From the NCBI GenBank assembly GCA_963729715.1, contig CAVSPA010000010.1, forward strand, positions 128,001 to 192,000: DNA of 64,000 nucleotides. Reading direction: 5' to 3'. Of this stretch, positions 1 to 64,000 are shown in pieces. The notes beneath the pieces were generated by a model, which saw only the letters and a list, made by a program, of their open reading frames with translations, did no database searches and was not told the origin of the DNA. A program made the position numbers and the translations under genes. Position 1 is the stretch's first letter. Each line of letters begins with the position of its first letter. The stretch comes from an uncultured delta proteobacterium. Its GTDB lineage: Bacteria > Desulfobacterota > Syntrophia > Syntrophales > UBA2185.

Positions 1-349
1 TGTGCTTGCCTCGATATTGCCGCCCCAAGAGTTTGAGTGCTTTTTCCACTGCTTGGTGTGATTCCCAACAAGCGAGTCCGAATGCAGGCTGCCGCACTTC
101 TGTCATACGTTCTGCCGATGCCATGAGGTGAGATGAAATATTTCTGGCAAGTTCTTGTCTGTACCACCGCGTAATGGCCCGATGGACAAATCCATCGATA
201 TCGAGGATGCAGACATCAACAAACTCATGGGCGGCCAGCAGGATTCGATCTGGGATTGGAACCCGTAGATTGCTGAGACGTGCATCGATGAGGGTCATCC
301 ATTCCCTAACGGCTTGTTCGAACAATGCGTTTTTAGATTCATTATTCAT
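1..349 (-). CDS. HEPN-domain protein, 3'-truncated by the window edge (not in ORF track)
   Basis: Manual translation from ATG at 349, open to base 1: MNNESKNALFEQAVREW...FGLACWESHQAVEKALKLLGRQYRGKH. ACWESHQAVEKALK matches the HEPN helix motif a.f.sqQavEKaLK. Confidence 0.75.
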   Translation of the reverse strand, partial: MNNESKNALFEQAVREWMTLIDARLSNLRVPIPDRILLAAHEFVDVCILDIDGFVHRAITRWYRQELARNISSHLMASAERMTEVRQPAFGLACWESHQAVEKALKLLGRQYRGKH

Positions 350-405
350 GCAGAGTGTCCATGCAGGGTCCGTAGGAAGCCAATCGAAAATGGCACTTCA
401 AATTG

Positions 406-738
406 TTAGGCGGTATTATTCTTTTCTTTCTTGATCTTGAAGGCAAGAATAGAAGCTACAGCAATCCCGATTGTGACAACATTAATGATTGACCATAACT
501 TTCTGTTCAGGTGTATCCGAAAAATCGGGTTATAAACCAAAGCCGTGATTCCCAAAACCCACACCCAGCGCTGCTTTTCGTGTTCGTGCGCTTGGAAGGC
601 GAGGTAGGCGAATATCCCGCAGCAAACCCAGCGTAGCAACATGTAGTAGCCGTAGGGATTGTCCGGGTTCAGCGCCCAGAGTAGCATTAGGCTCGCGATA
701 ACCTGTGGAATCCAAATTCTTAGAGATGAACTCTCCAT
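406..738 (-). CDS. Small membrane protein, DUF6804-like
   Basis: PYGYYMLLRWV and YNPIFRIHL..W..I motifs; four hydrophobic segments. Confidence 0.7.
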   Translation of the reverse strand: MESSSLRIWIPQVIASLMLLWALNPDNPYGYYMLLRWVCCGIFAYLAFQAHEHEKQRWVWVLGITALVYNPIFRIHLNRKLWSIINVVTIGIAVASILAFKIKKEKNNTA

Positions 739-753
739 AAAAGCTTCTTGTCA

Positions 754-1341
754 TTATTTCTCTGCTTGCCCAGCTGGAGCCGGAGCGGGTGCTTCTTGCT
801 GTCTTTCCTTTGGAAAAACCTCATCAATGATGGACGATCTCTTTCGTTCCCTGCATTCCTCGAAACGTTGAAATATTTCCTCCTCGGTGTCCAGCCGTTT
901 TTGTCCAAGATACATCCTGTCAATAGTTTTGAGATATTCGATTTCTGATGTCGAGAGATTTATCAACGTGTAATCGATCACAATGGACTCCCCGCCCGAT
1001 TTCCTGTCCTCCCTCCAGTAGGGCCGGAATTTCAACATATGACTCGCTCCGGTTATGTGACCGATTTTTGCGTAATCTTCCGACGTGAGGCCGCTGGCGA
1101 TAAGTTTTTTCTCATCGAGAACATTTGCCAAATTGCTTCTATCTACGATTGGAATGTTGGAATAACGCATTGCCATCTTGATAATATCCTTCTCGGTCTC
1201 TTTGCAGAAATCATGATCCACCCCCTCGCATAGAAGGACAATTGATTTGAGATTCTTGATTCTGCCACAATCGAGCGCCCCCACATCGATGGTCCAAATG
1301 GTCAGTGTCGTGACGGCAATAAGTAGAAATATCTTCTTCAT
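754..1341 (-). CDS. Secreted protein with CsgG/HfaB (LpoB-like) domain
   Basis: N-terminal signal peptide; IVDRSNLANVLDE..L..SGL....AKIGHITGA resembles the CsgG-family vvER..l..il.E..l..sGl...a.iG.l.Ga motif. Confidence 0.55.
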   Translation of the reverse strand: MKKIFLLIAVTTLTIWTIDVGALDCGRIKNLKSIVLLCEGVDHDFCKETEKDIIKMAMRYSNIPIVDRSNLANVLDEKKLIASGLTSEDYAKIGHITGASHMLKFRPYWREDRKSGGESIVIDYTLINLSTSEIEYLKTIDRMYLGQKRLDTEEEIFQRFEECRERKRSSIIDEVFPKERQQEAPAPAPAGQAEK

Positions 1342-1367
1342 GTGACTTCACACTTTCTCGGTCGACG

Positions 1368-1868
1368 TCATTCTTCGGATATCATTTCTTCCGATGCAAG
1401 CTGGATCTTTAATGCCCACTCCCTTATGAGATCCTCGATATTGTTTGGCAGTCGGTCCGGTGGGTCCTGATCCAGATACGGGCTCACCAGGTCCGCCCTC
1501 ACCAGCTCGTCGGCCTGGTTTCTCGGGAGCCCTCTCTCTTCCAGCTTGTACTCCGCGATCTCAGCCCTCTCTGCCACTCGGTCGAGCTCCTTTTCCAGCC
1601 TGTCATCCAGGAACATCCTCCACAAGTCTTTTGGCCCGTTGGCCAGAAGGTACTCCAGATGGTCGCTCCAGTACCGGCTGGCTTTCGGATTGTCCAATAT
1701 CTCTTCTGCTGCCTGTAACACCCTCTCTGTCTCTTTTGTCTTCCGTGGCTTCAACAAGCCCTTGCGCTTCAATCTCTCCAAGAATATCGGAGCCAACTTT
1801 TCCGCTACTCGCTTCGATTGCTGTGCGGTCAATTCCTTCTTCTTCGGCCTCGGGACATCCTTTTTCAT
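1368..1868 (-). CDS. Hypothetical protein with TnpV-like region
   Basis: HLEYLLANGPKDLWRMFLDDRLEKELDRVAERA...NQADELVRADLV resembles TnpV (hl.YL...p......L...L.....A...AeEiV..eli); basic N-terminus. Confidence 0.45.
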   Translation of the reverse strand: MKKDVPRPKKKELTAQQSKRVAEKLAPIFLERLKRKGLLKPRKTKETERVLQAAEEILDNPKASRYWSDHLEYLLANGPKDLWRMFLDDRLEKELDRVAERAEIAEYKLEERGLPRNQADELVRADLVSPYLDQDPPDRLPNNIEDLIREWALKIQLASEEMISEE

Positions 1869-1925
1869 GGGAGCACCCCTTCCGAATGGTAGAAATACTG
1901 TGTAAGGAAACGGTTTGGTTAAAGG

Positions 1926-2087
1926 TTACTTCTTGGATTTCTTATCTTGCCGATCGTATTTCTTGAGAAGGTCCTGGATGGCCTCTTCCAGGAGATCATT
2001 AAGAGGTTTTTCGAGGTCAATAGCGAGTTTTTTAATCTCCTTCTGGAGATCGTTTTCGATTCTTGTTGATAGGTTTTTTCGAGCCAT
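1926..2087 (-). CDS. Ribbon-helix-helix DNA-binding protein, 53 aa (below ORF-track cutoff)
   Basis: MARKNLSTRIENDLQKEIKKLAIDLEKPLNDLLEEAIQDLLKKYDRQDKKSKK: alternating beta strand followed by the typical RHH LLEEAI.DLLKKY helix. Confidence 0.85.
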   Translation of the reverse strand: MARKNLSTRIENDLQKEIKKLAIDLEKPLNDLLEEAIQDLLKKYDRQDKKSKK

Positions 2088-2115
2088 GACTGAAGGCTAT
2101 AGAATAATCTTGCAA

Positions 2116-2140
2116 AATGCAACAAGAAATATGTTGCATT
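2116..2140. promoter_or_regulatory. Inverted repeat, candidate operator between divergent element genes
   Basis: AATGCAACA-7 bp-TGTTGCATT perfect 9-bp arms, about 30 bp upstream of the RHH start. Confidence 0.5.
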
Positions 2141-2225
2141 GTTCATTATATCGTGCTATCTGTATATCATACTTTACAGATGTTCACTCTCCAGACCATA
2201 GACAAATGAATAGTAAGCAAACAGA

Positions 2226-2304
2226 TAAGCCTGAAGATACCCCATGTGGTGACGCATGGGGCGGGTAGTCTATGCCCGGGAGATGTCTTCAGGTTTAATT
2301 TTTT
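2226..2304 (+). ncRNA. Candidate C4/CI-type antisense RNA (three-stem junction)
   Basis: Outer stem 2227-2239/2284-2296; hairpin CCCCATGTG-GTGA-CGCATGGGG (GNRA loop); hairpin CGGGTA-GTCTA-TGCCCG; followed by a T-run; complementary sites at 2189-2203 and 2404-2418. Confidence 0.6.
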
Positions 2305-2322
2305 ATGAAAGGAGATGAGGAA

Positions 2323-2538
2323 ATGACAAAGGAAAAAACAATTAACAAAAGTGAAGGTGTCGAAGTCGATGCCACGGACAATCTAAATCGTTGTGCGTGG
2401 AAACTCCAGGGAATAGCCGGGTTGTTTTTTGACCAGCAGGACACAGGAAAGACTCTATCTCGAGATGAGGTGAATGGGATTTCATTTCTTCTCGATCAAA
2501 TCGCTGATGATATTCTGGAGAACACAGAAAAACTTTAA
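2323..2538 (+). CDS. Small hypothetical protein of the element
   Basis: ATG preceded by AAGGAGATGAGG RBS; 71-aa ORF. Confidence 0.6.
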   Translation: MTKEKTINKSEGVEVDATDNLNRCAWKLQGIAGLFFDQQDTGKTLSRDEVNGISFLLDQIADDILENTEKL

Positions 2539-2571
2539 CTCATCAACCGCGGAAAGGAGAGCAAGAGGACT

Positions 2572-2799
2572 ATGAAAAAAGTGACAAATATTTCTGAAGC
2601 TGTAGCGGAAGCAAAAAGGACAAAAATAGATCATCTTTTGGCTATGACAAGGGAAGTCCTGGAATCTGATAGTCAATTTTCTGAAATTCTGACCACAAAT
2701 ATCTTGTGCTGGAAAGAGACGGTAGATAATGAAAGACGAGTAAGAGCACTTGAGCTTAAAATGGGAATCGTTCCGGCCGCTCGGATTGTAAAAAAGTGA
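2572..2799 (+). CDS. Small hypothetical protein of the element
   Basis: RBS GAGG before ATG; 75 aa; same strand as neighbours. Confidence 0.6.
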   Translation: MKKVTNISEAVAEAKRTKIDHLLAMTREVLESDSQFSEILTTNILCWKETVDNERRVRALELKMGIVPAARIVKK

Positions 2800-2920
2800 A
2801 TCTGAATGGGGGCGGCGGGCAAGAACCGAGCGCGTCACGGGTTACGTGGCCGGCACGGAAAAGGACTCCCCTGGTCCCTGCCCGTGGCAGAACTCAGGAA
2901 GAAAGTGAGGGACTTTAATT

Positions 2921-4126
2921 ATGGGAACGATTTATAAGAGAGGCAAGATTTTATGGATCAAGTATCATCGTGCCGGCAAGCCATATTACGAGAGCACTAA
3001 GAGCTCAAAAGAGGCCAACGCAAGACGGCTCCTGAAAAGGCGAGAAGGTGAAATCGCAGACGGTAAATTGCCGGGAATTTATTTTGACAAGATCCTCTAT
3101 GACGAACTTGCCGCGGATCTCCTGAATGACTACGAACTCAACGGCCGGAAAAGTCTCAACCGATTGAAGATCAGCTTGGAGCATCTTGAGAAATCTTTCA
3201 CTGGATATCGCGTCGTGAATATCTCGACGGCCAGGATCAAGGCCTACATCGATCATCGACTTGAAGAGGGCGCGGCTCATGGGACAATTAACAGAGAGCT
3301 CGCCGCTTTGAAAAGAATGATGGTGATAGGCTCCCAGAGTACCCCGCCAAAAGTCAATCGCGTTCCGTTTCTTCCCATGTTGAAAGAGAGTAATGTACGG
3401 AAGGGATTTTTTGAGCATGGGGATTTTATCGCTCTAAGAAATTCCTTGCCGGCATACTTGGCAGGGCTTGTCACGTTTGCCTATAAAACAGGATGGAGGC
3501 TGTCGGAGATAACCGGGTTGACATGGGATCGGGTTGATCTCGATAACGGAATAGTAACCCTGAATCCGGGGGAAACGAAAAACGATCAAGGCCGGACGGT
3601 TTACCTTGATGAAGAATTGCGGAAGACGTTCGTGGCGCTATTGGAAAGCCGGAAGAAAGGCTCCTCTGTTCTGCCCCAGGTATTTTTGAATGAGGACGGA
3701 AAGGATTGCGTGAAGAGATTTGACAAGGCATGGGCCTCGGCATGTATCAAAGCAGGTTTTTGGGCCTGGGGCGAAGATGGAAAGCACAAAATACCCACGA
3801 AGCTCTTTCACGATCTCAGGAGAACGGCTGTCAGGAACATGGTCAGGGCTGGAATACCTGAACGCGTTGCAATGATGATCTCAGGGCATAAAACAAGGTC
3901 AGTCTTTGACCGATACAACATCGTAAGTGATACCGATTTGAAAGAGGCTTCGAACCGTCAAAAGTTGTATCTTGAAAGCCAAACCGTTACAAAAACCGTT
4001 ACAGTCATGGATTTCGAGAGGGGAAAAGGAAACAAAGCAGTACCTAAGCCTGCGGAAATACTGGTGGGCCGTATGGGACTTGAACCCACGACCAACGGAT
4101 TAAAAGTCCGCTGCTCTACCAACTGA
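2921..4126 (+). CDS. Tyrosine recombinase / phage integrase
   Basis: N-terminal arm-binding region (GTIYKRGKILWIKY); catalytic residues TGWR, ETK, HDLRR, SGH, DRY all present. Confidence 0.95.
   Translation: MGTIYKRGKILWIKYHRAGKPYYESTKSSKEANARRLLKRREGEIADGKLPGIYFDKILYDELAADLLNDYELNGRKSLNRLKISLEHLEKSFTGYRVVNISTARIKAYIDHRLEEGAAHGTINRELAALKRMMVIGSQSTPPKVNRVPFLPMLKESNVRKGFFEHGDFIALRNSLPAYLAGLVTFAYKTGWRLSEITGLTWDRVDLDNGIVTLNPGETKNDQGRTVYLDEELRKTFVALLESRKKGSSVLPQVFLNEDGKDCVKRFDKAWASACIKAGFWAWGEDGKHKIPTKLFHDLRRTAVRNMVRAGIPERVAMMISGHKTRSVFDRYNIVSDTDLKEASNRQKLYLESQTVTKTVTVMDFERGKGNKAVPKPAEILVGRMGLEPTTNGLKVRCSTN
3981..4003 (+). repeat. Tandem 11-bp direct repeat, candidate integrase arm-type binding sites
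   Basis: AAACCGTTACA at 3981 and 3993, about 60 bp from the tRNA 3' end. Confidence 0.55.
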
Positions 4127-4137
4127 GCTAACGGCCC
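4062..4137 (-). tRNA. tRNA-Lys (anticodon UUU), integration target
   Basis: Reverse complement GGGCCGTTAGCTCAGTTGGTAGAGCAGCGGACTTTTAATCCGTTGGTCGTGGGTTCAAGTCCCATACGGCCCACCA: 76-nt cloverleaf with CCA end. Confidence 0.97.
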
Positions 4138-4208
4138 CACCCATGATATAATTTTTTAAGCTTGCCCTCTTACTAAGAAGACTCTTGAATTGTCAAGAAA
4201 AAAAGGGG

Positions 4209-5522
<1,314 letters not shown>

Positions 5523-7115
5523 CTACATCTCCAGTTGCGTAACGGAGATGATATTGGGCAGATTGCGGAGTTTATCGAGAACATCCCGATTTACCATCGT
5601 ATCCGTCGTCAGGACTACGAGCGCCTCTCCGTCGATCTGCTCACGGCTCAAGTGGAGTCTCGCAATATTAACATTGTTGCTTCCGAGGCTTGTGCCAAGA
5701 TTGCCGATAACTCCGGGTTTGTCGTAGTTGGATACTACCAGCATATGCCCCTCCGGGATTACCTCGACAGTAAATTTGTTGATCCTGACGATTCTAAGAT
5801 ACTGCCTGCCGAAAATGGTGCCCACCGCATAGCCGGCTTCATGGGCAGTTTTGACCGTCAGCGATATCATACTCGTATAATCCTTTGCCTCGCTGCTTTT
5901 TGACTCGACAACCCTGATGCCGCGTTCCTTGGCGATGAGAGGCGCGTTTATGTAATTAACGCTCTCATTCAGTATAGGCGTCAAAAGCCCCTTGAGCAGG
6001 GAAATGGTTATGGGAGCGACATTGTAATTCAGGATATCTCCGCTGTACTCTACTGTGACCTCGTTGATGCCGCCCTTAACCAATTGCGCCTCGAATGTCC
6101 CCATTTTCTCCGCGAGGTCTAGGTAGGGCTGGATAACAGTCAGCAGTTCGGCGCTTACAGATGGGAAATTAACGGCATTTTTAATTTCTCCTTTTGTGAG
6201 AAAGTTTACTATCTGCTCGGCGATGGCGATGGCCACATTGACCTGGGCTTCGTCAGTCGACGCGCCCAGATGGGGAGTGCAGATTACGTTGCCGAGAGCA
6301 AGGAGCTCTTTATTTTTTGTCGGTTCTTCTTCAAAAACATCGAGGGCGGCGCCGGCAACTTTTCCCGAGGTGAGCGCGTCATAGAGGTCCTTTTCATTTA
6401 TGATACCACCACGCGCGCAATTTATCACATAAACGCCTTTTTTCATCTTGGCGAAAGCCTTAGCATCGATTATGCCCCTCGTCTCCTTTGTCATGGGGGT
6501 ATGGACTGAGATAAAGTCGGACTTCTGCAGCAGTTCATCCAAATTGGCGAGCGTGATCCCCAGCTTTCCGGCCGCCTCCGGTGAGATGAAAGGGTCATAG
6601 GCGACAACATTCATCTTCAGACCCATGGCCCTGTCGGCAACGATGGTGCCGACGCGTCCGATACCGATGATACCGAGGGTTTTATTATATAATTCTGTCC
6701 CCATGAATTTATTTTTTTCCCACTTTCCACCTTTCATGGACGCCGTGGCCTGGGGTATCTTTCTCGCGAGGGAAAACATCATGGCTATGGTATGTTCACC
6801 GGTGGTGATGGTATTGCCTCCGGGGGTATTCATGCAGACGATGCCCCTCTTGCTCGCCGCGGCAATATCCACGTTATCGAGGCCGATTCCCGCCCGCCCG
6901 ATTACAGAGAGCTTCTCCGCGTGGTCGATGATCTCCTTGGTGACCTTCGTAGCGCTCCTGATGGCCAGCCCGTCATAATCCTTGATGATGCCTTTTAGTT
7001 CGTCCGGTGTGAGGTTTGTCATTACATCGACCTCAATGTCCGGTGCGTTCTTGAGTATTTCAATGCCCTCGGCAGCCAGGGTATCGCTTACGAGAACTTT
7101 CTTCATGTTCGTCAT
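5523..7115 (-). CDS. serA: D-3-phosphoglycerate dehydrogenase (long form with ACT domain)
   Basis: GRAGIGLDNVD, GIIGIGRVG, TPHLGASTDEAQ; C-terminal DKPGVIG ACT domain. Confidence 0.97.
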   Translation of the reverse strand: MTNMKKVLVSDTLAAEGIEILKNAPDIEVDVMTNLTPDELKGIIKDYDGLAIRSATKVTKEIIDHAEKLSVIGRAGIGLDNVDIAAASKRGIVCMNTPGGNTITTGEHTIAMMFSLARKIPQATASMKGGKWEKNKFMGTELYNKTLGIIGIGRVGTIVADRAMGLKMNVVAYDPFISPEAAGKLGITLANLDELLQKSDFISVHTPMTKETRGIIDAKAFAKMKKGVYVINCARGGIINEKDLYDALTSGKVAGAALDVFEEEPTKNKELLALGNVICTPHLGASTDEAQVNVAIAIAEQIVNFLTKGEIKNAVNFPSVSAELLTVIQPYLDLAEKMGTFEAQLVKGGINEVTVEYSGDILNYNVAPITISLLKGLLTPILNESVNYINAPLIAKERGIRVVESKSSEAKDYTSMISLTVKTAHEAGYAVGTIFGRQYLRIVRINKFTVEVIPEGHMLVVSNYDKPGVIGNLGTSLGSNNVNIARLHLSREQIDGEALVVLTTDTMVNRDVLDKLRNLPNIISVTQLEM

Positions 7116-7159
7116 CCTCCTAAATTAATTAATGAGATATTTTGATGATCCAAATGAAA

Positions 7160-8287
7160 TCACAATTCTTTAATTTTCTGCATATAAACCTTTTCCATTT
7201 CCGTGAGGGCGTATTTAATATCTTCCGATTGGATCGTCGGGCCGCACCAGAAGCGGAACCCCGGCGGGGCATCCCTGTACGAATTTATGTCGTGCGCAAT
7301 ATTCTTCTTGGAGAGTTCGCTGGAAATGCTCTTTAAGAACTTTGCCTGATCGTCCTTGGAGAGCTTGCGGACTTTTTCACCGGTTACGGAGAGGCACACG
7401 GATGTGCTCGATCGCGTGCCTTTTGAAGCCGCAAGGAAATCTATCCAATCATTTCTTCCGGCCCATTCTTCCACGGCCTTAAGGTTTTTCTCGCTCCTCT
7501 CTATGAGACCGGCCAGTCCTATTTCCTTTGCCCAGTTGAGGGCATCGAGGTAGTCTTCTACACAGAGCATGGAAGGAGTATTGATGGTGTCGCCTTCAAA
7601 GATCGCTTTATCGACCTTGCCGCCTTTTTTCATCCGGAACACCTTGGGAAGCGGCCAGGGCGGATCGTAAGTCTCTATGCGCTGTACGGCCCTTGGACTT
7701 AATATGAGCATGCCGTGGGCGGCTTCACCGCCGAGGCATTTCTGCCAGGAGTACGTCAGCACGTCAACTTTTGACCAGTCGATGGTCATGGCAAATACGG
7801 CGCTTGTGGCATCGCAGATGGATAGACCCTCACGATCTTTTGGAATCCAATTCCAGTCGGGGATTCTTACGCCGCTCGTTGTTCCATTTGCAACAAAAAC
7901 GCAATCATTGGACCAGTCGACTGACGTGAGATCCGGTATTTCCCCGTAATCTGCTTTCAGAATAGTGGGGTTCAGTTTCAAATGTTTGGTGATATCCGTC
8001 GCCCAACCTGCAGAAAAACTCTCCCAGACAAGTACCGTAACAGGCCTGGGCCCTAAAAGGGTCCACATGGCTGCTTCAAAAGCGCCCGTGTCCGATGCAG
8101 GCATTATTCCGATAAGGTAATCCTGCGGGATTCCCAGTATCTCCCTGCTTTGGGCTATGGCTTTTACCAATTTTTGCTTTCCGAGGGACGAACGATGGGA
8201 CCTGCCGACCGCTGCGTTCTTGAGGAAATCAAGACTCCAGTGGGGCCTCTTGCTGCAAGGCCCGGAACTAAAATTTGGATTATGCAT
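7160..8287 (-). CDS. serC: Phosphoserine aminotransferase (Methanosarcina/alphaproteobacterial type)
   Basis: NFSSGPCSKRP, GRSHRS, DATSAVFA, SWQK (PLP lysine), TINTPSML; adjacent to serA. Confidence 0.95.
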   Translation of the reverse strand: MHNPNFSSGPCSKRPHWSLDFLKNAAVGRSHRSSLGKQKLVKAIAQSREILGIPQDYLIGIMPASDTGAFEAAMWTLLGPRPVTVLVWESFSAGWATDITKHLKLNPTILKADYGEIPDLTSVDWSNDCVFVANGTTSGVRIPDWNWIPKDREGLSICDATSAVFAMTIDWSKVDVLTYSWQKCLGGEAAHGMLILSPRAVQRIETYDPPWPLPKVFRMKKGGKVDKAIFEGDTINTPSMLCVEDYLDALNWAKEIGLAGLIERSEKNLKAVEEWAGRNDWIDFLAASKGTRSSTSVCLSVTGEKVRKLSKDDQAKFLKSISSELSKKNIAHDINSYRDAPPGFRFWCGPTIQSEDIKYALTEMEKVYMQKIKEL

Positions 8288-8437
8288 ACTTTACTATCTC
8301 CTGATTTTTTTTATAGACATTGAAATATATCAGCATTGAAATGATTACTCAAGATTTTTTGAATTAGTTTCGTATTGACTGCTGGATTAAAAAAACATAT
8401 GTTCATGCTATATTAGAGCATTAATAGGGTTATTTGA

Positions 8438-9796
8438 TTGAAAAAGATTAAAACTGCCTTTTTTTGTCAGAACTGTGGCCACCAGTCACTAAAATGGCTG
8501 GGCAAGTGTCCCTCGTGCGAGGAATGGAACCGATTTGCCGAGGAAGAAATAAGGGCCATTGACCCCGCGGGTCCCGCGGGCATAGAGTTCAACGAATCCC
8601 CCTTGCCCATTGATGAAATCGTTGCCGATGAAAAAGAAAGGATGACTACGGGAATTGCGGAAATGGACAGGGTTCTCGGCGGCGGTATCGTAAACGGATC
8701 GGTTACTCTCGTCGGTGGCGACCCCGGCATCGGCAAATCGACGCTGCTTCTCCAGGTGGTCCACAATCTCGCGGAAAAGGATTTGAAGATCCTTTACATC
8801 TCCGGTGAGGAATCGGCAAAGCAGATAAAGCTCCGGGGCAAAAGGATCGGGGCCTCATCAAAAAACCTTTTCGTCCTGGTTGAGATTGACCTCGATAACA
8901 TTGTCAAACATATAAAGGAGATATCGCCTAGGGCTGTGGTAATTGATTCCATTCAAACCATGTATTCACCGGTCCTCACGTCCGCGCCGGGAAGCGTCGG
9001 GCAGGTCAGGGAGTCATCAGCACGTCTCATTCTCCTTGCAAAAAAGACAGGCATTCCCGTCTTTCTTGTCGGGCATGTGACCAAGGACGGCTCCATAGCA
9101 GGCCCGAAGGTGCTGGAACATATGGTGGATACGGTACTCTATTTCGAAGGTGACTCGAGTCATGCATATCGTATCATCAGGGCCATAAAGAACAGATTCG
9201 GGCCGACCAATGAAATCGGTGTTTTTGAAATGAGCAGCAACGGTTTAAATGAAGTTGCGAACCCCTCGGCATTTTTCCTGACGGAACGGCCGGAAGGGGC
9301 GCCGGGTTCCGTGGTTGTGCCGAGCATTGAAGGCACCAGGCCGATCCTTATAGAGATCCAATCCCTCGTCAATCCGACCAGCTTCGGTATGCCGCGCAGG
9401 ACGGCCATCGGGGTGGACCATAATCGGGTGGCCTTGCTTGCCGCTGTTATGGATAAGATGTGCGGATTCCGTCTCAGTGGACATGATATTTTTATCAATG
9501 TGGCAGGCGGCATGAAGGTGGACGAGCCGGCGGTTGACATGGGAATTGTTGCATCCATGGCCTCCAGTTTTCTCGACAAACCTATCGATAAAGGCACGGT
9601 GGTATTTGGTGAGGTGGGTCTTGCAGGTGAGGTGAGGGGGATCTCGCAAATGGATGTCAGGATCAAGGAGTCGGCCCGCATGGGATTTGTGCGCTGCATC
9701 ATGCCTCAGACCTCCTCCCGAAACGTATCCGCAGAGAAAAAGATGGAGTGTATCAGGGTCAACAGTCTGAAAAAACTTCTGGAGTGTCTCTTCTGA
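8438..9796 (+). CDS. radA: DNA repair protein RadA/Sms
   Basis: CQNCG..KWLGKCPSC zinc finger, GDPGIGKSTL Walker A, KNRFG motif. Confidence 0.98.
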   Translation: MKKIKTAFFCQNCGHQSLKWLGKCPSCEEWNRFAEEEIRAIDPAGPAGIEFNESPLPIDEIVADEKERMTTGIAEMDRVLGGGIVNGSVTLVGGDPGIGKSTLLLQVVHNLAEKDLKILYISGEESAKQIKLRGKRIGASSKNLFVLVEIDLDNIVKHIKEISPRAVVIDSIQTMYSPVLTSAPGSVGQVRESSARLILLAKKTGIPVFLVGHVTKDGSIAGPKVLEHMVDTVLYFEGDSSHAYRIIRAIKNRFGPTNEIGVFEMSSNGLNEVANPSAFFLTERPEGAPGSVVVPSIEGTRPILIEIQSLVNPTSFGMPRRTAIGVDHNRVALLAAVMDKMCGFRLSGHDIFINVAGGMKVDEPAVDMGIVASMASSFLDKPIDKGTVVFGEVGLAGEVRGISQMDVRIKESARMGFVRCIMPQTSSRNVSAEKKMECIRVNSLKKLLECLF

Positions 9797-9798
9797 TT

Positions 9799-10503
9799 AT
9801 GCCGAAAAAAATTCTTATTGTTGATGATGAAAAAGACATCGTGGATCTGATCAGTTACAATCTTGAGAAGGAAGGGTTTGCGGCTCTTAAGGCCTACGAC
9901 GGGGAAAGCGCCCTCAAACTGGTTAAGGCGAAAAGACCGGATCTGGTCATCCTCGATCTCATGCTTCCGGGCATGAGAGGATTAGAGGTATGCAAATTTA
10001 TCCGAAAGAATCCCGAAATAGAAACGCTGCCGATCATCATGCTCACGGCCAAAGGTGATCAGGTAGATAAGATACTGGGCTTGGAGATGGGCGCAGACGA
10101 TTACATTACCAAGCCTTTCAATGTGAGGGAACTGATCGCCAGGATTCATGCGGTTCTGCGAAGGGCGGAAGGGCGTGCCGATGCGGTCAAGAAGGAACAG
10201 TTCGCATACAAGGGACTCCGGTTTGATTACAGCTCATATGATGTTACCGTTGACGGGGGAAAGGTCGATCTTGGCCCAACAGAAGTGAAACTATTGCGAT
10301 TCCTCACCCAGCATCCCGGCAGGGTTTACACGAGGGATCAGCTTCTGGACTATGTCTGGGGCGATGAGACTTTCGTTGAGCCCCGTACCGTGGATGTTCA
10401 TATCAGCCGTCTGCGGATGGCGATAGAAAAAGATAAGGATAAGCCGCAGTATGTCCTCACAGTCAGGGGGATCGGGTATAAATTTGCAGATACGAAAGCG
10501 TGA
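9799..10503 (+). CDS. OmpR/PhoB-family response regulator (PhoB-like)
   Basis: ILIVDDE, LDLMLP, GADDYITKPF receiver; RTVDVHISRLR and TVRGIGY winged helix; start taken at ATG 9799. Confidence 0.93.
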   Translation: MPKKILIVDDEKDIVDLISYNLEKEGFAALKAYDGESALKLVKAKRPDLVILDLMLPGMRGLEVCKFIRKNPEIETLPIIMLTAKGDQVDKILGLEMGADDYITKPFNVRELIARIHAVLRRAEGRADAVKKEQFAYKGLRFDYSSYDVTVDGGKVDLGPTEVKLLRFLTQHPGRVYTRDQLLDYVWGDETFVEPRTVDVHISRLRMAIEKDKDKPQYVLTVRGIGYKFADTKA

Positions 10504-10591
10504 TATAAAAGATAAGTTGGCGACCGTGACCGGAGAGCTAAGATTTACCGATACACATGAATGAATTTGAGATAATAAAAAGGAGCAAAAT

Positions 10592-11080
10592 ATGCATAAA
10601 CCGATGCGCCTATTGATTTCATTTTCTGTTATTTTCTTGCTTGCCGGTGCGTCAATAATTTGTGCTCAGGATCAACAGAAATCATTAGATGACGATTTTC
10701 TTCACCAACTCTTTCTTTCCGCTAAGAATGGAACAACGGATAAAGAGACCTTGGTAAAAATGATAAACAGTCTGGCAAAGGAAAATTTTGATCAGCAGTA
10801 CAAAGGGGACGTCAAAAACATAGAGTTGGAGGGCATCTACGAGCTCGCTAAAAACTGTTATGTCACCTGTCATACCGCGCAGTTGAGGAGCGGGGAGGAG
10901 GTTTTTCTATTTCATGCCCACATATTTGGCAAACTTGAAAATAGTGATATCCAGATACATGGCCGCGGAAAAGAGGATATGGCGGAGTTTGGAAAATTCA
11001 TGATGATGAGCGAGAGCGGGAAAATAAAATTTATCAGATACTTCTTCAAAACTTATGCAAAGATTGAATTACCTTCGTAA
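10592..11080 (+). CDS. Secreted hypothetical protein with a CX3CH motif
   Basis: AAGGAG RBS, signal peptide, NCYVTCH. Confidence 0.65.
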   Translation: MHKPMRLLISFSVIFLLAGASIICAQDQQKSLDDDFLHQLFLSAKNGTTDKETLVKMINSLAKENFDQQYKGDVKNIELEGIYELAKNCYVTCHTAQLRSGEEVFLFHAHIFGKLENSDIQIHGRGKEDMAEFGKFMMMSESGKIKFIRYFFKTYAKIELPS

Positions 11081-11113
11081 GAAAGGTAGGTTCTAAATTG
11101 CCCCGTCGGCAAT

Positions 11114-11632
11114 TCACGTAAAATAAAAATTAAAATCTCCCTGACATACATCCCTATCAAGCATCAGACATCTTAGCACCTGGGGTGCGAGACCGTACTC
11201 GAGTCCCAGGCTGTCAAACCAGCATTGAAGCCTGTAGATAACCCCACATTCATATTGATCAATGGCCCCTATTCTTTTTATTCCTTTGTATGCGAAGCAG
11301 TTACCCGGCTCAAATTCCCAGTGGAGCATATTTTTCCTTGCGAAAGACATGGTGATATTCATAAAAGCGGGTATAAATAAATAGGAGACGGGAATAAAGA
11401 AGTCTTTGAATTCCTGAAAATTCTCAATCTGTTTCTCCATGCCGAGGGTCTTTTTAATTCTGTCGATCTCTAGCGGTGCTAATGATCTAATGGCGGCTTT
11501 ATTCAGCTCATTCGCCTTTTCTATGCCGAAGTTCTTTAAGCAGTGATAGAACCACATACCGTCATGGGTCATCCAGCATCGGTTCAAAAGGTCGACGATT
11601 TCTTCTTCCTGCGGTTTACGCAACAAACTCAT
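11114..11632 (-). CDS. DUF6125-like protein
   Basis: WMTHDGMWF...FGIEKANELN motif and conserved Cys residues. Confidence 0.65.
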   Translation of the reverse strand: MSLLRKPQEEEIVDLLNRCWMTHDGMWFYHCLKNFGIEKANELNKAAIRSLAPLEIDRIKKTLGMEKQIENFQEFKDFFIPVSYLFIPAFMNITMSFARKNMLHWEFEPGNCFAYKGIKRIGAIDQYECGVIYRLQCWFDSLGLEYGLAPQVLRCLMLDRDVCQGDFNFYFT

Positions 11633-11693
11633 GGGCGTATCCTTTCGTCACGCGTTCCCGTTACCATTCTTGCATAAGGACGGTTCAAGTAAC

Positions 11694-12143
11694 TCATAAT
11701 CTTCTCAACTGAAAGTTACCGTGGACAATGCAGCAGACGTTTCCCTGCTCATCCTTCAGTTCGAAATCGAGAGGCCAGTCCGCCTTCCCCGCTTCATCGG
11801 CGATTTTCCTGACGCCGTGGACCTGCTCAGGAGTCAAAGATGCCTCAACTGTGATGTCCGTTGTGGCCGGTTTCTTGAAGGCAATCGTCATTTCCTTCAA
11901 GAGAATATAATATTTCTTATAGTCGAAAGAGGCGAAGAAGAGGATCCCGCCCGCAAAATCCGCGAGCGAAAAGAGGGACCCGGCATATACGGTACCGACG
12001 TGGTTCACGTTCGGCTCTTTCGGCAGCATTATTCTTACCGACCGCTTCTCAAGATCGAGGATGCGCATTCCCATTATTTCGACTATCTTGATTGTCTTTT
12101 CGAGATAGCCGACAAGGTCCTTATACTCATCGCTGATTGCCAT
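11694..12143 (-). CDS. Hotdog-fold thioesterase (YiiD C-terminal / DUF4442-like)
   Basis: NVNHVGTVYAGSLFSLAD and IAFKKPA motifs. Confidence 0.8.
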   Translation of the reverse strand: MAISDEYKDLVGYLEKTIKIVEIMGMRILDLEKRSVRIMLPKEPNVNHVGTVYAGSLFSLADFAGGILFFASFDYKKYYILLKEMTIAFKKPATTDITVEASLTPEQVHGVRKIADEAGKADWPLDFELKDEQGNVCCIVHGNFQLRRL

Positions 12144-12529
12144 CTGGCAATCCTCCTAATATGATTTTATATTCTCGCACAGAAAGAACAAGTGTCATGC
12201 GGACCTGGCATGTTACCAATAATCAAGAATTAACCGCCATTAATTGCCGCAGCCGACTGTGCAATGTTATGTATCATTAGTTGCAAGGGAAATCTACAGT
12301 GATGTGGCAAGAATATATCAAGCGCTTACGGGAAGGGATGCTGTTAGTGGTTACACCTCCTACTTATCATTTGTGTTAATCATGAAGAGTAGTATGATTT
12401 TTGGAGAGAAAAGGCAGGAGAACGTGATTTCACCGGGGTCGTTGAACCCTTCTTGTAGTGTGTTCCCTGTCTCCCTGAACCCAAGAAGTCCTCAATCATA
12501 AGGTTTAAATTGAATTGAGTATTACCATG

Positions 12530-13162
12530 TCAAATCTTCAAAGCAAGGCTGACGACCATTTTTGCACTCTCAAGGAAACCGGCAAAGCTTGAGTCGATGC
12601 ACAGGTGAAAATTACGTGGGTCCGTCCAATCGACGCCTGCCATGTGCCGGATGTACTTGGTCCTGCTCTGATCTGAATCTTTGACTTTATTGCGTGCTTC
12701 CCGGATATCGGTAATATTCTGCATCTGCATGACTCGTTTAACCCGAAATTCCCTGGGAGCGTGGATAAATACACGAATCACGTTAGGCCGCTCTCTCAGT
12801 GCATAGAAGCCGCCACGCCCTATGATGACGGCGTTATATTGATCAGCAATTCCTTCGATGATCTTACACTCCAGGGTGAACAGATCCCTCCTGTAGACAG
12901 GTTGTCTCATCGGTTGTAAAGTTCCCCCTGGGGGTGTTACGTATGATAATCCTTTGATAATTGTTTCGATAAGGCCTGGCGATTTTTCACCAACGTCTTC
13001 CAGCACCCTCACATCTGTTTCAAAATGTTCTGCAGCTTGTCTCAATATCTCTCGGTCAAAATATTTGAAGCCGAGCTCTTTCGCCGCCAGATGACCTATA
13101 TACGCACCGCCGCTTCCTATCTGTCTTGATATGGTTATAGTAATATGTCGTTCTTCACTCAT
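12530..13162 (-). CDS. Cytidylate kinase-like family protein
   Basis: ITISRQIGSGG, VIIGRGG, R..Y...WTDPRNFHLCIDS; start at ATG 13162 after GGAGG. Confidence 0.85.
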   Translation of the reverse strand: MSEERHITITISRQIGSGGAYIGHLAAKELGFKYFDREILRQAAEHFETDVRVLEDVGEKSPGLIETIIKGLSYVTPPGGTLQPMRQPVYRRDLFTLECKIIEGIADQYNAVIIGRGGFYALRERPNVIRVFIHAPREFRVKRVMQMQNITDIREARNKVKDSDQSRTKYIRHMAGVDWTDPRNFHLCIDSSFAGFLESAKMVVSLALKI

Positions 13163-13355
13163 GCGACCCTCCGGTTCATCCATCTCTCTTTAAACCTCTG
13201 GCTGGCTCATGACCAGTATCTTCTTTAATTTATTTCTTCGCGTTCTATTCATCAAGAAGAATCTGAACGGTGGTGATTTTGACTTGAAAGAGATTACTTT
13301 TACCGAACTCCTCGGATTGTTTAGTACAATAAGGAGTGCTTGCTGAAAACACCTC

Positions 13356-14465
13356 CTATCTCAACGAAGGTTGTGGGATGCCGTATTTAGTGAAGACAAT
13401 CTGCCAGATTTGATTGTTTCTTGCACGGAATGCGCCTGCACAGGACAGCAAATAATAATCCCACATGCGCTTGAATTTCTCGTCGTATCTCTTTTTCAAC
13501 ATGGTCCATGCCTTCTGAAAGTTCGCGTGCCAGGCCATGAGTGTTTTCTCATAGTGAGGTCCTAAGTTATGCAGATCTTCCGTAACGAACAGACCCTCGA
13601 CGGCCTTGCTGATCTGAGAAATGCTGGGCAACATGCCATTGGGAAATATGTATTTGTTGATCCAGGGGTCGCATCTTATCTGGGATTCGTTACCGCCTAT
13701 GGTATGCAGAAGGAAAATCCCAGTATCTTTGAGACAACGGTGGACAGTCTTCATGAAGATTCTGTAGTTTTTATGGCCGACGTGTTCAAACATTCCGACG
13801 GAGACGATCTTATCGAATGAACCATGGACATCGCGGTAATCGCAGTGGAGGATCTGCACAGGCAAGTCTTTGCAGAATTTCCTGGCATAGCTGATCTGCT
13901 TTTCGGATATATTGATGGCCGTCACCTTGCAGTAGTAATGTTCGGCCATGTACTTTGCAAATCCTCCCCAGCCACAGCCGATATCTAGGACACTATCATC
14001 TTTGCTGAGACCAATCTTCCTACAGATCATGTCCATTTTTTTGAGCTGTGCTTCGTTTAAGTATTCCGTTCCATCAAAATATGCACAGCTGTACTGGTTG
14101 TAAGGGTCGAGAAATGACATAAACAGTTCGTTGTCGAGATCATAATGCCATTCTGCAACAACACGGGAGCGTATTTTCGATTGCATATTGAAAAGCATAG
14201 CTGATAGGACAGGCATGAGGAATTTAAAGCTGTCTTTGATTTTTTTTTCCAACCCGGACGTCAAAATCTTACAAATAAATTCATCGAGTTGCCGGCAGTC
14301 CCACCATCCCTCCATGTATGATTCACCGAGACCTAAACTTTTGTCCCGCAGGAGCCGTGGGAAAGTACGTTCATCTCTTACGTGCATATCCCATGGACTG
14401 TTGCCATTGATGGTAATGCCTGTCGTAGCAAACATTTCTTCAAGCACAGATCTCTGTCTGAACAT
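13356..14465 (-). CDS. cfa: Cyclopropane fatty acyl phospholipid synthase
   Basis: SLGLGESYMEGWW, HYDL, QYSCAY, VLDIGCGWGG, SVGMFEHVG, KYIFPNG. Confidence 0.95.
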   Translation of the reverse strand: MFRQRSVLEEMFATTGITINGNSPWDMHVRDERTFPRLLRDKSLGLGESYMEGWWDCRQLDEFICKILTSGLEKKIKDSFKFLMPVLSAMLFNMQSKIRSRVVAEWHYDLDNELFMSFLDPYNQYSCAYFDGTEYLNEAQLKKMDMICRKIGLSKDDSVLDIGCGWGGFAKYMAEHYYCKVTAINISEKQISYARKFCKDLPVQILHCDYRDVHGSFDKIVSVGMFEHVGHKNYRIFMKTVHRCLKDTGIFLLHTIGGNESQIRCDPWINKYIFPNGMLPSISQISKAVEGLFVTEDLHNLGPHYEKTLMAWHANFQKAWTMLKKRYDEKFKRMWDYYLLSCAGAFRARNNQIWQIVFTKYGIPQPSLR

Positions 14466-14542
14466 AGCACACCTCCTGCTCGATTCTTATGGTTTGCGCC
14501 TGCTCATCATTTATTTACAAGGCCCGATTTAGCGGCCCTACC

Positions 14543-14884
14543 TTAGTGTTCAATGAATTCTTTCAGGGCGACCGCGTTATTAAGCTCCGTCGCCTTGGCG
14601 GAAAAGAGGAGGGTGAGCGTGCGCTTTTTAGATTCCTGACGGAGCTGATCGATGATCCCCATTTTATCTTTGAGTTCTATCTTGTAGCGTTTCTTGAACT
14701 CGCCCCACTTTGCCGGATCATGGGAGTACCATTTTCTGAGCTCAGTGCTTGGCGCCATGTCCCTGAGCCAGTCGTCGACGGCGGCATCTTCTTTCTTGAT
14801 TCCTCTGGGCCAGAGGCGATCTACGAGGATGCGCTTGCCATCACCTGGAGATGCCTGATCGTAAACCTTTTTTACCTTTAGCAT
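14543..14884 (-). CDS. DUF488 / YeaO family protein
   Basis: DGKRILVDRLWPRG, APSTELRKWYSH, NNAVAL. Confidence 0.92.
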   Translation of the reverse strand: MLKVKKVYDQASPGDGKRILVDRLWPRGIKKEDAAVDDWLRDMAPSTELRKWYSHDPAKWGEFKKRYKIELKDKMGIIDQLRQESKKRTLTLLFSAKATELNNAVALKEFIEH

Positions 14885-14976
14885 AGTCCATCTCTCAAAG
14901 CGAACATTCTCCCGGCCGTTTCTTTAAGGTTGTCAAGACAGGATGCACTTGGCGGACGCGCCGGCTAATTTACCCA

Positions 14977-15561
14977 TCAGCGACGGACAATCCTCTCTCG
15001 AATGATCCGCTCGATGCTCGGGAATGTCTTCCGCGCCGCCTCCGGGACAGGTAACCATTCGAATGTGCCGGGTTTGCCTTTATAGTAGTCGAACGGCGAG
15101 GCCCCGGGACCGATGGGCCTGCCTACGATAATCCTGCCCACCATCCCCGCCTCTTCATGAGGTATGCAGTAGTAATCGTATACGCCTTCCGCAGTGAGAG
15201 TGACCTCGAAGTGATTCCCGGGATTCACCAGATAACCGGAGTTCCACGGAACGGCATCTTCGGGGATTCTCAGAGAGTGATTGTCGTTCCGTGGATGGTA
15301 TGCAATCGCAGTGTGGACATTCTCAGCCGCAACCCAGCGGACCGTTTGCCCAGGATCGATATAGATTCCGATGGGGTCAAACCAGACATCTCCGCCTGTT
15401 TGGTCGCTACGCATCCGGATTGTTGCGACACCGGCGGCGCTCGCCGTGCGGCAATACTCATATCCATTCAGACCTGTCAGAACCACCCGCATTATATCCT
15501 GCATGATGATGCCGCCGAGGACTGCCCCGCCCGTCTTAATAAAATTCCGACGTGTATGCAT
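14977..15561 (-). CDS. Tat-exported type-1 blue copper protein (plastocyanin/halocyanin-like)
   Basis: TRRNFIK twin-arginine signal; FDPIG..I.PGQTVRW; upstream His; YDYYCIPHEEAGM (C-x2-H-x4-M). Confidence 0.88.
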   Translation of the reverse strand: MHTRRNFIKTGGAVLGGIIMQDIMRVVLTGLNGYEYCRTASAAGVATIRMRSDQTGGDVWFDPIGIYIDPGQTVRWVAAENVHTAIAYHPRNDNHSLRIPEDAVPWNSGYLVNPGNHFEVTLTAEGVYDYYCIPHEEAGMVGRIIVGRPIGPGASPFDYYKGKPGTFEWLPVPEAARKTFPSIERIIRERIVRR

Positions 15562-15574
15562 GATGCCTCTTGGT

Positions 15575-16027
15575 TTACTTCATCCCTGCCGCTTTTTCCG
15601 GCGAGACATACCACAGGATGACGTGGTAATGCGGATCGGGAACTCCCGGATGTCCGGCGTTGTAGTGCATATCCACATGATCCACTTTCATCTGGGCTAC
15701 CTTAAGGTTTTTGAACTCCTTGTGTTCGTTTATGTCCTTGAGGGGAATCATATAGACGCTGCTCACGAGCTGACCCTTGCGGTCATACGCGAGAAATGGG
15801 CCTGCCGGCAGCGTTGCCGGATCCACATAAAGAGTTCCCAGGCCGGGGATGAAGTCCGGGAGGGCGACCAGAGAGCTCACCTTCTTGTAATTGCCGCCGG
15901 GGGGCGCCATTTTTGACATCTGCTTTTCCGCGCAGATACCTTCGATCGTTGCAGCGAAGATCATGATACCGATCGCCAGAACACACAATACCAAGAGACG
16001 CGATTTACCCTGTAAATGTTTCATCAC
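15575..16027 (-). CDS. Secreted His-rich hypothetical protein (DUF5602/TTHB210-like)
   Basis: Signal peptide; HVDMHYNAGHPGVPDPHYHV motif. Confidence 0.6.
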   Translation of the reverse strand: MMKHLQGKSRLLVLCVLAIGIMIFAATIEGICAEKQMSKMAPPGGNYKKVSSLVALPDFIPGLGTLYVDPATLPAGPFLAYDRKGQLVSSVYMIPLKDINEHKEFKNLKVAQMKVDHVDMHYNAGHPGVPDPHYHVILWYVSPEKAAGMK

Positions 16028-16112
16028 CTTATTTCTCCTCCGAAATTTTGTTCAATAATGTTCAGTGAAGATTTCAACATTATTGTATGTGAAAAAAATC
16101 TATATGGCTATA

Positions 16113-16141
16113 GTCAACAATTCAATTGTCAACAATTCAAT
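16113..16141. promoter_or_regulatory. Tandem repeat / near-palindrome, candidate regulator site in a divergent promoter region
   Basis: GTCAACAATTCAAT twice (16113, 16128), creating AATTGTCAACAATT (TTGT-N2-ACAA). Confidence 0.45.
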
Positions 16142-16423
16142 CAGGCAATCCCTTATTTACTGTTTCGAATTGTCTGAGCAATAAAAGACTGTCTAAGAAT
16201 TTTTGAAGCAACAAATCAGTCTATGCCTGATTGCAAATTAATTTTTGATGAAGCATCTTTTAAGGAGGCGCACTCGTATGCATAAAATAGTGTTTGCGCC
16301 AGAGGGTGAAACCCCGGTGTCAATGGCGAAATCCTCTTTATCAGGAACATTTATGGTTTTTAAATCTCTAAGCTCATAATCGGGTGGGTCGACACAATAA
16401 ATCTAAGTTACAAGGAGGAGAGT

Positions 16424-16918
16424 ATGAGAAAAACAGCGATATGGATTATGGTAGTTGCAACAGCGCTTGCGATGAATATAATGTTTGCGCAGGCATCTCT
16501 GGCTCAGGGTGAAAAAGGGCAGGCGGCTGGGTCCGAATCCTCAGTTGGCCCATGGACTTTCTATATTCCGCCGCAGCTCGATACGGCGTTGACGGGAAAT
16601 GAAGCCATTGTGGTTGAATCCGGCAAGGTGAAGAAAGTTGGAAATATGCCGGGCATTAAAGATGGCCTGCAGATGGCATTCGTGACGGATCAGGGTAACA
16701 GTTATGTTGTCTATATGGGGCCTAAGTGGTTCATAAACAATCAGAAGCTGAAATTCGCGCCTGGCGATAAGGTTGAAGTAAGGGGTAAGAAGGTTGGCAG
16801 CGCTATTATTGCCACGGAAATAAGCAAGGGCGAGTGGACCATGAAGTTTCGTAATGAAGAAGACGGCATGCCAACCTGGGAATGCTGCTTCCCTCGCGAG
16901 GTGAAGAAATTGCAGTAG
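16424..16918 (+). CDS. Secreted OB-fold protein (MamS/MamX-like domain)
   Basis: AAGGAGG RBS, signal peptide, VYMGPKWF......FAPGDKVEVRG motif, C-terminal WECC. Confidence 0.6.
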   Translation: MRKTAIWIMVVATALAMNIMFAQASLAQGEKGQAAGSESSVGPWTFYIPPQLDTALTGNEAIVVESGKVKKVGNMPGIKDGLQMAFVTDQGNSYVVYMGPKWFINNQKLKFAPGDKVEVRGKKVGSAIIATEISKGEWTMKFRNEEDGMPTWECCFPREVKKLQ

Positions 16919-17062
16919 AGGACGGGCGACCCACGACGACCCACCCAATTCTTGAGCCGTCTCTTGACTTGACAGGATCTGACTTGCATCCATCCCTCTT
17001 TTATACGGGGCACTGAATATTAGAAGATCTGACCTAGGGCTCGCGGAAACGCGTCACTTCTC

Positions 17063-17728
17063 TCATTGAATGAGTTTCTTGAGTTCCTTTTCGTCCAGAC
17101 GGAACTCCTTCGCCAGATGCTCGACCGTGGCGCCGGTCTGTTCCATTACTTCCAATATATATTCTTTTAGGCTTGTCTGTTTTTCGCAGTCATTAAAATA
17201 ATTCTTGAGCACAATAGCAAGCCCTTCGGATGGTATCGTATATCCTTTTTTTGTCGCCTCCCTTTCGCCTATGTCTTCCGGGATGCCAATAACCACAATT
17301 CTCTCATCAACGACGCTATAACGAATGCTATGGACCATAAGGCAGCTGCTGAAGCGGACCTCGGCTCCCGCTTTCGTGTATTGAACGCCGATCTGCAGGC
17401 GGTCCGGGAACTTCGGCAGAAGGTATTTGACGCTCACCCCTTTCCTCGTCATGTCATCGATAGCATCCGCAATATGCCTGGTCATCTGCATATCGTCAGC
17501 GGAAGGGGGCGTGCCGGTAATGCATCCGATTATCTCCTGCTTCGCATCAAGCATGGCGTTCATGATGGAGAAGAAGTATTCCTGACGCGTGAGGACTCTT
17601 GTAGCCCTCCCGACTTCCTTGAGCAGGGCGTCTCTTCGTTTTCCCTCGTGAATCCCATAAATCAGAAGTATGATGGTGGCGACAAGCAACACAGACTCAA
17701 GCAACAGCAGCCCGAATTCGAGAGTCAT
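17063..17728 (-). CDS. Membrane-anchored hypothetical protein, possible PLD/TrmB-like domain; last gene of the FDH operon
   Basis: N-terminal TM helix; KGVSVKYLL...GAEVRF...RYSVVDERIVVIG pattern; starts 2 bp after the FDH gamma stop. Confidence 0.6.
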   Translation of the reverse strand: MTLEFGLLLLESVLLVATIILLIYGIHEGKRRDALLKEVGRATRVLTRQEYFFSIMNAMLDAKQEIIGCITGTPPSADDMQMTRHIADAIDDMTRKGVSVKYLLPKFPDRLQIGVQYTKAGAEVRFSSCLMVHSIRYSVVDERIVVIGIPEDIGEREATKKGYTIPSEGLAIVLKNYFNDCEKQTSLKEYILEVMEQTGATVEHLAKEFRLDEKELKKLIQ

Positions 17729-17730
17729 GA

Positions 17731-18711
17731 TCAGGCCTCCGCCTTTTCGCCTTTCTCATGTATCTTTTCTTCATACCAGAGGTCGCTGTGTTGCTGTGCC
17801 CAGGCGGCATCCACATAACCCGTCCACATGCCTTCAAAAGCGCCCTCGACTCCCAGGGTTCCCATATAAATATGTCCGAAGGAAGCGGTGACGAACAGAA
17901 CGGCCGCCATTGCATGGATCGTGTGAGATACTTGCATGGTGAAGCGGGTCTGCCCCCAGATGGGGAAGTCCAGCAGAACGCCGGTTACACCGACGGCGAT
18001 CCCCAAAATGAATATGAGCCAGAACCAGCCCTTTTCGCCGCCATTGATCTTTCCCGTATGCGGCCGCGGTCCGCTGCCGAGCATGCCTCCCATGCTCTTG
18101 AACCATTCGAGATCCATCTTTCTGGGGATGTTGTAGCGCACCCAGAAAATGAATTCCAAGAAGATACCGATAAGAAGCAGAGGTCCGCAATAATTGTGGA
18201 GCACCTTTGACGCCGAAAGATATGCCGAATCGGCCCAATGGCCAAAAACCGGTATCAGCGCGATCCGCCCCAGAAGAAGGCTGAGTCCCGTGATGGCCAT
18301 GATGATGAAAAGCACTGCCGTATACCAGTGGAGAATCCGCTCCCATGGCTGGTAACGCTCAATCTGTACCCCTGACCGCGGTTTCTCCAATTTGTCAGGA
18401 CCGACACGCATGTAGAACAGGCTCATGATCACCAACGCGACGGCGATGATCCACTGGGAGAATGGCATGAGGAAGCCGTTGCGAAACTCGCGCCAGTTCT
18501 CTCCACTGTTGACAATCAAGATCTTATGGCCGGCGGTTGAGACCTTCGTGAAGCCCGGCAAACCTTCCCTGAGCACGCGCCAGAAGTTGGCCCGCGGATT
18601 GCTGACATCGGCGCCCACGGCCTGCCAGTAAAAAATTCCGGTCATCAGGAAAATAAGCAGCGTGCCCAGAGCAAATAAGCTGACGGTCCGTTTTACGGTT
18701 CGCGTTGCCAT
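17731..18711 (-). CDS. Formate dehydrogenase gamma subunit (cytochrome b)
   Basis: ERILHW, LHNY, KINGGEK.WFW, HIYMG; multiple TM helices. Confidence 0.93.
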   Translation of the reverse strand: MATRTVKRTVSLFALGTLLIFLMTGIFYWQAVGADVSNPRANFWRVLREGLPGFTKVSTAGHKILIVNSGENWREFRNGFLMPFSQWIIAVALVIMSLFYMRVGPDKLEKPRSGVQIERYQPWERILHWYTAVLFIIMAITGLSLLLGRIALIPVFGHWADSAYLSASKVLHNYCGPLLLIGIFLEFIFWVRYNIPRKMDLEWFKSMGGMLGSGPRPHTGKINGGEKGWFWLIFILGIAVGVTGVLLDFPIWGQTRFTMQVSHTIHAMAAVLFVTASFGHIYMGTLGVEGAFEGMWTGYVDAAWAQQHSDLWYEEKIHEKGEKAEA

Positions 18712-18725
18712 AATTCCTCCTATTT

Positions 18726-18914
18726 TCAGCGATCGGTTTGCACCAGCTTAAGGCGATCGATCAACTCCTGCTGATTCTTTAATGCCAGCAGGGGATCCTT
18801 CGCGCCCTTATATACGCCGGGTTCATGCATTGTTATTTTTCGGGACTCGGAAGAACAGCCGGCAAGCCCCGCAAGAAAGGCAAACGCTGCCAACACAAAC
18901 AATATGCGTTTCAT
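18726..18914 (-). CDS. Small lipoprotein of the FDH operon
   Basis: Lipobox LAGC; GVYKGAKD motif; ATGA overlap with the beta subunit stop. Confidence 0.75.
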   Translation of the reverse strand: MKRILFVLAAFAFLAGLAGCSSESRKITMHEPGVYKGAKDPLLALKNQQELIDRLKLVQTDR

Positions 18915-19519
18915 GGCTTCTTCTCCTTCTCGGATTTAAAATTGTAAGCCGTATTCCATCCCCAGGTATCGGGCCTGCTGCCCCGTTTGACCACGCGTTG
19001 GATATAGATATCGGAAACGACATCGCCGTCTCCGCCTAAGAGTGCCTTGGTAGCGCACATCTCCGCGCACAAGGGCAGTTTGCCTTCGGCGATCCGGTTC
19101 CGCCCGTACAGTTTGTACTCTTCGACAGACCCATCCGGCAGAGGCCCGCCGGCGCAGAAGGTGCACTTGTCCATCTTCCCCCGGGCGGCGAAAGAGTTCT
19201 CTTCCGGGAACTGCGGTGCGCCGAAAGGACAGGCGTAGAAGCAATAGCCGCAGCCGATGCATAGGTCCTTGTCGTGGAGCACGATGCCCTCAGGAGTAAA
19301 ATAAAAGCAATCGACGGGACAGACGGCCGCGCACGGCGCATCCGTACAGTGCATGCAGGCCACGGAAATGGACTTCTCACCGGACACGCCGTCATTCATC
19401 GTTACCACGTGCCTGCGGTTTATGCCCCAGGGGACATCGTGTTCATTATTACATGCCGTCACGCAGGCATTGCAATCAATGCACCGTTCTGCATCACAGA
19501 GAAATTTCATCCTTGCCAT
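18911..19519 (-). CDS. Formate dehydrogenase iron-sulfur beta subunit (FDH3 type)
   Basis: MARMKFLCDAERCIDC start after GGAGG; four Cys clusters; KMDKCTFCAGGP. Confidence 0.95.
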   Translation of the reverse strand: MARMKFLCDAERCIDCNACVTACNNEHDVPWGINRRHVVTMNDGVSGEKSISVACMHCTDAPCAAVCPVDCFYFTPEGIVLHDKDLCIGCGYCFYACPFGAPQFPEENSFAARGKMDKCTFCAGGPLPDGSVEEYKLYGRNRIAEGKLPLCAEMCATKALLGGDGDVVSDIYIQRVVKRGSRPDTWGWNTAYNFKSEKEKKP

Positions 19520-19533
19520 GATTCGCCTCCTTC

Positions 19534-22425
19534 TTATGCCGGTGTGATCCGGCAGAGCGTTGCTTTCGTTTCCTGCATCTGGGTCACAGAATCGTATCCA
19601 TAGGTGGTGGCTGTGTTGCATGCTTCACCCCGGACATAGGGCGCCGTCCCTTCGGGGTAGCGGTCATAGAGATCCTTGCCCTGGAACCAGCCGCCGAAAT
19701 GGAATGGCGTGAAGACTGTGCCGGGCCCCACCCTTTTGGTGACCAAGGCCCGCACCTTGATCTTACCCCCTTCGGCACCCTCCAGCCAGATATACTGACC
19801 ATCGAAGATGCCTGCATCTGCCGCGTCTTTCGGGTTTACTTCCGCAAACATCTCCGGCCGCAGTTTGGCCAGCCACGGGTCAGAGCGTTCCTCCTCGCCG
19901 CCGCCTTCGTATTCAACCAGGCGGCCGCTCGTGAAAATCAGAGGATATTGTGAGCTGTGGTTTACCGACTGAATCGATTGGTAGCGGGTGGGCAGCCGCC
20001 AGTATGCCTTACGGTCCGGATAGGTCGGATATTTTTTCACCAAATCAAATCTGGGCGTGTACAGAGGCTCGCGATGGAGGGGAACGGGATCGGGATATGT
20101 CCAGACGTTGCAGCGGGCTCTACCGTTGCCAAAAGGGGCGCACCCGTGTTTGATGACCACCCGCTGGATGCCGCCGGAGAGATCCGTTTTCCAGCTCTTC
20201 CCTTCCGCCGCCTTCTTCTCGTCAGTGGTCAGTTCATCCCACCAGCCGAGCGTCTTCAGAATGTCAGAGGTAAATTCCGGATAGCCTGTCTTGATGTCCG
20301 AACCTTTTGCATAAATGCCGTCCGCAGCCAGCAGACTTACGCCGTTGTGATCGGCACCCCATGCGGCCCTGAAGACCAAGCCGCCCTCTGCCACAGGTTT
20401 GCTTGGGTCGTACAATATGGGCGTACCCGGATGCTTCATCTCCGGCTTACCCCAGCAGGGCCACGGCAGACCGTAATAATCGCCATTGCAGGGACCGCCC
20501 TCGGCCCTTAGGGTAAGAGTATTGAAGGTGCCGCGGTGTTTTGCGTGCAGCTTGAGGCGCTCGGGGCTCTGGCCCGTATAGCCGATCGTCCAAGCGCCGC
20601 GGTTGATTTCACGCAGGACGTCTTCGATCAACGGCTCGTCATTCGTGACTTTGATGTTTTTGAACATCTCCTTTTCGAAGCCCAGCTTCTTTGCCAACTT
20701 GCATAAGATGGTGTGGTCCGGCAGGGATTCATAGAGCGGTTCGATGATCTTCTCGCGCCACTGCAGGGCACGGTTCGATGCAGTGGCCGAGCCATAGGTC
20801 TCATACTGTGTGCACGTGGGAAGCAGATAGGTATCATTCTTCCTGTCGCTCATTACGGCCATGTGCGTAGGATGGGGATCGGAGATAACGACCATATCAA
20901 GCTTTTCGAGAGCCTGTTTCATATGCACGCCGCGCGTCTGGCTGTTACAGGCATGGCCCTGGAAGAAGACGGCCCGGATATTGTCCTTCTGTGAAATGTT
21001 TTTTTTGTCCTCCATCACACCGTCGATCCAGCGTGAAACGGGGATGCCGGGCATGTTCATGGTGTACTGCATGTTGCCGCCCCCGGCATCGTACTGCCGG
21101 CTCATATCAAAGCGGGATTTAATCCATTCGTAATCGACACCCCAGACTCCGGCCCAGTGTTTCCAGGAGCCCTCGGCAAGGCCATAGTAGCAGGAAAGGG
21201 TGTGGCAATTGGGTCCGACGTCGGTTGCTCCCTGGACGTTGTCATGGCCGCGGAAGATATTGGCGCCGCCACCTGATATACCGATGTTCCCGAGGGCAAG
21301 CTGCAAGATGCAGAACAGCCGCACTGTATGACTGGCTATGTGATGCTGGGTAACGCCCATACACCAGACGATAGTGCTCGGCCGGTTTTTCGCCATGGTC
21401 TTAGCGATCTCATATACCTTGTCCTTAGGAATGCCGGAGACGTTTTCAACCTCTTCGGGCGGCCATTTTTCCACTTCCTTCCGGATGTCGTCCATGGCAT
21501 AAACCCGCCGGGCGATATAGTCCTTGTCTTCCCAGCCGTTCTTGAAGACGTGCCAGAGCAGACCGTAAATGAACGGGATATCAGTACCGGACCGGATTCT
21601 CGCGTAAATGTCTGCGTGGGCCGCAGTGCGGGTGAAGCGGGGGTCCACGACGATCATCTTCGATCCGCCCTCTTTAGCTCGGAGAATTTGCAGCATGGCA
21701 ACCGGGTGGGCCTCGGCCGCATTGCTGCCAAGGAACAGCATGGCCTTGCTGTTTCGCATGTCGTTGTAGGAATTCGTCATGGCGCCGTAGCCCCAGGTGT
21801 TTGCCACACCGTCCACGGTGGTGGAATGGCAGATGCGCGCCTGGTTGTCCACATTGTTTGTGCCCCAGAGGGCGGCGAATTTCCCCTGCAGATAGGCTCC
21901 CTCGTTGCTTGCCTTGGAGGACCCGCAGAAGAAGAGCGCATCCGGTCCGGACTCCTGCCGGATCTTCAAGAGGCGGTCGCCGATCTCACCTATCGCCTGA
22001 TCCCAGGAGAGGCGCGTCCAGGCGCCGTTTACCAGTTTCATGGGATACTTCACGCGCCTGTGGCCGAAACCGTGGCTTCGGGCCGCAGCTCCTTTTGCAC
22101 AGTGGCCGCCGAGGTTGAAAGGTGACTCGTAATCCGGCTCCTGCCCGACCCAGATCCCATTCTGCAGCTCGGCGATGATGCCGCATCCGACGGAGCAATG
22201 GGTGCAGATCGTCCGCCGGTATTCCGTTTGCAGGTCAGGCCTCGGGAAATTTCTCTTTTCCTCCGTCGTGGCTTGACGCATGCATGATAACGGCAGCAGA
22301 CCAATCAGGGCGCCGCTTCCCAGCGCTGCGCCGCTTATTTTCATAAACGTCCTACGGTCAATGTATTTGGGAGTGGCAGGTTCAGAGGATGTCCTTCGCA
22401 GCCATTTTTTATTGAATTGTCTCAT
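19534..22425 (-). CDS. Formate dehydrogenase alpha subunit (Mo/W-bisPGD, Cys ligand, Tat signal)
   Basis: DRRTFMK Tat motif; CTHCSVGC...C.KG; QARICHSTT; RGHDNVQGATD; start at ATG 22425 after GGAGG (22446 is an alternative). Confidence 0.96.
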   Translation of the reverse strand: MRQFNKKWLRRTSSEPATPKYIDRRTFMKISGAALGSGALIGLLPLSCMRQATTEEKRNFPRPDLQTEYRRTICTHCSVGCGIIAELQNGIWVGQEPDYESPFNLGGHCAKGAAARSHGFGHRRVKYPMKLVNGAWTRLSWDQAIGEIGDRLLKIRQESGPDALFFCGSSKASNEGAYLQGKFAALWGTNNVDNQARICHSTTVDGVANTWGYGAMTNSYNDMRNSKAMLFLGSNAAEAHPVAMLQILRAKEGGSKMIVVDPRFTRTAAHADIYARIRSGTDIPFIYGLLWHVFKNGWEDKDYIARRVYAMDDIRKEVEKWPPEEVENVSGIPKDKVYEIAKTMAKNRPSTIVWCMGVTQHHIASHTVRLFCILQLALGNIGISGGGANIFRGHDNVQGATDVGPNCHTLSCYYGLAEGSWKHWAGVWGVDYEWIKSRFDMSRQYDAGGGNMQYTMNMPGIPVSRWIDGVMEDKKNISQKDNIRAVFFQGHACNSQTRGVHMKQALEKLDMVVISDPHPTHMAVMSDRKNDTYLLPTCTQYETYGSATASNRALQWREKIIEPLYESLPDHTILCKLAKKLGFEKEMFKNIKVTNDEPLIEDVLREINRGAWTIGYTGQSPERLKLHAKHRGTFNTLTLRAEGGPCNGDYYGLPWPCWGKPEMKHPGTPILYDPSKPVAEGGLVFRAAWGADHNGVSLLAADGIYAKGSDIKTGYPEFTSDILKTLGWWDELTTDEKKAAEGKSWKTDLSGGIQRVVIKHGCAPFGNGRARCNVWTYPDPVPLHREPLYTPRFDLVKKYPTYPDRKAYWRLPTRYQSIQSVNHSSQYPLIFTSGRLVEYEGGGEEERSDPWLAKLRPEMFAEVNPKDAADAGIFDGQYIWLEGAEGGKIKVRALVTKRVGPGTVFTPFHFGGWFQGKDLYDRYPEGTAPYVRGEACNTATTYGYDSVTQMQETKATLCRITPA

Positions 22426-22458
22426 GCGTGCATACCTCCATAACATTCTGTCGGTCCG

Positions 22459-22653
22459 TTACATCCTTGCCGTCTCATAATATTTTCTTATATGATCCGT
22501 TAATCGATAACCTTTGCCTGGTTCTTCCTGCGGCAGGGGCTGTTTTGTCTTTGCTGTCGTTGGCCTGAGACGGCCAAGCAAAGCGGCAAGTCCGCTTGCG
22601 ATTGCCGCGCTCTTGATAAATTTCCGCCGGTCGCACGTAGTTTCCATTTTCAT
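22459..22653 (-). CDS. Small twin-arginine protein of FDH loci
   Basis: DRRKFIK and GYRLTDHIRKYYETAR. Confidence 0.85.
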   Translation of the reverse strand: MKMETTCDRRKFIKSAAIASGLAALLGRLRPTTAKTKQPLPQEEPGKGYRLTDHIRKYYETARM

Positions 22654-23309
22654 CTTCTTTTCCTCCTTCGTTTATGGGGTGTTGAGCCTTTAGCACTGCA
22701 TTTCAAGTATTCTCTTTCGGATTCGAGAAAACAGCTGCCGAGTGAGCCGACCGCGCGGTAAAATCCGGCGCTCTTTGCGGACTCCAAGTCCTTGAAGAAG
22801 GCCGTCATCCACGATGCTATATGCTGCCTGAAGAATTCCGCCTGCGTTTCGTAGGGCACATTATTCTGCTTCTCGGAGATGAGCGCCATTATTTCGCAGA
22901 GCGCACCGGCATGATCTTCCGAATCATGGTTGTCCGCCTGCCGTACGATGCCCAGACGAAACAAGTCGGACCGCAAGGATGCCAATGGCAGGGACTGAAT
23001 CATTCTTTCCCTGTACCACGATGCGTATGGAATGACCTCGCCGCATCCCATGCCTACGAAGAGCCTGTTATATTCATTTCCCACAACGTCGGGCTGATAG
23101 TCGCGGCTGGCGAGGCGCAGCGCGCCGAGGGCTTTGTGCACCGTTTGGGAGATGTCCTCATCCCATTCCAGGTGTCGCAACACATTCAGATGTTCTCCCG
23201 AGGGTGGACTTACCAGAAGCGCAGCCAGTGTAACGTAAATGTCTGTGCGGATGTTTGCGTGCGAGACGAACCATCCTGACGCATCCGCGTTCATCATTAC
23301 CGATTCCAT
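22650..23309 (-). CDS. TorD/DmsD-family molybdoenzyme chaperone
   Basis: EYNRLFVG, PYASWY, EDH....CE, FF..HI..W, FYR. Confidence 0.92.
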   Translation of the reverse strand: MESVMMNADASGWFVSHANIRTDIYVTLAALLVSPPSGEHLNVLRHLEWDEDISQTVHKALGALRLASRDYQPDVVGNEYNRLFVGMGCGEVIPYASWYRERMIQSLPLASLRSDLFRLGIVRQADNHDSEDHAGALCEIMALISEKQNNVPYETQAEFFRQHIASWMTAFFKDLESAKSAGFYRAVGSLGSCFLESEREYLKCSAKGSTPHKRRRKRR

Positions 23310-25210
23310 GATTTCATATCCTCAGACATAAGGGCATCACGGGTGCGGCAGACGCGGCACATCTGCAACCGGCGCAATTGCCGTTCGTTCGCATACATCC
23401 AGTGGCCCTTGAGTCTTTCTTGCATGCGGTTTACCATGCCCTTCGAAGCGAAAGGGGAATCGCATTTGATACAACGGAACGCATCTGCCTCATGCAGCAC
23501 TATCCGCACCTCAGGCACTTCGGGGTCGCACAGCATCCTTGTCTGTAGTTGAATCGCGTGCTCAGGGCATGTTTCCTCGCACAATCCGCATTGATGGCAG
23601 CATGATTCGAGAAACAGAAGCCGCGGCAGATTGCCGCCTGCGGTTAGCGCCCCTGAAGGACAGGCGGTTGCACACGCCATGCACAACGTACAGGCGTTGT
23701 GGTCTACGGCCACGGCGCCGAACGGAGAGCCCGCCGGCAGTATGAGCCACGGTCGTCTGGCGCCGGATTCGTCATAAAGATGCTGCACTGCTAGGCGGAC
23801 GCGCTCTCGCCTGTGGTGCACATAAGAAGCTGCCAATGGCTGCATCGGAAAATTGCGAAATTGCACATCAGGAAAGTCCGTCCTTAATACGTCCTTCATA
23901 TAATCATCATCCTCTTGAGGAATGACGACAAACCTGACCTTGCTTTCAGGCAGGTCGAGCCCTTTCAGTATAGCGCGGGCCAATTGCGCCTGCCATGCCA
24001 CGGCCTCCCTGATCTTGGGCGGGTTCTGCTCTTCGCAGGCAATCACAACCTTGTGGGCGCCATAAGAGAGGGCAGCGAGGATTACATCCAGTCCTATGTA
24101 GCCGATTTCGTCCACCTCGAAAGTGACCACGCTGTCATTCTGCATGTTGCGCTCCGCGTTTTGCGAGTCAGAGATAACTAGGGTGTGGGGGAAAATAGAG
24201 TTTGCCTTGCGGTTCTCAAGGGAGCGCTGCAAGGTATCGAGAAGTTCCACCTGAGAAGGGTGCACCATACGAATCGCGTCCGCAGGGCAGACCAAGGCGC
24301 AGCCGCCGCATCCCTGACATAGGTAATGATTGACGGAAATTTCCCGCCCATCCGTCTGGATCGCACCAAGGGGACAAACCTCCGTGCACCGGCGACAGTT
24401 GCGCGTGCGCGACAGTCCATGAAGACAGCGGCTTTTCTGAAAGATCATAAATTGCGGTTTTTCAAATCGGCCTCGCATCTCCGGAAGCTCAGCCAGTACT
24501 TCATTGAGATCCTCTGGATTCTGCCCGGGCACGTAGTATCCCATAGGCAGACTATCTCCCGAAAAAGACGGAGTGGGCTGAAGATCAAGGACAAGGTCAA
24601 ATCCTTCCGTCAGATACGTTTGATCCCCCTTAGCGGTCACCGTTGCGGAAAAACCGCCGAATGCTCCGGTAATCGAAATGCGATCTGCCTCGAGAAGCGC
24701 GGGTCGACTGAGCCTGGGGAAAGATGCATCTTTCGACGTCTTTTCCGTCACCACCAGGGTGCAGGTCAAGAGTTGATCAGTGAGTATTTTGCCGCAGGCG
24801 ACGGCACGATCGGCATCCGTATCGATGATCAACGTTCGCCCTTGGGATACCACTGTCAAAGGTGGCAAGTGTTCGACAGGCTCAGGCTCATCGCTTTCTA
24901 TCTCTATTTGTTTTCCATTCGAAGTCACCGCCTCATCTACAGAAGAGTCAATGCAGCCCTCCTCGCGCAGGCGGCCCATCTGATGGCGCATGTCTGCGGT
25001 AATAATGCCGTCGAGTGGCTCGAAGAATCGGTAGTTTCCGGAACAGTCGTTCAGATCGTCGGTGCGGTTGAACTCTGCGGAATGGAAGTCTATTGTTGCG
25101 CCATTAGCAGCACGATAAACGGAAGGCGCTGACACCCCGGTCATTTCGGTTGTGGAGCAGAGGTCAGAATTTTCCGATGGTATGCTTGCCGATTCCTTTT
25201 CCTTTTTCAT
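23297..25210 (-). CDS. Polyferredoxin / 4Fe-4S binding protein of the FDH maturation cluster
   Basis: Multiple CxxCxxCxxxCP motifs; C-terminal CxxC...PF...CxxC. Confidence 0.88.
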   Translation of the reverse strand: MKKEKESASIPSENSDLCSTTEMTGVSAPSVYRAANGATIDFHSAEFNRTDDLNDCSGNYRFFEPLDGIITADMRHQMGRLREEGCIDSSVDEAVTSNGKQIEIESDEPEPVEHLPPLTVVSQGRTLIIDTDADRAVACGKILTDQLLTCTLVVTEKTSKDASFPRLSRPALLEADRISITGAFGGFSATVTAKGDQTYLTEGFDLVLDLQPTPSFSGDSLPMGYYVPGQNPEDLNEVLAELPEMRGRFEKPQFMIFQKSRCLHGLSRTRNCRRCTEVCPLGAIQTDGREISVNHYLCQGCGGCALVCPADAIRMVHPSQVELLDTLQRSLENRKANSIFPHTLVISDSQNAERNMQNDSVVTFEVDEIGYIGLDVILAALSYGAHKVVIACEEQNPPKIREAVAWQAQLARAILKGLDLPESKVRFVVIPQEDDDYMKDVLRTDFPDVQFRNFPMQPLAASYVHHRRERVRLAVQHLYDESGARRPWLILPAGSPFGAVAVDHNACTLCMACATACPSGALTAGGNLPRLLFLESCCHQCGLCEETCPEHAIQLQTRMLCDPEVPEVRIVLHEADAFRCIKCDSPFASKGMVNRMQERLKGHWMYANERQLRRLQMCRVCRTRDALMSEDMKSWNR

Positions 25211-25582
25211 AAGATGATCCTTAGCAGGGGAATTTGATTTATTCTATTACTGTAAATGATCATCCACTCAGCGATGTCTCAGTATTTAATAGAAACCAAT
25301 CGGACATTTCTTGTCTACGCTAACGGTTCTTATACGGGCAGTCTATAAGGGTGTGGTAGATTTATGTTGGGGGGGAAATCTTATTTATTGCTCATCCTAT
25401 GGATGAACGAAAGCAGCAAGATGACGATAAGATATATAGCGTATGGGGATTAAATTTCATCTTTACAGGAACAATCTGTTTTGGGAAAAAAGAAAAGCGT
25501 GAAGAAAGAAAATTATTCGAGAATATTAAACTTTGAGCAAGTAATGTCAATCCCAGGCGGATAAAACTCTCCGGTCATTCTT

Positions 25583-27382
25583 TCAGAAAAAATCTTTCTT
25601 CATATCTACTGTTATGCCGTTGCTTGCCAGGAGAGTTTTGGCGAGACCCTCGATTTTTGGAAGTTCGTATTGGAAGAAATAGCGGAAGGTATAAAGCTTT
25701 CCCTGATAGAAATTCATCTCCGTCCCGGTGGGATTCATCCGCAAGGCCTTGTGGATGGCAAGGGCCTGGAGGAGCCACTGCCAGCCTATGGTTATGATGC
25801 CGAAGAATTCCAGATAAAGTGTTGAGTCTGCCAAGAAGAGATCCACCTTTCCCTGCATGGCAAGGCTGATCAGATGCGCCGTGACCGTCTTTAGTTTGTC
25901 GGCGGCTTCTTCGAGTTCCCGGGTGTAAGACTGCAACGGCGGCTCTTCTTTGGCGATGGCTATGGTCCTTTCGATCTCTTGGATAAGCAGCATGGCCGCC
26001 TCTCCGTTCTTCATGGGCACCTTGCGGCCAAGGAGGTCGAGGGCTTGAATGCCTGTGGTTCCCTCGTGGATGGGATGGATGCGCGCATCACGATAGAGTT
26101 GTTCAATGGGAAACTCATCACAGTAGCCGTATCCGCCGAGACATTGCAAGGCGTGGCTCACGGCGAGGATTCCCATCTCCGCAGGATAGCTCTTGGCCAC
26201 AGGCGTGAGAATTTCGAGGAGGAGGTTGTATTTCTCTTTTTCCTTTCCTTCCAGGACCTTCTCGAGATCGAGATATTTGCCGCATTGCATGAGGAGTGAA
26301 AGGGAGCCTTCCACGACGGCGCGCTGGAAGAGAAGCATCCGCTTCACGTCAGGGTGCTTGATGATAGGAACTTGAGGTGACAGGGGATCCTTGGCCGTAG
26401 GCGGCCGTCCCTGAGGTCGCTCCCGGGTATATTCCAGTGCCGCATAATAGGCGGCGGACGCAATGCCGGCGGCTGCGATCCCCACGGCGATACGCGCCTC
26501 GTTCATCAACTGGAACATGTGGGATAGTCCCCGGTTCGGCTGTCCAACAAGATAGCCCCTACAGTCACCGTTCTCGCCGAAGCTCAATTGAGTAATTGGC
26601 GCCCCGCGGTAGCCCATTTTGTGGTAGATGCCCGTCACGTGGACATCGTTAGAGATGAGTCCGCGATTATCATCGGGTCGCATCTTAGGGACGACAAATA
26701 GAGAAATGCCCCTGACGCCGGGAGGAGCACCTGCAATCCTCGCCAGAAGGAGATGTACGACGTTTTGCACACCGTCATGATCCCCTGTGGAGATAAATAT
26801 TTTCTGTCCCCTTATCCGGTAGTATCCATGGTCACTGGGTTCAGCGAGGGTCGTTATATCAGATAAGGAACTTCCCGCATGTGGCTCGGTGAGGGCCATG
26901 GTCCCCTGCCAGTCGCCGGCGTACATCTTCGGGATATAGGCATTGATCAGTTCTTCAGTGCCAAAGGAATATATGAGATGGGCGGCGCCGTCGGTGAGGT
27001 AGGGATAGACGCTCCCTGCATAATTCGCTGCGGAGAAAATGAACATGGGGACGAATCCCAAAATCACCGGAAGCTGCTGCCCGCCCAATTCTTGAGGGGC
27101 CGTAGCGGATATCCAGCCGCCTGCGCCGCAAATCTGCATAATCTCTTTCACCTGCGGATGAACCCTCACCTGGCCATCGACGAATTCCGGCTGGTTCTTG
27201 TCCATTTCCCGCAAGCTGGGTTTGAAGAGATCCCTCCCCAGTTTCAGGGCTGTTTCAAGGATCATGTCGAAGGCCTCCCGGCTATGATCGGCATAGCGGG
27301 GATATTTGAGGAGGGAGGTTGCATCGAAAACCTCGTAGAGCAAAAATCTGATATTTCTTTCACTAACGAATTTATCAGCCAA
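25583..27382 (-). CDS. Acyl-CoA dehydrogenase (about 600-aa type)
   Basis: GTMALTEPHAGS, GQKIFIS, MNEARI, GGYGY, IHEGTTGIQALDL; likely TTG start after AGGAGG. Confidence 0.95.
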   Translation of the reverse strand: MADKFVSERNIRFLLYEVFDATSLLKYPRYADHSREAFDMILETALKLGRDLFKPSLREMDKNQPEFVDGQVRVHPQVKEIMQICGAGGWISATAPQELGGQQLPVILGFVPMFIFSAANYAGSVYPYLTDGAAHLIYSFGTEELINAYIPKMYAGDWQGTMALTEPHAGSSLSDITTLAEPSDHGYYRIRGQKIFISTGDHDGVQNVVHLLLARIAGAPPGVRGISLFVVPKMRPDDNRGLISNDVHVTGIYHKMGYRGAPITQLSFGENGDCRGYLVGQPNRGLSHMFQLMNEARIAVGIAAAGIASAAYYAALEYTRERPQGRPPTAKDPLSPQVPIIKHPDVKRMLLFQRAVVEGSLSLLMQCGKYLDLEKVLEGKEKEKYNLLLEILTPVAKSYPAEMGILAVSHALQCLGGYGYCDEFPIEQLYRDARIHPIHEGTTGIQALDLLGRKVPMKNGEAAMLLIQEIERTIAIAKEEPPLQSYTRELEEAADKLKTVTAHLISLAMQGKVDLFLADSTLYLEFFGIITIGWQWLLQALAIHKALRMNPTGTEMNFYQGKLYTFRYFFQYELPKIEGLAKTLLASNGITVDMKKDFF

Positions 27383-27450
27383 GATTTCCTCCTTTGACGT
27401 TCGTGAGAGAGATGACAAATTCTGATTTGCCGCACAAGTTCTATTTCTTA

Positions 27451-28548
27451 TTAGGGGCTCTTTTTTTCTATTCTGCCGTCGATGATCAGGTCGTCGCCAA
27501 GCCTTCGGACTTTTCTGTATGCTATTCTGAGCGATTCATTTATGCTCTTGATGCAAAGATCGCCGATCGCCTCAAGCCCTTTCCCTACGATCTTGGGAGC
27601 AATAATTATGACCACTCTATCAACCAGTTGTTCCGCCAATATGGATGTGATGATGGCCGCTCCTCCTTCAACGAGGACAGATGAGATATTCCTCTTTCCC
27701 AGTTCCATAAGAAGTCTCATCAGATCAACACGGCGATCCTTATTGGTGTCAACTGCGAGCACTTCAATCCCGAGATCCGCAAGCCGGGCGCGTTTCTCAC
27801 GGTCCGCATTATGGGTGGTTGCGACTATAGTCCAGGCCTTGTCCTGGTCCTTCAGAATTCGTGCATCAGGAGATATACGCAAATGGGAGTCGACAATGAT
27901 CCGGAGTGGGTTTCTCCCTCTGACGAGACGGACAGTCAGTTCCGGATCATCCTTCGACAAGGTGCCTGAACCAACGAGGACAGCATCATGATGACTCCTC
28001 AATGCATGAGCAAACTTGAGTGACTGCTCGGAGCTGATCCACCGGGAATGTCCCGAGGCCGTGGCAATCCTTCCATCGATGCTCTGGGCAAACTTGAGGG
28101 TTACGAAGGGAATTCCCGTCCGCATGAATTTTAAAAACCGTTCATTGAATTCCTTGCAAGCTTCTTCCAGGATGCCCACCGTCGTCTTTATACCGTGACG
28201 TTTGAGGGCTTCGATGCCTTTGCCTGCAACTGCGGGATTGGGATCAGGGGTGCCGATGACTACTCTTGCGGGTTTAGCGGCAATAACGCTGTCTATGCAG
28301 GGAGGTGTTTTCCCGTAATGAGTACAAGGTTCGAGGTTAATATAGATGGTCGCGCCCTTTATGGGTTCGCTGGCGTGGCTAATGGCATTGATTTCGGCGT
28401 GGTTGCCGCCGAATTTCTGATGATACCCCTCTCCGATAATCCGGCCCCTCCTTACAATAACGGCGCCGACCATGGGGTTGGGACTCACCCATGCCTCTCC
28501 TCTGCGGGCAAGCCTGAGGGCCCGTTTCATGTAGAATTCATCAGTCAT
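27451..28548 (-). CDS. ribD: Bifunctional riboflavin biosynthesis deaminase/reductase
   Basis: PNPMVG, HAE, LEPCTHYGKTPPC, VEGG. Confidence 0.97.
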   Translation of the reverse strand: MTDEFYMKRALRLARRGEAWVSPNPMVGAVIVRRGRIIGEGYHQKFGGNHAEINAISHASEPIKGATIYINLEPCTHYGKTPPCIDSVIAAKPARVVIGTPDPNPAVAGKGIEALKRHGIKTTVGILEEACKEFNERFLKFMRTGIPFVTLKFAQSIDGRIATASGHSRWISSEQSLKFAHALRSHHDAVLVGSGTLSKDDPELTVRLVRGRNPLRIIVDSHLRISPDARILKDQDKAWTIVATTHNADREKRARLADLGIEVLAVDTNKDRRVDLMRLLMELGKRNISSVLVEGGAAIITSILAEQLVDRVVIIIAPKIVGKGLEAIGDLCIKSINESLRIAYRKVRRLGDDLIIDGRIEKKSP

Positions 28549-28768
28549 GATGCGTCTTCCTCCCGGTGTCTGATGCATCTTATACCACGGCTGTTATGGA
28601 TGTAAAGGGTGAATAACAAAAGAATGTTTCTGTTGTTGAGTGTGCTTTAATGTGATATAGGAAAGCGCAATTATCGGTCTTGAGATTGACTCCGGGTCAA
28701 TCCGGTATTCTTGGGTTTGCACTGAGGACAAGGGTGACGCCCGTCCTCGCAAAAAAGGAGAAGAAATT

Positions 28769-29497
28769 ATGAAGGGTGTTGTTTTAGCGGGCGGTTTAGG
28801 CAGCCGCATGTATCCACTCACGAAGGTTACTAATAAACATCTCCTTCCGGTTTATAATGAACCCATGATTTATTATCCTATAAAGATACTCGTGAATGCA
28901 GGTATTGATGATATCATGATTGTCACGGGCGGAAACAATGCCGGCGAATTTCTGAAACTCCTGGGAAACGGGGCGGACTTCGGCCTCAGGCATCTCAATT
29001 ATACATATCAGGAGGGAGAGGGGGGAATAGCCGCCGCCCTGAGCCTTGCAGAGTTTTTTGCCGATGAAGGGAAAATCGCTGTCGTCTTGGGGGATAATAT
29101 CATTGAGAAGAATGTCAGAAAAGCAGTTGAATCTTTTAAGAAACAGAAAGACGGGGCCCGCATTATGCTGAAAGAGGTGTCTGACCCCAAAAGGTTCGGC
29201 GTACCCGTCTTCGATGGAAAACGTATTATACGTGTTGAAGAAAAACCCGCCGCGCCGAAATCTCAGTATGCTGTCATTGGCATTTATATGTATGACAGGA
29301 GAGTGTTTGATTTCATCAAGACCTTGAAGCCGTCAGAGAGAGGAGAACTGGAGATTACGGACGTCAATAATTTCTATATTAACGAAGGAAAAATGGAGTG
29401 GGACATTCTTGATGGCTGGTGGAGCGATGCGGGGACATTTGAATCCCTGCAATATGCCGGTAATATGGTTGCGAAAACGGGAGCAAATAAAATGTGA
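28769..29497 (+). CDS. Glucose-1-phosphate thymidylyltransferase-like nucleotidyltransferase (short form)
   Basis: GVVLAGGLGSRMYPLT..NKHLLPVY, EEKP, PSERGELEITD. Confidence 0.9.
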   Translation: MKGVVLAGGLGSRMYPLTKVTNKHLLPVYNEPMIYYPIKILVNAGIDDIMIVTGGNNAGEFLKLLGNGADFGLRHLNYTYQEGEGGIAAALSLAEFFADEGKIAVVLGDNIIEKNVRKAVESFKKQKDGARIMLKEVSDPKRFGVPVFDGKRIIRVEEKPAAPKSQYAVIGIYMYDRRVFDFIKTLKPSERGELEITDVNNFYINEGKMEWDILDGWWSDAGTFESLQYAGNMVAKTGANKM

Positions 29498-29508
29498 GGA
29501 CATCGAAT

Positions 29509-29964
29509 ATGATCGAAGGTGTCATGGTAAAAAAGCTGAAGGTCATACCTGATGAGCGGGGCAGATTAATGGAGATCCTGCGCGTAGATGATGAGATGTT
29601 TAAAAAATTCGGCCAGGTGTATATGACGACCGCCTACCCGGGAGTTGTAAAGGGATGGCATTATCATAAGAAGCAGTATGATAATATGGCCGTTGTAAAA
29701 GGCATGATGAAAATTGTTCTTTACGACGGCAGACTGGATTCTTCGACATATGGTGAGATAAACGAGTTCTTTGCGGGCGAACATGATTCTGTTCTGATAC
29801 ATATCCCCCCTTTCGTTTATCACGGATTTAAATGCATTTCCGAGGAAGAGGCCGTGGTGGTCAATACGCCCACAGAGGCATACGATTATAGGGAGCCTGA
29901 TGAGTTCAGGATGCATCCCCATGATAATGATATTCCTTATGAGTGGGACCGGAAAGACGGCTGA
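29509..29964 (+). CDS. dTDP-4-dehydrorhamnose 3,5-epimerase family (RmlC-like cupin)
   Basis: DERG, GVVKGWHYH, IPP..YHGF. Confidence 0.88.
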   Translation: MIEGVMVKKLKVIPDERGRLMEILRVDDEMFKKFGQVYMTTAYPGVVKGWHYHKKQYDNMAVVKGMMKIVLYDGRLDSSTYGEINEFFAGEHDSVLIHIPPFVYHGFKCISEEEAVVVNTPTEAYDYREPDEFRMHPHDNDIPYEWDRKDG

Positions 29965-30087
29965 TGCATATAATCGGTAAACCGTTCAAAGAATCATTAG
30001 ATGATTATTATTGCAGGAATGGAAACGGCCGAAAGGGATGCGGCGTGTTCTTGCGAAAGCTAAGCGAGAGGCATTGACAAGGTTCAT

Positions 30088-30849
30088 ATGGGCGCATTTC
30101 TGTATATCTTTCTTGCGTGCTTGGGCGCAGCCATTGGGAGCTTCCTCAATGTCTTGATCTTCCGGATTCCTGAAGGGCAGTCTATCGTTCTTCCATCTTC
30201 CCACTGCCAGAAATGCGGTCATGCCATAAGGGTTTACGATAATATTCCCATCATCAGCTATCTTATCCTGCGGGGGAAATGCAGGGACTGCCGTGAGAAG
30301 ATCTCTTTGCAATATCCCGTTGTGGAAGCGATTACCGCAGTAATGTCAGTCCTGATATTCGTGAAATTCGGTCTGAGTTTCAAATACCTCTCTTCCTTCA
30401 TCTTCACCTGCGCATTGATCGTCATCACATTCATTGACCTCCGTCACCAGATAATCCCCGATGTAATCAGTCTGCCGGGAATACCTGTCTTTTTTTTGCT
30501 TGCAGTTTTTTTTATGAATGTCACGATTTGGGAGGCTCTCCTTGGCATTCTGATCGGCGGCGGGTGTCTTTTTGCCATTGCTTTCACATATGAAGTCATT
30601 ACTAAACGAGAGGGCATGGGGGGAGGGGATATCAAGCTGCTTGCCATGCTTGGCGCTTTCTTGGGGTGGAAGTCTCTGTTTTTCGTTCTGTTTGCGAGCT
30701 CCATGCTTGGTGCTGTTGTCGGTATATCGGCTATGATTATGAAGGGGCAGGACATGAAATACGCCTTGCCTTTCGGTCCGTTCCTGTCCATAGCCGCCGT
30801 TGCCTACCTCTTTGTGGGCGAGGACGTGACAAGGTTTATCTTCTTTTGA
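30088..30849 (+). CDS. pilD: Type IV prepilin peptidase
   Basis: GSFLNV.I.R.P, two CxxC pairs, GMGGGDIKL, PFGPFL. Confidence 0.95.
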   Translation: MGAFLYIFLACLGAAIGSFLNVLIFRIPEGQSIVLPSSHCQKCGHAIRVYDNIPIISYLILRGKCRDCREKISLQYPVVEAITAVMSVLIFVKFGLSFKYLSSFIFTCALIVITFIDLRHQIIPDVISLPGIPVFFLLAVFFMNVTIWEALLGILIGGGCLFAIAFTYEVITKREGMGGGDIKLLAMLGAFLGWKSLFFVLFASSMLGAVVGISAMIMKGQDMKYALPFGPFLSIAAVAYLFVGEDVTRFIFF

Positions 30850-31008
30850 CACTGACGGTTTTATCAAAATTTCTTGACTTCGAAGTAGTATAAATATACC
30901 GTGCTAAACACTGGGAAAGCGCAGGGAGAGGAGATCGAATGGCGTGACTGCTGTGGCTGACTCGTAACCTGCATGGTTTGGCTTTTGAATCCTGTTATGC
31001 AAATGAGA

Positions 31009-31033
31009 GGTTGGCCATATGGCCAACTTTTTT
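31009..31033 (+). terminator. Rho-independent terminator-like hairpin
   Basis: GTTGGCCATATGGCCAAC perfect palindrome followed by T6. Confidence 0.7.
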
Positions 31034-31117
31034 AGTATGGATGATAACGGTTTCTTGACCCCTGCGATTCTCCGGGTTGGAGAGATCTTTGGATGTTCGG
31101 TAAAGGTGTGTGGCTGA

Positions 31118-32788
31118 ATGAAGCGCAGATTGCAAACACTACTGGGACAAGCCGTAAGGGCCTGTATCGAGAAAAAGTTAATAGAGGCAGAGGCTGTCCC
31201 CTATATTGAAATCGATATGCCGAAGGATGCCGGTCACGGCGACTATGCCTCCAATGTGGCGATGGTACTGGCGTCCCGTGCGAAGGGCAAAATGCCGCCC
31301 CGCCGGATTGCAGAGATTATCTCAAAGAATATCGGCAGCGGCGATGATGTACTGGCAAAAGTCGAGATCGCAGGCCCCGGTTTTATGAACTTCTTTATAC
31401 GGGAGGACGTATGGTCTACCCTGCTTTACGATGTCGATAAACTTGGTGATCGTTATGGTGCCTCAGATTCCGGCAAAGGGAAGAAAATACATTTAGAGTT
31501 CGTCAGCGCCAATCCCACCGGGCCTCTCCATATAGGACATGCGAGGGGCGCAGTTGTCGGCGACGTCATTGCGAACATCATTGAGGCATCAGGATATTCG
31601 GTTTTTTGTGAGTACTACATTAATGATACGGGCAACCAGATGAACAACCTGGGGAAGTCCGTTCTCTCTCGCTATCTCGATCTTCTCGGCGGGAATGTAG
31701 AGTTTCCTGAAGGCTGCTATCAGGGTGACTACATCAAAGATTTAGCCAAAGAAATTATTTCAAGGGAGGGTGACCGTTATTGCTACATAAGTCAGGAAGA
31801 GAGCATCCTCATTTTTACCGATTATGCCGCGCGTGAAATATTAAAGGGCATAAAGGACGATTTAAAGGCCTTCGGCGTGGTTTTTGATAATTACTTCAGC
31901 GAGAAGGATCTTTACAAGGGTGATGGAGTGGCAAAGCTGCTTGCCGCTCTTGAGAAGAGCAAATTCGTTTACAACGATGGGGAAACGGTCTGGTTCAGGA
32001 CGACCGCTTTCGGTGATGAGAAAGACAGGGTGGTCATAAGAAAGAGCGGAGAGCCCACCTACTTTGCCGCCGACATAGCCTATCATCAGAATAAATACCA
32101 GCGCGGCTTCGATAAACTTATCGATGTCTGGGGGGCTGATCATCATGGATATATCCCCAGGATGGCTGCCTGTATCGAGGCGCTTGGCCACGAAAAGGAT
32201 TCGCTGAAGATTGTTCTGGTGCAGCTTGTGAGCCTCTTGCGGGATGGGAAGCCGGTTCCCATGTCCACCCGTGCCGGTGAGTTCGTGACCTTGAAGGAAG
32301 TCGTCGACGAAGTGGGAAAAGATGCAGCAAGGTATAATTTCCTGATGAGACGCTCGGACAGCCATCTGGATTTCGATCTCGAACTGGCAAAGAGGCAATC
32401 GAGTGAGAATCCCGTCTACTACGTGCAGTATGCTCATGCGAGAATCTGCAGCATCATGAGAAATGCCGATGAGCGGGGATACAAGATGCCGGCGTATGAT
32501 GAAGTGGATCTGAGCTACCTGACTCTACCAGAGGAGATTAACTTGATTAAGGCAATTACCCGGCTTCCCGAGGTGGTTGAAGGCGCTGCGTTGTCCCTCG
32601 AGCCGCACCGCTTGACGTTTTACCTTAATGATCTTGCCGCCCTCTTCCATAGCTATTATAACAAGCACAAGGTCCTTTCTGATGAAGAAGGCCTCAGCAG
32701 GGCAAGGCTTTTCCTGACAAAATCAATTCTGACCGTGCTCGGCAATGCCTTAAGGATACTGGGAGTTTCAGCACCGGAAAGAATGTGA
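31118..32788 (+). CDS. argS: Arginine--tRNA ligase
   Basis: [37 protein letters not shown]. Confidence 0.98.
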
Positions 32789-32806
32789 AGACAACAGAAG
32801 AGCGAA

Positions 32807-33436
32807 ATGACATCCAAGAATGTTCGTGTATTTGAACTGAAACTAGGTAAACGGGCGTTGATTCTATTTATCGCGGGAATGTCCTGTTTGCTTTTTATTG
32901 TCTTTCTGTTCGGCGTGACGGTTGGTAAGAATATTGATACCTACCCGGAAAAATATTCACACGGTTTTCGGGGCATGATGATGGAAAAGCTTGGCTGGTC
33001 GTCGAACAGGGCGGAGACTGCGGTATCCGCGGGCGAAACACCGACAGAAACTGCCAAGGCGGGCGTGGAAGAAATTGTTCCTGAAGAAAAGAAGGCGCCT
33101 GTAGCAGTGGCTGCGGCCCCTGAAGAAAAGCAGCCTTCAGTTCCTGCCGTTGCGCAAACGGAAATCAAGCCGCCTGCCGAGCAGGAGAAATATCAGATAC
33201 AGGTTGGCTCTTTCAAGGAAAAGGAAAAAGCGGACCAGTTATGCAAAAAACTTACGGGCCTAGGATTCTCCCCCAGGGTAGCAGAAATGCAGGTGCCGGA
33301 AAAGGGAAAATGGATGCGCATAACCCTGGAAGGTTTTGAAAGTCGGGAGGACGCGCAGAAAGCGGCGGAGCGTGTGGCAAGAAGAATAAAGGGACTCAAC
33401 TGTGTCGTTCTTAGGATGGGAGCAAAGAATAACTAA
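32807..33436 (+). CDS. SPOR-domain membrane protein (FtsN-like)
   Basis: N-terminal TM helix, linker, YQIQVGSF SPOR domain; conserved position after argS. Confidence 0.85.
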   Translation: MTSKNVRVFELKLGKRALILFIAGMSCLLFIVFLFGVTVGKNIDTYPEKYSHGFRGMMMEKLGWSSNRAETAVSAGETPTETAKAGVEEIVPEEKKAPVAVAAAPEEKQPSVPAVAQTEIKPPAEQEKYQIQVGSFKEKEKADQLCKKLTGLGFSPRVAEMQVPEKGKWMRITLEGFESREDAQKAAERVARRIKGLNCVVLRMGAKNN

Positions 33437-33461
33437 AATCGAGAGATTTTGCCGGTGAGTA

Positions 33462-34799
33462 ATGTTTGAGACGCTGACGGAAAAATTGGAAGACGTATTT
33501 AAGAAACTCAAGCGGAGAGGCCGCCTCGATGAAGATAACATTGTCTCCGCCTTGAGAGAGATACGCATGGCCCTTCTCGAGGCGGACGTCAATTTTAAAG
33601 TGGTCAAAGACTTTATAGATGACGCCAGGTCGAGGGCTGTCGGGCAAGAGGTTCTGGACAGCATTACACCGGGCCAGCAGGTCGTGAAGATTGTCCATGA
33701 GCGACTCGTAGAGCTACTGGGAGGGAAAAGCACTCAACTGAAATTATCCGGCCGCTTTCCTGCTCCGGTTATCATGGTCGGTCTTCAGGGATGCGGTAAA
33801 ACTACGACAGCAGTCAAGCTTGCAAAGCATCTTGTCAATCAGGGCAAGAGGGTATATCTCGTTTCGTCGGACGTATACAGGCCAGCAGCCATAGAGCAGT
33901 TGCGGGTCTTGGGCGAGAAGATTGACGGTGTAGGGATTTACGCCTCCGCAGATATTCATGATCCGATGAGGATGTGCGTGCAGGCCGTCGATAAGGCAAG
34001 GAGCAATGGCTATGAGGTGATAATCATAGATACGGCCGGTCGGCTTCATATAGACAATGAAATGATGGATGAACTCAAAAGGATAAAGGATGCAGTTAAT
34101 CCCGCGGAGATTCTCCTTGTCGCAGATGCCATGACAGGCCAGGATGCCGTGAATGTGGCGGGAAAATTTAATGAGCTTCTCGGCATTGATGGCGTGATTA
34201 TGACCAAGATGGACGGAGATGCGCGGGGCGGTGCAGCGCTCTCCCTCCAGGCAGTGATCGGCAAGCCCATAAAGTTCATCGGTGTCGGTGAAAAAATCGA
34301 TGCTTTAGAGGTCTGTCATCCCGAGCGCCTCGCTTCACGGATCTTAGGCATGGGTGATATCCTGACCTTCGTCGAAAAGGCACAGGCTACTGTCGATGAA
34401 AAACAGGCGCGAGAGCTCGAGAAAAAGATAAGAAAGAATGAGTTCACCCTTGAAGATTTCCGTGACCAATTGAAACAGATCAAGTCGATGGGCTCTATCG
34501 GCGACATTGTGGGGATGATTCCCGGATTGGGGAAGCTTAAAGCCCTGGCGCATGCAACACCTGATGAGAAGGAAATGATAAGAACAATGGCGATAATCGA
34601 TTCCATGACAAGGAAGGAACGTTCGAATTATCTCTTAGTCGACGGCGAGAGGAGAAAAAGGATAGCGAGGGGAAGTGGAACTACGGTCCAGGACGTCAAT
34701 AGGCTGCTGAAAAATTACGGTGAGATGAGGAAGATCATGAAAAAGTTAACGTCAAAGGACGGAATGAAATCGTTTCGCAGGGGCAATTTACCCTTTTAA
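33462..34799 (+). CDS. ffh: Signal recognition particle protein
   Basis: [25 protein letters not shown] domain. Confidence 0.98.
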
Positions 34800-34896
34800 T
34801 TAAATAAAAAATGAATTATAAGTAAAATTCTTCCTTTATAAAGAAACGCATGTATAACGAATTACAATAATTTTCAGGAGGTGATAGATAACAGGG

Positions 34897-35142
34897 ATGG
34901 CAGTTAAGATAAGGTTGGCGCGGCTTGGTGGGAAAGGCAGGCCCTATTATAGGATTGTGGTAGCCGATTCTGAATCTCCGAGGGATGGCAAATTTCTGGA
35001 GATTCTTGGAAGCTATAATCCTCAAAAAGATCCGGCGGAGGTCGTCCTGAAAAAGGAACGTGTTGTCGAATGGCTTTCAAAAGGAGCCATACCAACTTTG
35101 ACGGTTTCCCAGTTGTTTGCAAAGAAGGGGATCACGAAGTGA
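34897..35142 (+). CDS. rpsP: 30S ribosomal protein S16
   Basis: [23 protein letters not shown]. Confidence 0.98.
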
Positions 35143-35254
35143 ACATAGTTGAAACAAATGGGGCCATGTCTTGAATCTCGAAATTGAATGGTTTTTCGGT
35201 TGAGGTCTATTGCAAATGAATTTATCGCGTAAGTAATCCGTGGAGGTTGTGACG

Positions 35255-35485
35255 ATGAAAGAGTTGATCAAGTACATAGCTCAGTCTTTGGTGGATAATC
35301 CGGATTCCGTAGAAGTATCCGAGGTGCTTGGTGAGCAGACTTCTGTGATCGAACTTAGAGTTGCGAAGGAAGACCTTGGTAAAGTTATCGGCAAACAGGG
35401 AAGAACCGCAAAAGCCATGAGAACGATTTTAAGTGCGGCATCGACGAAGCTTCGCAAGAGGGCAGTCTTAGAAATTATTGAATGA
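35255..35485 (+). CDS. khpA: KH-domain RNA-binding protein KhpA
   Basis: [15 protein letters not shown]; between rpsP and rimM. Confidence 0.92.
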
Positions 35486-35991
35486 ACGAGACTCAGTTCT
35501 TTGAAATTGGCAAGATTGTTAAGTCCTGCGGTCTTAAGGGCCGTATGAAAGCGGCGTCGTACCTTGAGTCAAATGACAAACTGCGAAATCTTGACGAACT
35601 ATATATAGGTTGCAGTAATGATATGAAGGGGCCCTTCAAAGTGAAGTGTGTCCAGAGCAGGGGAAAGATTCTTTTTCTTGAAATAGACGGCGTCGGAGAT
35701 CTCGAGAGTGCGAATGCATTTGTCGGCTGCTCGATACTGATTCCTGCGGACAAACTGGAAGAATTGCCCGAAGGCGAATATTACTGGCGGGACATGATAG
35801 GCCTTACCGTAGTTACGGAGGAGGGTTGCTTTTTAGGCGTAATTGAGGCTGTTTTCCCGACGGGAAGTAATGACGTATACGTATGCAGCGGCGGAGATAG
35901 GGAGGTTTTGCTGCCAGGTATTGCCGATGTGATACGAAAAATCGATATCGATCGGGGGACGATGGTTGTAAGACTGCTGGAAGGTTTATAG
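35482..35991 (+). CDS. rimM: Ribosome maturation factor RimM
   Basis: IGKIV..GLKG, EYYW.D.IG, TGSNDV. Confidence 0.95.
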
Positions 35992-35997
35992 AAGGCC

Positions 35998-36735
35998 ATG
36001 ATCAGGTTTGATATCCTATCCGTCTTCCCCGAGATGTTTGAATCCCCGCTTAATCACAGTATCTTGAAGAGAGCGCAGGAAAAGGGGATGATGGAAATCC
36101 ATCTCCACAACATCCGCGACTACGCCGAGGATAAGCATAGAATGACGGATGACGCCCCTTACGGAGGCGGCGGTGGCATGGTCATGAAGGTGGAGCCAAT
36201 AGACAAGGCTCTCGCGTCAATCGTTCCCTTGAGAGATGATGCCTTGGTAGTTCTCCTGACCCCCCAGGGAGAAACCTTCAACCAGAAATTAGTAGAGGAA
36301 ATGTCCCGCTATTCTCGCATTGTTCTCGTATGCGGCCACTACGAGGGTGTGGACGAAAGGGTAAGGGACCATCTGGTCGACAGGGAAATTTCGATAGGCG
36401 ATTTTATTTTGACGGGCGGGGAGCTTTCGGCTATGGTCATCATTGACGCCGTTGCCCGTCTGATCCCGGGTGTTCTGGGAAATAGTGAATCCGCATCGTA
36501 TGATTCGTTTTCTACTGGTTTGTTGGAGTATCCCCACTATACACGCCCCGGTAGTTACCGGGACTGGCAGGTTCCCGAGGTGCTACTGTCAGGTAATCAC
36601 CGGGAGATCGAGTCATGGCGGAGGAAGGAATCGCTGAAGAGGACATATTTGAGGCGGCCGGAGTTATTGGGAAGAATAGAACTATCTGAAGAGGATGGAA
36701 AAACACTCGAAGACATAAAAAAGAATTGTAAGTGA
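35998..36735 (+). CDS. trmD: tRNA (guanine-N1)-methyltransferase
   Basis: [37 protein letters not shown]. Confidence 0.98.
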
Positions 36736-36758
36736 CGTGATATGGAGGAGTTTGCGAT

Positions 36759-37103
36759 ATGAATGCGATGGAAATGCTTGAAAAAGAGCAAATGAGAGGG
36801 GACATTCCCGGTTTCAAGCCCGGCGATACCGTCAGGGTGTATGTGAGAATTGTGGAGGGACAGAAGCAAAGGATACAGGCCTTTGAAGGCGTTGTCATCC
36901 GTAGAAAAAGGGGCGATTGCCGGTCGAGCTTCACAGTGAGAAAGGTTTCCTACGGTGTCGGAGTTGAACGGACATTTCCCCTTCATTCACCGGTCATAGA
37001 TAGGATCGAGGTAGTCAATCGCGGCAAAGTGCGCCGCTCCCGGCTGTATTACTTACGCGGTCTGAGAGGGAAAAAAGCAAGAATCAAAGAAATGGGGAAA
37101 TAG
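36759..37103 (+). CDS. rplS: 50S ribosomal protein L19
   Basis: [29 protein letters not shown]. Confidence 0.98.
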
Positions 37104-37233
37104 GTATTAAACAAAACCGTGTGTAGAGGAAGTTCCCCGTATCCTTAAATCTTCACATGGAGGGATGCGGGAAGGCCTCCCCTTCTTTAGTCATGCCCCT
37201 CAGAACCACGTTTGCAAGTTTCTTATCCCGACT

Positions 37234-37857
37234 ATGAACAGTTTCGAACGGCGAGCCCATCAACTTGGTTATAGATCGATAGCTGGCATTGATGAGGTGG
37301 GCAGAGGTCCCCTTGCGGGACCGGTTGTCGCCGCGGCTGTGATACTTCCCCCCGATTACAAGAACAGGGAAATTAAAGATTCGAAACAGCTTACAGCTAA
37401 GAAGAGAGACAGCCTTTCCGAAATCATAAGGCAAGACGCCCTCTCCATTGGCCTCGGTGTTGTCGAGGCCTCGATTATTGACGAAGTGAACATATTTCAG
37501 GCGACACTGGCGGCTATGAAGGAGGCCACATTGAATCTTTCCCTGACCCCTGACTATCTGCTTATTGACGGATCACATCGTATTTTTGTCTCTATACCCC
37601 AGGAGGCCATTGTCAAAGGCGACGCACGGAGCGTCTCCGTGGCGTCTGCCTCCATCATTGCCAAAGTCTCAAGAGACAGGATCATGGAGATCTATCATCG
37701 CCAGTTTCCCCAGTATAATTTTTCCAAGAATAAAGGTTATGCTACAGAGGAACATAGAGAAGCGATCAAGAAGCACGGACATTGCAAAATTCATCGAAGG
37801 TCTTTCGTAGTTAAAGACAGGACTCTCCTCCACATAAATTCCGAAATGGAGTTTTAA
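37234..37857 (+). CDS. rnhB: Ribonuclease HII
   Basis: GIDEVGRGPLAGPV, DSK, KGD, ASIIAKV.RD; exact start uncertain. Confidence 0.96.
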   Translation: MNSFERRAHQLGYRSIAGIDEVGRGPLAGPVVAAAVILPPDYKNREIKDSKQLTAKKRDSLSEIIRQDALSIGLGVVEASIIDEVNIFQATLAAMKEATLNLSLTPDYLLIDGSHRIFVSIPQEAIVKGDARSVSVASASIIAKVSRDRIMEIYHRQFPQYNFSKNKGYATEEHREAIKKHGHCKIHRRSFVVKDRTLLHINSEMEF

Positions 37858-37878
37858 AAAAACTTTGCAGCATCGGGA

Positions 37879-38256
37879 ATGATAATGAAGGTTTCTGATA
37901 GTATGCGAACCGGCAAGAAGGGAGAGGATATTGCTGTTGCCTATTTGAAGGGTAAAGGCTATCGGATCGTCGCACGAAATTACAAGTGCCCTTTGGGAGA
38001 GATTGACATAGTGGCAAAAGATGGGGATGCGATTGTCTTTGTGGAGGTCAAGAGCAGGAAATCGGAAGAGTTTGGCGATCCCCAGCTTGCCGTAGGATTG
38101 GAAAAGCAGAAGAAGATTTCAAAAATTTCCCTCACGTATTTAAAAGAGAAACATCTTTATCCCTGCAATGCGAGATTCGACGTCGTGCCGATCAATATCC
38201 TGTCTGACGGAAGCACCGTAGAGCTTATACAAAACGCCTTCGAGCTTGCCGTTTAA
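37879..38256 (+). CDS. YraN family endonuclease-like protein
   Basis: GE..A..YL, RNY, GEIDIV, VFVEVKSR, RFDV. Confidence 0.93.
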   Translation: MIMKVSDSMRTGKKGEDIAVAYLKGKGYRIVARNYKCPLGEIDIVAKDGDAIVFVEVKSRKSEEFGDPQLAVGLEKQKKISKISLTYLKEKHLYPCNARFDVVPINILSDGSTVELIQNAFELAV

Positions 38257-38307
38257 TTACACCCGTATATTTTAATCGATCCATGCCTTGGGCTCTGAGA
38301 CTTGCTC

Positions 38308-39435
38308 TTAAAGGCAGGGGGCGACGAGGGCCTTTACATACCGTGCAATGGCGACACAGGACGTCAACCCGGGAGATTCAATACCGATGAGATTTATCAA
38401 TCCGGGATATCCTATATCGCGCTCATCCTTGATGATGAAGTCGTGGTAGGCCTCCCCGGGGCCCTGCAATTTCGGACGAATGCCACACATGTCCGGATGG
38501 AGATGTTCCGGTTTGATCCCGGGGAGGTAATTTACGATGGATTGATAGAATGATTCCCTTCTTCTTTCATCTATGCTGTATTCAATTTCATCTATGTACT
38601 GGCTGTCTGGGCCGAACTTGATACGGTTGCCGAGATCGAGAGTGGCATGAATGCCGAGGCTTTCCGTATTTTCCGGGGCCACGGGATAAACCAGATGATT
38701 CAGTCTTGGAGCAGGAGCGGCGGAAAAATAATTTCCCTTGCAGTACAGGAGACGGTATCCATGCTGTGCGATGTTAATGCCGGCCATGGCGGCGATACTG
38801 TCTGCATAGAGACCGGCGCTGTTGACTATGACCCTTGTGTGAAATCGGTATTCTCCCCCGTTTGTTTCTAATTCATAGATGCTGTCTTGGGCATGAATGG
38901 CTGTCACCTTCGAGCGGAGTGCGACCACGGCGCCGTTTCTTTCGGCGTTTATTAAGAAAGAGCGCATCAGGCCATGGCTATCGATAATTCCGGTGGACGG
39001 AGAATAGATGGCAGCCTTGGCGCTGACCTCCGGTTCGAGGGTCAAGGCCTGCTTCTTTCCCAGCAGGGTGAGATCGGATACGCCATTTCCCTCGGCATGC
39101 TTCTTTATGTTTTCGAGTCGTTCACATTCGGCGTCGTTGACAGCGACAATCAGTTTACCGATGCGCTTATGAGGAATGTTCCGTTTCCTGCATAGGTCAT
39201 AGAGGAGGCGGTTTCCCTCTGTACACAAGGAAGCCTTTCGAAAGCCATGGGGGTAGTAAATGCCGGCGTGTATGACCTCGCTGTTGCGACTGCTTGTTTC
39301 CTGGCCGACGCCGTCGTTTTTTTCGATAAGCAAAACCCGCTCATACTCTGCAGAAAGCTCTTCCGCAATGGACAAGCCCACTACTCCGGCGCCGATGACA
39401 GTGATATTGAAAGAGTCGATGGGGGTCATTGACAT
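38308..39435 (-). CDS. FAD-dependent oxidoreductase, L-2-hydroxyglutarate oxidase (LhgO)-like
   Basis: VIGAGVVG, ETSSRNSEVIHAGIYY, GIRPKL, GIESPGLT; start overlaps the ugd stop. Confidence 0.88.
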   Translation of the reverse strand: MSMTPIDSFNITVIGAGVVGLSIAEELSAEYERVLLIEKNDGVGQETSSRNSEVIHAGIYYPHGFRKASLCTEGNRLLYDLCRKRNIPHKRIGKLIVAVNDAECERLENIKKHAEGNGVSDLTLLGKKQALTLEPEVSAKAAIYSPSTGIIDSHGLMRSFLINAERNGAVVALRSKVTAIHAQDSIYELETNGGEYRFHTRVIVNSAGLYADSIAAMAGINIAQHGYRLLYCKGNYFSAAPAPRLNHLVYPVAPENTESLGIHATLDLGNRIKFGPDSQYIDEIEYSIDERRRESFYQSIVNYLPGIKPEHLHPDMCGIRPKLQGPGEAYHDFIIKDERDIGYPGLINLIGIESPGLTSCVAIARYVKALVAPCL

Positions 39436-40812
39436 CAAGAATGGATTAATGCCGATTTGCCGGTGGGATAGACATTGAAGCCGATATCGAAACATCGCTT
39501 GTGGTCAATGATATTCCTCCCGTCAAAGATGGAGGCCGGCTTGGTCATGGTATCATATATTTTCTGAAAGTCGAGGTTCCGGTACACGTCCCACTCTGTC
39601 AGTATCGCGATAGCGTGGCATCCCTTGGCCGCCTTGTAGGGATCTGCTACGAAGCTTACCTTCCCGTCGACGCCTGAAAGGTCCGCTGTTGCGTTCTTCA
39701 GCGCTTTCGGGTCGGTGATGACGATCTCTGCCTTCTCCTCCAGCAGCCTTCTGGTGATAAAAAGGGCAGGGCTTTCTCTTGTGTCACCCGTGTTGGCTTT
39801 GAATGCAAAACCAAAAAGACAGATCTTCTTGTCGGCGAGGGTGTTGAACATGGCGGTCAGCATATTTAATATGAAGCGCTCCTGCTGATACTGGTTGATT
39901 CTGACAACACTCTCCCAGTAGGTGGCAACGTCATGGAGACCATAGTGCCGGCAGAGATAGACTAAATTAAGAATGTCCTTCTTGAAGCAGGAACCGCCGA
40001 ATCCGACACTGGCGCTGAGATACTTACCGCCGATCCGGCTGTCCATCCCGACGGCCTTTGATACTTCGGTGATATCTGCGTCCGTCTTTTCGCATAGTGC
40101 CGAGATGGCGTTTATGGATGATATTCTTTGTGCCAGAAACGCATTCGATACGATCTTGGAAAGTTCACTGCTCCAGATATTGGAAGTGATGATTTTTTCC
40201 CCGAGGCACCCAGTTGGCATAGATTTCCACAAGAGCCTCCCTCGCTGCTAAGCCACCTTTTGTATCCTGGCATCCTATGAGGATGCGATCAGGATTCTCG
40301 AGATCCCTTATGGCCGAACCCTCGGCCAGAAATTCGGGGTTGGAAAGAACATCGAAAGAAACAGAGTTCTTCGTGTAGTTCAGTATTTTTTCCATGGCCA
40401 GAGCGGTTTTTACGGGAAGGGTACTCTTCTCTATGACTATCTTTGACGATGCCGAATACTGGAGGATCTGCCTCGCCGTTTTTTCCCAGTACTGGAGATC
40501 TGCCGCCATGCCTGCACCCACTCCGAATGTCTTGGTCGGTGTATTTACACTGACGAAGATGATGTCGTTGTCCCTGATGCCGCCTTCGATATCGGTACTG
40601 AAAAAGAGGTTCTTGCCTCTCGCTGCCTTGACGATCTCACCAAGCCCCGGTTCATAGACGGGTAGATCATCGGAGTTCCATTCTGCAATACGGATCGGAT
40701 TAATGTCGACGACTGTGACTCTATACTGGGGACATTTGTATGCAATCATAGACATTGTCGGGCCGCCTACGTACCCGGCGCCGATACACAGGATATTCTT
40801 CTTGAATTTCAT
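39435..40812 (-). pseudogene. ugd: UDP-glucose 6-dehydrogenase split by a 1-nt frameshift (pseudogene or sequencing error)
   Basis: N-half (CIGAGYVGGPTM, SNPEFLAEG) and C-half (WSSELSK, GFGGSCFKKD, DTRESPA) are in different frames; junction CCT CGGGG AAAAAA TC has one extra base. Confidence 0.9.
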
Positions 40813-40827
40813 GGGAGCCTCTAATCT

Positions 40828-41760
40828 TCAGATTAATTTGCGAAAATATTCAATTGTCCGCTCCAGGCCTTTCTCCAAATTCACATGCGGCTGCCAGCCC
40901 AGCATTTTACTGGCCAAGGAAATGTCGGGGTTGCGCTGCATGGGGTCATCCTCGGGCAGGGGCCTATGCACAATCTTCGAGCGGTTTCCCGTCATGCCTA
41001 TTACGGTCTTCGCCAAATCCATGATTCTGAATTCGTGGGGGTTCCCCAGGTTTACAGGACCGATGAAACCGTCGTCACTTTCCATCATCGCAATCAGACC
41101 GTCTACCATATCATCAACATAGCAGAACGATCTGGTCTGAGAACCATCGCCATATACCGTGATATCTTCGCCTTTCAATGCCTGTACGACGAAGTTGCTA
41201 ACTACGCGTCCATCGTTCAATGCCATACGTGGACCATAGGTATTAAATATTCTGGCAATCTTCACTTTAATATTGTTCTGGCGGTGGTAATCCATCATGA
41301 GACATTCCGCCGCCCTTTTCCCCTCGTCGTAGCAGCTTCTCGGTCCTATAGGGTTGACCCTTCCCCAGTATCCTTCCCTTTGGGGATGCATGTCGGGATC
41401 TCCGTATACCTCAGAGGTAGATGCCTGGAGAATCTTCGCATTGAGGCGCTTCGCCATGCCGAGGGCATTGATGGTCCCCATCACATTGGTCTTGATCGTC
41501 TTGATAGGGTTGTGCTGGTAGTGCACCGGCGAAGCCGGACAGGCGAGGTTATAGATATGATCCATCTCGAGGAAAATCGGGTTGATGATGTCGTGCCTGA
41601 TTAATTCAAAATGAGGGTTTGCAAGGAGATGGATTATATTCTCCCTGCTTCCGGTGAAAAAATTATCTAGGCACAGAATCTCATGGTCCTGCTCGATGAG
41701 TTTATCGCAGAGGTGAGAACCTAAGAATCCTGCACCGCCTGTAATCAGTATGCGCTTCAT
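40828..41760 (-). CDS. UDP-glucuronate decarboxylase (UDP-xylose synthase, SDR family)
   Basis: [46 protein letters not shown]. Confidence 0.95.
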
Positions 41761-41971
41761 GTCTGCTTATGCTGGGGATATTTCAATATCTCCGTTATGT
41801 TTGTTCAGAATCCGCTTTCTTCGGCTCTTCATAGCAGCCTGGAATTTTTGTTTTGATGGTTTTTTCTTGTCAGGTTTGGTATTAAACGAAAACCATCCCG
41901 ATATGTCAATAAGAAAACGTACTCGGGGCCATTTAAATTGTTCAATGTGTCTGATATAATCTTTCTTTCAT

Positions 41972-42820
41972 ATGGGCAATAATATCAAAAAAGGTGCGCT
42001 TTATATCGTGGCAACCCCTATTGGGAACCTCGAGGATATAACCCTCAGGGCCATACGTGTGCTCAAGGAGGTTGGGATTATAGCGGCCGAGGATACGAGA
42101 AGGACAAGAAAACTGCTGGGAGCTTATCAGATCAGCACGCCCATGAGCACTCTCTATGATCGCATCGAAGGCGCGAAGAGCAGTATTCTGATTTCTAAAA
42201 TGAATGAGGGTATCGATGTAGCGATAGTATCAGATGCCGGAACACCGGGCATATCCGATCCGGGGTATGTTCTTGTCAGCAAGGCTATTGCCGAGGGAAT
42301 TGAGATTATTCCCGTTCCCGGTGCGTCAGCACTTGTGGCGGCGCTCTCCATATCCGGTCTGCCCACGGACGCTTTTGCCTTTTATGGATTCCTGCCATCG
42401 CGATCCGGCAAGAGGAAACAGTTTTTAGCGACTGTCAGGGACGAAGCGAAGACCCTGGTATTCTATGAATCCCCCAAGAGGCTAATGGAGTCGTTTCGCG
42501 ATATCGGAGAAGTTCTCGGCGACCGGAATGTCGTCGTCTTGAGGGAAATGACGAAAGTCTTTGAAGAGGTCATACGGGGAACGGTACGTGAAGTGATCAA
42601 TCAGCTGCGGGGAAGGGCTGTTAAAGGTGAAGTGACGCTGGTTATAGGGAGGGCAGAAAATATCCCTTTTTCGTTTTCCGATGCTGAAATTCTGGCGAAA
42701 TATGTAGAGTTGAGGAAGAATTCCGATTCTTCCCGGAGGGACATTATCGAAAAACTCGCCAAAGAACTGGGAATCCCCAGAAGAAGGGTCTACGGGTTGG
42801 TGGCAAAGCATATTTGCTGA
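41972..42820 (+). CDS. rsmI: 16S rRNA (cytidine1402-2'-O)-methyltransferase
   Basis: ATPIGNLEDIT.RA, AEDTR, SDAGTPGISDPG, YESP.R. Confidence 0.97.
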   Translation: MGNNIKKGALYIVATPIGNLEDITLRAIRVLKEVGIIAAEDTRRTRKLLGAYQISTPMSTLYDRIEGAKSSILISKMNEGIDVAIVSDAGTPGISDPGYVLVSKAIAEGIEIIPVPGASALVAALSISGLPTDAFAFYGFLPSRSGKRKQFLATVRDEAKTLVFYESPKRLMESFRDIGEVLGDRNVVVLREMTKVFEEVIRGTVREVINQLRGRAVKGEVTLVIGRAENIPFSFSDAEILAKYVELRKNSDSSRRDIIEKLAKELGIPRRRVYGLVAKHIC

Positions 42821-43069
42821 GGACGAAGACGGTCCTACTATTTCCTTGAACAGTTCCCGCAGGTATGATAACTCATTAACGTTCCGGCCCATATAGGGGC
42901 AGCATGATCTTTTTATAAAAAAGCCACGAACTGTGATAAGTGATGTGGGCTTCCTAAAAACTGCGAGCGATGAAGCGGTCACGTTGGAAGTGCTTACGGC
43001 CGCGCAGATCAGGGAATTTTTATACAAAGGTGCGAAGGTTCAAATGCCGCATGCAAAGTGGGAGTGCAT

Positions 43070-43483
43070 ATGGATGCGATATCCAAACATTTGGTTGGTG
43101 TGTTACGGGAGGGCAGCAAGGAAAACGTTCCGGATACGAGAACTGAGGATGTCCTTGTGGATGGCCGTCTATTAAAACCGGATGACAGGATCTACGACCT
43201 CGTTGACGTCGTTGATGAGAACGCCGGCGCTGAAACCAAACATGACCGAGAAATCATTGTCATCGATGGCCGGGTATACGAGAGAGTATCGAGACCGGGG
43301 AATGAAGTCCATGATGCAGTGGATGCTGTGGAAACGGGTTCCGGCGGATATTTTCATGATCCGGGCCTGAATGATGAAGTAATGAAAAAGGTCAGTGAAA
43401 TTGCTGAAAGGATTGCGAAGGAGATAGTTCCTCAGATTGCCGAGAGAGTTATCAGAGAAGAGATTAACAAGTTAAAGAGATGA
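43070..43483 (+). CDS. Acidic hypothetical protein with PopZ/RomR-like C-terminal helix
   Basis: C-terminal IAERIAKEIVPQIAERVIREEINKLK; internal duplicated DGR...D.VD.V motif. Confidence 0.6.
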   Translation: MDAISKHLVGVLREGSKENVPDTRTEDVLVDGRLLKPDDRIYDLVDVVDENAGAETKHDREIIVIDGRVYERVSRPGNEVHDAVDAVETGSGGYFHDPGLNDEVMKKVSEIAERIAKEIVPQIAERVIREEINKLKR

Positions 43484-44160
43484 ATCGGCTTTTTATTATT
43501 GTATTAGTAATTGCAGCTTGTACTTTCCTTTTGATCCCTGAGGGATTTTCACAGGATGATGGCAATATCTGGACAGTAGAGACAGAAGGTACGGGACTCA
43601 TAACAAACAATGATTTAGCCGGTGCCCGAAATAAAGCCATCAATGATGCTTTGCGAAAAGCTGTAGAACAGGCAGTAGCATCGTTGATCCCTCTCCAGAC
43701 CCTTGATAATAAGAGGTCTCAGGCGATCAGAGACGGGATATATACAAAGAGTAACCAATATGTCCACGATTACAAAATCAGCAGCGAGCGACAAATCCCA
43801 AAAGTCTATGTGATTGATGTCAGATCAGCGGTATTTATAGGCAGTATAAGAGATGATCTTCAGACCCTCGGGCTTCTCAAGCTGGACAAGGATAGGGTTT
43901 CGTCAACAGAGATAGCGGTTATAGTAAAAGGCCTGACAAGCTGTGCCGACTACATAAGAGCCAGAGGACTGCTCACGACAAAGGTGAAGGGCGTCAGAAA
44001 TGTTTATCAGCGTCAGATCGCCTGGGGTACGGCGAGGCTGGGTCTGGATTTTCAGGGACCGGTCCAGTCATTATCGGATGAACTGATAAAGACGGGGCAT
44101 TTTTCCCTGATAATTGGTCTCATAGATCGAAATTATTTTGAGGTCACCTTCTTGAAATAG
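43480..44160 (+). CDS. Secreted protein with FlgT N-terminal-like domain
   Basis: Signal peptide; VETEG...ARNKAINDALRKAVEQAV motif. Confidence 0.65.
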   Translation: MNRLFIIVLVIAACTFLLIPEGFSQDDGNIWTVETEGTGLITNNDLAGARNKAINDALRKAVEQAVASLIPLQTLDNKRSQAIRDGIYTKSNQYVHDYKISSERQIPKVYVIDVRSAVFIGSIRDDLQTLGLLKLDKDRVSSTEIAVIVKGLTSCADYIRARGLLTTKVKGVRNVYQRQIAWGTARLGLDFQGPVQSLSDELIKTGHFSLIIGLIDRNYFEVTFLK

Positions 44161-44232
44161 AAATGACGGTGGAATGATCCTTTCCACGTGGGCCGTGAGT
44201 GCCCCTAGATGGAATGGAGTGAGGCTTAGATA

Positions 44233-44832
44233 TTGATGGGTCGGTTTTATCGAATATTTGTGATGATAAGTGTGCTAATCGCCGCGCAGGGCTGCGCATG
44301 GAAGCAACCCTACACTGTGAATCCCGACTACAGCAAGAAAGGCACAAGGCTTATTGCCATATTGCCCGTGAATATGAAATCAGGTGATGCCAAGGCCGGC
44401 CAGATGCTGAGGGAAATGGTTCTTAATGAACTTTATTTCAAAGGTTATCCTAAAGTTTCGTTACAAGGCATGGATGAAAAACTAGCCAAAATATATAAGG
44501 GCAATATGGATTTCAAGAGAGAGAATATTCCTCCCAAGGCCATAGGTGATCTGCTCGGTGTCGATGCCGTACTGTATGCTTCTTTAGAAGAATGCTCCAC
44601 TGACTTCTCATTTGTTTACGCGCCTACACACGTCTCCGTGTTTTTCGAATTGCGTAGTGCAAAGACGGGGGAAACTCTCTGGAGTTACCGTAATAAAACC
44701 GTAAAAAGGAATTACGGAATTTCGCGTGAACAGCTTGAGATGGAATCCTGCCAAGTCTATGAACCGGCAATGCAGGAAGTTGTAGATAAGGCCATGCGGA
44801 CTCTGCCCGATGGTCCTGATTCTCCGGGATAA
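44233..44832 (+). CDS. Lipoprotein, GNA1162/DUF799-like
   Basis: Lipobox AQGC; IAILP.N; KGY; LGVDAVLY; L.S.KTGETLW. Confidence 0.75.
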   Translation: MMGRFYRIFVMISVLIAAQGCAWKQPYTVNPDYSKKGTRLIAILPVNMKSGDAKAGQMLREMVLNELYFKGYPKVSLQGMDEKLAKIYKGNMDFKRENIPPKAIGDLLGVDAVLYASLEECSTDFSFVYAPTHVSVFFELRSAKTGETLWSYRNKTVKRNYGISREQLEMESCQVYEPAMQEVVDKAMRTLPDGPDSPG

Positions 44833-44939
44833 CGCACCTCCACACCCTTTTGAACATGGACAAGGCCACAAGCTCTGCATGATTTTTTCCGGATTGCGGT
44901 TTCGGGTATGTATGTTTGACCACGAATAAGGAGACGCAG

Positions 44940-45707
44940 ATGAAGAAGATAATATTTTTTTTGTGCATAATGTCATTTGTGTTGGTTAGTTCTCAAGTGC
45001 TCGCGGCAAAGAGAATTATGGAGCTGAAGATTGGCAGAGGCGAGGCCAAAGTCAATGTTTTGGATGGATCGGCTCAGATTCTTCAAGCCGGGAAAAAGAC
45101 ATGGCGTTCGTTGAACATGGGAGACACTCTCAGAGGCGGCGATGAAGTTAATACGGGATCTAAAGCGAGACTGGAGCTGGTCCTCCCGGACTATTCCGCA
45201 GTGCGCTTTGCCGGCAACTCCCATTTTATGGTTCTTCAGGTTGATTCTGGCGGTGATACCGTACCGAGGAACATGAAGTTTCATGTAGCTGTAGGAAGAA
45301 CCTGGGCCAATGTCAGCAAGGCCGTGGGGAAAAGGGGTCAATTCGAGCTGCGGTCTGAAAATGCTGTAGCCGGTGTGAGGGGCACGATTTATCGTATGAA
45401 TGTGGAGAAAGACAAGTCGGCCCTGGTAAGGGTATATGACGGAACCGTGCACGTATCGGGTGGCGGTTCGGCCATGGAGCCGCCCCCAATGATCGGTCCT
45501 CCCCAGAAAATCGCGGGTCCCACCCCGATTCCCGGTCCGAAGAAAGTCACAATGGAGGAATGGGTCTTTATTATTAAATCGATGCAGCAGATAAGCATTG
45601 GAGCTGATGGAACGGCGCAAAAACCGCGAGACTTTACTGAAAAAGAAGATCGCGACGAGTGGGTGGACTGGAACAAGGCGAGAGATCAGGAATTGGGATC
45701 GAACTAA
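44940..45707 (+). CDS. FecR-domain secreted protein
   Basis: Signal peptide; GD...[15 protein letters not shown]. Confidence 0.8.
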
Positions 45708-45750
45708 CAGCACATAATAAATCCATAGTGCAAATCGGACATAACAGCCA

Positions 45751-46290
45751 ATGAATTTGCCCAATCTGTTGACACTGGTTAGGATCCTTCTTGTGCCTAT
45801 CACGGTGATCTTTCTCATGCAGGGGGCATTTGGGAAGGCACTCATTCTGTTGGTTGTTTCAGGGATTACAGATGCCTTGGACGGCTTTTTTGCCCGTATA
45901 TTAAACCAGCAGACAGTGCTCGGTTCATATCTGGATCCGATAGCCGATAAGGCCCTTTTCGCAAGCTGTTTTGTGACTTTGTCTATAAAAGGAGTAATTC
46001 CGGGATGGTTCACAGTCATCGTCATCAGCAGGGACTTTATCATCCTTGTCGGCATTGCCATACTGTCAATCATGTCCATCCCGTATGAGATCCGCCCTTC
46101 ATTCATCGGCAAGCTTACAACAGCGCTGCAATTGATCACTCTGGTGTTCTTCCTTGTCTCCCGTATTCTTCCGGGGACGATCGATCATGTGTGGCTTTTA
46201 ATTTTCCAGTGGATCACAATAGCGTTCACCATAATTTCCGGGCTGAATTATATGTTGAGGGGCATTAAACTAAACAGTCACGGGACTTAG
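45751..46290 (+). CDS. CDP-alcohol phosphatidyltransferase (PgsA-like)
   Basis: NLPNLLT..R, TDALDG..AR, G..LDPIADK. Confidence 0.92.
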   Translation: MNLPNLLTLVRILLVPITVIFLMQGAFGKALILLVVSGITDALDGFFARILNQQTVLGSYLDPIADKALFASCFVTLSIKGVIPGWFTVIVISRDFIILVGIAILSIMSIPYEIRPSFIGKLTTALQLITLVFFLVSRILPGTIDHVWLLIFQWITIAFTIISGLNYMLRGIKLNSHGT

Positions 46291-46396
46291 ATGCACCAGA
46301 GGCGTGCCTTCGAAAATACGCAAATCGCAATATTTGCTTGACATAACGCTGTATTACTGTTAAAAATCGTTCCCTTCTTTTGGAGAGCCCTGATGT

Positions 46397-46471
46397 AGGC
46401 ACGTAGCTCAGGGGGAGAGCGCCATCCTGACGCGGTGGATGTCCAGGGTTCAAATCCCTGCGTGCCTACCA
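46397..46471 (+). tRNA. tRNA-Val (anticodon GAC)
   Basis: AGGCACG...CGTGCCT-ACCA acceptor stem; anticodon arm CCATC-CTGACGC-GGTGG; GGTTCAAATCC T arm. Confidence 0.95.
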
Positions 46472-46521
46472 TTTTTTATCAGTAAGAAATAAGAACGAGA
46501 TATGACGATTTAATTATCAGT

Positions 46522-46560
46522 AAGGGCATCAGCGGGGGATATGCGGTGATGCCTTTTCTT
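46522..46560 (+). terminator. Terminator-like hairpin after tRNA-Val
   Basis: AAGGGCATC...GATGCCTTT stem followed by T-rich tail. Confidence 0.55.
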
Positions 46561-46623
46561 GTAGAAGCATGATTGACTGTGTCTCAAAATAGTTTAAATG
46601 TTAAAAATTTCGGGTTTTAGTCT

Positions 46624-48543
46624 ATGAATGAAATAAGGATTGTATTACCGGACGGTTCTGCCGGTCAGTGTAATCGCGGCACGACGATTAAAGGGATTAT
46701 TTCATCATGGAAAAAGGAGATGCTTCCTTCACTGGTTGCGGCGAAACTCAATAATAAGCCTGTTGATTTGAGCCAGCCGATTATCGAGGAGCCCGCCGCG
46801 ATTTCGTTAATCAGTGTTGAAGCGAAGGAAGGCCTCGAAATTCTGCGCCACAGCATATCGCATGTCATGGCACAGGCGGTGAAAGATTTGTTTGACGGGG
46901 TTCAGATTACTATTGGTCCCTCTATTGAAGAAGGCTTTTATTACGACTTTGACTATAGGGAGAACTTCACTCCGGAAGACCTCGCGAAAATTGAAGAGCG
47001 TATGCGCGAGATCATAGCCGCTGATTACCCGTTCGCTCGCCAGGAGATGTCGAGGCAGGAGGCCGTCTCTTTTTTTAGGGAAAGGGGTGAAACCTATAAA
47101 GTCGAACTTCTCAACGATTTACCAGAGGACGTAAGAATAATTAGTTTGTACAGCCAAGGCGGCTATGTAGACCTATGTCGAGGACCCCATGTTCCATCTA
47201 CGGGGATGATCAGGGCTTTTAAGCTGTTAAATGTGGCAGGGGCATACTGGAGAGGCGACGAGAAGAATAAGATGCTCCAGCGTATATATGGGACAGGCTT
47301 TGCGACGGAAGAAGCGCTTGCCGAATATCTGCATATTGTCGAAGAGGCGAAGAAGAGGGATCACCGAAAACTGGGAAAAGAATTAGACCTGTTTCAGATG
47401 AATGACGAAGCAGGTCCTGGGCTTATCATCTTTCATCCTAAAGGAGCCAGACTGAGAAACATCATTGAGGACTGGGAGAGGAAGGAGCATCTGAAACGGG
47501 GATACGATATGGTTGTAGGGCCGCAGATACTAAAAGCCGATCTGTGGAAAAGATCCGGGCATTTCGACCATTACAGAGAAAACATGTATTTCACCGAAGT
47601 AGATAATCAGGCCTATGGTATAAAGCCCATGAACTGTCTGGCACACATGCTGATATATAAATCGAAGATTCGCAGCTACCGCGATTTGCCGCTTAGGTAT
47701 TTCGAACTTGGTACGGTACACAGACATGAGAAAACAGGGGTTCTGCACGGTCTCATGAGGGTGCGCCAGTTTACCCAGGATGATGCACATATACTGTGCA
47801 CGCCGGAGCAGTTAAATGGTGAAATCACCGCCATTGCAGATTTCGTAAGCTATGCGATGAAAGTTTTTGGTTTTGACTACGACGTGGAGCTCAGCACGAG
47901 GCCGGAAAAATCTATAGGCTCCGATGAGGAATGGGAAATGGCAACGGCGGCCTTGGAGGGAGCCCTCAAAATAAACAAGATTGAATATGAGGTTAATGAA
48001 GGAGATGGCGCGTTTTATGGGCCCAAGATTGATTTCAAGTTAAAAGACGCCCTGAAGAGAAAATGGCAATGTGCGACGATCCAGTGTGATTTTACACTTC
48101 CGGATCGATTTGATCTCAGCTATATCGGCGCAGACGGAGAAAAACATCGTCCCGTAATGTTGCACAGGGTGATATTAGGTGCAATAGAGCGGTTCATGGG
48201 TGTGTTAATAGAGCATCATGCGGGCGCCTTTCCAGTATGGCTGTCACCGGTTCAGGCAGTTCTGATGACTGTTACGGACAAGCACATTCCTTATGGAGAA
48301 AGGGTCTACACGGAGCTCGCTGAAGCGGGAATTCGTGCAGAGAGGGATTTTAGAAATGAGAAACTGGGATATAAGATCAGAGAAGCACAGATGCAGAAAG
48401 TACCCTATATGCTAGTAATCGGTGACCGGGAGATGGAATCGAACAGGGTTTCGCCCCGCGAGCGAAGTGGTAAGGACCTTGGCGCCACAGGTGTTAATGA
48501 GTTTATTGAATTGGTGAGAGAAAGATCTGCGCAGTATCAATAG
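46624..48543 (+). CDS. thrS: Threonine--tRNA ligase
   Basis: [39 protein letters not shown]. Confidence 0.98.
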
Positions 48544-48687
48544 CCGACAATAAGGAGATAGTTGGAAGCGGGAAGTCAACATGAAGACACTTGTAAGAAC
48601 CGGAGGTCCGGAGCGTCTGGATTCTTTGACATTAGCATGTATTTAGGATATTGATATTCGACTTTAATATTATTCAGGAGGTGTCGC

Positions 48688-49194
48688 ATAGCTAAGGATT
48701 TGAACATAAATGAAGAGATCAAGGCCACTGACGTCAGAGTGATTGATGAAGGCAAGCAGCTGGGCATTATGTCTCTTGCGGCGGCACTGGAGGTGGCTGT
48801 CAAGGCGGGGCTGGATTTGGTTGAGGTCGCTCCCAATTCTTCACCGCCGGTTTGCCGAATCATGGACTATGGAAAATTCAGATACCAGCAGAGCAAGAAG
48901 CAACAGGTCGCTAAAAAAAGTCAGAGCACCATTCAGGTAAAAGAGATAAGGATAAGACCGAAGACCGACGAACATGACCTGCAGGTAAAGATTAAACATA
49001 TTAAGAAATTTCTCGGCCAGAACGATAAGGTGAAGATAACCATGATGTTCAGGGGACGTGAGATGGCTTATACCGACCTGGGCAGGAAGATTATGGAGGA
49101 CGTGCAAAGGACGCTGGCAGATGTGAGCATTGTTGATCAGCATCCTAAGCTCGAGGGCAGAAACATGATTATGATGGTATCGCCCAAGAAATAG
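48688..49194 (+). CDS. infC: Translation initiation factor IF-3 (non-canonical ATA start)
   Basis: AGGAGGT RBS then in-frame ATA; INEEI, LDLVEV, PPVCRIMDYGK, KVKITMMFRGRE. Confidence 0.95.
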   Translation: MAKDLNINEEIKATDVRVIDEGKQLGIMSLAAALEVAVKAGLDLVEVAPNSSPPVCRIMDYGKFRYQQSKKQQVAKKSQSTIQVKEIRIRPKTDEHDLQVKIKHIKKFLGQNDKVKITMMFRGREMAYTDLGRKIMEDVQRTLADVSIVDQHPKLEGRNMIMMVSPKK

Positions 49195-49349
49195 AAAGTT
49201 ACAAAAAACTTGCTTCTGAATTGGAAATCGTAAAAAATATAAAAATCTGACTGCGGGACATCTTGAGTATCACGGCAGCCGTAATTTGCCCTTGTCCTAA
49301 GGATTTAGAAATTAGAAGTTGAAATTTTTCATGCAAGAGGAGTGATTTA

Positions 49350-49547
49350 ATGCCAAAGATAAAGACACACAGGGGCGCGGCCAAACGGTTTAGCCTGACG
49401 GGAACCGGCAAGGTGAAGAGGAGTAAGGCATACGGTAGCCACATTCTCACAAAAAAAACGACAAAGAGAAAGAGAAATTTGCGGAAGTCTGCTATTCTTG
49501 ACAAGAGGGATACCCACGGCATTAAGATGTTAATTCCCTACATGTAG
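49350..49547 (+). CDS. rpmI: 50S ribosomal protein L35
   Basis: [20 protein letters not shown]. Confidence 0.98.
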
Positions 49548-49637
49548 GATAGAAATGAGACATTTAAACTAGATATTTTTTTGTCTTGATCATGGGATCT
49601 AATAGTTATTTTGATAAGAGTTGGGAGATAAAGAGAT

Positions 49638-50000
49638 ATGCCGAGAGTAAAAAGAAGTATCACTGCTAAGAAAAAGAGACGAAAAATCCTGAAAATGGCG
49701 AAGGGCTTTTTTGGTGCGCGCAGCCGTTTGTTGAGGACGGCCACCGAAGCCGTTGAACGGTCAATGAAGTACGCCTACAGGGACAGAAGAGTGCGAAAAA
49801 GAGATTTCAGAAAACTCTGGATTGCGAGAATTAATGCGGCTGCTCGAATCAATGAAATATCATATAGCCGGTTAATCTACGGCATGAAGAAAGCAGGCGT
49901 GGAGATTGACAGAAAGATCCTTGCCGAGCTTGCCGTTCATGATCCGCGAGGATTTTCTGAGATAGTCGGTATCGCAAAAGGTAAGCTGGCGGCATGCTGA
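49638..50000 (+). CDS. rplT: 50S ribosomal protein L20
   Basis: [28 protein letters not shown]. Confidence 0.98.
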
Positions 50001-51010
50001 AGGAACTTGAGGAGCTTCAAAGGCTGGCAGAATCCGAGTTAAAGAAGTCAAAGACCGAAGAGGAGCTCCTCGCAGTAAAAACAAAGTATTTGGGAAGAAA
50101 GGGTATTCTAACAAAGCTTCTCCGTGGCTTAGGAGATATAGAGCCTGAGGTAAGGCCACAAGTCGGGAATCGCTGTAATGAAATCAAAGCTACGCTGACT
50201 GCTGCAATAGAGAATGCTCTCAAAGATCGAGCCTCTCTCAAGAAGGGGGAGGTTCTTCTTCGCGATAGAATCGATGTAACACTCCCAGGCAGAAGAGTTC
50301 GTTTTGGCAAGGAACATCCCGTATCATCGGTTTGCAAGGATATTTGCGACATATTTGCGGGACTCGGCTTCTCAACCGTCCAGGGCCCGGAAATTGAGCT
50401 CGACTATTACAATTTTGAGGCTTTGAATATTCCCAAAGACCACCCTGCACGAGATATGCAGGATACATTCTATGTGGAAGATAATATCGTGCTGCGTACC
50501 CATACCTCACCGGTGCAAATAAGAGTTATGGAAAAGCAGCGGCCACCGATCAGAATTCTCTCACCGGGTAGGGTGTATCGACCCGATTCCGACATCTCTC
50601 ATACCCCGATGTTTCATCAGATTGAAGGTCTCCTGGTTGATAAAGGAGTCACCTTCGGCGATCTGAAAGGTGTTCTTACGTTATTTCTTAAGCAGATGTT
50701 CGGCGGTGACACGGCGCTCAGATTTCGCCCCAGCTTCTTCCCTTTTACCGAGCCCTCTGCTGAGGTAGATATAAGGTGCGTCATGTGCAGAGGCGCGGGC
50801 TGTCGAGTCTGTTCTCAGAGCGGCTGGCTCGAAATACTAGGTTCCGGCATGGTAGATCCGGAGGTCTTCAAGAATGTAAATTACGACCCGGAGGAATTTT
50901 CCGGTTTCGCTTTCGGCTTGGGCCTCGAAAGGATTGCCATGTTGAAGTACGGGATATCGGATATCCGGTTGTTCTTCGAGAATGACTGGAGGTTTCTGGA
51001 GCAGTTCTGA
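49994..51010 (+). CDS. pheS: Phenylalanine--tRNA ligase alpha subunit
   Basis: [32 protein letters not shown]. Confidence 0.98.
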
Positions 51011-51263
51011 TGCTCAGGATTTAAATTATTGATAGCAGAAACGGCAATTCTTCTTCAAACAATTATGAAAATAAATCGTCTCGGTCAAATCACAACTGCG
51101 AATGATTAAATCCTAAACAAGCATGAATGTGGAAGACCACATTATCCAAGCAGTAGGATTTTGAATAGATATTTGAACTTCTTAAGGGTATCCACGATTC
51201 GCAGTTCGAATATAAGCCTCATGAATTTTAAATGATCACGGCCAAGACTTAGGATTTGCATTT

Positions 51264-53681
51264 ATGTTAGTAAGTCTCAGATGGCTCAGAGATTATGTCG
51301 ATATAAGGATTCCTCTAAGGGAACTTGTTGACCGTTTGACAATGGCTGGTCTTGAAGTTGAAGAGATAAAGGAGATCGGTCCTGCGTTTACCAATGTAGT
51401 TGTCGCAAAAATTCTTTCCGTAAAGACCCATCCGGAAACAGACAAATATTACTTCTGCGAAGTGGCTGCGGGCGAAGGCATTTATCCTGTGGTCTGTGGT
51501 GCGCGCAACATCGAGGCCGGCGATGTGGTTCCCCTGGCAAGAATCGGAGCAACATTACCGGGTGGCTATACGATCAAGAGTTCCAAAATCAGAGGCGCAG
51601 TATCGGAAGGGATGCTTTGTTCCGAGCAAGAATTGGGCATAGGTGACGATGCGTCGGGGATTATGATTCTTCCTCGCGAACTCACGATAGGCCTTGACCT
51701 GGCAGAAGCATTGAATCTCAAGGACATGGTCCTTGATGTAGGGATCACACCCAACAGGTCTGACTGTTTAAGCATCATAGGAATTGCCCGTGAAATTGCT
51801 GCAATCACCGGGTCCGCAGTCAAGTATCCGGACACCTTTGTTTCCGAAATTGAGCAGGATATAACAAGTATCACATCGGTTGATATACTTGATCCCGATT
51901 TGTGCCCGCGCTACAGCGCCAGGATTATAAAGGACGTAGCCATAAAACCGTCCCCTCTCTGGATGCGCCGGAGACTTGAAGCAGTGGGCTTGCGTGCGAT
52001 TAACAATATCGTTGATGTCACCAATTATGTGATGATGGAGTTGGGGCAACCGCTTCATGCATTTGATTTCCGGTTTCTTGAAGAGGGCCGCATTGTGGTC
52101 AGAAGATCCCGCGGCGGAGAAACATTCACTTCTCTCGATGAGAAGGAACGCATTCTCGACACGGATACGCTGATGATCTGTGACGGCAGGAAGCCCGTAG
52201 CCATTGGCGGCATCATGGGCGGCCTTAATTCCGAAGTCAAAGAAGATACTGAAATTATACTTCTGGAAAGCGCCTATTTTACCCCTGCCTCAATTAGAAA
52301 ATCCGCTAAGTCGCTGGGGATGACTACGGATGCTGCATTCAGATTCGGTCGGGGCATAGATCCTGAAGGCGTGATAAGGGCTCTAAACAGAGCGGCTCAG
52401 CTTATGGCGAAAATTTCCGGTGGGCGGGTTTGCAGAGGCTACATTGACCGATATCCTCAAAAAGTTAAAGTCGCGGGGAATATACCGCTCCGTGGGGAAA
52501 GGGTCAATGAAATACTGGGTACAGACATTGATGCCCCGGAAATCGTGAAAATACTGGAAAGTTTAGAGATGACTGTTCTCCTCGAAAAGGACGGCGTCTA
52601 CCTGGTAACTCCACCCACGTACAGAGTGGATATTGCGAGGGAGATAGATCTCATCGAAGAGGTAGCCAGATTGTATGGTTATGACCGTATTCCTGTGACG
52701 CTGCCTCCCGTGTTTGTCACGGCTGTGACGACGGAGCGCCAGCAAATCGTCGTCGACAGAATACGGGACCTCATAAGGGGATCGGGTTACTCCGAAATAA
52801 TAACGTTCAGTTTTATTTCCCCTGAATCGGCACAGCTTCTCGGAATCGGAGAGGATGATGATCGCCGAAATATGGTCAAAATACGGAATCCTCTTACGGA
52901 AGATCAATCGGTGATGCGAACAACACTCGTAAGCAGCCTTTTGGAGACAATGAAAAAAAATGCTCACAACGGATGTCTTGATCTTAAGCTTTTTGAGATC
53001 GGCAGGGTTTTCTTTCACCGAAAAGAAGGCGAACTTCCCGTTGAGAAGAACAGGCTGGGGTGTCTCATCACAGGCCTGTTTTACGATGATCTCTGGTGTT
53101 CAAAAATAGATGCGGATTTTTATGACTTAAAAGGCTGTATAGAAAACATATTTGATGGTCTCAAGATTGCGGGTCTGGAATTGAGATCTGATCACAGGGA
53201 AGCTTTCCTCCATCCAGGCAAGTCATGTGGGATGTATGCTAATGACCGGTTTATCGGATTCTTGGGGGAAGTGCATCCGGATACTCTTCTTGAGATGGAT
53301 TTAAAGAATCGGGCTTATGTAGCCGAAATAGATTTGGATATTATCTCCAGTATGTTTTCAGGCGAAGTGTTGTATCAAGATCTGCCAAGATTTCCATCAG
53401 TCGTAAGAGATGTGGCATTCGTAATCGGCCAGGAAACGGAAGCGGATAAAATGCTTAAACTTGCCGTTGAAATGGGTAAAGAAATGCTTGAAAAAGTGAG
53501 TGTTTTTGATGTATATTCTGGTAATAATATTCCGGAGGGGAAAAGGAGTCTCGGAATAAGGTTTGTATATCGTGCTGCTGACAGGACCCTAACGGATGAT
53601 GAAGTGAATCAGCTGCACGGTAAGATCGTAAGAAAGATTGTTGACTTGACTGGGACAAGGATAAGAGGAGAAGAAATCTAG
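51264..53681 (+). CDS. pheT: Phenylalanine--tRNA ligase beta subunit
   Basis: TPNRSDCLS, INNIVDVTNYV, DLIEEVARLYGY, C-terminal RTLTD FDX-ACB domain. Confidence 0.98.
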   Translation: MLVSLRWLRDYVDIRIPLRELVDRLTMAGLEVEEIKEIGPAFTNVVVAKILSVKTHPETDKYYFCEVAAGEGIYPVVCGARNIEAGDVVPLARIGATLPGGYTIKSSKIRGAVSEGMLCSEQELGIGDDASGIMILPRELTIGLDLAEALNLKDMVLDVGITPNRSDCLSIIGIAREIAAITGSAVKYPDTFVSEIEQDITSITSVDILDPDLCPRYSARIIKDVAIKPSPLWMRRRLEAVGLRAINNIVDVTNYVMMELGQPLHAFDFRFLEEGRIVVRRSRGGETFTSLDEKERILDTDTLMICDGRKPVAIGGIMGGLNSEVKEDTEIILLESAYFTPASIRKSAKSLGMTTDAAFRFGRGIDPEGVIRALNRAAQLMAKISGGRVCRGYIDRYPQKVKVAGNIPLRGERVNEILGTDIDAPEIVKILESLEMTVLLEKDGVYLVTPPTYRVDIAREIDLIEEVARLYGYDRIPVTLPPVFVTAVTTERQQIVVDRIRDLIRGSGYSEIITFSFISPESAQLLGIGEDDDRRNMVKIRNPLTEDQSVMRTTLVSSLLETMKKNAHNGCLDLKLFEIGRVFFHRKEGELPVEKNRLGCLITGLFYDDLWCSKIDADFYDLKGCIENIFDGLKIAGLELRSDHREAFLHPGKSCGMYANDRFIGFLGEVHPDTLLEMDLKNRAYVAEIDLDIISSMFSGEVLYQDLPRFPSVVRDVAFVIGQETEADKMLKLAVEMGKEMLEKVSVFDVYSGNNIPEGKRSLGIRFVYRAADRTLTDDEVNQLHGKIVRKIVDLTGTRIRGEEI

Positions 53682-53709
53682 GCGTCTGTAAGATTGGGGG
53701 AGGTTCGAA

Positions 53710-53985
53710 ATGACAAAGATTGATATTATTCAGGATGTGTATGAAAAGCTGGGATTTTCCAAAAAGGATGCAGCGAAAATTGTTGAGTCGGTTTTTGAGA
53801 TCATGAAAGACAGCCTTGCTCGTGGTGAGAAGATAAAGATTTCCGGTTTCGGCAACTTTTCCGTAAAGGATAAGAAATCCCGCAGGGGCAGAAATCCGCA
53901 GACCGGAAGTGAAATAGAAATATCTGCGAGGAAAGTACTTACCTTTAAGTCAAGTCAAGTGTTGCGCAAAGCGCTGAATAGTTAA
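53710..53985 (+). CDS. ihfA: Integration host factor alpha subunit
   Basis: KISGFGNF, RRGRNPQTG; directly after pheT. Confidence 0.93.
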   Translation: MTKIDIIQDVYEKLGFSKKDAAKIVESVFEIMKDSLARGEKIKISGFGNFSVKDKKSRRGRNPQTGSEIEISARKVLTFKSSQVLRKALNS

Positions 53986-54326
53986 TTTGGATAGCAAGAA
54001 AAATCTGATCATCAATTCGCGATGATTCGGTAAAAAAGTCAAGAATCTGTTTTACAACTGGCCGCTTTTGAGAGAAGTACGGGTATCGAGTCACTGTGAT
54101 GCCGAGAGATGATACGATCGGACACGTGCACCGAGGAACTTGCCGTGCGCTTGATGAGGGGGGTATCCAGCCCCAGACTTTTGGACTTTTTGCTGGGTCA
54201 TCAATCCCGCGTACTAAACGAATCCATAAAGAAATTGATTTAAAGTGACCTTTCGCTGCATGTACGTATGAAAGGCTTCTATATAAGATCTTTGCTTTTT
54301 GGGGGCGTCGGGATTTAGGTTTCTTA

Positions 54327-54665
54327 ATGAATGCGTCGATTCCGAACAAGGAATATTTCCGTATCGGAGAGGTCAGTAGAATCCTCGATGTAGACCCGTA
54401 TGTCGTCAGGTTTTGGGAATCTGAATTCAAGTCAATTAAACCAATTCGCACTAAATCATATCAGCGTCTGTATAGGAGAAAAGATTTGGAGGAGCTGCTG
54501 ATTATAAAAAAACTCCTTTATAGTGATAAGTTTACGATAAGTGGTGCCAAGAGACAATTGCTGAAAATGAAAAGGGGGGGAACGGAGCAGGATCGAGACG
54601 ACATGCAAGAAAAGTTTGCGGAAATTAAAAAAGGATTATTGCAGATAAGACAAATGATAAGTTAA
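54327..54665 (+). CDS. MerR-family transcriptional regulator
   Basis: YFRIGEVS...VVRFWESEF...RLY...FTISGAK; conserved position after ihfA. Confidence 0.92.
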   Translation: MNASIPNKEYFRIGEVSRILDVDPYVVRFWESEFKSIKPIRTKSYQRLYRRKDLEELLIIKKLLYSDKFTISGAKRQLLKMKRGGTEQDRDDMQEKFAEIKKGLLQIRQMIS

Positions 54666-54674
54666 AAACGAAAA

Positions 54675-54714
54675 GGGACAGGCATTTTTTTCAATGAAAA
54701 AAGTTACCTGCCCC
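54675..54714. terminator. Hairpin between convergent genes
   Basis: GGGACAGG..TTTTTT/AAAAAA..CCTGCCCC imperfect inverted repeat. Confidence 0.4.
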
Positions 54715-54721
54715 ACCGTTC

Positions 54722-55003
54722 TTAATGTTTGGTCGATCTCTTGGACGCCTTGAGCGGATTGAGTTTCTGCGTGGCTTCTTTGATCTCTCTCTTAATGTGC
54801 GATGCTGTCGGACAGTTTCCAGAAAGCCATTTGCTGGAAGGTTCAGGATAGACCTTGCAGTACTGACCGGTCGGGCAATCTATAATTTTGATGCAACCTT
54901 CACACTTCTCTATTACCGTGTAGCAATTACCCCCATTAAATCCACAACCTTTCTTGGTCATGAAGGCACACTCGGCCCCAATTTTGACGGTTTGACAGAC
55001 CAT
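54722..55003 (-). CDS. PxxKW-family cysteine-rich protein
   Basis: MVCQTVKIGAECAFM...CEGC...YPEPSSKW...CP.ASH...KLNPLKASKR. Confidence 0.9.
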   Translation of the reverse strand: MVCQTVKIGAECAFMTKKGCGFNGGNCYTVIEKCEGCIKIIDCPTGQYCKVYPEPSSKWLSGNCPTASHIKREIKEATQKLNPLKASKRSTKH

Positions 55004-55270
55004 TGGAATCACCCCCTTTCGTATCTTCTTTTATTTGCTTAATTGTAGCCAGTTCTTGATTTAATAAAAATCTTTTTCTTGTAACAAAATATACAAGTAT
55101 ATGTCAAGAAAAAAGTTCATTGAATTAACTTGTCGAATATTGGAATGATAACAGTGTCAATGCCTTATCGAATAAATTGACTTCGGACTACAATCATGTT
55201 AGGCAAACACCTCCGATGGAAATGAGTTTGAAAGCGCGGAGAAATCATCATCAGGCTTTCAGGATTAATT

Positions 55271-55549
55271 GTGACTGACATGGTAGTGATAAAAACGTTT
55301 GAGATAAAAAATAAGCTTGGTCTTCACGCAAGGGTTGCGGCAAAGCTCATCAATGTATCGTCGCGATTCAAGGCTAAGATATTTTTTGAGAGGGATGGTA
55401 AAGTTGCAAACGGGAAAAGTCTCCTCAGTATCTTGACGTTAGCCTGTCCTTTGGGAAGCCGACTGACGATAAGAGCGGAGGGAATGGACGCGCGAGAGGC
55501 TGTTCAGGACCTTGGCAAACTTATAGAAAGTAAGTTTGGAGAAGATTGA
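55271..55549 (+). CDS. ptsH: Phosphocarrier protein HPr
   Basis: NKLGLHAR (His15) and GKSLL (Ser46). Confidence 0.93.
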   Translation: MTDMVVIKTFEIKNKLGLHARVAAKLINVSSRFKAKIFFERDGKVANGKSLLSILTLACPLGSRLTIRAEGMDAREAVQDLGKLIESKFGED

Positions 55550-57327
55550 TGGTCGATGACGCAGGGAAAAGGTCTTTTGTTCTGAAGGGCATTGGTGTCT
55601 CGCCAGGCATAGTGATTGGAAAGGCGCACCTCTTTGATCGTTTTGATGCCCAGGTTTCCTTCTACAGGCTTCGGGACAAGGACCTCGTATCGGAAGAGAC
55701 TAAGAGGTTTAAGGCGGCGCTGAAGGAATCGGAAAAACAGCTCCTTGAGGTTAAAAATAGACTGCGTGAACTGGCGGGACAGGAACCTTTATATATCATC
55801 GACGTACATTTATTGATACTCAAAGATAAGATGTTCATCAATCATACTATTCAGTATATCAAGGACTTGTGCATCAATGCGGAATGGGCCATCAAGATGA
55901 CCATCGACAGATATCGAGAGATCTTTGATAAAGTGGAAGATGAATATCTCAAAGGACGAATCAGTGATATTCGATACGTGGGGCAGATGGTTACGAGAAA
56001 TCTTGCCGGAGGTAAAGATGTCGTTCCGGATATTGCTGGCAAGGGGATAATCATTGCCGCAGACCTTTCGCCCGCGGATACTGCGCAGATGATGATGAAT
56101 AAGGTGCAGGGATTTGCAACTGATATGGGAGGAAAAACATCTCATACTGCTATTGTGGCGCGTGCTGTTGAGATTCCCGCCGTAGTTGGTTTGGAGTCTA
56201 TCACCAAAATGGTACGAACCAACGATGACATCATTATCGACGGCACGGCGGGGCTTGTTGTTGTGAATCCTGATCCGGAAATGATTAAGGTATATGACGA
56301 TAAGCGGAGGCATTTTGAAATAGCCCAGGAGAATTTTCTGAAATATGCCAGACTGCCTGCTGTAACAAAAGATAATTATAGAGTGGATATAGGGGGGAAT
56401 ATCGAGTTTATCGAAGAGATTCCCACTGCTGTATCCCACGGTGCCGAGGGCATTGGTCTCTACAGAACGGAGTTTATCTACATAAATAAAGGACAGCTGC
56501 CCACGGAGGAAGAACACTTTTCAAACTACAGAAGTATCGTTGGTGTAGAGGGTTTAAATTGGGCGACAATCAGAACCTTTGATCTCGGCGGTGACAAGTT
56601 TTACTCCGATCCCAAGTTGGCCAAAGAGATGAATCCTCAAATGGGTCTGCGAGCTATCCGCTTCTGTTTGAAAGAAGTCGATATGTTTAAGGTGCAGTTG
56701 CGGGCGATTGCCCGCGCCAGTGCTTTTGGAAAGACGAGGATCATGTTTCCCATGGTTTCGGGCATTGAGGAAATACGAGAAGCCAAGAGGATCTTTTTTG
56801 AGGTTAAGGGTGATCTTGTCGCCAAAGGCATACCAATGGGTGATGACATTGAAATTGGCGTCATGATAGAAGTTCCGTCTGCCGTGATTATTGCCGACGA
56901 ACTGGCAAAAGAAGTGGATTTCTTCAGCATAGGCACGAACGATCTTATTCAATATGCCTTGGCTATCGACAGAATAAACGAAAGAGTGACCTATTTGTAT
57001 GAACCGCTCCACCCTGCCGTTTTAAGACTCATCAAGCACGTGATTGACGTCGGTCATAACGCGGGCGTTCGGGTTGCCATGTGCGGGGAAATGGCAGGCG
57101 AACCGGCGTATATCATGATTCTCTTAGGTCTTGAGATAGACGAGCTGAGTATGAATCCCCTGGCAATACCGCGGGTGAAAAAAATCATTCAGGAATCTAC
57201 CCTAAAGGAATCCAAGACGCTGTTAGAGAAAGTTATGACTTTCTCATCGGCTGCTGTGATTCGAGAATTTGTCAACAACTATATGCGTGAACGTTTCCCG
57301 GAAGAATTCCAGACGAACGGCACTTGA
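55546..57327 (+). CDS. ptsI: PTS enzyme I
   Basis: GGKTSHTAIVAR, GIGLYRTEF, NPQMGLRAIR, FFSIGTNDL, MCGE. Confidence 0.97.
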   Translation: MMVDDAGKRSFVLKGIGVSPGIVIGKAHLFDRFDAQVSFYRLRDKDLVSEETKRFKAALKESEKQLLEVKNRLRELAGQEPLYIIDVHLLILKDKMFINHTIQYIKDLCINAEWAIKMTIDRYREIFDKVEDEYLKGRISDIRYVGQMVTRNLAGGKDVVPDIAGKGIIIAADLSPADTAQMMMNKVQGFATDMGGKTSHTAIVARAVEIPAVVGLESITKMVRTNDDIIIDGTAGLVVVNPDPEMIKVYDDKRRHFEIAQENFLKYARLPAVTKDNYRVDIGGNIEFIEEIPTAVSHGAEGIGLYRTEFIYINKGQLPTEEEHFSNYRSIVGVEGLNWATIRTFDLGGDKFYSDPKLAKEMNPQMGLRAIRFCLKEVDMFKVQLRAIARASAFGKTRIMFPMVSGIEEIREAKRIFFEVKGDLVAKGIPMGDDIEIGVMIEVPSAVIIADELAKEVDFFSIGTNDLIQYALAIDRINERVTYLYEPLHPAVLRLIKHVIDVGHNAGVRVAMCGEMAGEPAYIMILLGLEIDELSMNPLAIPRVKKIIQESTLKESKTLLEKVMTFSSAAVIREFVNNYMRERFPEEFQTNGT

Positions 57328-57442
57328 GATTAAGTGGAGAAAAAGCATTATTGTCGTCGTAGGTATCGGGTAAACTGTGCTTCCTGCGGCCGTGTATCGA
57401 GACAATTTACAGCCGGGAACTTCATTTTCGTAAGAGATCATC

Positions 57443-60073
57443 ATGTCCTTCCTGTCAAAAATTAGAGTGTGGATGGAAGAAGATGGAGATTTTTACGCAG
57501 GCCACCTGTACCGGGAGGATAACTTCCTCCTTTTCTGGCTGATCAAGAAGGTGTTGTCCAAAGTAGAACTTGCCGATGAGTATGTCGAAGCGCTAAAAAA
57601 TCTGTCTGAAAGAGGTACAGTCGTATACGCCATAAAGAATAAGAGTCAGCTAAACAGCCTCATTATTCGGGAGCTGTCCGCGCGAAGGGGTATCCCCAGA
57701 CCGGTTTACTGCCACGGCTTCAATATGATATTCTGGCAGCCTTTCCCTGCCCTTGCCAAGGTTGTCTTCTCGAGTATATCTCATTTGGTCTTCAAGAAAT
57801 CAGTCCCTGATGCCGCGAAGAAAAGTTATCTGAAGCGGATCATTGCCGAAGGGAAAAGTGCGATAATCCATCTAGGAGGTTCGGAATTTTTTGAAAGCCC
57901 GGTTACCGAGGATGGTGTCGCCCAATTGATAGATGCTCAGAATAACTCAAGTGTTCCCGTCTATATTGTCCCCGTCATGATTACTTACGGCCGGAGAAGG
58001 GAGAAAGAGAAAGAAAGCTTTCTAAATATATTGTTCGGCCAGACCGAAGAGACGGGTGCGCTCCGTCAGCTTATCACCTTCCTCAGGTATTCTAATAAGG
58101 CTACGGTGATATCCGCAGAACCTGTTGACTTGGCGGACTATGTCAATAAGAACGCAGGCGCAAAAATAGATGTCTTATATCATGATTTGAGAAGAGAACT
58201 GATTGAACGGATTGACGAAGAAAAGATGAGTATCGTAGGACCTGTCTTGAAGTCGAGGGAAGAGATCATCAGTATGGTTCTTAATGATGGCAACCTTGAT
58301 CATTTCATAGAAGATATGGCTGCACACGGGGCAAAAAACCATGTCTCCTTAGCTAAGGAAGCAGAGAAATATATCCGGGAAATTGCCGCCGACTATAATG
58401 ATATGTTTATTGAGCTCTGGGATAAATTTCTGACTTGGTTGTGGAACAACATCTATGACGGCGTAGTAGTGGACAAGCCGGGACTTGCTAAAATAAGAAA
58501 CTTATCAAAGAAAATGCCCTTCGTTATTATTCCCTGTCATAGAAGCCATATTGATTATCTTCTCCTTTCCTATGTCTTTTACGAGCATAATATACAGATG
58601 CCATTTGTCGCCGCCGGCACCAATTTGTCTTTTTGGCCCTTAGGATATCTATTTCGGAAATCGGGCGCTTTCTTTATCCGCCGTACATTTAAAGGGAATA
58701 AACTTTACGGCGAAGTCTTTGCCAAGTATCTGGAGGTCATCTTGAAAGAGGGTCTTCCCCTCGAGTTTTTCATTGAAGGGGGAAGGAGCCGCAGCGGCAA
58801 GATGGTAATGCCCAAGTTCGGCCTCCTTTCCATGCTTATTCAAGCTTACAGAAAGAGGGCCGGTGATGATCTGGCATTGATCCCTGTTTACATCGGCTAC
58901 GATCGAGTCATCGAAGAAGAATCCTACCTGAGGGAGCTTGGGGGAGTTCCCAAAGAGAGAGAAAAGCCGTCAGATGTCATCAAGAGCCGCAGATTTCTAA
59001 GGAAGCGTTACGGGCGCGTCTACGTAAATATCGGTGAACCGACCTTCCTGAAATCATATCTCGCTTCACAGGAAAAATCTTTTGACGATATGAGTATGGA
59101 TGAAAGGCAGAGCCTGTACAGAAAGATCAGTTATGAAATAACTCTGGAAATCAACAGGGTGTCCGTTGTTACTCCATTTTCTCTTATTGCCTCCGTTTTG
59201 CTGTGCCATGACAGAAGGGGCATATCACATGATGATCTCATGGCGGTGCTGAAATTATTTTATGACTATCTGAGCTACAAAAAAGTAAATTTTGCAGCAA
59301 CCTTGGTCCACAAGGAAAAGGCCTTTGTGGATGCCCTCAATCTGTTTGATGAGTCAGGAATTATATCCAAGATGGGGGCAGAAGAAGAAGAACCGGATGA
59401 AATGGAAGAGATTGTCTACTCTCTCGAAGAAAATAACCGCTTGAACTTAGAGTATTACAAAAATAATATCCTTCACTTTTTTGTCCCCATCAGTTTTGTA
59501 GCCGCATCGCTGTCTTCAAGCCATGAGGACATGATACCCCTGAACCGGATTGTGAAAGATTTCCAATTTTTAAAGAGGCTCTTCTGGCAGGAGTTCATCT
59601 TTGATGACCGGAAGGACGACTTGGATGAGGTAAACGATGTTCTCTCTTATTTGAATAGCAGGGGCATGATTGCTGCCCTGGAACAGAATGGGCAGGCTCT
59701 TGTCGAGGTGAAAGGCAAAGGAAAGACGAATCTTATGCCTTTCGCCGGGTTAATCAGCAACTATATGGAATCGTACTGGGTTGTGATAAGGAGCAGCATG
59801 TATCTCAGGAAGGGAGCCATGTCGGAGAGGGACTGGATGAGAAAAATCCAGCAGCTTGGCGCCAAGATGTACAAGAAGGGGGAGATACGAAGAGCGGAAG
59901 CCATGTCGCAGTCGAATTATCAAAGCGCCATGCAATTCCTCCAGGATGCAGATATCGTGTATGTTTCGGTGGCAAGCGAAAGCGGCGACAGGAAAGAAGC
60001 GAACATATTTACGCTTACCGGAAACAAGGCTGAATTGGATTCTGTAAGACGCCGTCTTTTCGAATTCTTGTAA
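57443..60073 (+). CDS. plsB: Glycerol-3-phosphate acyltransferase (PlsB-type)
   Basis: PCHRSHIDY (HX4D), GAFFIRR, FIEGGRSRSG. Confidence 0.9.
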   Translation: MSFLSKIRVWMEEDGDFYAGHLYREDNFLLFWLIKKVLSKVELADEYVEALKNLSERGTVVYAIKNKSQLNSLIIRELSARRGIPRPVYCHGFNMIFWQPFPALAKVVFSSISHLVFKKSVPDAAKKSYLKRIIAEGKSAIIHLGGSEFFESPVTEDGVAQLIDAQNNSSVPVYIVPVMITYGRRREKEKESFLNILFGQTEETGALRQLITFLRYSNKATVISAEPVDLADYVNKNAGAKIDVLYHDLRRELIERIDEEKMSIVGPVLKSREEIISMVLNDGNLDHFIEDMAAHGAKNHVSLAKEAEKYIREIAADYNDMFIELWDKFLTWLWNNIYDGVVVDKPGLAKIRNLSKKMPFVIIPCHRSHIDYLLLSYVFYEHNIQMPFVAAGTNLSFWPLGYLFRKSGAFFIRRTFKGNKLYGEVFAKYLEVILKEGLPLEFFIEGGRSRSGKMVMPKFGLLSMLIQAYRKRAGDDLALIPVYIGYDRVIEEESYLRELGGVPKEREKPSDVIKSRRFLRKRYGRVYVNIGEPTFLKSYLASQEKSFDDMSMDERQSLYRKISYEITLEINRVSVVTPFSLIASVLLCHDRRGISHDDLMAVLKLFYDYLSYKKVNFAATLVHKEKAFVDALNLFDESGIISKMGAEEEEPDEMEEIVYSLEENNRLNLEYYKNNILHFFVPISFVAASLSSSHEDMIPLNRIVKDFQFLKRLFWQEFIFDDRKDDLDEVNDVLSYLNSRGMIAALEQNGQALVEVKGKGKTNLMPFAGLISNYMESYWVVIRSSMYLRKGAMSERDWMRKIQQLGAKMYKKGEIRRAEAMSQSNYQSAMQFLQDADIVYVSVASESGDRKEANIFTLTGNKAELDSVRRRLFEFL

Positions 60074-60242
60074 TGATGGAATTGCGGAAGAATCAATCCA
60101 TCCTGCTTGATGCGTCGGGACCGCTAATCTCATATAATAATCTTTTCAAAGTTTTACATTGCTGCTGCTTCCCACATTGCGGGTCCAATCGGCAGTTTTT
60201 GTTTGACATGAATGGCCGTTCGTGCTAAGGAGCGCCACGCAA

Positions 60243-60524
60243 ATGGATAAGGATACGAAGAAGACGGCCATCCAAATGGCATATGCAAGCAGCATAGGCA
60301 TTTTCATGGTTGTGCTGATCTTTGGCGGTCTTTATCTCGGCGTTTTTCTGGACAGGAAATTCGATACCGGCTATATTTTCACAATTTTCCTTCTGATTGC
60401 GGCCATTGTTGCAGGATTCAGAAACATATATGTCTTAATCAAGAAAATACCGGATGAAAAGCCGTTAATTAAGTATCTGAAAAGTGAACCGCACAGAAAA
60501 AGACCCCCTGCAAAAGAGGCTTGA
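60243..60524 (+). CDS. AtpZ/AtpI-family ATP synthase accessory protein
   Basis: SSIGI..V...GG..LG..LD..F two-TM pattern; first gene before atpB. Confidence 0.85.
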   Translation: MDKDTKKTAIQMAYASSIGIFMVVLIFGGLYLGVFLDRKFDTGYIFTIFLLIAAIVAGFRNIYVLIKKIPDEKPLIKYLKSEPHRKRPPAKEA

Positions 60525-60879
60525 GCTTACAAACTGGATCATCCTGGGAATATTGACGGTGATCAGTTTTATCTTCATGCCTCACAAGTTCGCCTTGGGC
60601 ATGCTGTTGGGTGGCTTTATAAGCATCGTAAATTTTCACTGGCTCGTCCGAGATCTCCGAAAGGCGTTCAGAAGTCTTTCAGAAAAGTCAAATTCTGCCG
60701 TGACGTTTAAATATTACATCAGGTTTGGCGTTACAGCAATAGCACTGTATTTTATTATTACCGGAGATATCGTTGATATAATAGGTTTACTGATCGGGCT
60801 TTCAACAGTAGTAATTGCCATAGTAATTACCACAATTGCTTTATATTCAAAAAAAAATTGTGTTGAGGAGGCTAGATAA
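60484..60879 (+). CDS. ATP synthase protein I
   Basis: Four TM helices, GG.IS..NF..L; directly upstream of atpB. Confidence 0.8.
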   Translation: MNRTEKDPLQKRLELTNWIILGILTVISFIFMPHKFALGMLLGGFISIVNFHWLVRDLRKAFRSLSEKSNSAVTFKYYIRFGVTAIALYFIITGDIVDIIGLLIGLSTVVIAIVITTIALYSKKNCVEEAR

Positions 60880-60882
60880 AAG

Positions 60883-61536
60883 ATGCATTCTCTTTCATTC
60901 CTTGAAAACCACTTGATCCCTGCGCACATAATGTATACCTGGTTTGTCATGGTACTGCTTGCACTATGCTCTTTTTTGGCAACGCGCAAGCTGGATATTT
61001 ATCCGACTAGATTTCAAAATGTGATGGAGGTTGTCGTCAGTGGTTTGGATTCTTTAATAACCGATACGATGGGTCATGACGGAAGGAAATTCTTTCCTCT
61101 CATTGCTACTATAGGGCTCTTTATTCTTACATCCAATCTCCTGGGACTTGTTCCAGGTTTTGAATCCCCCACGGCCAATCTGAACACGAATCTTTCCATG
61201 GCGCTGGTGGTCTTTTGCATGACGCACGTTATGGGGGTCAAGGTGCACGGGTACAAATACGTTAAGCAATTTATGGGTCCGGTGTGGTGGTTGACGCCGC
61301 TCATGGTGCTCATCGAACTCGTCAGTCATTTGGTTCGGCCCGTATCGCTCACGGTGCGATTATTCGGGAATATCGAGGGCGGGCATATCGTTGTTGCCGT
61401 ATTGTTCCTGTTAGCTCCCTTCCTCGTGCCCATACCGATTCTTTTTCTCAAGATTTTCATTTCCGTAATCCAGACCCTCGTCTTCATGTTGCTCTCAATG
61501 ATGTATATTGCCGGCGCCATGGAGGAAGCGCACTAA
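60883..61536 (+). CDS. atpB: F0F1 ATP synthase subunit a
   Basis: [32 protein letters not shown]...YI. Confidence 0.96.
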
Positions 61537-61564
61537 AACACGCCAATCTGAACAATAACAAAGT

Positions 61565-61601
61565 GAGGGGCCAAGAATTGAACTGTCTTGGCTCCTCTTT
61601 T
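61565..61601 (+). terminator. Rho-independent terminator after atpB
   Basis: GAGGGGCCAAGA-loop-TCTTGGCTCCTC followed by TTTT. Confidence 0.75.
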
Positions 61602-61817
61602 ATTCCCCGACAACCGAGGGAGGGAATAACGCTATGGGTATTAAATCTTACCGGTTCAGCCCGAGCACATCCAAAGATATAATCTATTATGCGGTTAACT
61701 CTGACTGACGCGGCCGGATCCGCGCAGATGCGAACCGTGACAATTCTCAGGGCTGTAACTGCGCGAATTATGCCGGCCCCAGTCGGCAGGATTCTCTATA
61801 AATATGATAAGGAGGCA

Positions 61818-62732
61818 ATGCTGGAGATGTCTTTGAAAAGTGAAACCGCAAAACTGAATAGAATCATTTCCGTCATTTTCTTGACCATCATATTCATCTG
61901 CGCCGGGTATTCAACATCGTACGCAGAGAAGAACTTCTTGTGGCGTATTCAATCAAAGAGAAACACAGCATATGTGCTTGGTTCTATCCATCTCTTGAAG
62001 AAAGATGTCTATCCCCTCAGCAGAACGATAGAAGGCGCTTTTGAGAAATCGGATGTCCTGGCAGTCGAGACAGACGTCAGTGACATAAGCCGGCTGGATC
62101 TCCAGAAGTTGATGGAGAGTGCCTTTTACCCGGGCGGTGACAGCCTTGAAAAACATGTCTCCGCGAAAACCTTCAACCTCATCAAGGAGGAAACGGCAAG
62201 GGCAGGTTTGCCCATGGAGCTGGTCTATAACCAGCGTCCGTGGTTTTTGGGACTGACGCTGGAGTCGGTAGAACTAATGAAATCAGGCTATGACCCCAAT
62301 TACGGGATAGACAAACATTTTCTTTCAAAAGCTGAAGGCAGGAAAAAGATATCAGAACTGGAGAGTCTTGATTATCAAATTAATCTTCTTGCAGGCTTAA
62401 ACGACGATGAGCAGGAACTGTTTCTATTATATACATTGAAGGAATTAAAAATACTCGTGAAGGAAGTTGATAAACTCGTAGACGCGTGGAAATCCGGTGC
62501 CGTGGAGAAGATGGAGTCGACAGTGACAAAAAGCCTGACTGAGGACAGGCGATTCTATACTATTTATGATAAGCTGATCTATAAGAGAAACAGAAACATG
62601 GCACAAAAAATCGACGGCTACTTGAAGACAAACGGCACGTACTTCGTTGTTGTCGGGGCAGCCCATCTCCTCGGCGATAAAGGAATCATCCAGCTGTTGA
62701 AGGATAAGGGCTATTCCGTAGAACAATTGTAA
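61818..62732 (+). CDS. TraB/GumN family protein
   Basis: FLW, YVLGSIH, GID, LES...Q, RNRNM, FVVVGAAHL.G; start after AAGGAGG. Confidence 0.92.
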   Translation: MLEMSLKSETAKLNRIISVIFLTIIFICAGYSTSYAEKNFLWRIQSKRNTAYVLGSIHLLKKDVYPLSRTIEGAFEKSDVLAVETDVSDISRLDLQKLMESAFYPGGDSLEKHVSAKTFNLIKEETARAGLPMELVYNQRPWFLGLTLESVELMKSGYDPNYGIDKHFLSKAEGRKKISELESLDYQINLLAGLNDDEQELFLLYTLKELKILVKEVDKLVDAWKSGAVEKMESTVTKSLTEDRRFYTIYDKLIYKRNRNMAQKIDGYLKTNGTYFVVVGAAHLLGDKGIIQLLKDKGYSVEQL

Positions 62733-62746
62733 TGAATATCATAAAA

Positions 62747-63346
62747 CTATTGACTGATCTTCAGGCCGCTGGCGAGAAGAAGCATAACCCCCTTTCTCAC
62801 CATCATAACGGCAATGGCAGCGAGCAGAAGGGCAGCAAGCTTGGAAACCGTCCTGGCTCCGGACTTCCCCAAAAGGCGGATGATCGGCGCATAGAGCCAG
62901 AATGTGAAGCCGGCAATCAGTATATTCACGATCAGGGCGGCCACCGTAGCTAAAGGTCCATACTCCTGAACGAGGATTAATATAGTGGTGAGGACGGCAG
63001 GACCGACGATCAGGGGTACACCTAAAGGCACTGCGCCGAGACTCTCCGGATCGATCTGACTCCACCTTCTTTCCATGGACATTAAATCATCGAGGGAAAT
63101 AATAAAGAGGAGGGTTCCACCCGCGATCATGAAATCAGAGACGGTGATACCCAAAAGATCCAGGATCACTTTTCCTACTGCCAGAAAAATAACGGCTACG
63201 ATGGTTGCCGTAACAACGGACTGCACAATAATCCGGTTGATTTTTGGTCTGTCCAGCCCCTCGGTAAAGTTCATGAACATAGGCAGGACGCCGATGACAT
63301 TCACCGCCATGAATATGGGTAAAAAGCAGAACCAGAACCTGTTCAT
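62747..63346 (-). CDS. MarC family membrane protein
   Basis: F.IAGG.LLF, VPLGVPLIVGPA, hydrophobic throughout. Confidence 0.92.
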   Translation of the reverse strand: MNRFWFCFLPIFMAVNVIGVLPMFMNFTEGLDRPKINRIIVQSVVTATIVAVIFLAVGKVILDLLGITVSDFMIAGGTLLFIISLDDLMSMERRWSQIDPESLGAVPLGVPLIVGPAVLTTILILVQEYGPLATVAALIVNILIAGFTFWLYAPIIRLLGKSGARTVSKLAALLLAAIAVMMVRKGVMLLLASGLKISQ

Positions 63347-63545
63347 GGGATCGCTGCCTCACACTTGGTATTATTCTACATTATAAGGAATAGAACAGAA
63401 TAGGACAACAATAATTATGAAAGATACTTGTTACACGCTTGGAATATAGCACAGCGGCAAGAGACGCTGCTGCAATATGTGAATTTTTCTCCGCTGTGGC
63501 GTCCATGAGAAAATACTGTTTTGATAATAGTGGAGACGAATATAA

Positions 63546-64000
63546 ATGATTGATAGAACACCAGAACGGAGTGGAGAACTCTTCAAATCAGGATTTCGCT
63601 GAGCCGAAAGCGTTTTGCTTTCCGTGGCAGAGAGCAAAAATGTTAGATCGGAATTAATTCCGAAAATCGCCAGCGGCTTCTGCGGCGGAATCGCAAGGAC
63701 GAGCGGGATTTGTGGAGCGGTCAGCGGCGCCGTTATGGCGATAAGCATATTTTATGGAAGAGGCTTGCCGGATGAGCCAATCGATAAGAGCTACGTCCCA
63801 GTAAGAAAATTAATAGAAACCTTTGAGAACGAATTCGGTTCGACGAATTGCAGAGAGTTGACAGGGTGCGATCTGGGGACAGACAAAGGCAGGAAGAGAT
63901 ACTTTGCAACGAATATGCTTGAGCGATGCAGAGGTTATACTGAAGAAGCCACAAGAATGGCAATGTCAATTATCGAAAGAAAACCGCAGACGGAAGTTGT
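63546..64000 (+). CDS. C-GCAxxG-C-C family selenoprotein (in-frame TGA read as Sec), 3'-truncated by the window edge; not in ORF track
   Basis: MIDRTPERSGELFKSGFR-[TGA 63600]-AESVL...GFCGG...ICGAVSGA...FGSTNCRELTG...RC; TGA sits at the family's first Cys (GF.CAESV). Confidence 0.88.
63613..63639 (+). promoter_or_regulatory. Bacterial SECIS-like hairpin
   Basis: TTTTGCTTTC-CGTGGCA-GAGAGCAAAA: 10-bp stem starting 10 nt after the TGA, G at the second loop position. Confidence 0.75.

Follow-up and report, generated by a model that had tools for sequence, protein, structure and literature searches.

A conserved three-way-junction RNA of the C4/c4-2 kind as a candidate translation-coupled attenuator of an island integrase operon

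The window, which is the whole stretch of 64,000 nucleotides analysed here from an uncultured delta proteobacterium of the Syntrophales, encodes ahead of an integrase operon a three-way-junction RNA that is a real, conserved and uncatalogued switch, an offshoot of the C4/c4-2 kind with one target. As far as comparison of related loci can tell, this RNA binds the 5' end of the transcript from which it comes and, by keeping a very short leader gene from being translated, probably silences the integrase operon. We give a probability of about 0.58 to the reading in which an antisense RNA of the C4 clan has been rewired as a translation-coupled attenuator of the integrase operon of the island. The features on which this reading is built are collected in Table 1.

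Table 1. Features of the leader and of the integrase operon, in positions of the window
Feature	Position	Strand	Remarks
Divergent ribbon-helix-helix (RHH; Arc/CopG-like) regulator, 53 aa	1926-2087	-	PHROG 3180 Arc-like repressor, E 6e-12
Inverted repeat, 9-bp	2116-2140	.	over probable -35 box
Probable sigma-70 promoter region	2134-2170	+	TTGCAT 2134-2139; -10 candidates 2157-2162 or 2165-2170; exact boxes uncertain
a-box (TCTCC)	2188-2192	+	target of junction GGAGA
b-box (CATAGAC)	2197-2203	+	target of P3 loop; ends 2 nt 5' of leader AUG
Leader ORF, 20 codons (MNSKQ...WGG)	2206-2268	+	through 5' strand of P1 and P2
Three-way-junction RNA	2226-2297	+	P1 2226-2239/2284-2297, P2 2240-2261, P3 2262-2278
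Recognition parts of the RNA	loop b' 2268-2272; junction a' 2279-2283	+
U-rich tract after P1	2295-2305	+	candidate intrinsic termination site
ORF1, 71 aa, no assigned function	2323-2538	+	holds the 2404-2418 site in WKLQG codons
ORF2, 75 aa, no assigned function	2572-2799	+	no Pfam or PHROG family match
Second structured RNA, int-alpA-like	2813-2887	+	5' of integrase
Tyrosine integrase, 401 aa	2921-4126	+	PF00589, E 8.5e-22; PHROG 1
att core, 49-bp	4061-4109	.	in tRNA-Lys(TTT) (4062-4137, -)

The three-way junction followed by Ts, which the earlier note on this DNA had drawn from the letters of the window, is conserved with strong covariation. P1 comprises 14 bp when the terminal U-A and G-U pairs are counted, P2 has 9 bp capped by a GUGA (GNRA) loop, P3 has 6 bp capped by GUCUA, and the junction reads GGAGA; the whole folds at -43.3 kcal/mol (z -6.52), as well as none of 200 shuffles. 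Among 83 copies, aligned by fitting to the model of the family, 97.1% of cells are paired and two-sided changes are seen in 20 of the 24 pairs, which places pairing and covariation above 500 of 500 shuffles and all slid controls, and a MAFFT alignment of 15 copies gives 97.5% paired cells and eight pairs with two-sided changes. More than 100 loci make up the RNA family, the majority of them in genomes and metagenomes of the Desulfobacterota type. A first search model built from 15 copies found matches in 8 of 22 genomes of the taxonomic family, 24 of 151 of the order and 3 of 151 of the phylum, while a second model matched 27 of 151 class genomes, 8 of 151 genomes of the same phylum, 31 of 121 genomes from the order to which a Desulfatiglandales MAG belongs and 2 of 121 from the phylum of a MAG of Nitrospirota. 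The metagenomes were searched with a pattern of the RNA core from which the target was left out; it found 85 stretches and had no match in viral contigs, and blastn against phages and plasmids returned short chance matches only. The genome of the window (G000) carries a second copy of the module (L062; C6:128325-128465, minus strand) whose loop and target match imperfectly and whose downstream genes are broken; this copy is probably decaying. None of the Rfam models matches the RNA of the window, and our literature search, which covered few subscription papers, found no paper on the family; the supplement of PMC5737381 may bear on its novelty.

The upstream site (2188-2203) is a genuine target of the RNA, with which junction and loop co-vary. 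It is an exact bipartite complement, TCTCC facing the junction and CATAGAC facing the loop and the top of P3, just as the earlier note had observed for the GTCTA loop and the GGAGA junction, and the match lies far beyond chance because the 7.51 Mb that make up the genome on its two strands contain TCTCC-N6-TAGAC only three times, two of these occurrences being the RNA itself and the upstream site. Both 12/15 matches to the reverse complement of 2268-2282 that had been reported exist, and they are the sole such matches on the plus strand in 1500-4200. The comparison was extended to 75 loci less than 90% alike, obtained from 100 distinct cores by leaving out six that the parser passed over, copies with short flanks and redundant ones. 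Between loop plus junction and the upstream region of the same locus the duplex reaches -17.45 kcal/mol, compared with -12.62 +/- 0.34 after permutation (0 of 20000), kin loci counting as independent in this statistic, and a bipartite score of at least 10 is reached by 65 of the 75 cognate pairs vs 31.7% of foreign ones. The variable first base of the junction pairs with the last base of the a-box in 72 of 74 loci (G-C 36, T-A 27, G-T 9, unpaired 2). There are a dozen loop codes or more, every one of them with a target to match, and for the rare ones the cognate target comes out at or close to the top of the ranking. A held-out set of 43 loci (47 matches, one dropped and three redundant), used in a model-guided test, gives -15.74 for cognate and -10.30 +/- 0.45 for permuted pairs. 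Homologous leaders thus show both the structure and the covariation of loop and target that the earlier note had named as a check, the latter at the upstream site only. A tree that draws on stems, promoter and RHH gene together (65 of 71 loci) leaves only five supported independent pairs, too few to correct for kinship; 4.6 of them agree, with a median p of 0.06, and the RHH part seems to have been reshuffled relative to the RNA. Column-wise mutual information between target and loop, aligned separately, gave no clean signal, blurred as it is by register shifts.

What lies between promoter and junction suggests how such pairing might act. TTG-led -35/-10 pairs are found in 70 of the 75 loci and their -10 boxes end 7-30 nt 5' of the a-box, therefore the target would form the 5' end of the transcript; the generic promoter scan did not list the corresponding region of the window. 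The inverted repeat over the probable -35 box is a candidate operator of the RHH protein. The leader ORF at 2206 had escaped the earlier note, which also did not see that the divergent RHH gene belongs to the module as a constant component or that the RNA stands closer to c4-2 than to C4. An AUG adjoins the b-box in 64 of 75 loci, the target ending 0-4 nt before it, and the AT-rich linker, which varies from 17 to 35 nt (18-37 nt from b-box to P1 core), holds no in-frame stop in any of these 64 loci vs 30 of 64 in frame +2. The distance from AUG to the UGA in the stem is a multiple of three in only 1 of 61 loci, and leader ORFs run to at least 20 codons in all but one locus. Held-out loci behave alike (starts in 33 of 43; three in-frame stops vs 21 in the comparison frame). 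Neither the peptide nor the frame is conserved, two frames being used, as would be expected if the passage of the ribosome, and not its product, matters. Comparative frame constraints therefore point to a translated leader ORF that overlaps the terminator stem. The 8 nt 3' of the stem contain 6.45 T on average (75 loci).

The nearest catalogued relative of the RNA is c4-2 rather than C4. The C4 model (RF01695, cut-off 45 bits), which recovers its positive controls P1 and P4 at 68.8 and 74.9 bits, has no match on the window, on 40 homolog loci or at this place in the genome; the model of the window family and C4 do not match in either direction, and c4-a1b1 (RF03163) and isrK (RF01394) have no match on the window. 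The earlier suggestion that Rfam models of C4, c4-2 and c4-a1b1 might recognise the RNA was not borne out. For c4-2 (RF02944, clan CL00128; Weinberg 2017), which PMC5737381 takes to be a probable remote homolog of an RNA already known, the model (cut-off 41 bits) has no match in the genome of the window at E<=10, and 1 of 40 homolog loci scanned passes the cut-off (L216, 41.9 vs 41 bits), a locus matched by the window-family model at 57 bits. That model in turn scores 9 of 16 c4-2 loci at E<=1, weakly. The two orders that carry the window family also have c4-2 above its own cut-off, one in 1 of 151 genomes and the other in 5 of 121. Divergent members of the window family grade into c4-2 by the overlap of the two models, at low scores that could reflect shared shape. 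Both families have the three-way junction, the GNRA-capped P2, the P3 loop, the purine-rich junction, the trailing Us, the same 5' a/b target and a homologous first gene, with 52% identity over 50 aa between ORF1 and the gene that comes first at the c4-2 locus L238. From the graded model overlap and the shared first gene we favour common ancestry with c4-2/C4 (clan CL00128); the RNA of the window appears to function like a C4-clan RNA and is by score a member of neither C4 nor c4-2. Among the c4-2 loci (L228-L246 and L216), in a set of 15 (14 of the 21 found, plus L216) the co-varying a/b target stands at the 5' end of the transcript (-13.61 vs -9.88 +/- 0.60) and is followed in eight by a terminator-like hairpin and U-run lying between target and RNA, an arrangement seen in 0 of 75 loci of the window family. 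The latter has a longer P2, a conserved GAAGA/UCUUC P1, and a leader ORF with an unstructured linker in place of hairpin plus U-run; its divergent RHH gene has no evident counterpart in the c4-2 ORF lists, inspected by eye. The supplement of PMC5737381 may already report the c4-2 target.

The likeness to the C4 and CI RNAs that the earlier note had put forward extends to the topology and to the manner of recognition. As in P1/P7 C4 and P4 CI, the order runs P1, P2 with its tetraloop, P3 and junction, and the RNA is encoded in the leader of the operon that it would control, in a satellite-type element; as in P1 C4, the junction pairs with an upstream a-box and the P3 loop with the b-box that follows at a distance of a few bases. 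The differences are several. P1 measures 10-14 bp in the window family vs 17 in C4, and no CCA like the one that ends P1 at its 3' side in C4 lies 8 nt or less from the end of the stem in any of the 75 loci; a U-run stands there instead, and no sign of RNase P-type processing is seen. Target hairpins of the c4-a1b1/isrK type or an upstream terminator occur in 0 of 75 loci, a conserved downstream target (a2b2 or seqC in C4/CI) is absent, and the family precedes integrase operons whereas C4/CI control icd/ant or replication genes. The C4 structure, its processing by RNase P and the occlusion of ribosome-binding sites by the b' loop are described in PMC5320573, and c4 and c4-a1b1 appear in table rows and in the supplement of PMC2864571.

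The integrase operon announced by the earlier note downstream of the RNA is a recurrent, though not a constant, neighbour. An integrase follows in 44 of 75 loci (30 within 200 nt), in four clusters below 40% identity; none is seen in 31 of 75, many with short DNA, and in 13 of the 41 loci with at least 1200 nt, which counts against the attenuator reading. Other first genes across the homolog loci encode DUF932, RadC and small unknown ORFs. A Syntrophales MAG has an integrase 78% identical to that of the window behind a leader of the same type. The RHH-like gene is divergent in 69 of 75 loci, and the Pfam RHH match of the gene in the window falls below cut-off. ORF1 has no Pfam or PHROG match and ORF2 no match to a Pfam or PHROG family; an atlas lead (0.87) to a derepressor like epsilon of P4 for ORF1 was not confirmed by Pfam or profile comparison. 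The second structured RNA shares 73% identity over 81 nt with the int-alpA (RF02996) match of locus L083, and Rfam does not detect it itself. The 3' side of this RNA (GTCCCT) could pair with the Shine-Dalgarno region of the integrase. Downstream of the leader RNA, int-alpA also occurs in L080, L083 and L216, and below cut-off in L210; elsewhere in the genome of the window an int-alpA RNA passes the Rfam cut-off at 58.2 bits (L179; C4:410414-410482, minus strand).

The att core has its twin at C10:118258-118306, which bounds a 13.8-kb island whose genes include a replication initiator, a DnaB helicase and a small terminase; no capsid or large terminase was seen among the island ORFs examined, and we infer that the island may be a phage satellite of the PICI-like type. 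The end of the integrase ORF (3900-4126) extends into the att core, therefore its C-terminus would depend on the state of integration. A second att copy marks another, 17.5-kb island in tandem at the same tRNA-Lys (C10:100764-118306) in which a truncated integrase, an IS3-like pair and a RelE/HigA-like pair can be recognised by eye. Two long low-complexity ORFs (393 and 512 aa; C10:122865-125596, plus strand) lie 5' of the small terminase, have no PHROG match and resemble DNA-injection proteins in composition only.

From the fold, the a/b pairing, the open leader frame, the U-run and the gene context, all of which can be read in the aligned loci, we propose the following course of events. Transcription would start just 5' of the a/b target. 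As long as the cell contains none of this RNA, a ribosome would load on the leader AUG, enter P1/P2 and keep P1 open, and polymerase would run on past the Us to transcribe ORF1, ORF2 and the integrase. On transcripts that escape translation the junction would fold and the transcript would end at the U-run, and the short terminated RNA, whole or trimmed in the A-rich linker, would accumulate. Through its junction and P3 loop this RNA might then pair with the 5' ends of new transcripts, covering about -18 to -3 of the AUG, in which case the leader would stay untranslated and termination would be enforced. The outcome would be a burst of integrase on arrival of the island followed by self-silencing, and the loop codes would decide which islands silence one another; termination, action in trans, repression as the sign, timing and immunity are thus what the proposal would add. 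In trp/pyr-type attenuators, the ribosome on a short ORF determines whether the stem and U-run form. The window family resembles them in its short leader ORF, stem and U-run, and differs from them in having neither regulatory codons nor a conserved peptide and in its proposed input, an antisense RNA generated by the terminator itself. A comparable case is IsrK of Gifsy-1, described as a short terminated isoform whose target in trans is the read-through isoform made from that same locus (PMC4825925).

The attenuator reading is favoured because the fold, the covariation with the target (75 plus 43 held-out loci), the leader frame, the U-run and the integrase downstream come together, and because topology and the order of a before b match P1 C4, whose b' loop occludes ribosome-binding sites. 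Among the facts that argue against it, 11 of 75 loci have no AUG beside the located target, several of them with full pairing (L033, L121, L101, L122, L111 and L136), and the leader AUG has no canonical Shine-Dalgarno, the b-box being too close to it. Covariation cannot separate pairing in cis from pairing in trans, and a cis pseudoknot looks sterically possible. Rather unlikely in our opinion, a purely cis-acting kinetic switch, in which the 5' target pairs with its own loop and junction as P3 emerges and thereby closes the window for leader initiation, would involve neither diffusible repressor nor immunity; it would suit a target and an antisense carried 18-37 nt apart (b-box to P1 core) on one short transcript, a single conserved target, and co-resident copies that can share a code, as do the four of one genome (G032: L026, L043, L048 and L050), which also fit poorly with a change of code driven by avoiding cross-talk between residents. 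The many distinct codes speak against it, as does the terminator-like hairpin of the sister c4-2 loci, since an RNA lying beyond that hairpin could act there only in trans, and P1 c4 is described as trans-acting (PMC8546580). A trans-acting antisense RNA that works through decay, processing or Rho, and not through intrinsic termination at P1, appears less probable still. The U-run would then be no more than the end of the RNA, as it may be since c4-2 loci also have one after P1, and the leader ORF would protect the message; the pairing kept in AUG-less loci agrees with this, whereas the open frame kept specifically into P1, with the stem UGA avoided, and a 15-35 nt linker that would be short for a Rho site do not. 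P4 CI, which causes premature termination at separate sites (PMC4825925), lends it some credit.

Less probable than either is an activating switch in the manner of IsrK, in which the 5' target would sequester the downstream Shine-Dalgarno in the read-through RNA until the short RNA frees it. The read-through fold of the window does pair the target with the U-run/Shine-Dalgarno region, and IsrK activates translation of its own long isoform in trans (PMC4825925). However, target-to-Shine-Dalgarno pairing is no better for cognate (-7.60) than for foreign (-8.05) pairs across 71 loci (p 0.98), never beats the pairing with the loop, and leaves the Shine-Dalgarno paired above 0.5 in 20 of 71, so that this comparison rejects it as a conserved geometry; nor does isrK match. 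We hold it just as improbable that the RNA also binds 2404-2418 in ORF1, in the way C4 binds a2b2 and CI binds seqC, although the earlier note had made this site a second target. The site exists, a 12/15 match expected 0.005 times per 300 nt for a fixed 15-mer with a duplex of -15.1 kcal/mol, but it is weak and not conserved, and a second target is not supported: 37 of 396 control tiles contain a 12/15 match to some 15-mer of the RNA, and the best downstream sites of the 66 loci with enough DNA score -15.75 for cognate, -15.52 for foreign and -15.57 for reverse-strand comparisons. A downstream bipartite scan (300 and 1200 nt) gives no signal (8.29 vs 8.28 and 8.55), the site of the window itself scoring 8, the background mean, and 41 held-out loci likewise show no downstream target signal. 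The site sits 80 nt inside ORF1 on codons of the conserved WKLQG motif, the first of which are identical in L238, whose RNA carries a different code and pairs there at -6.2 only. Two distant members (L219 and L220, genome G517) have near-identical copies of the target upstream and directly over the downstream Shine-Dalgarno, a two-target layout as known in P1 and P4; the layout is thus present in the wider group and not in the subfamily of the window.

Going back to the attenuator reading, it is tempting to extend it, with somewhat less than even confidence, to the family as a whole: one structure of 70 nt would serve as terminator and, once released, as a trans repressor that blocks the very leader ribosome that melts the terminator, would travel as a cassette of RHH gene, promoter, leader and RNA across at least four integrase clades, and would define by its loop code cross-silencing groups among the satellite islands of anaerobic deltaproteobacteria. 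With this finding, RNA control of the C4 type reaches beyond a few phages of enterobacteria: syntrophic and sulfate-reducing bacteria harbour a widespread and uncatalogued family of it, with integrase expression as its suggested output. The c4-2 RNA gains a concrete and testable target, and the terminator hairpin of c4-2 vs the leader ORF of the window family would represent two outputs of one antisense scaffold. Finally, the dozen natural loop/target codes held in so compact a module may provide a ready set of orthogonal RNA attenuators.
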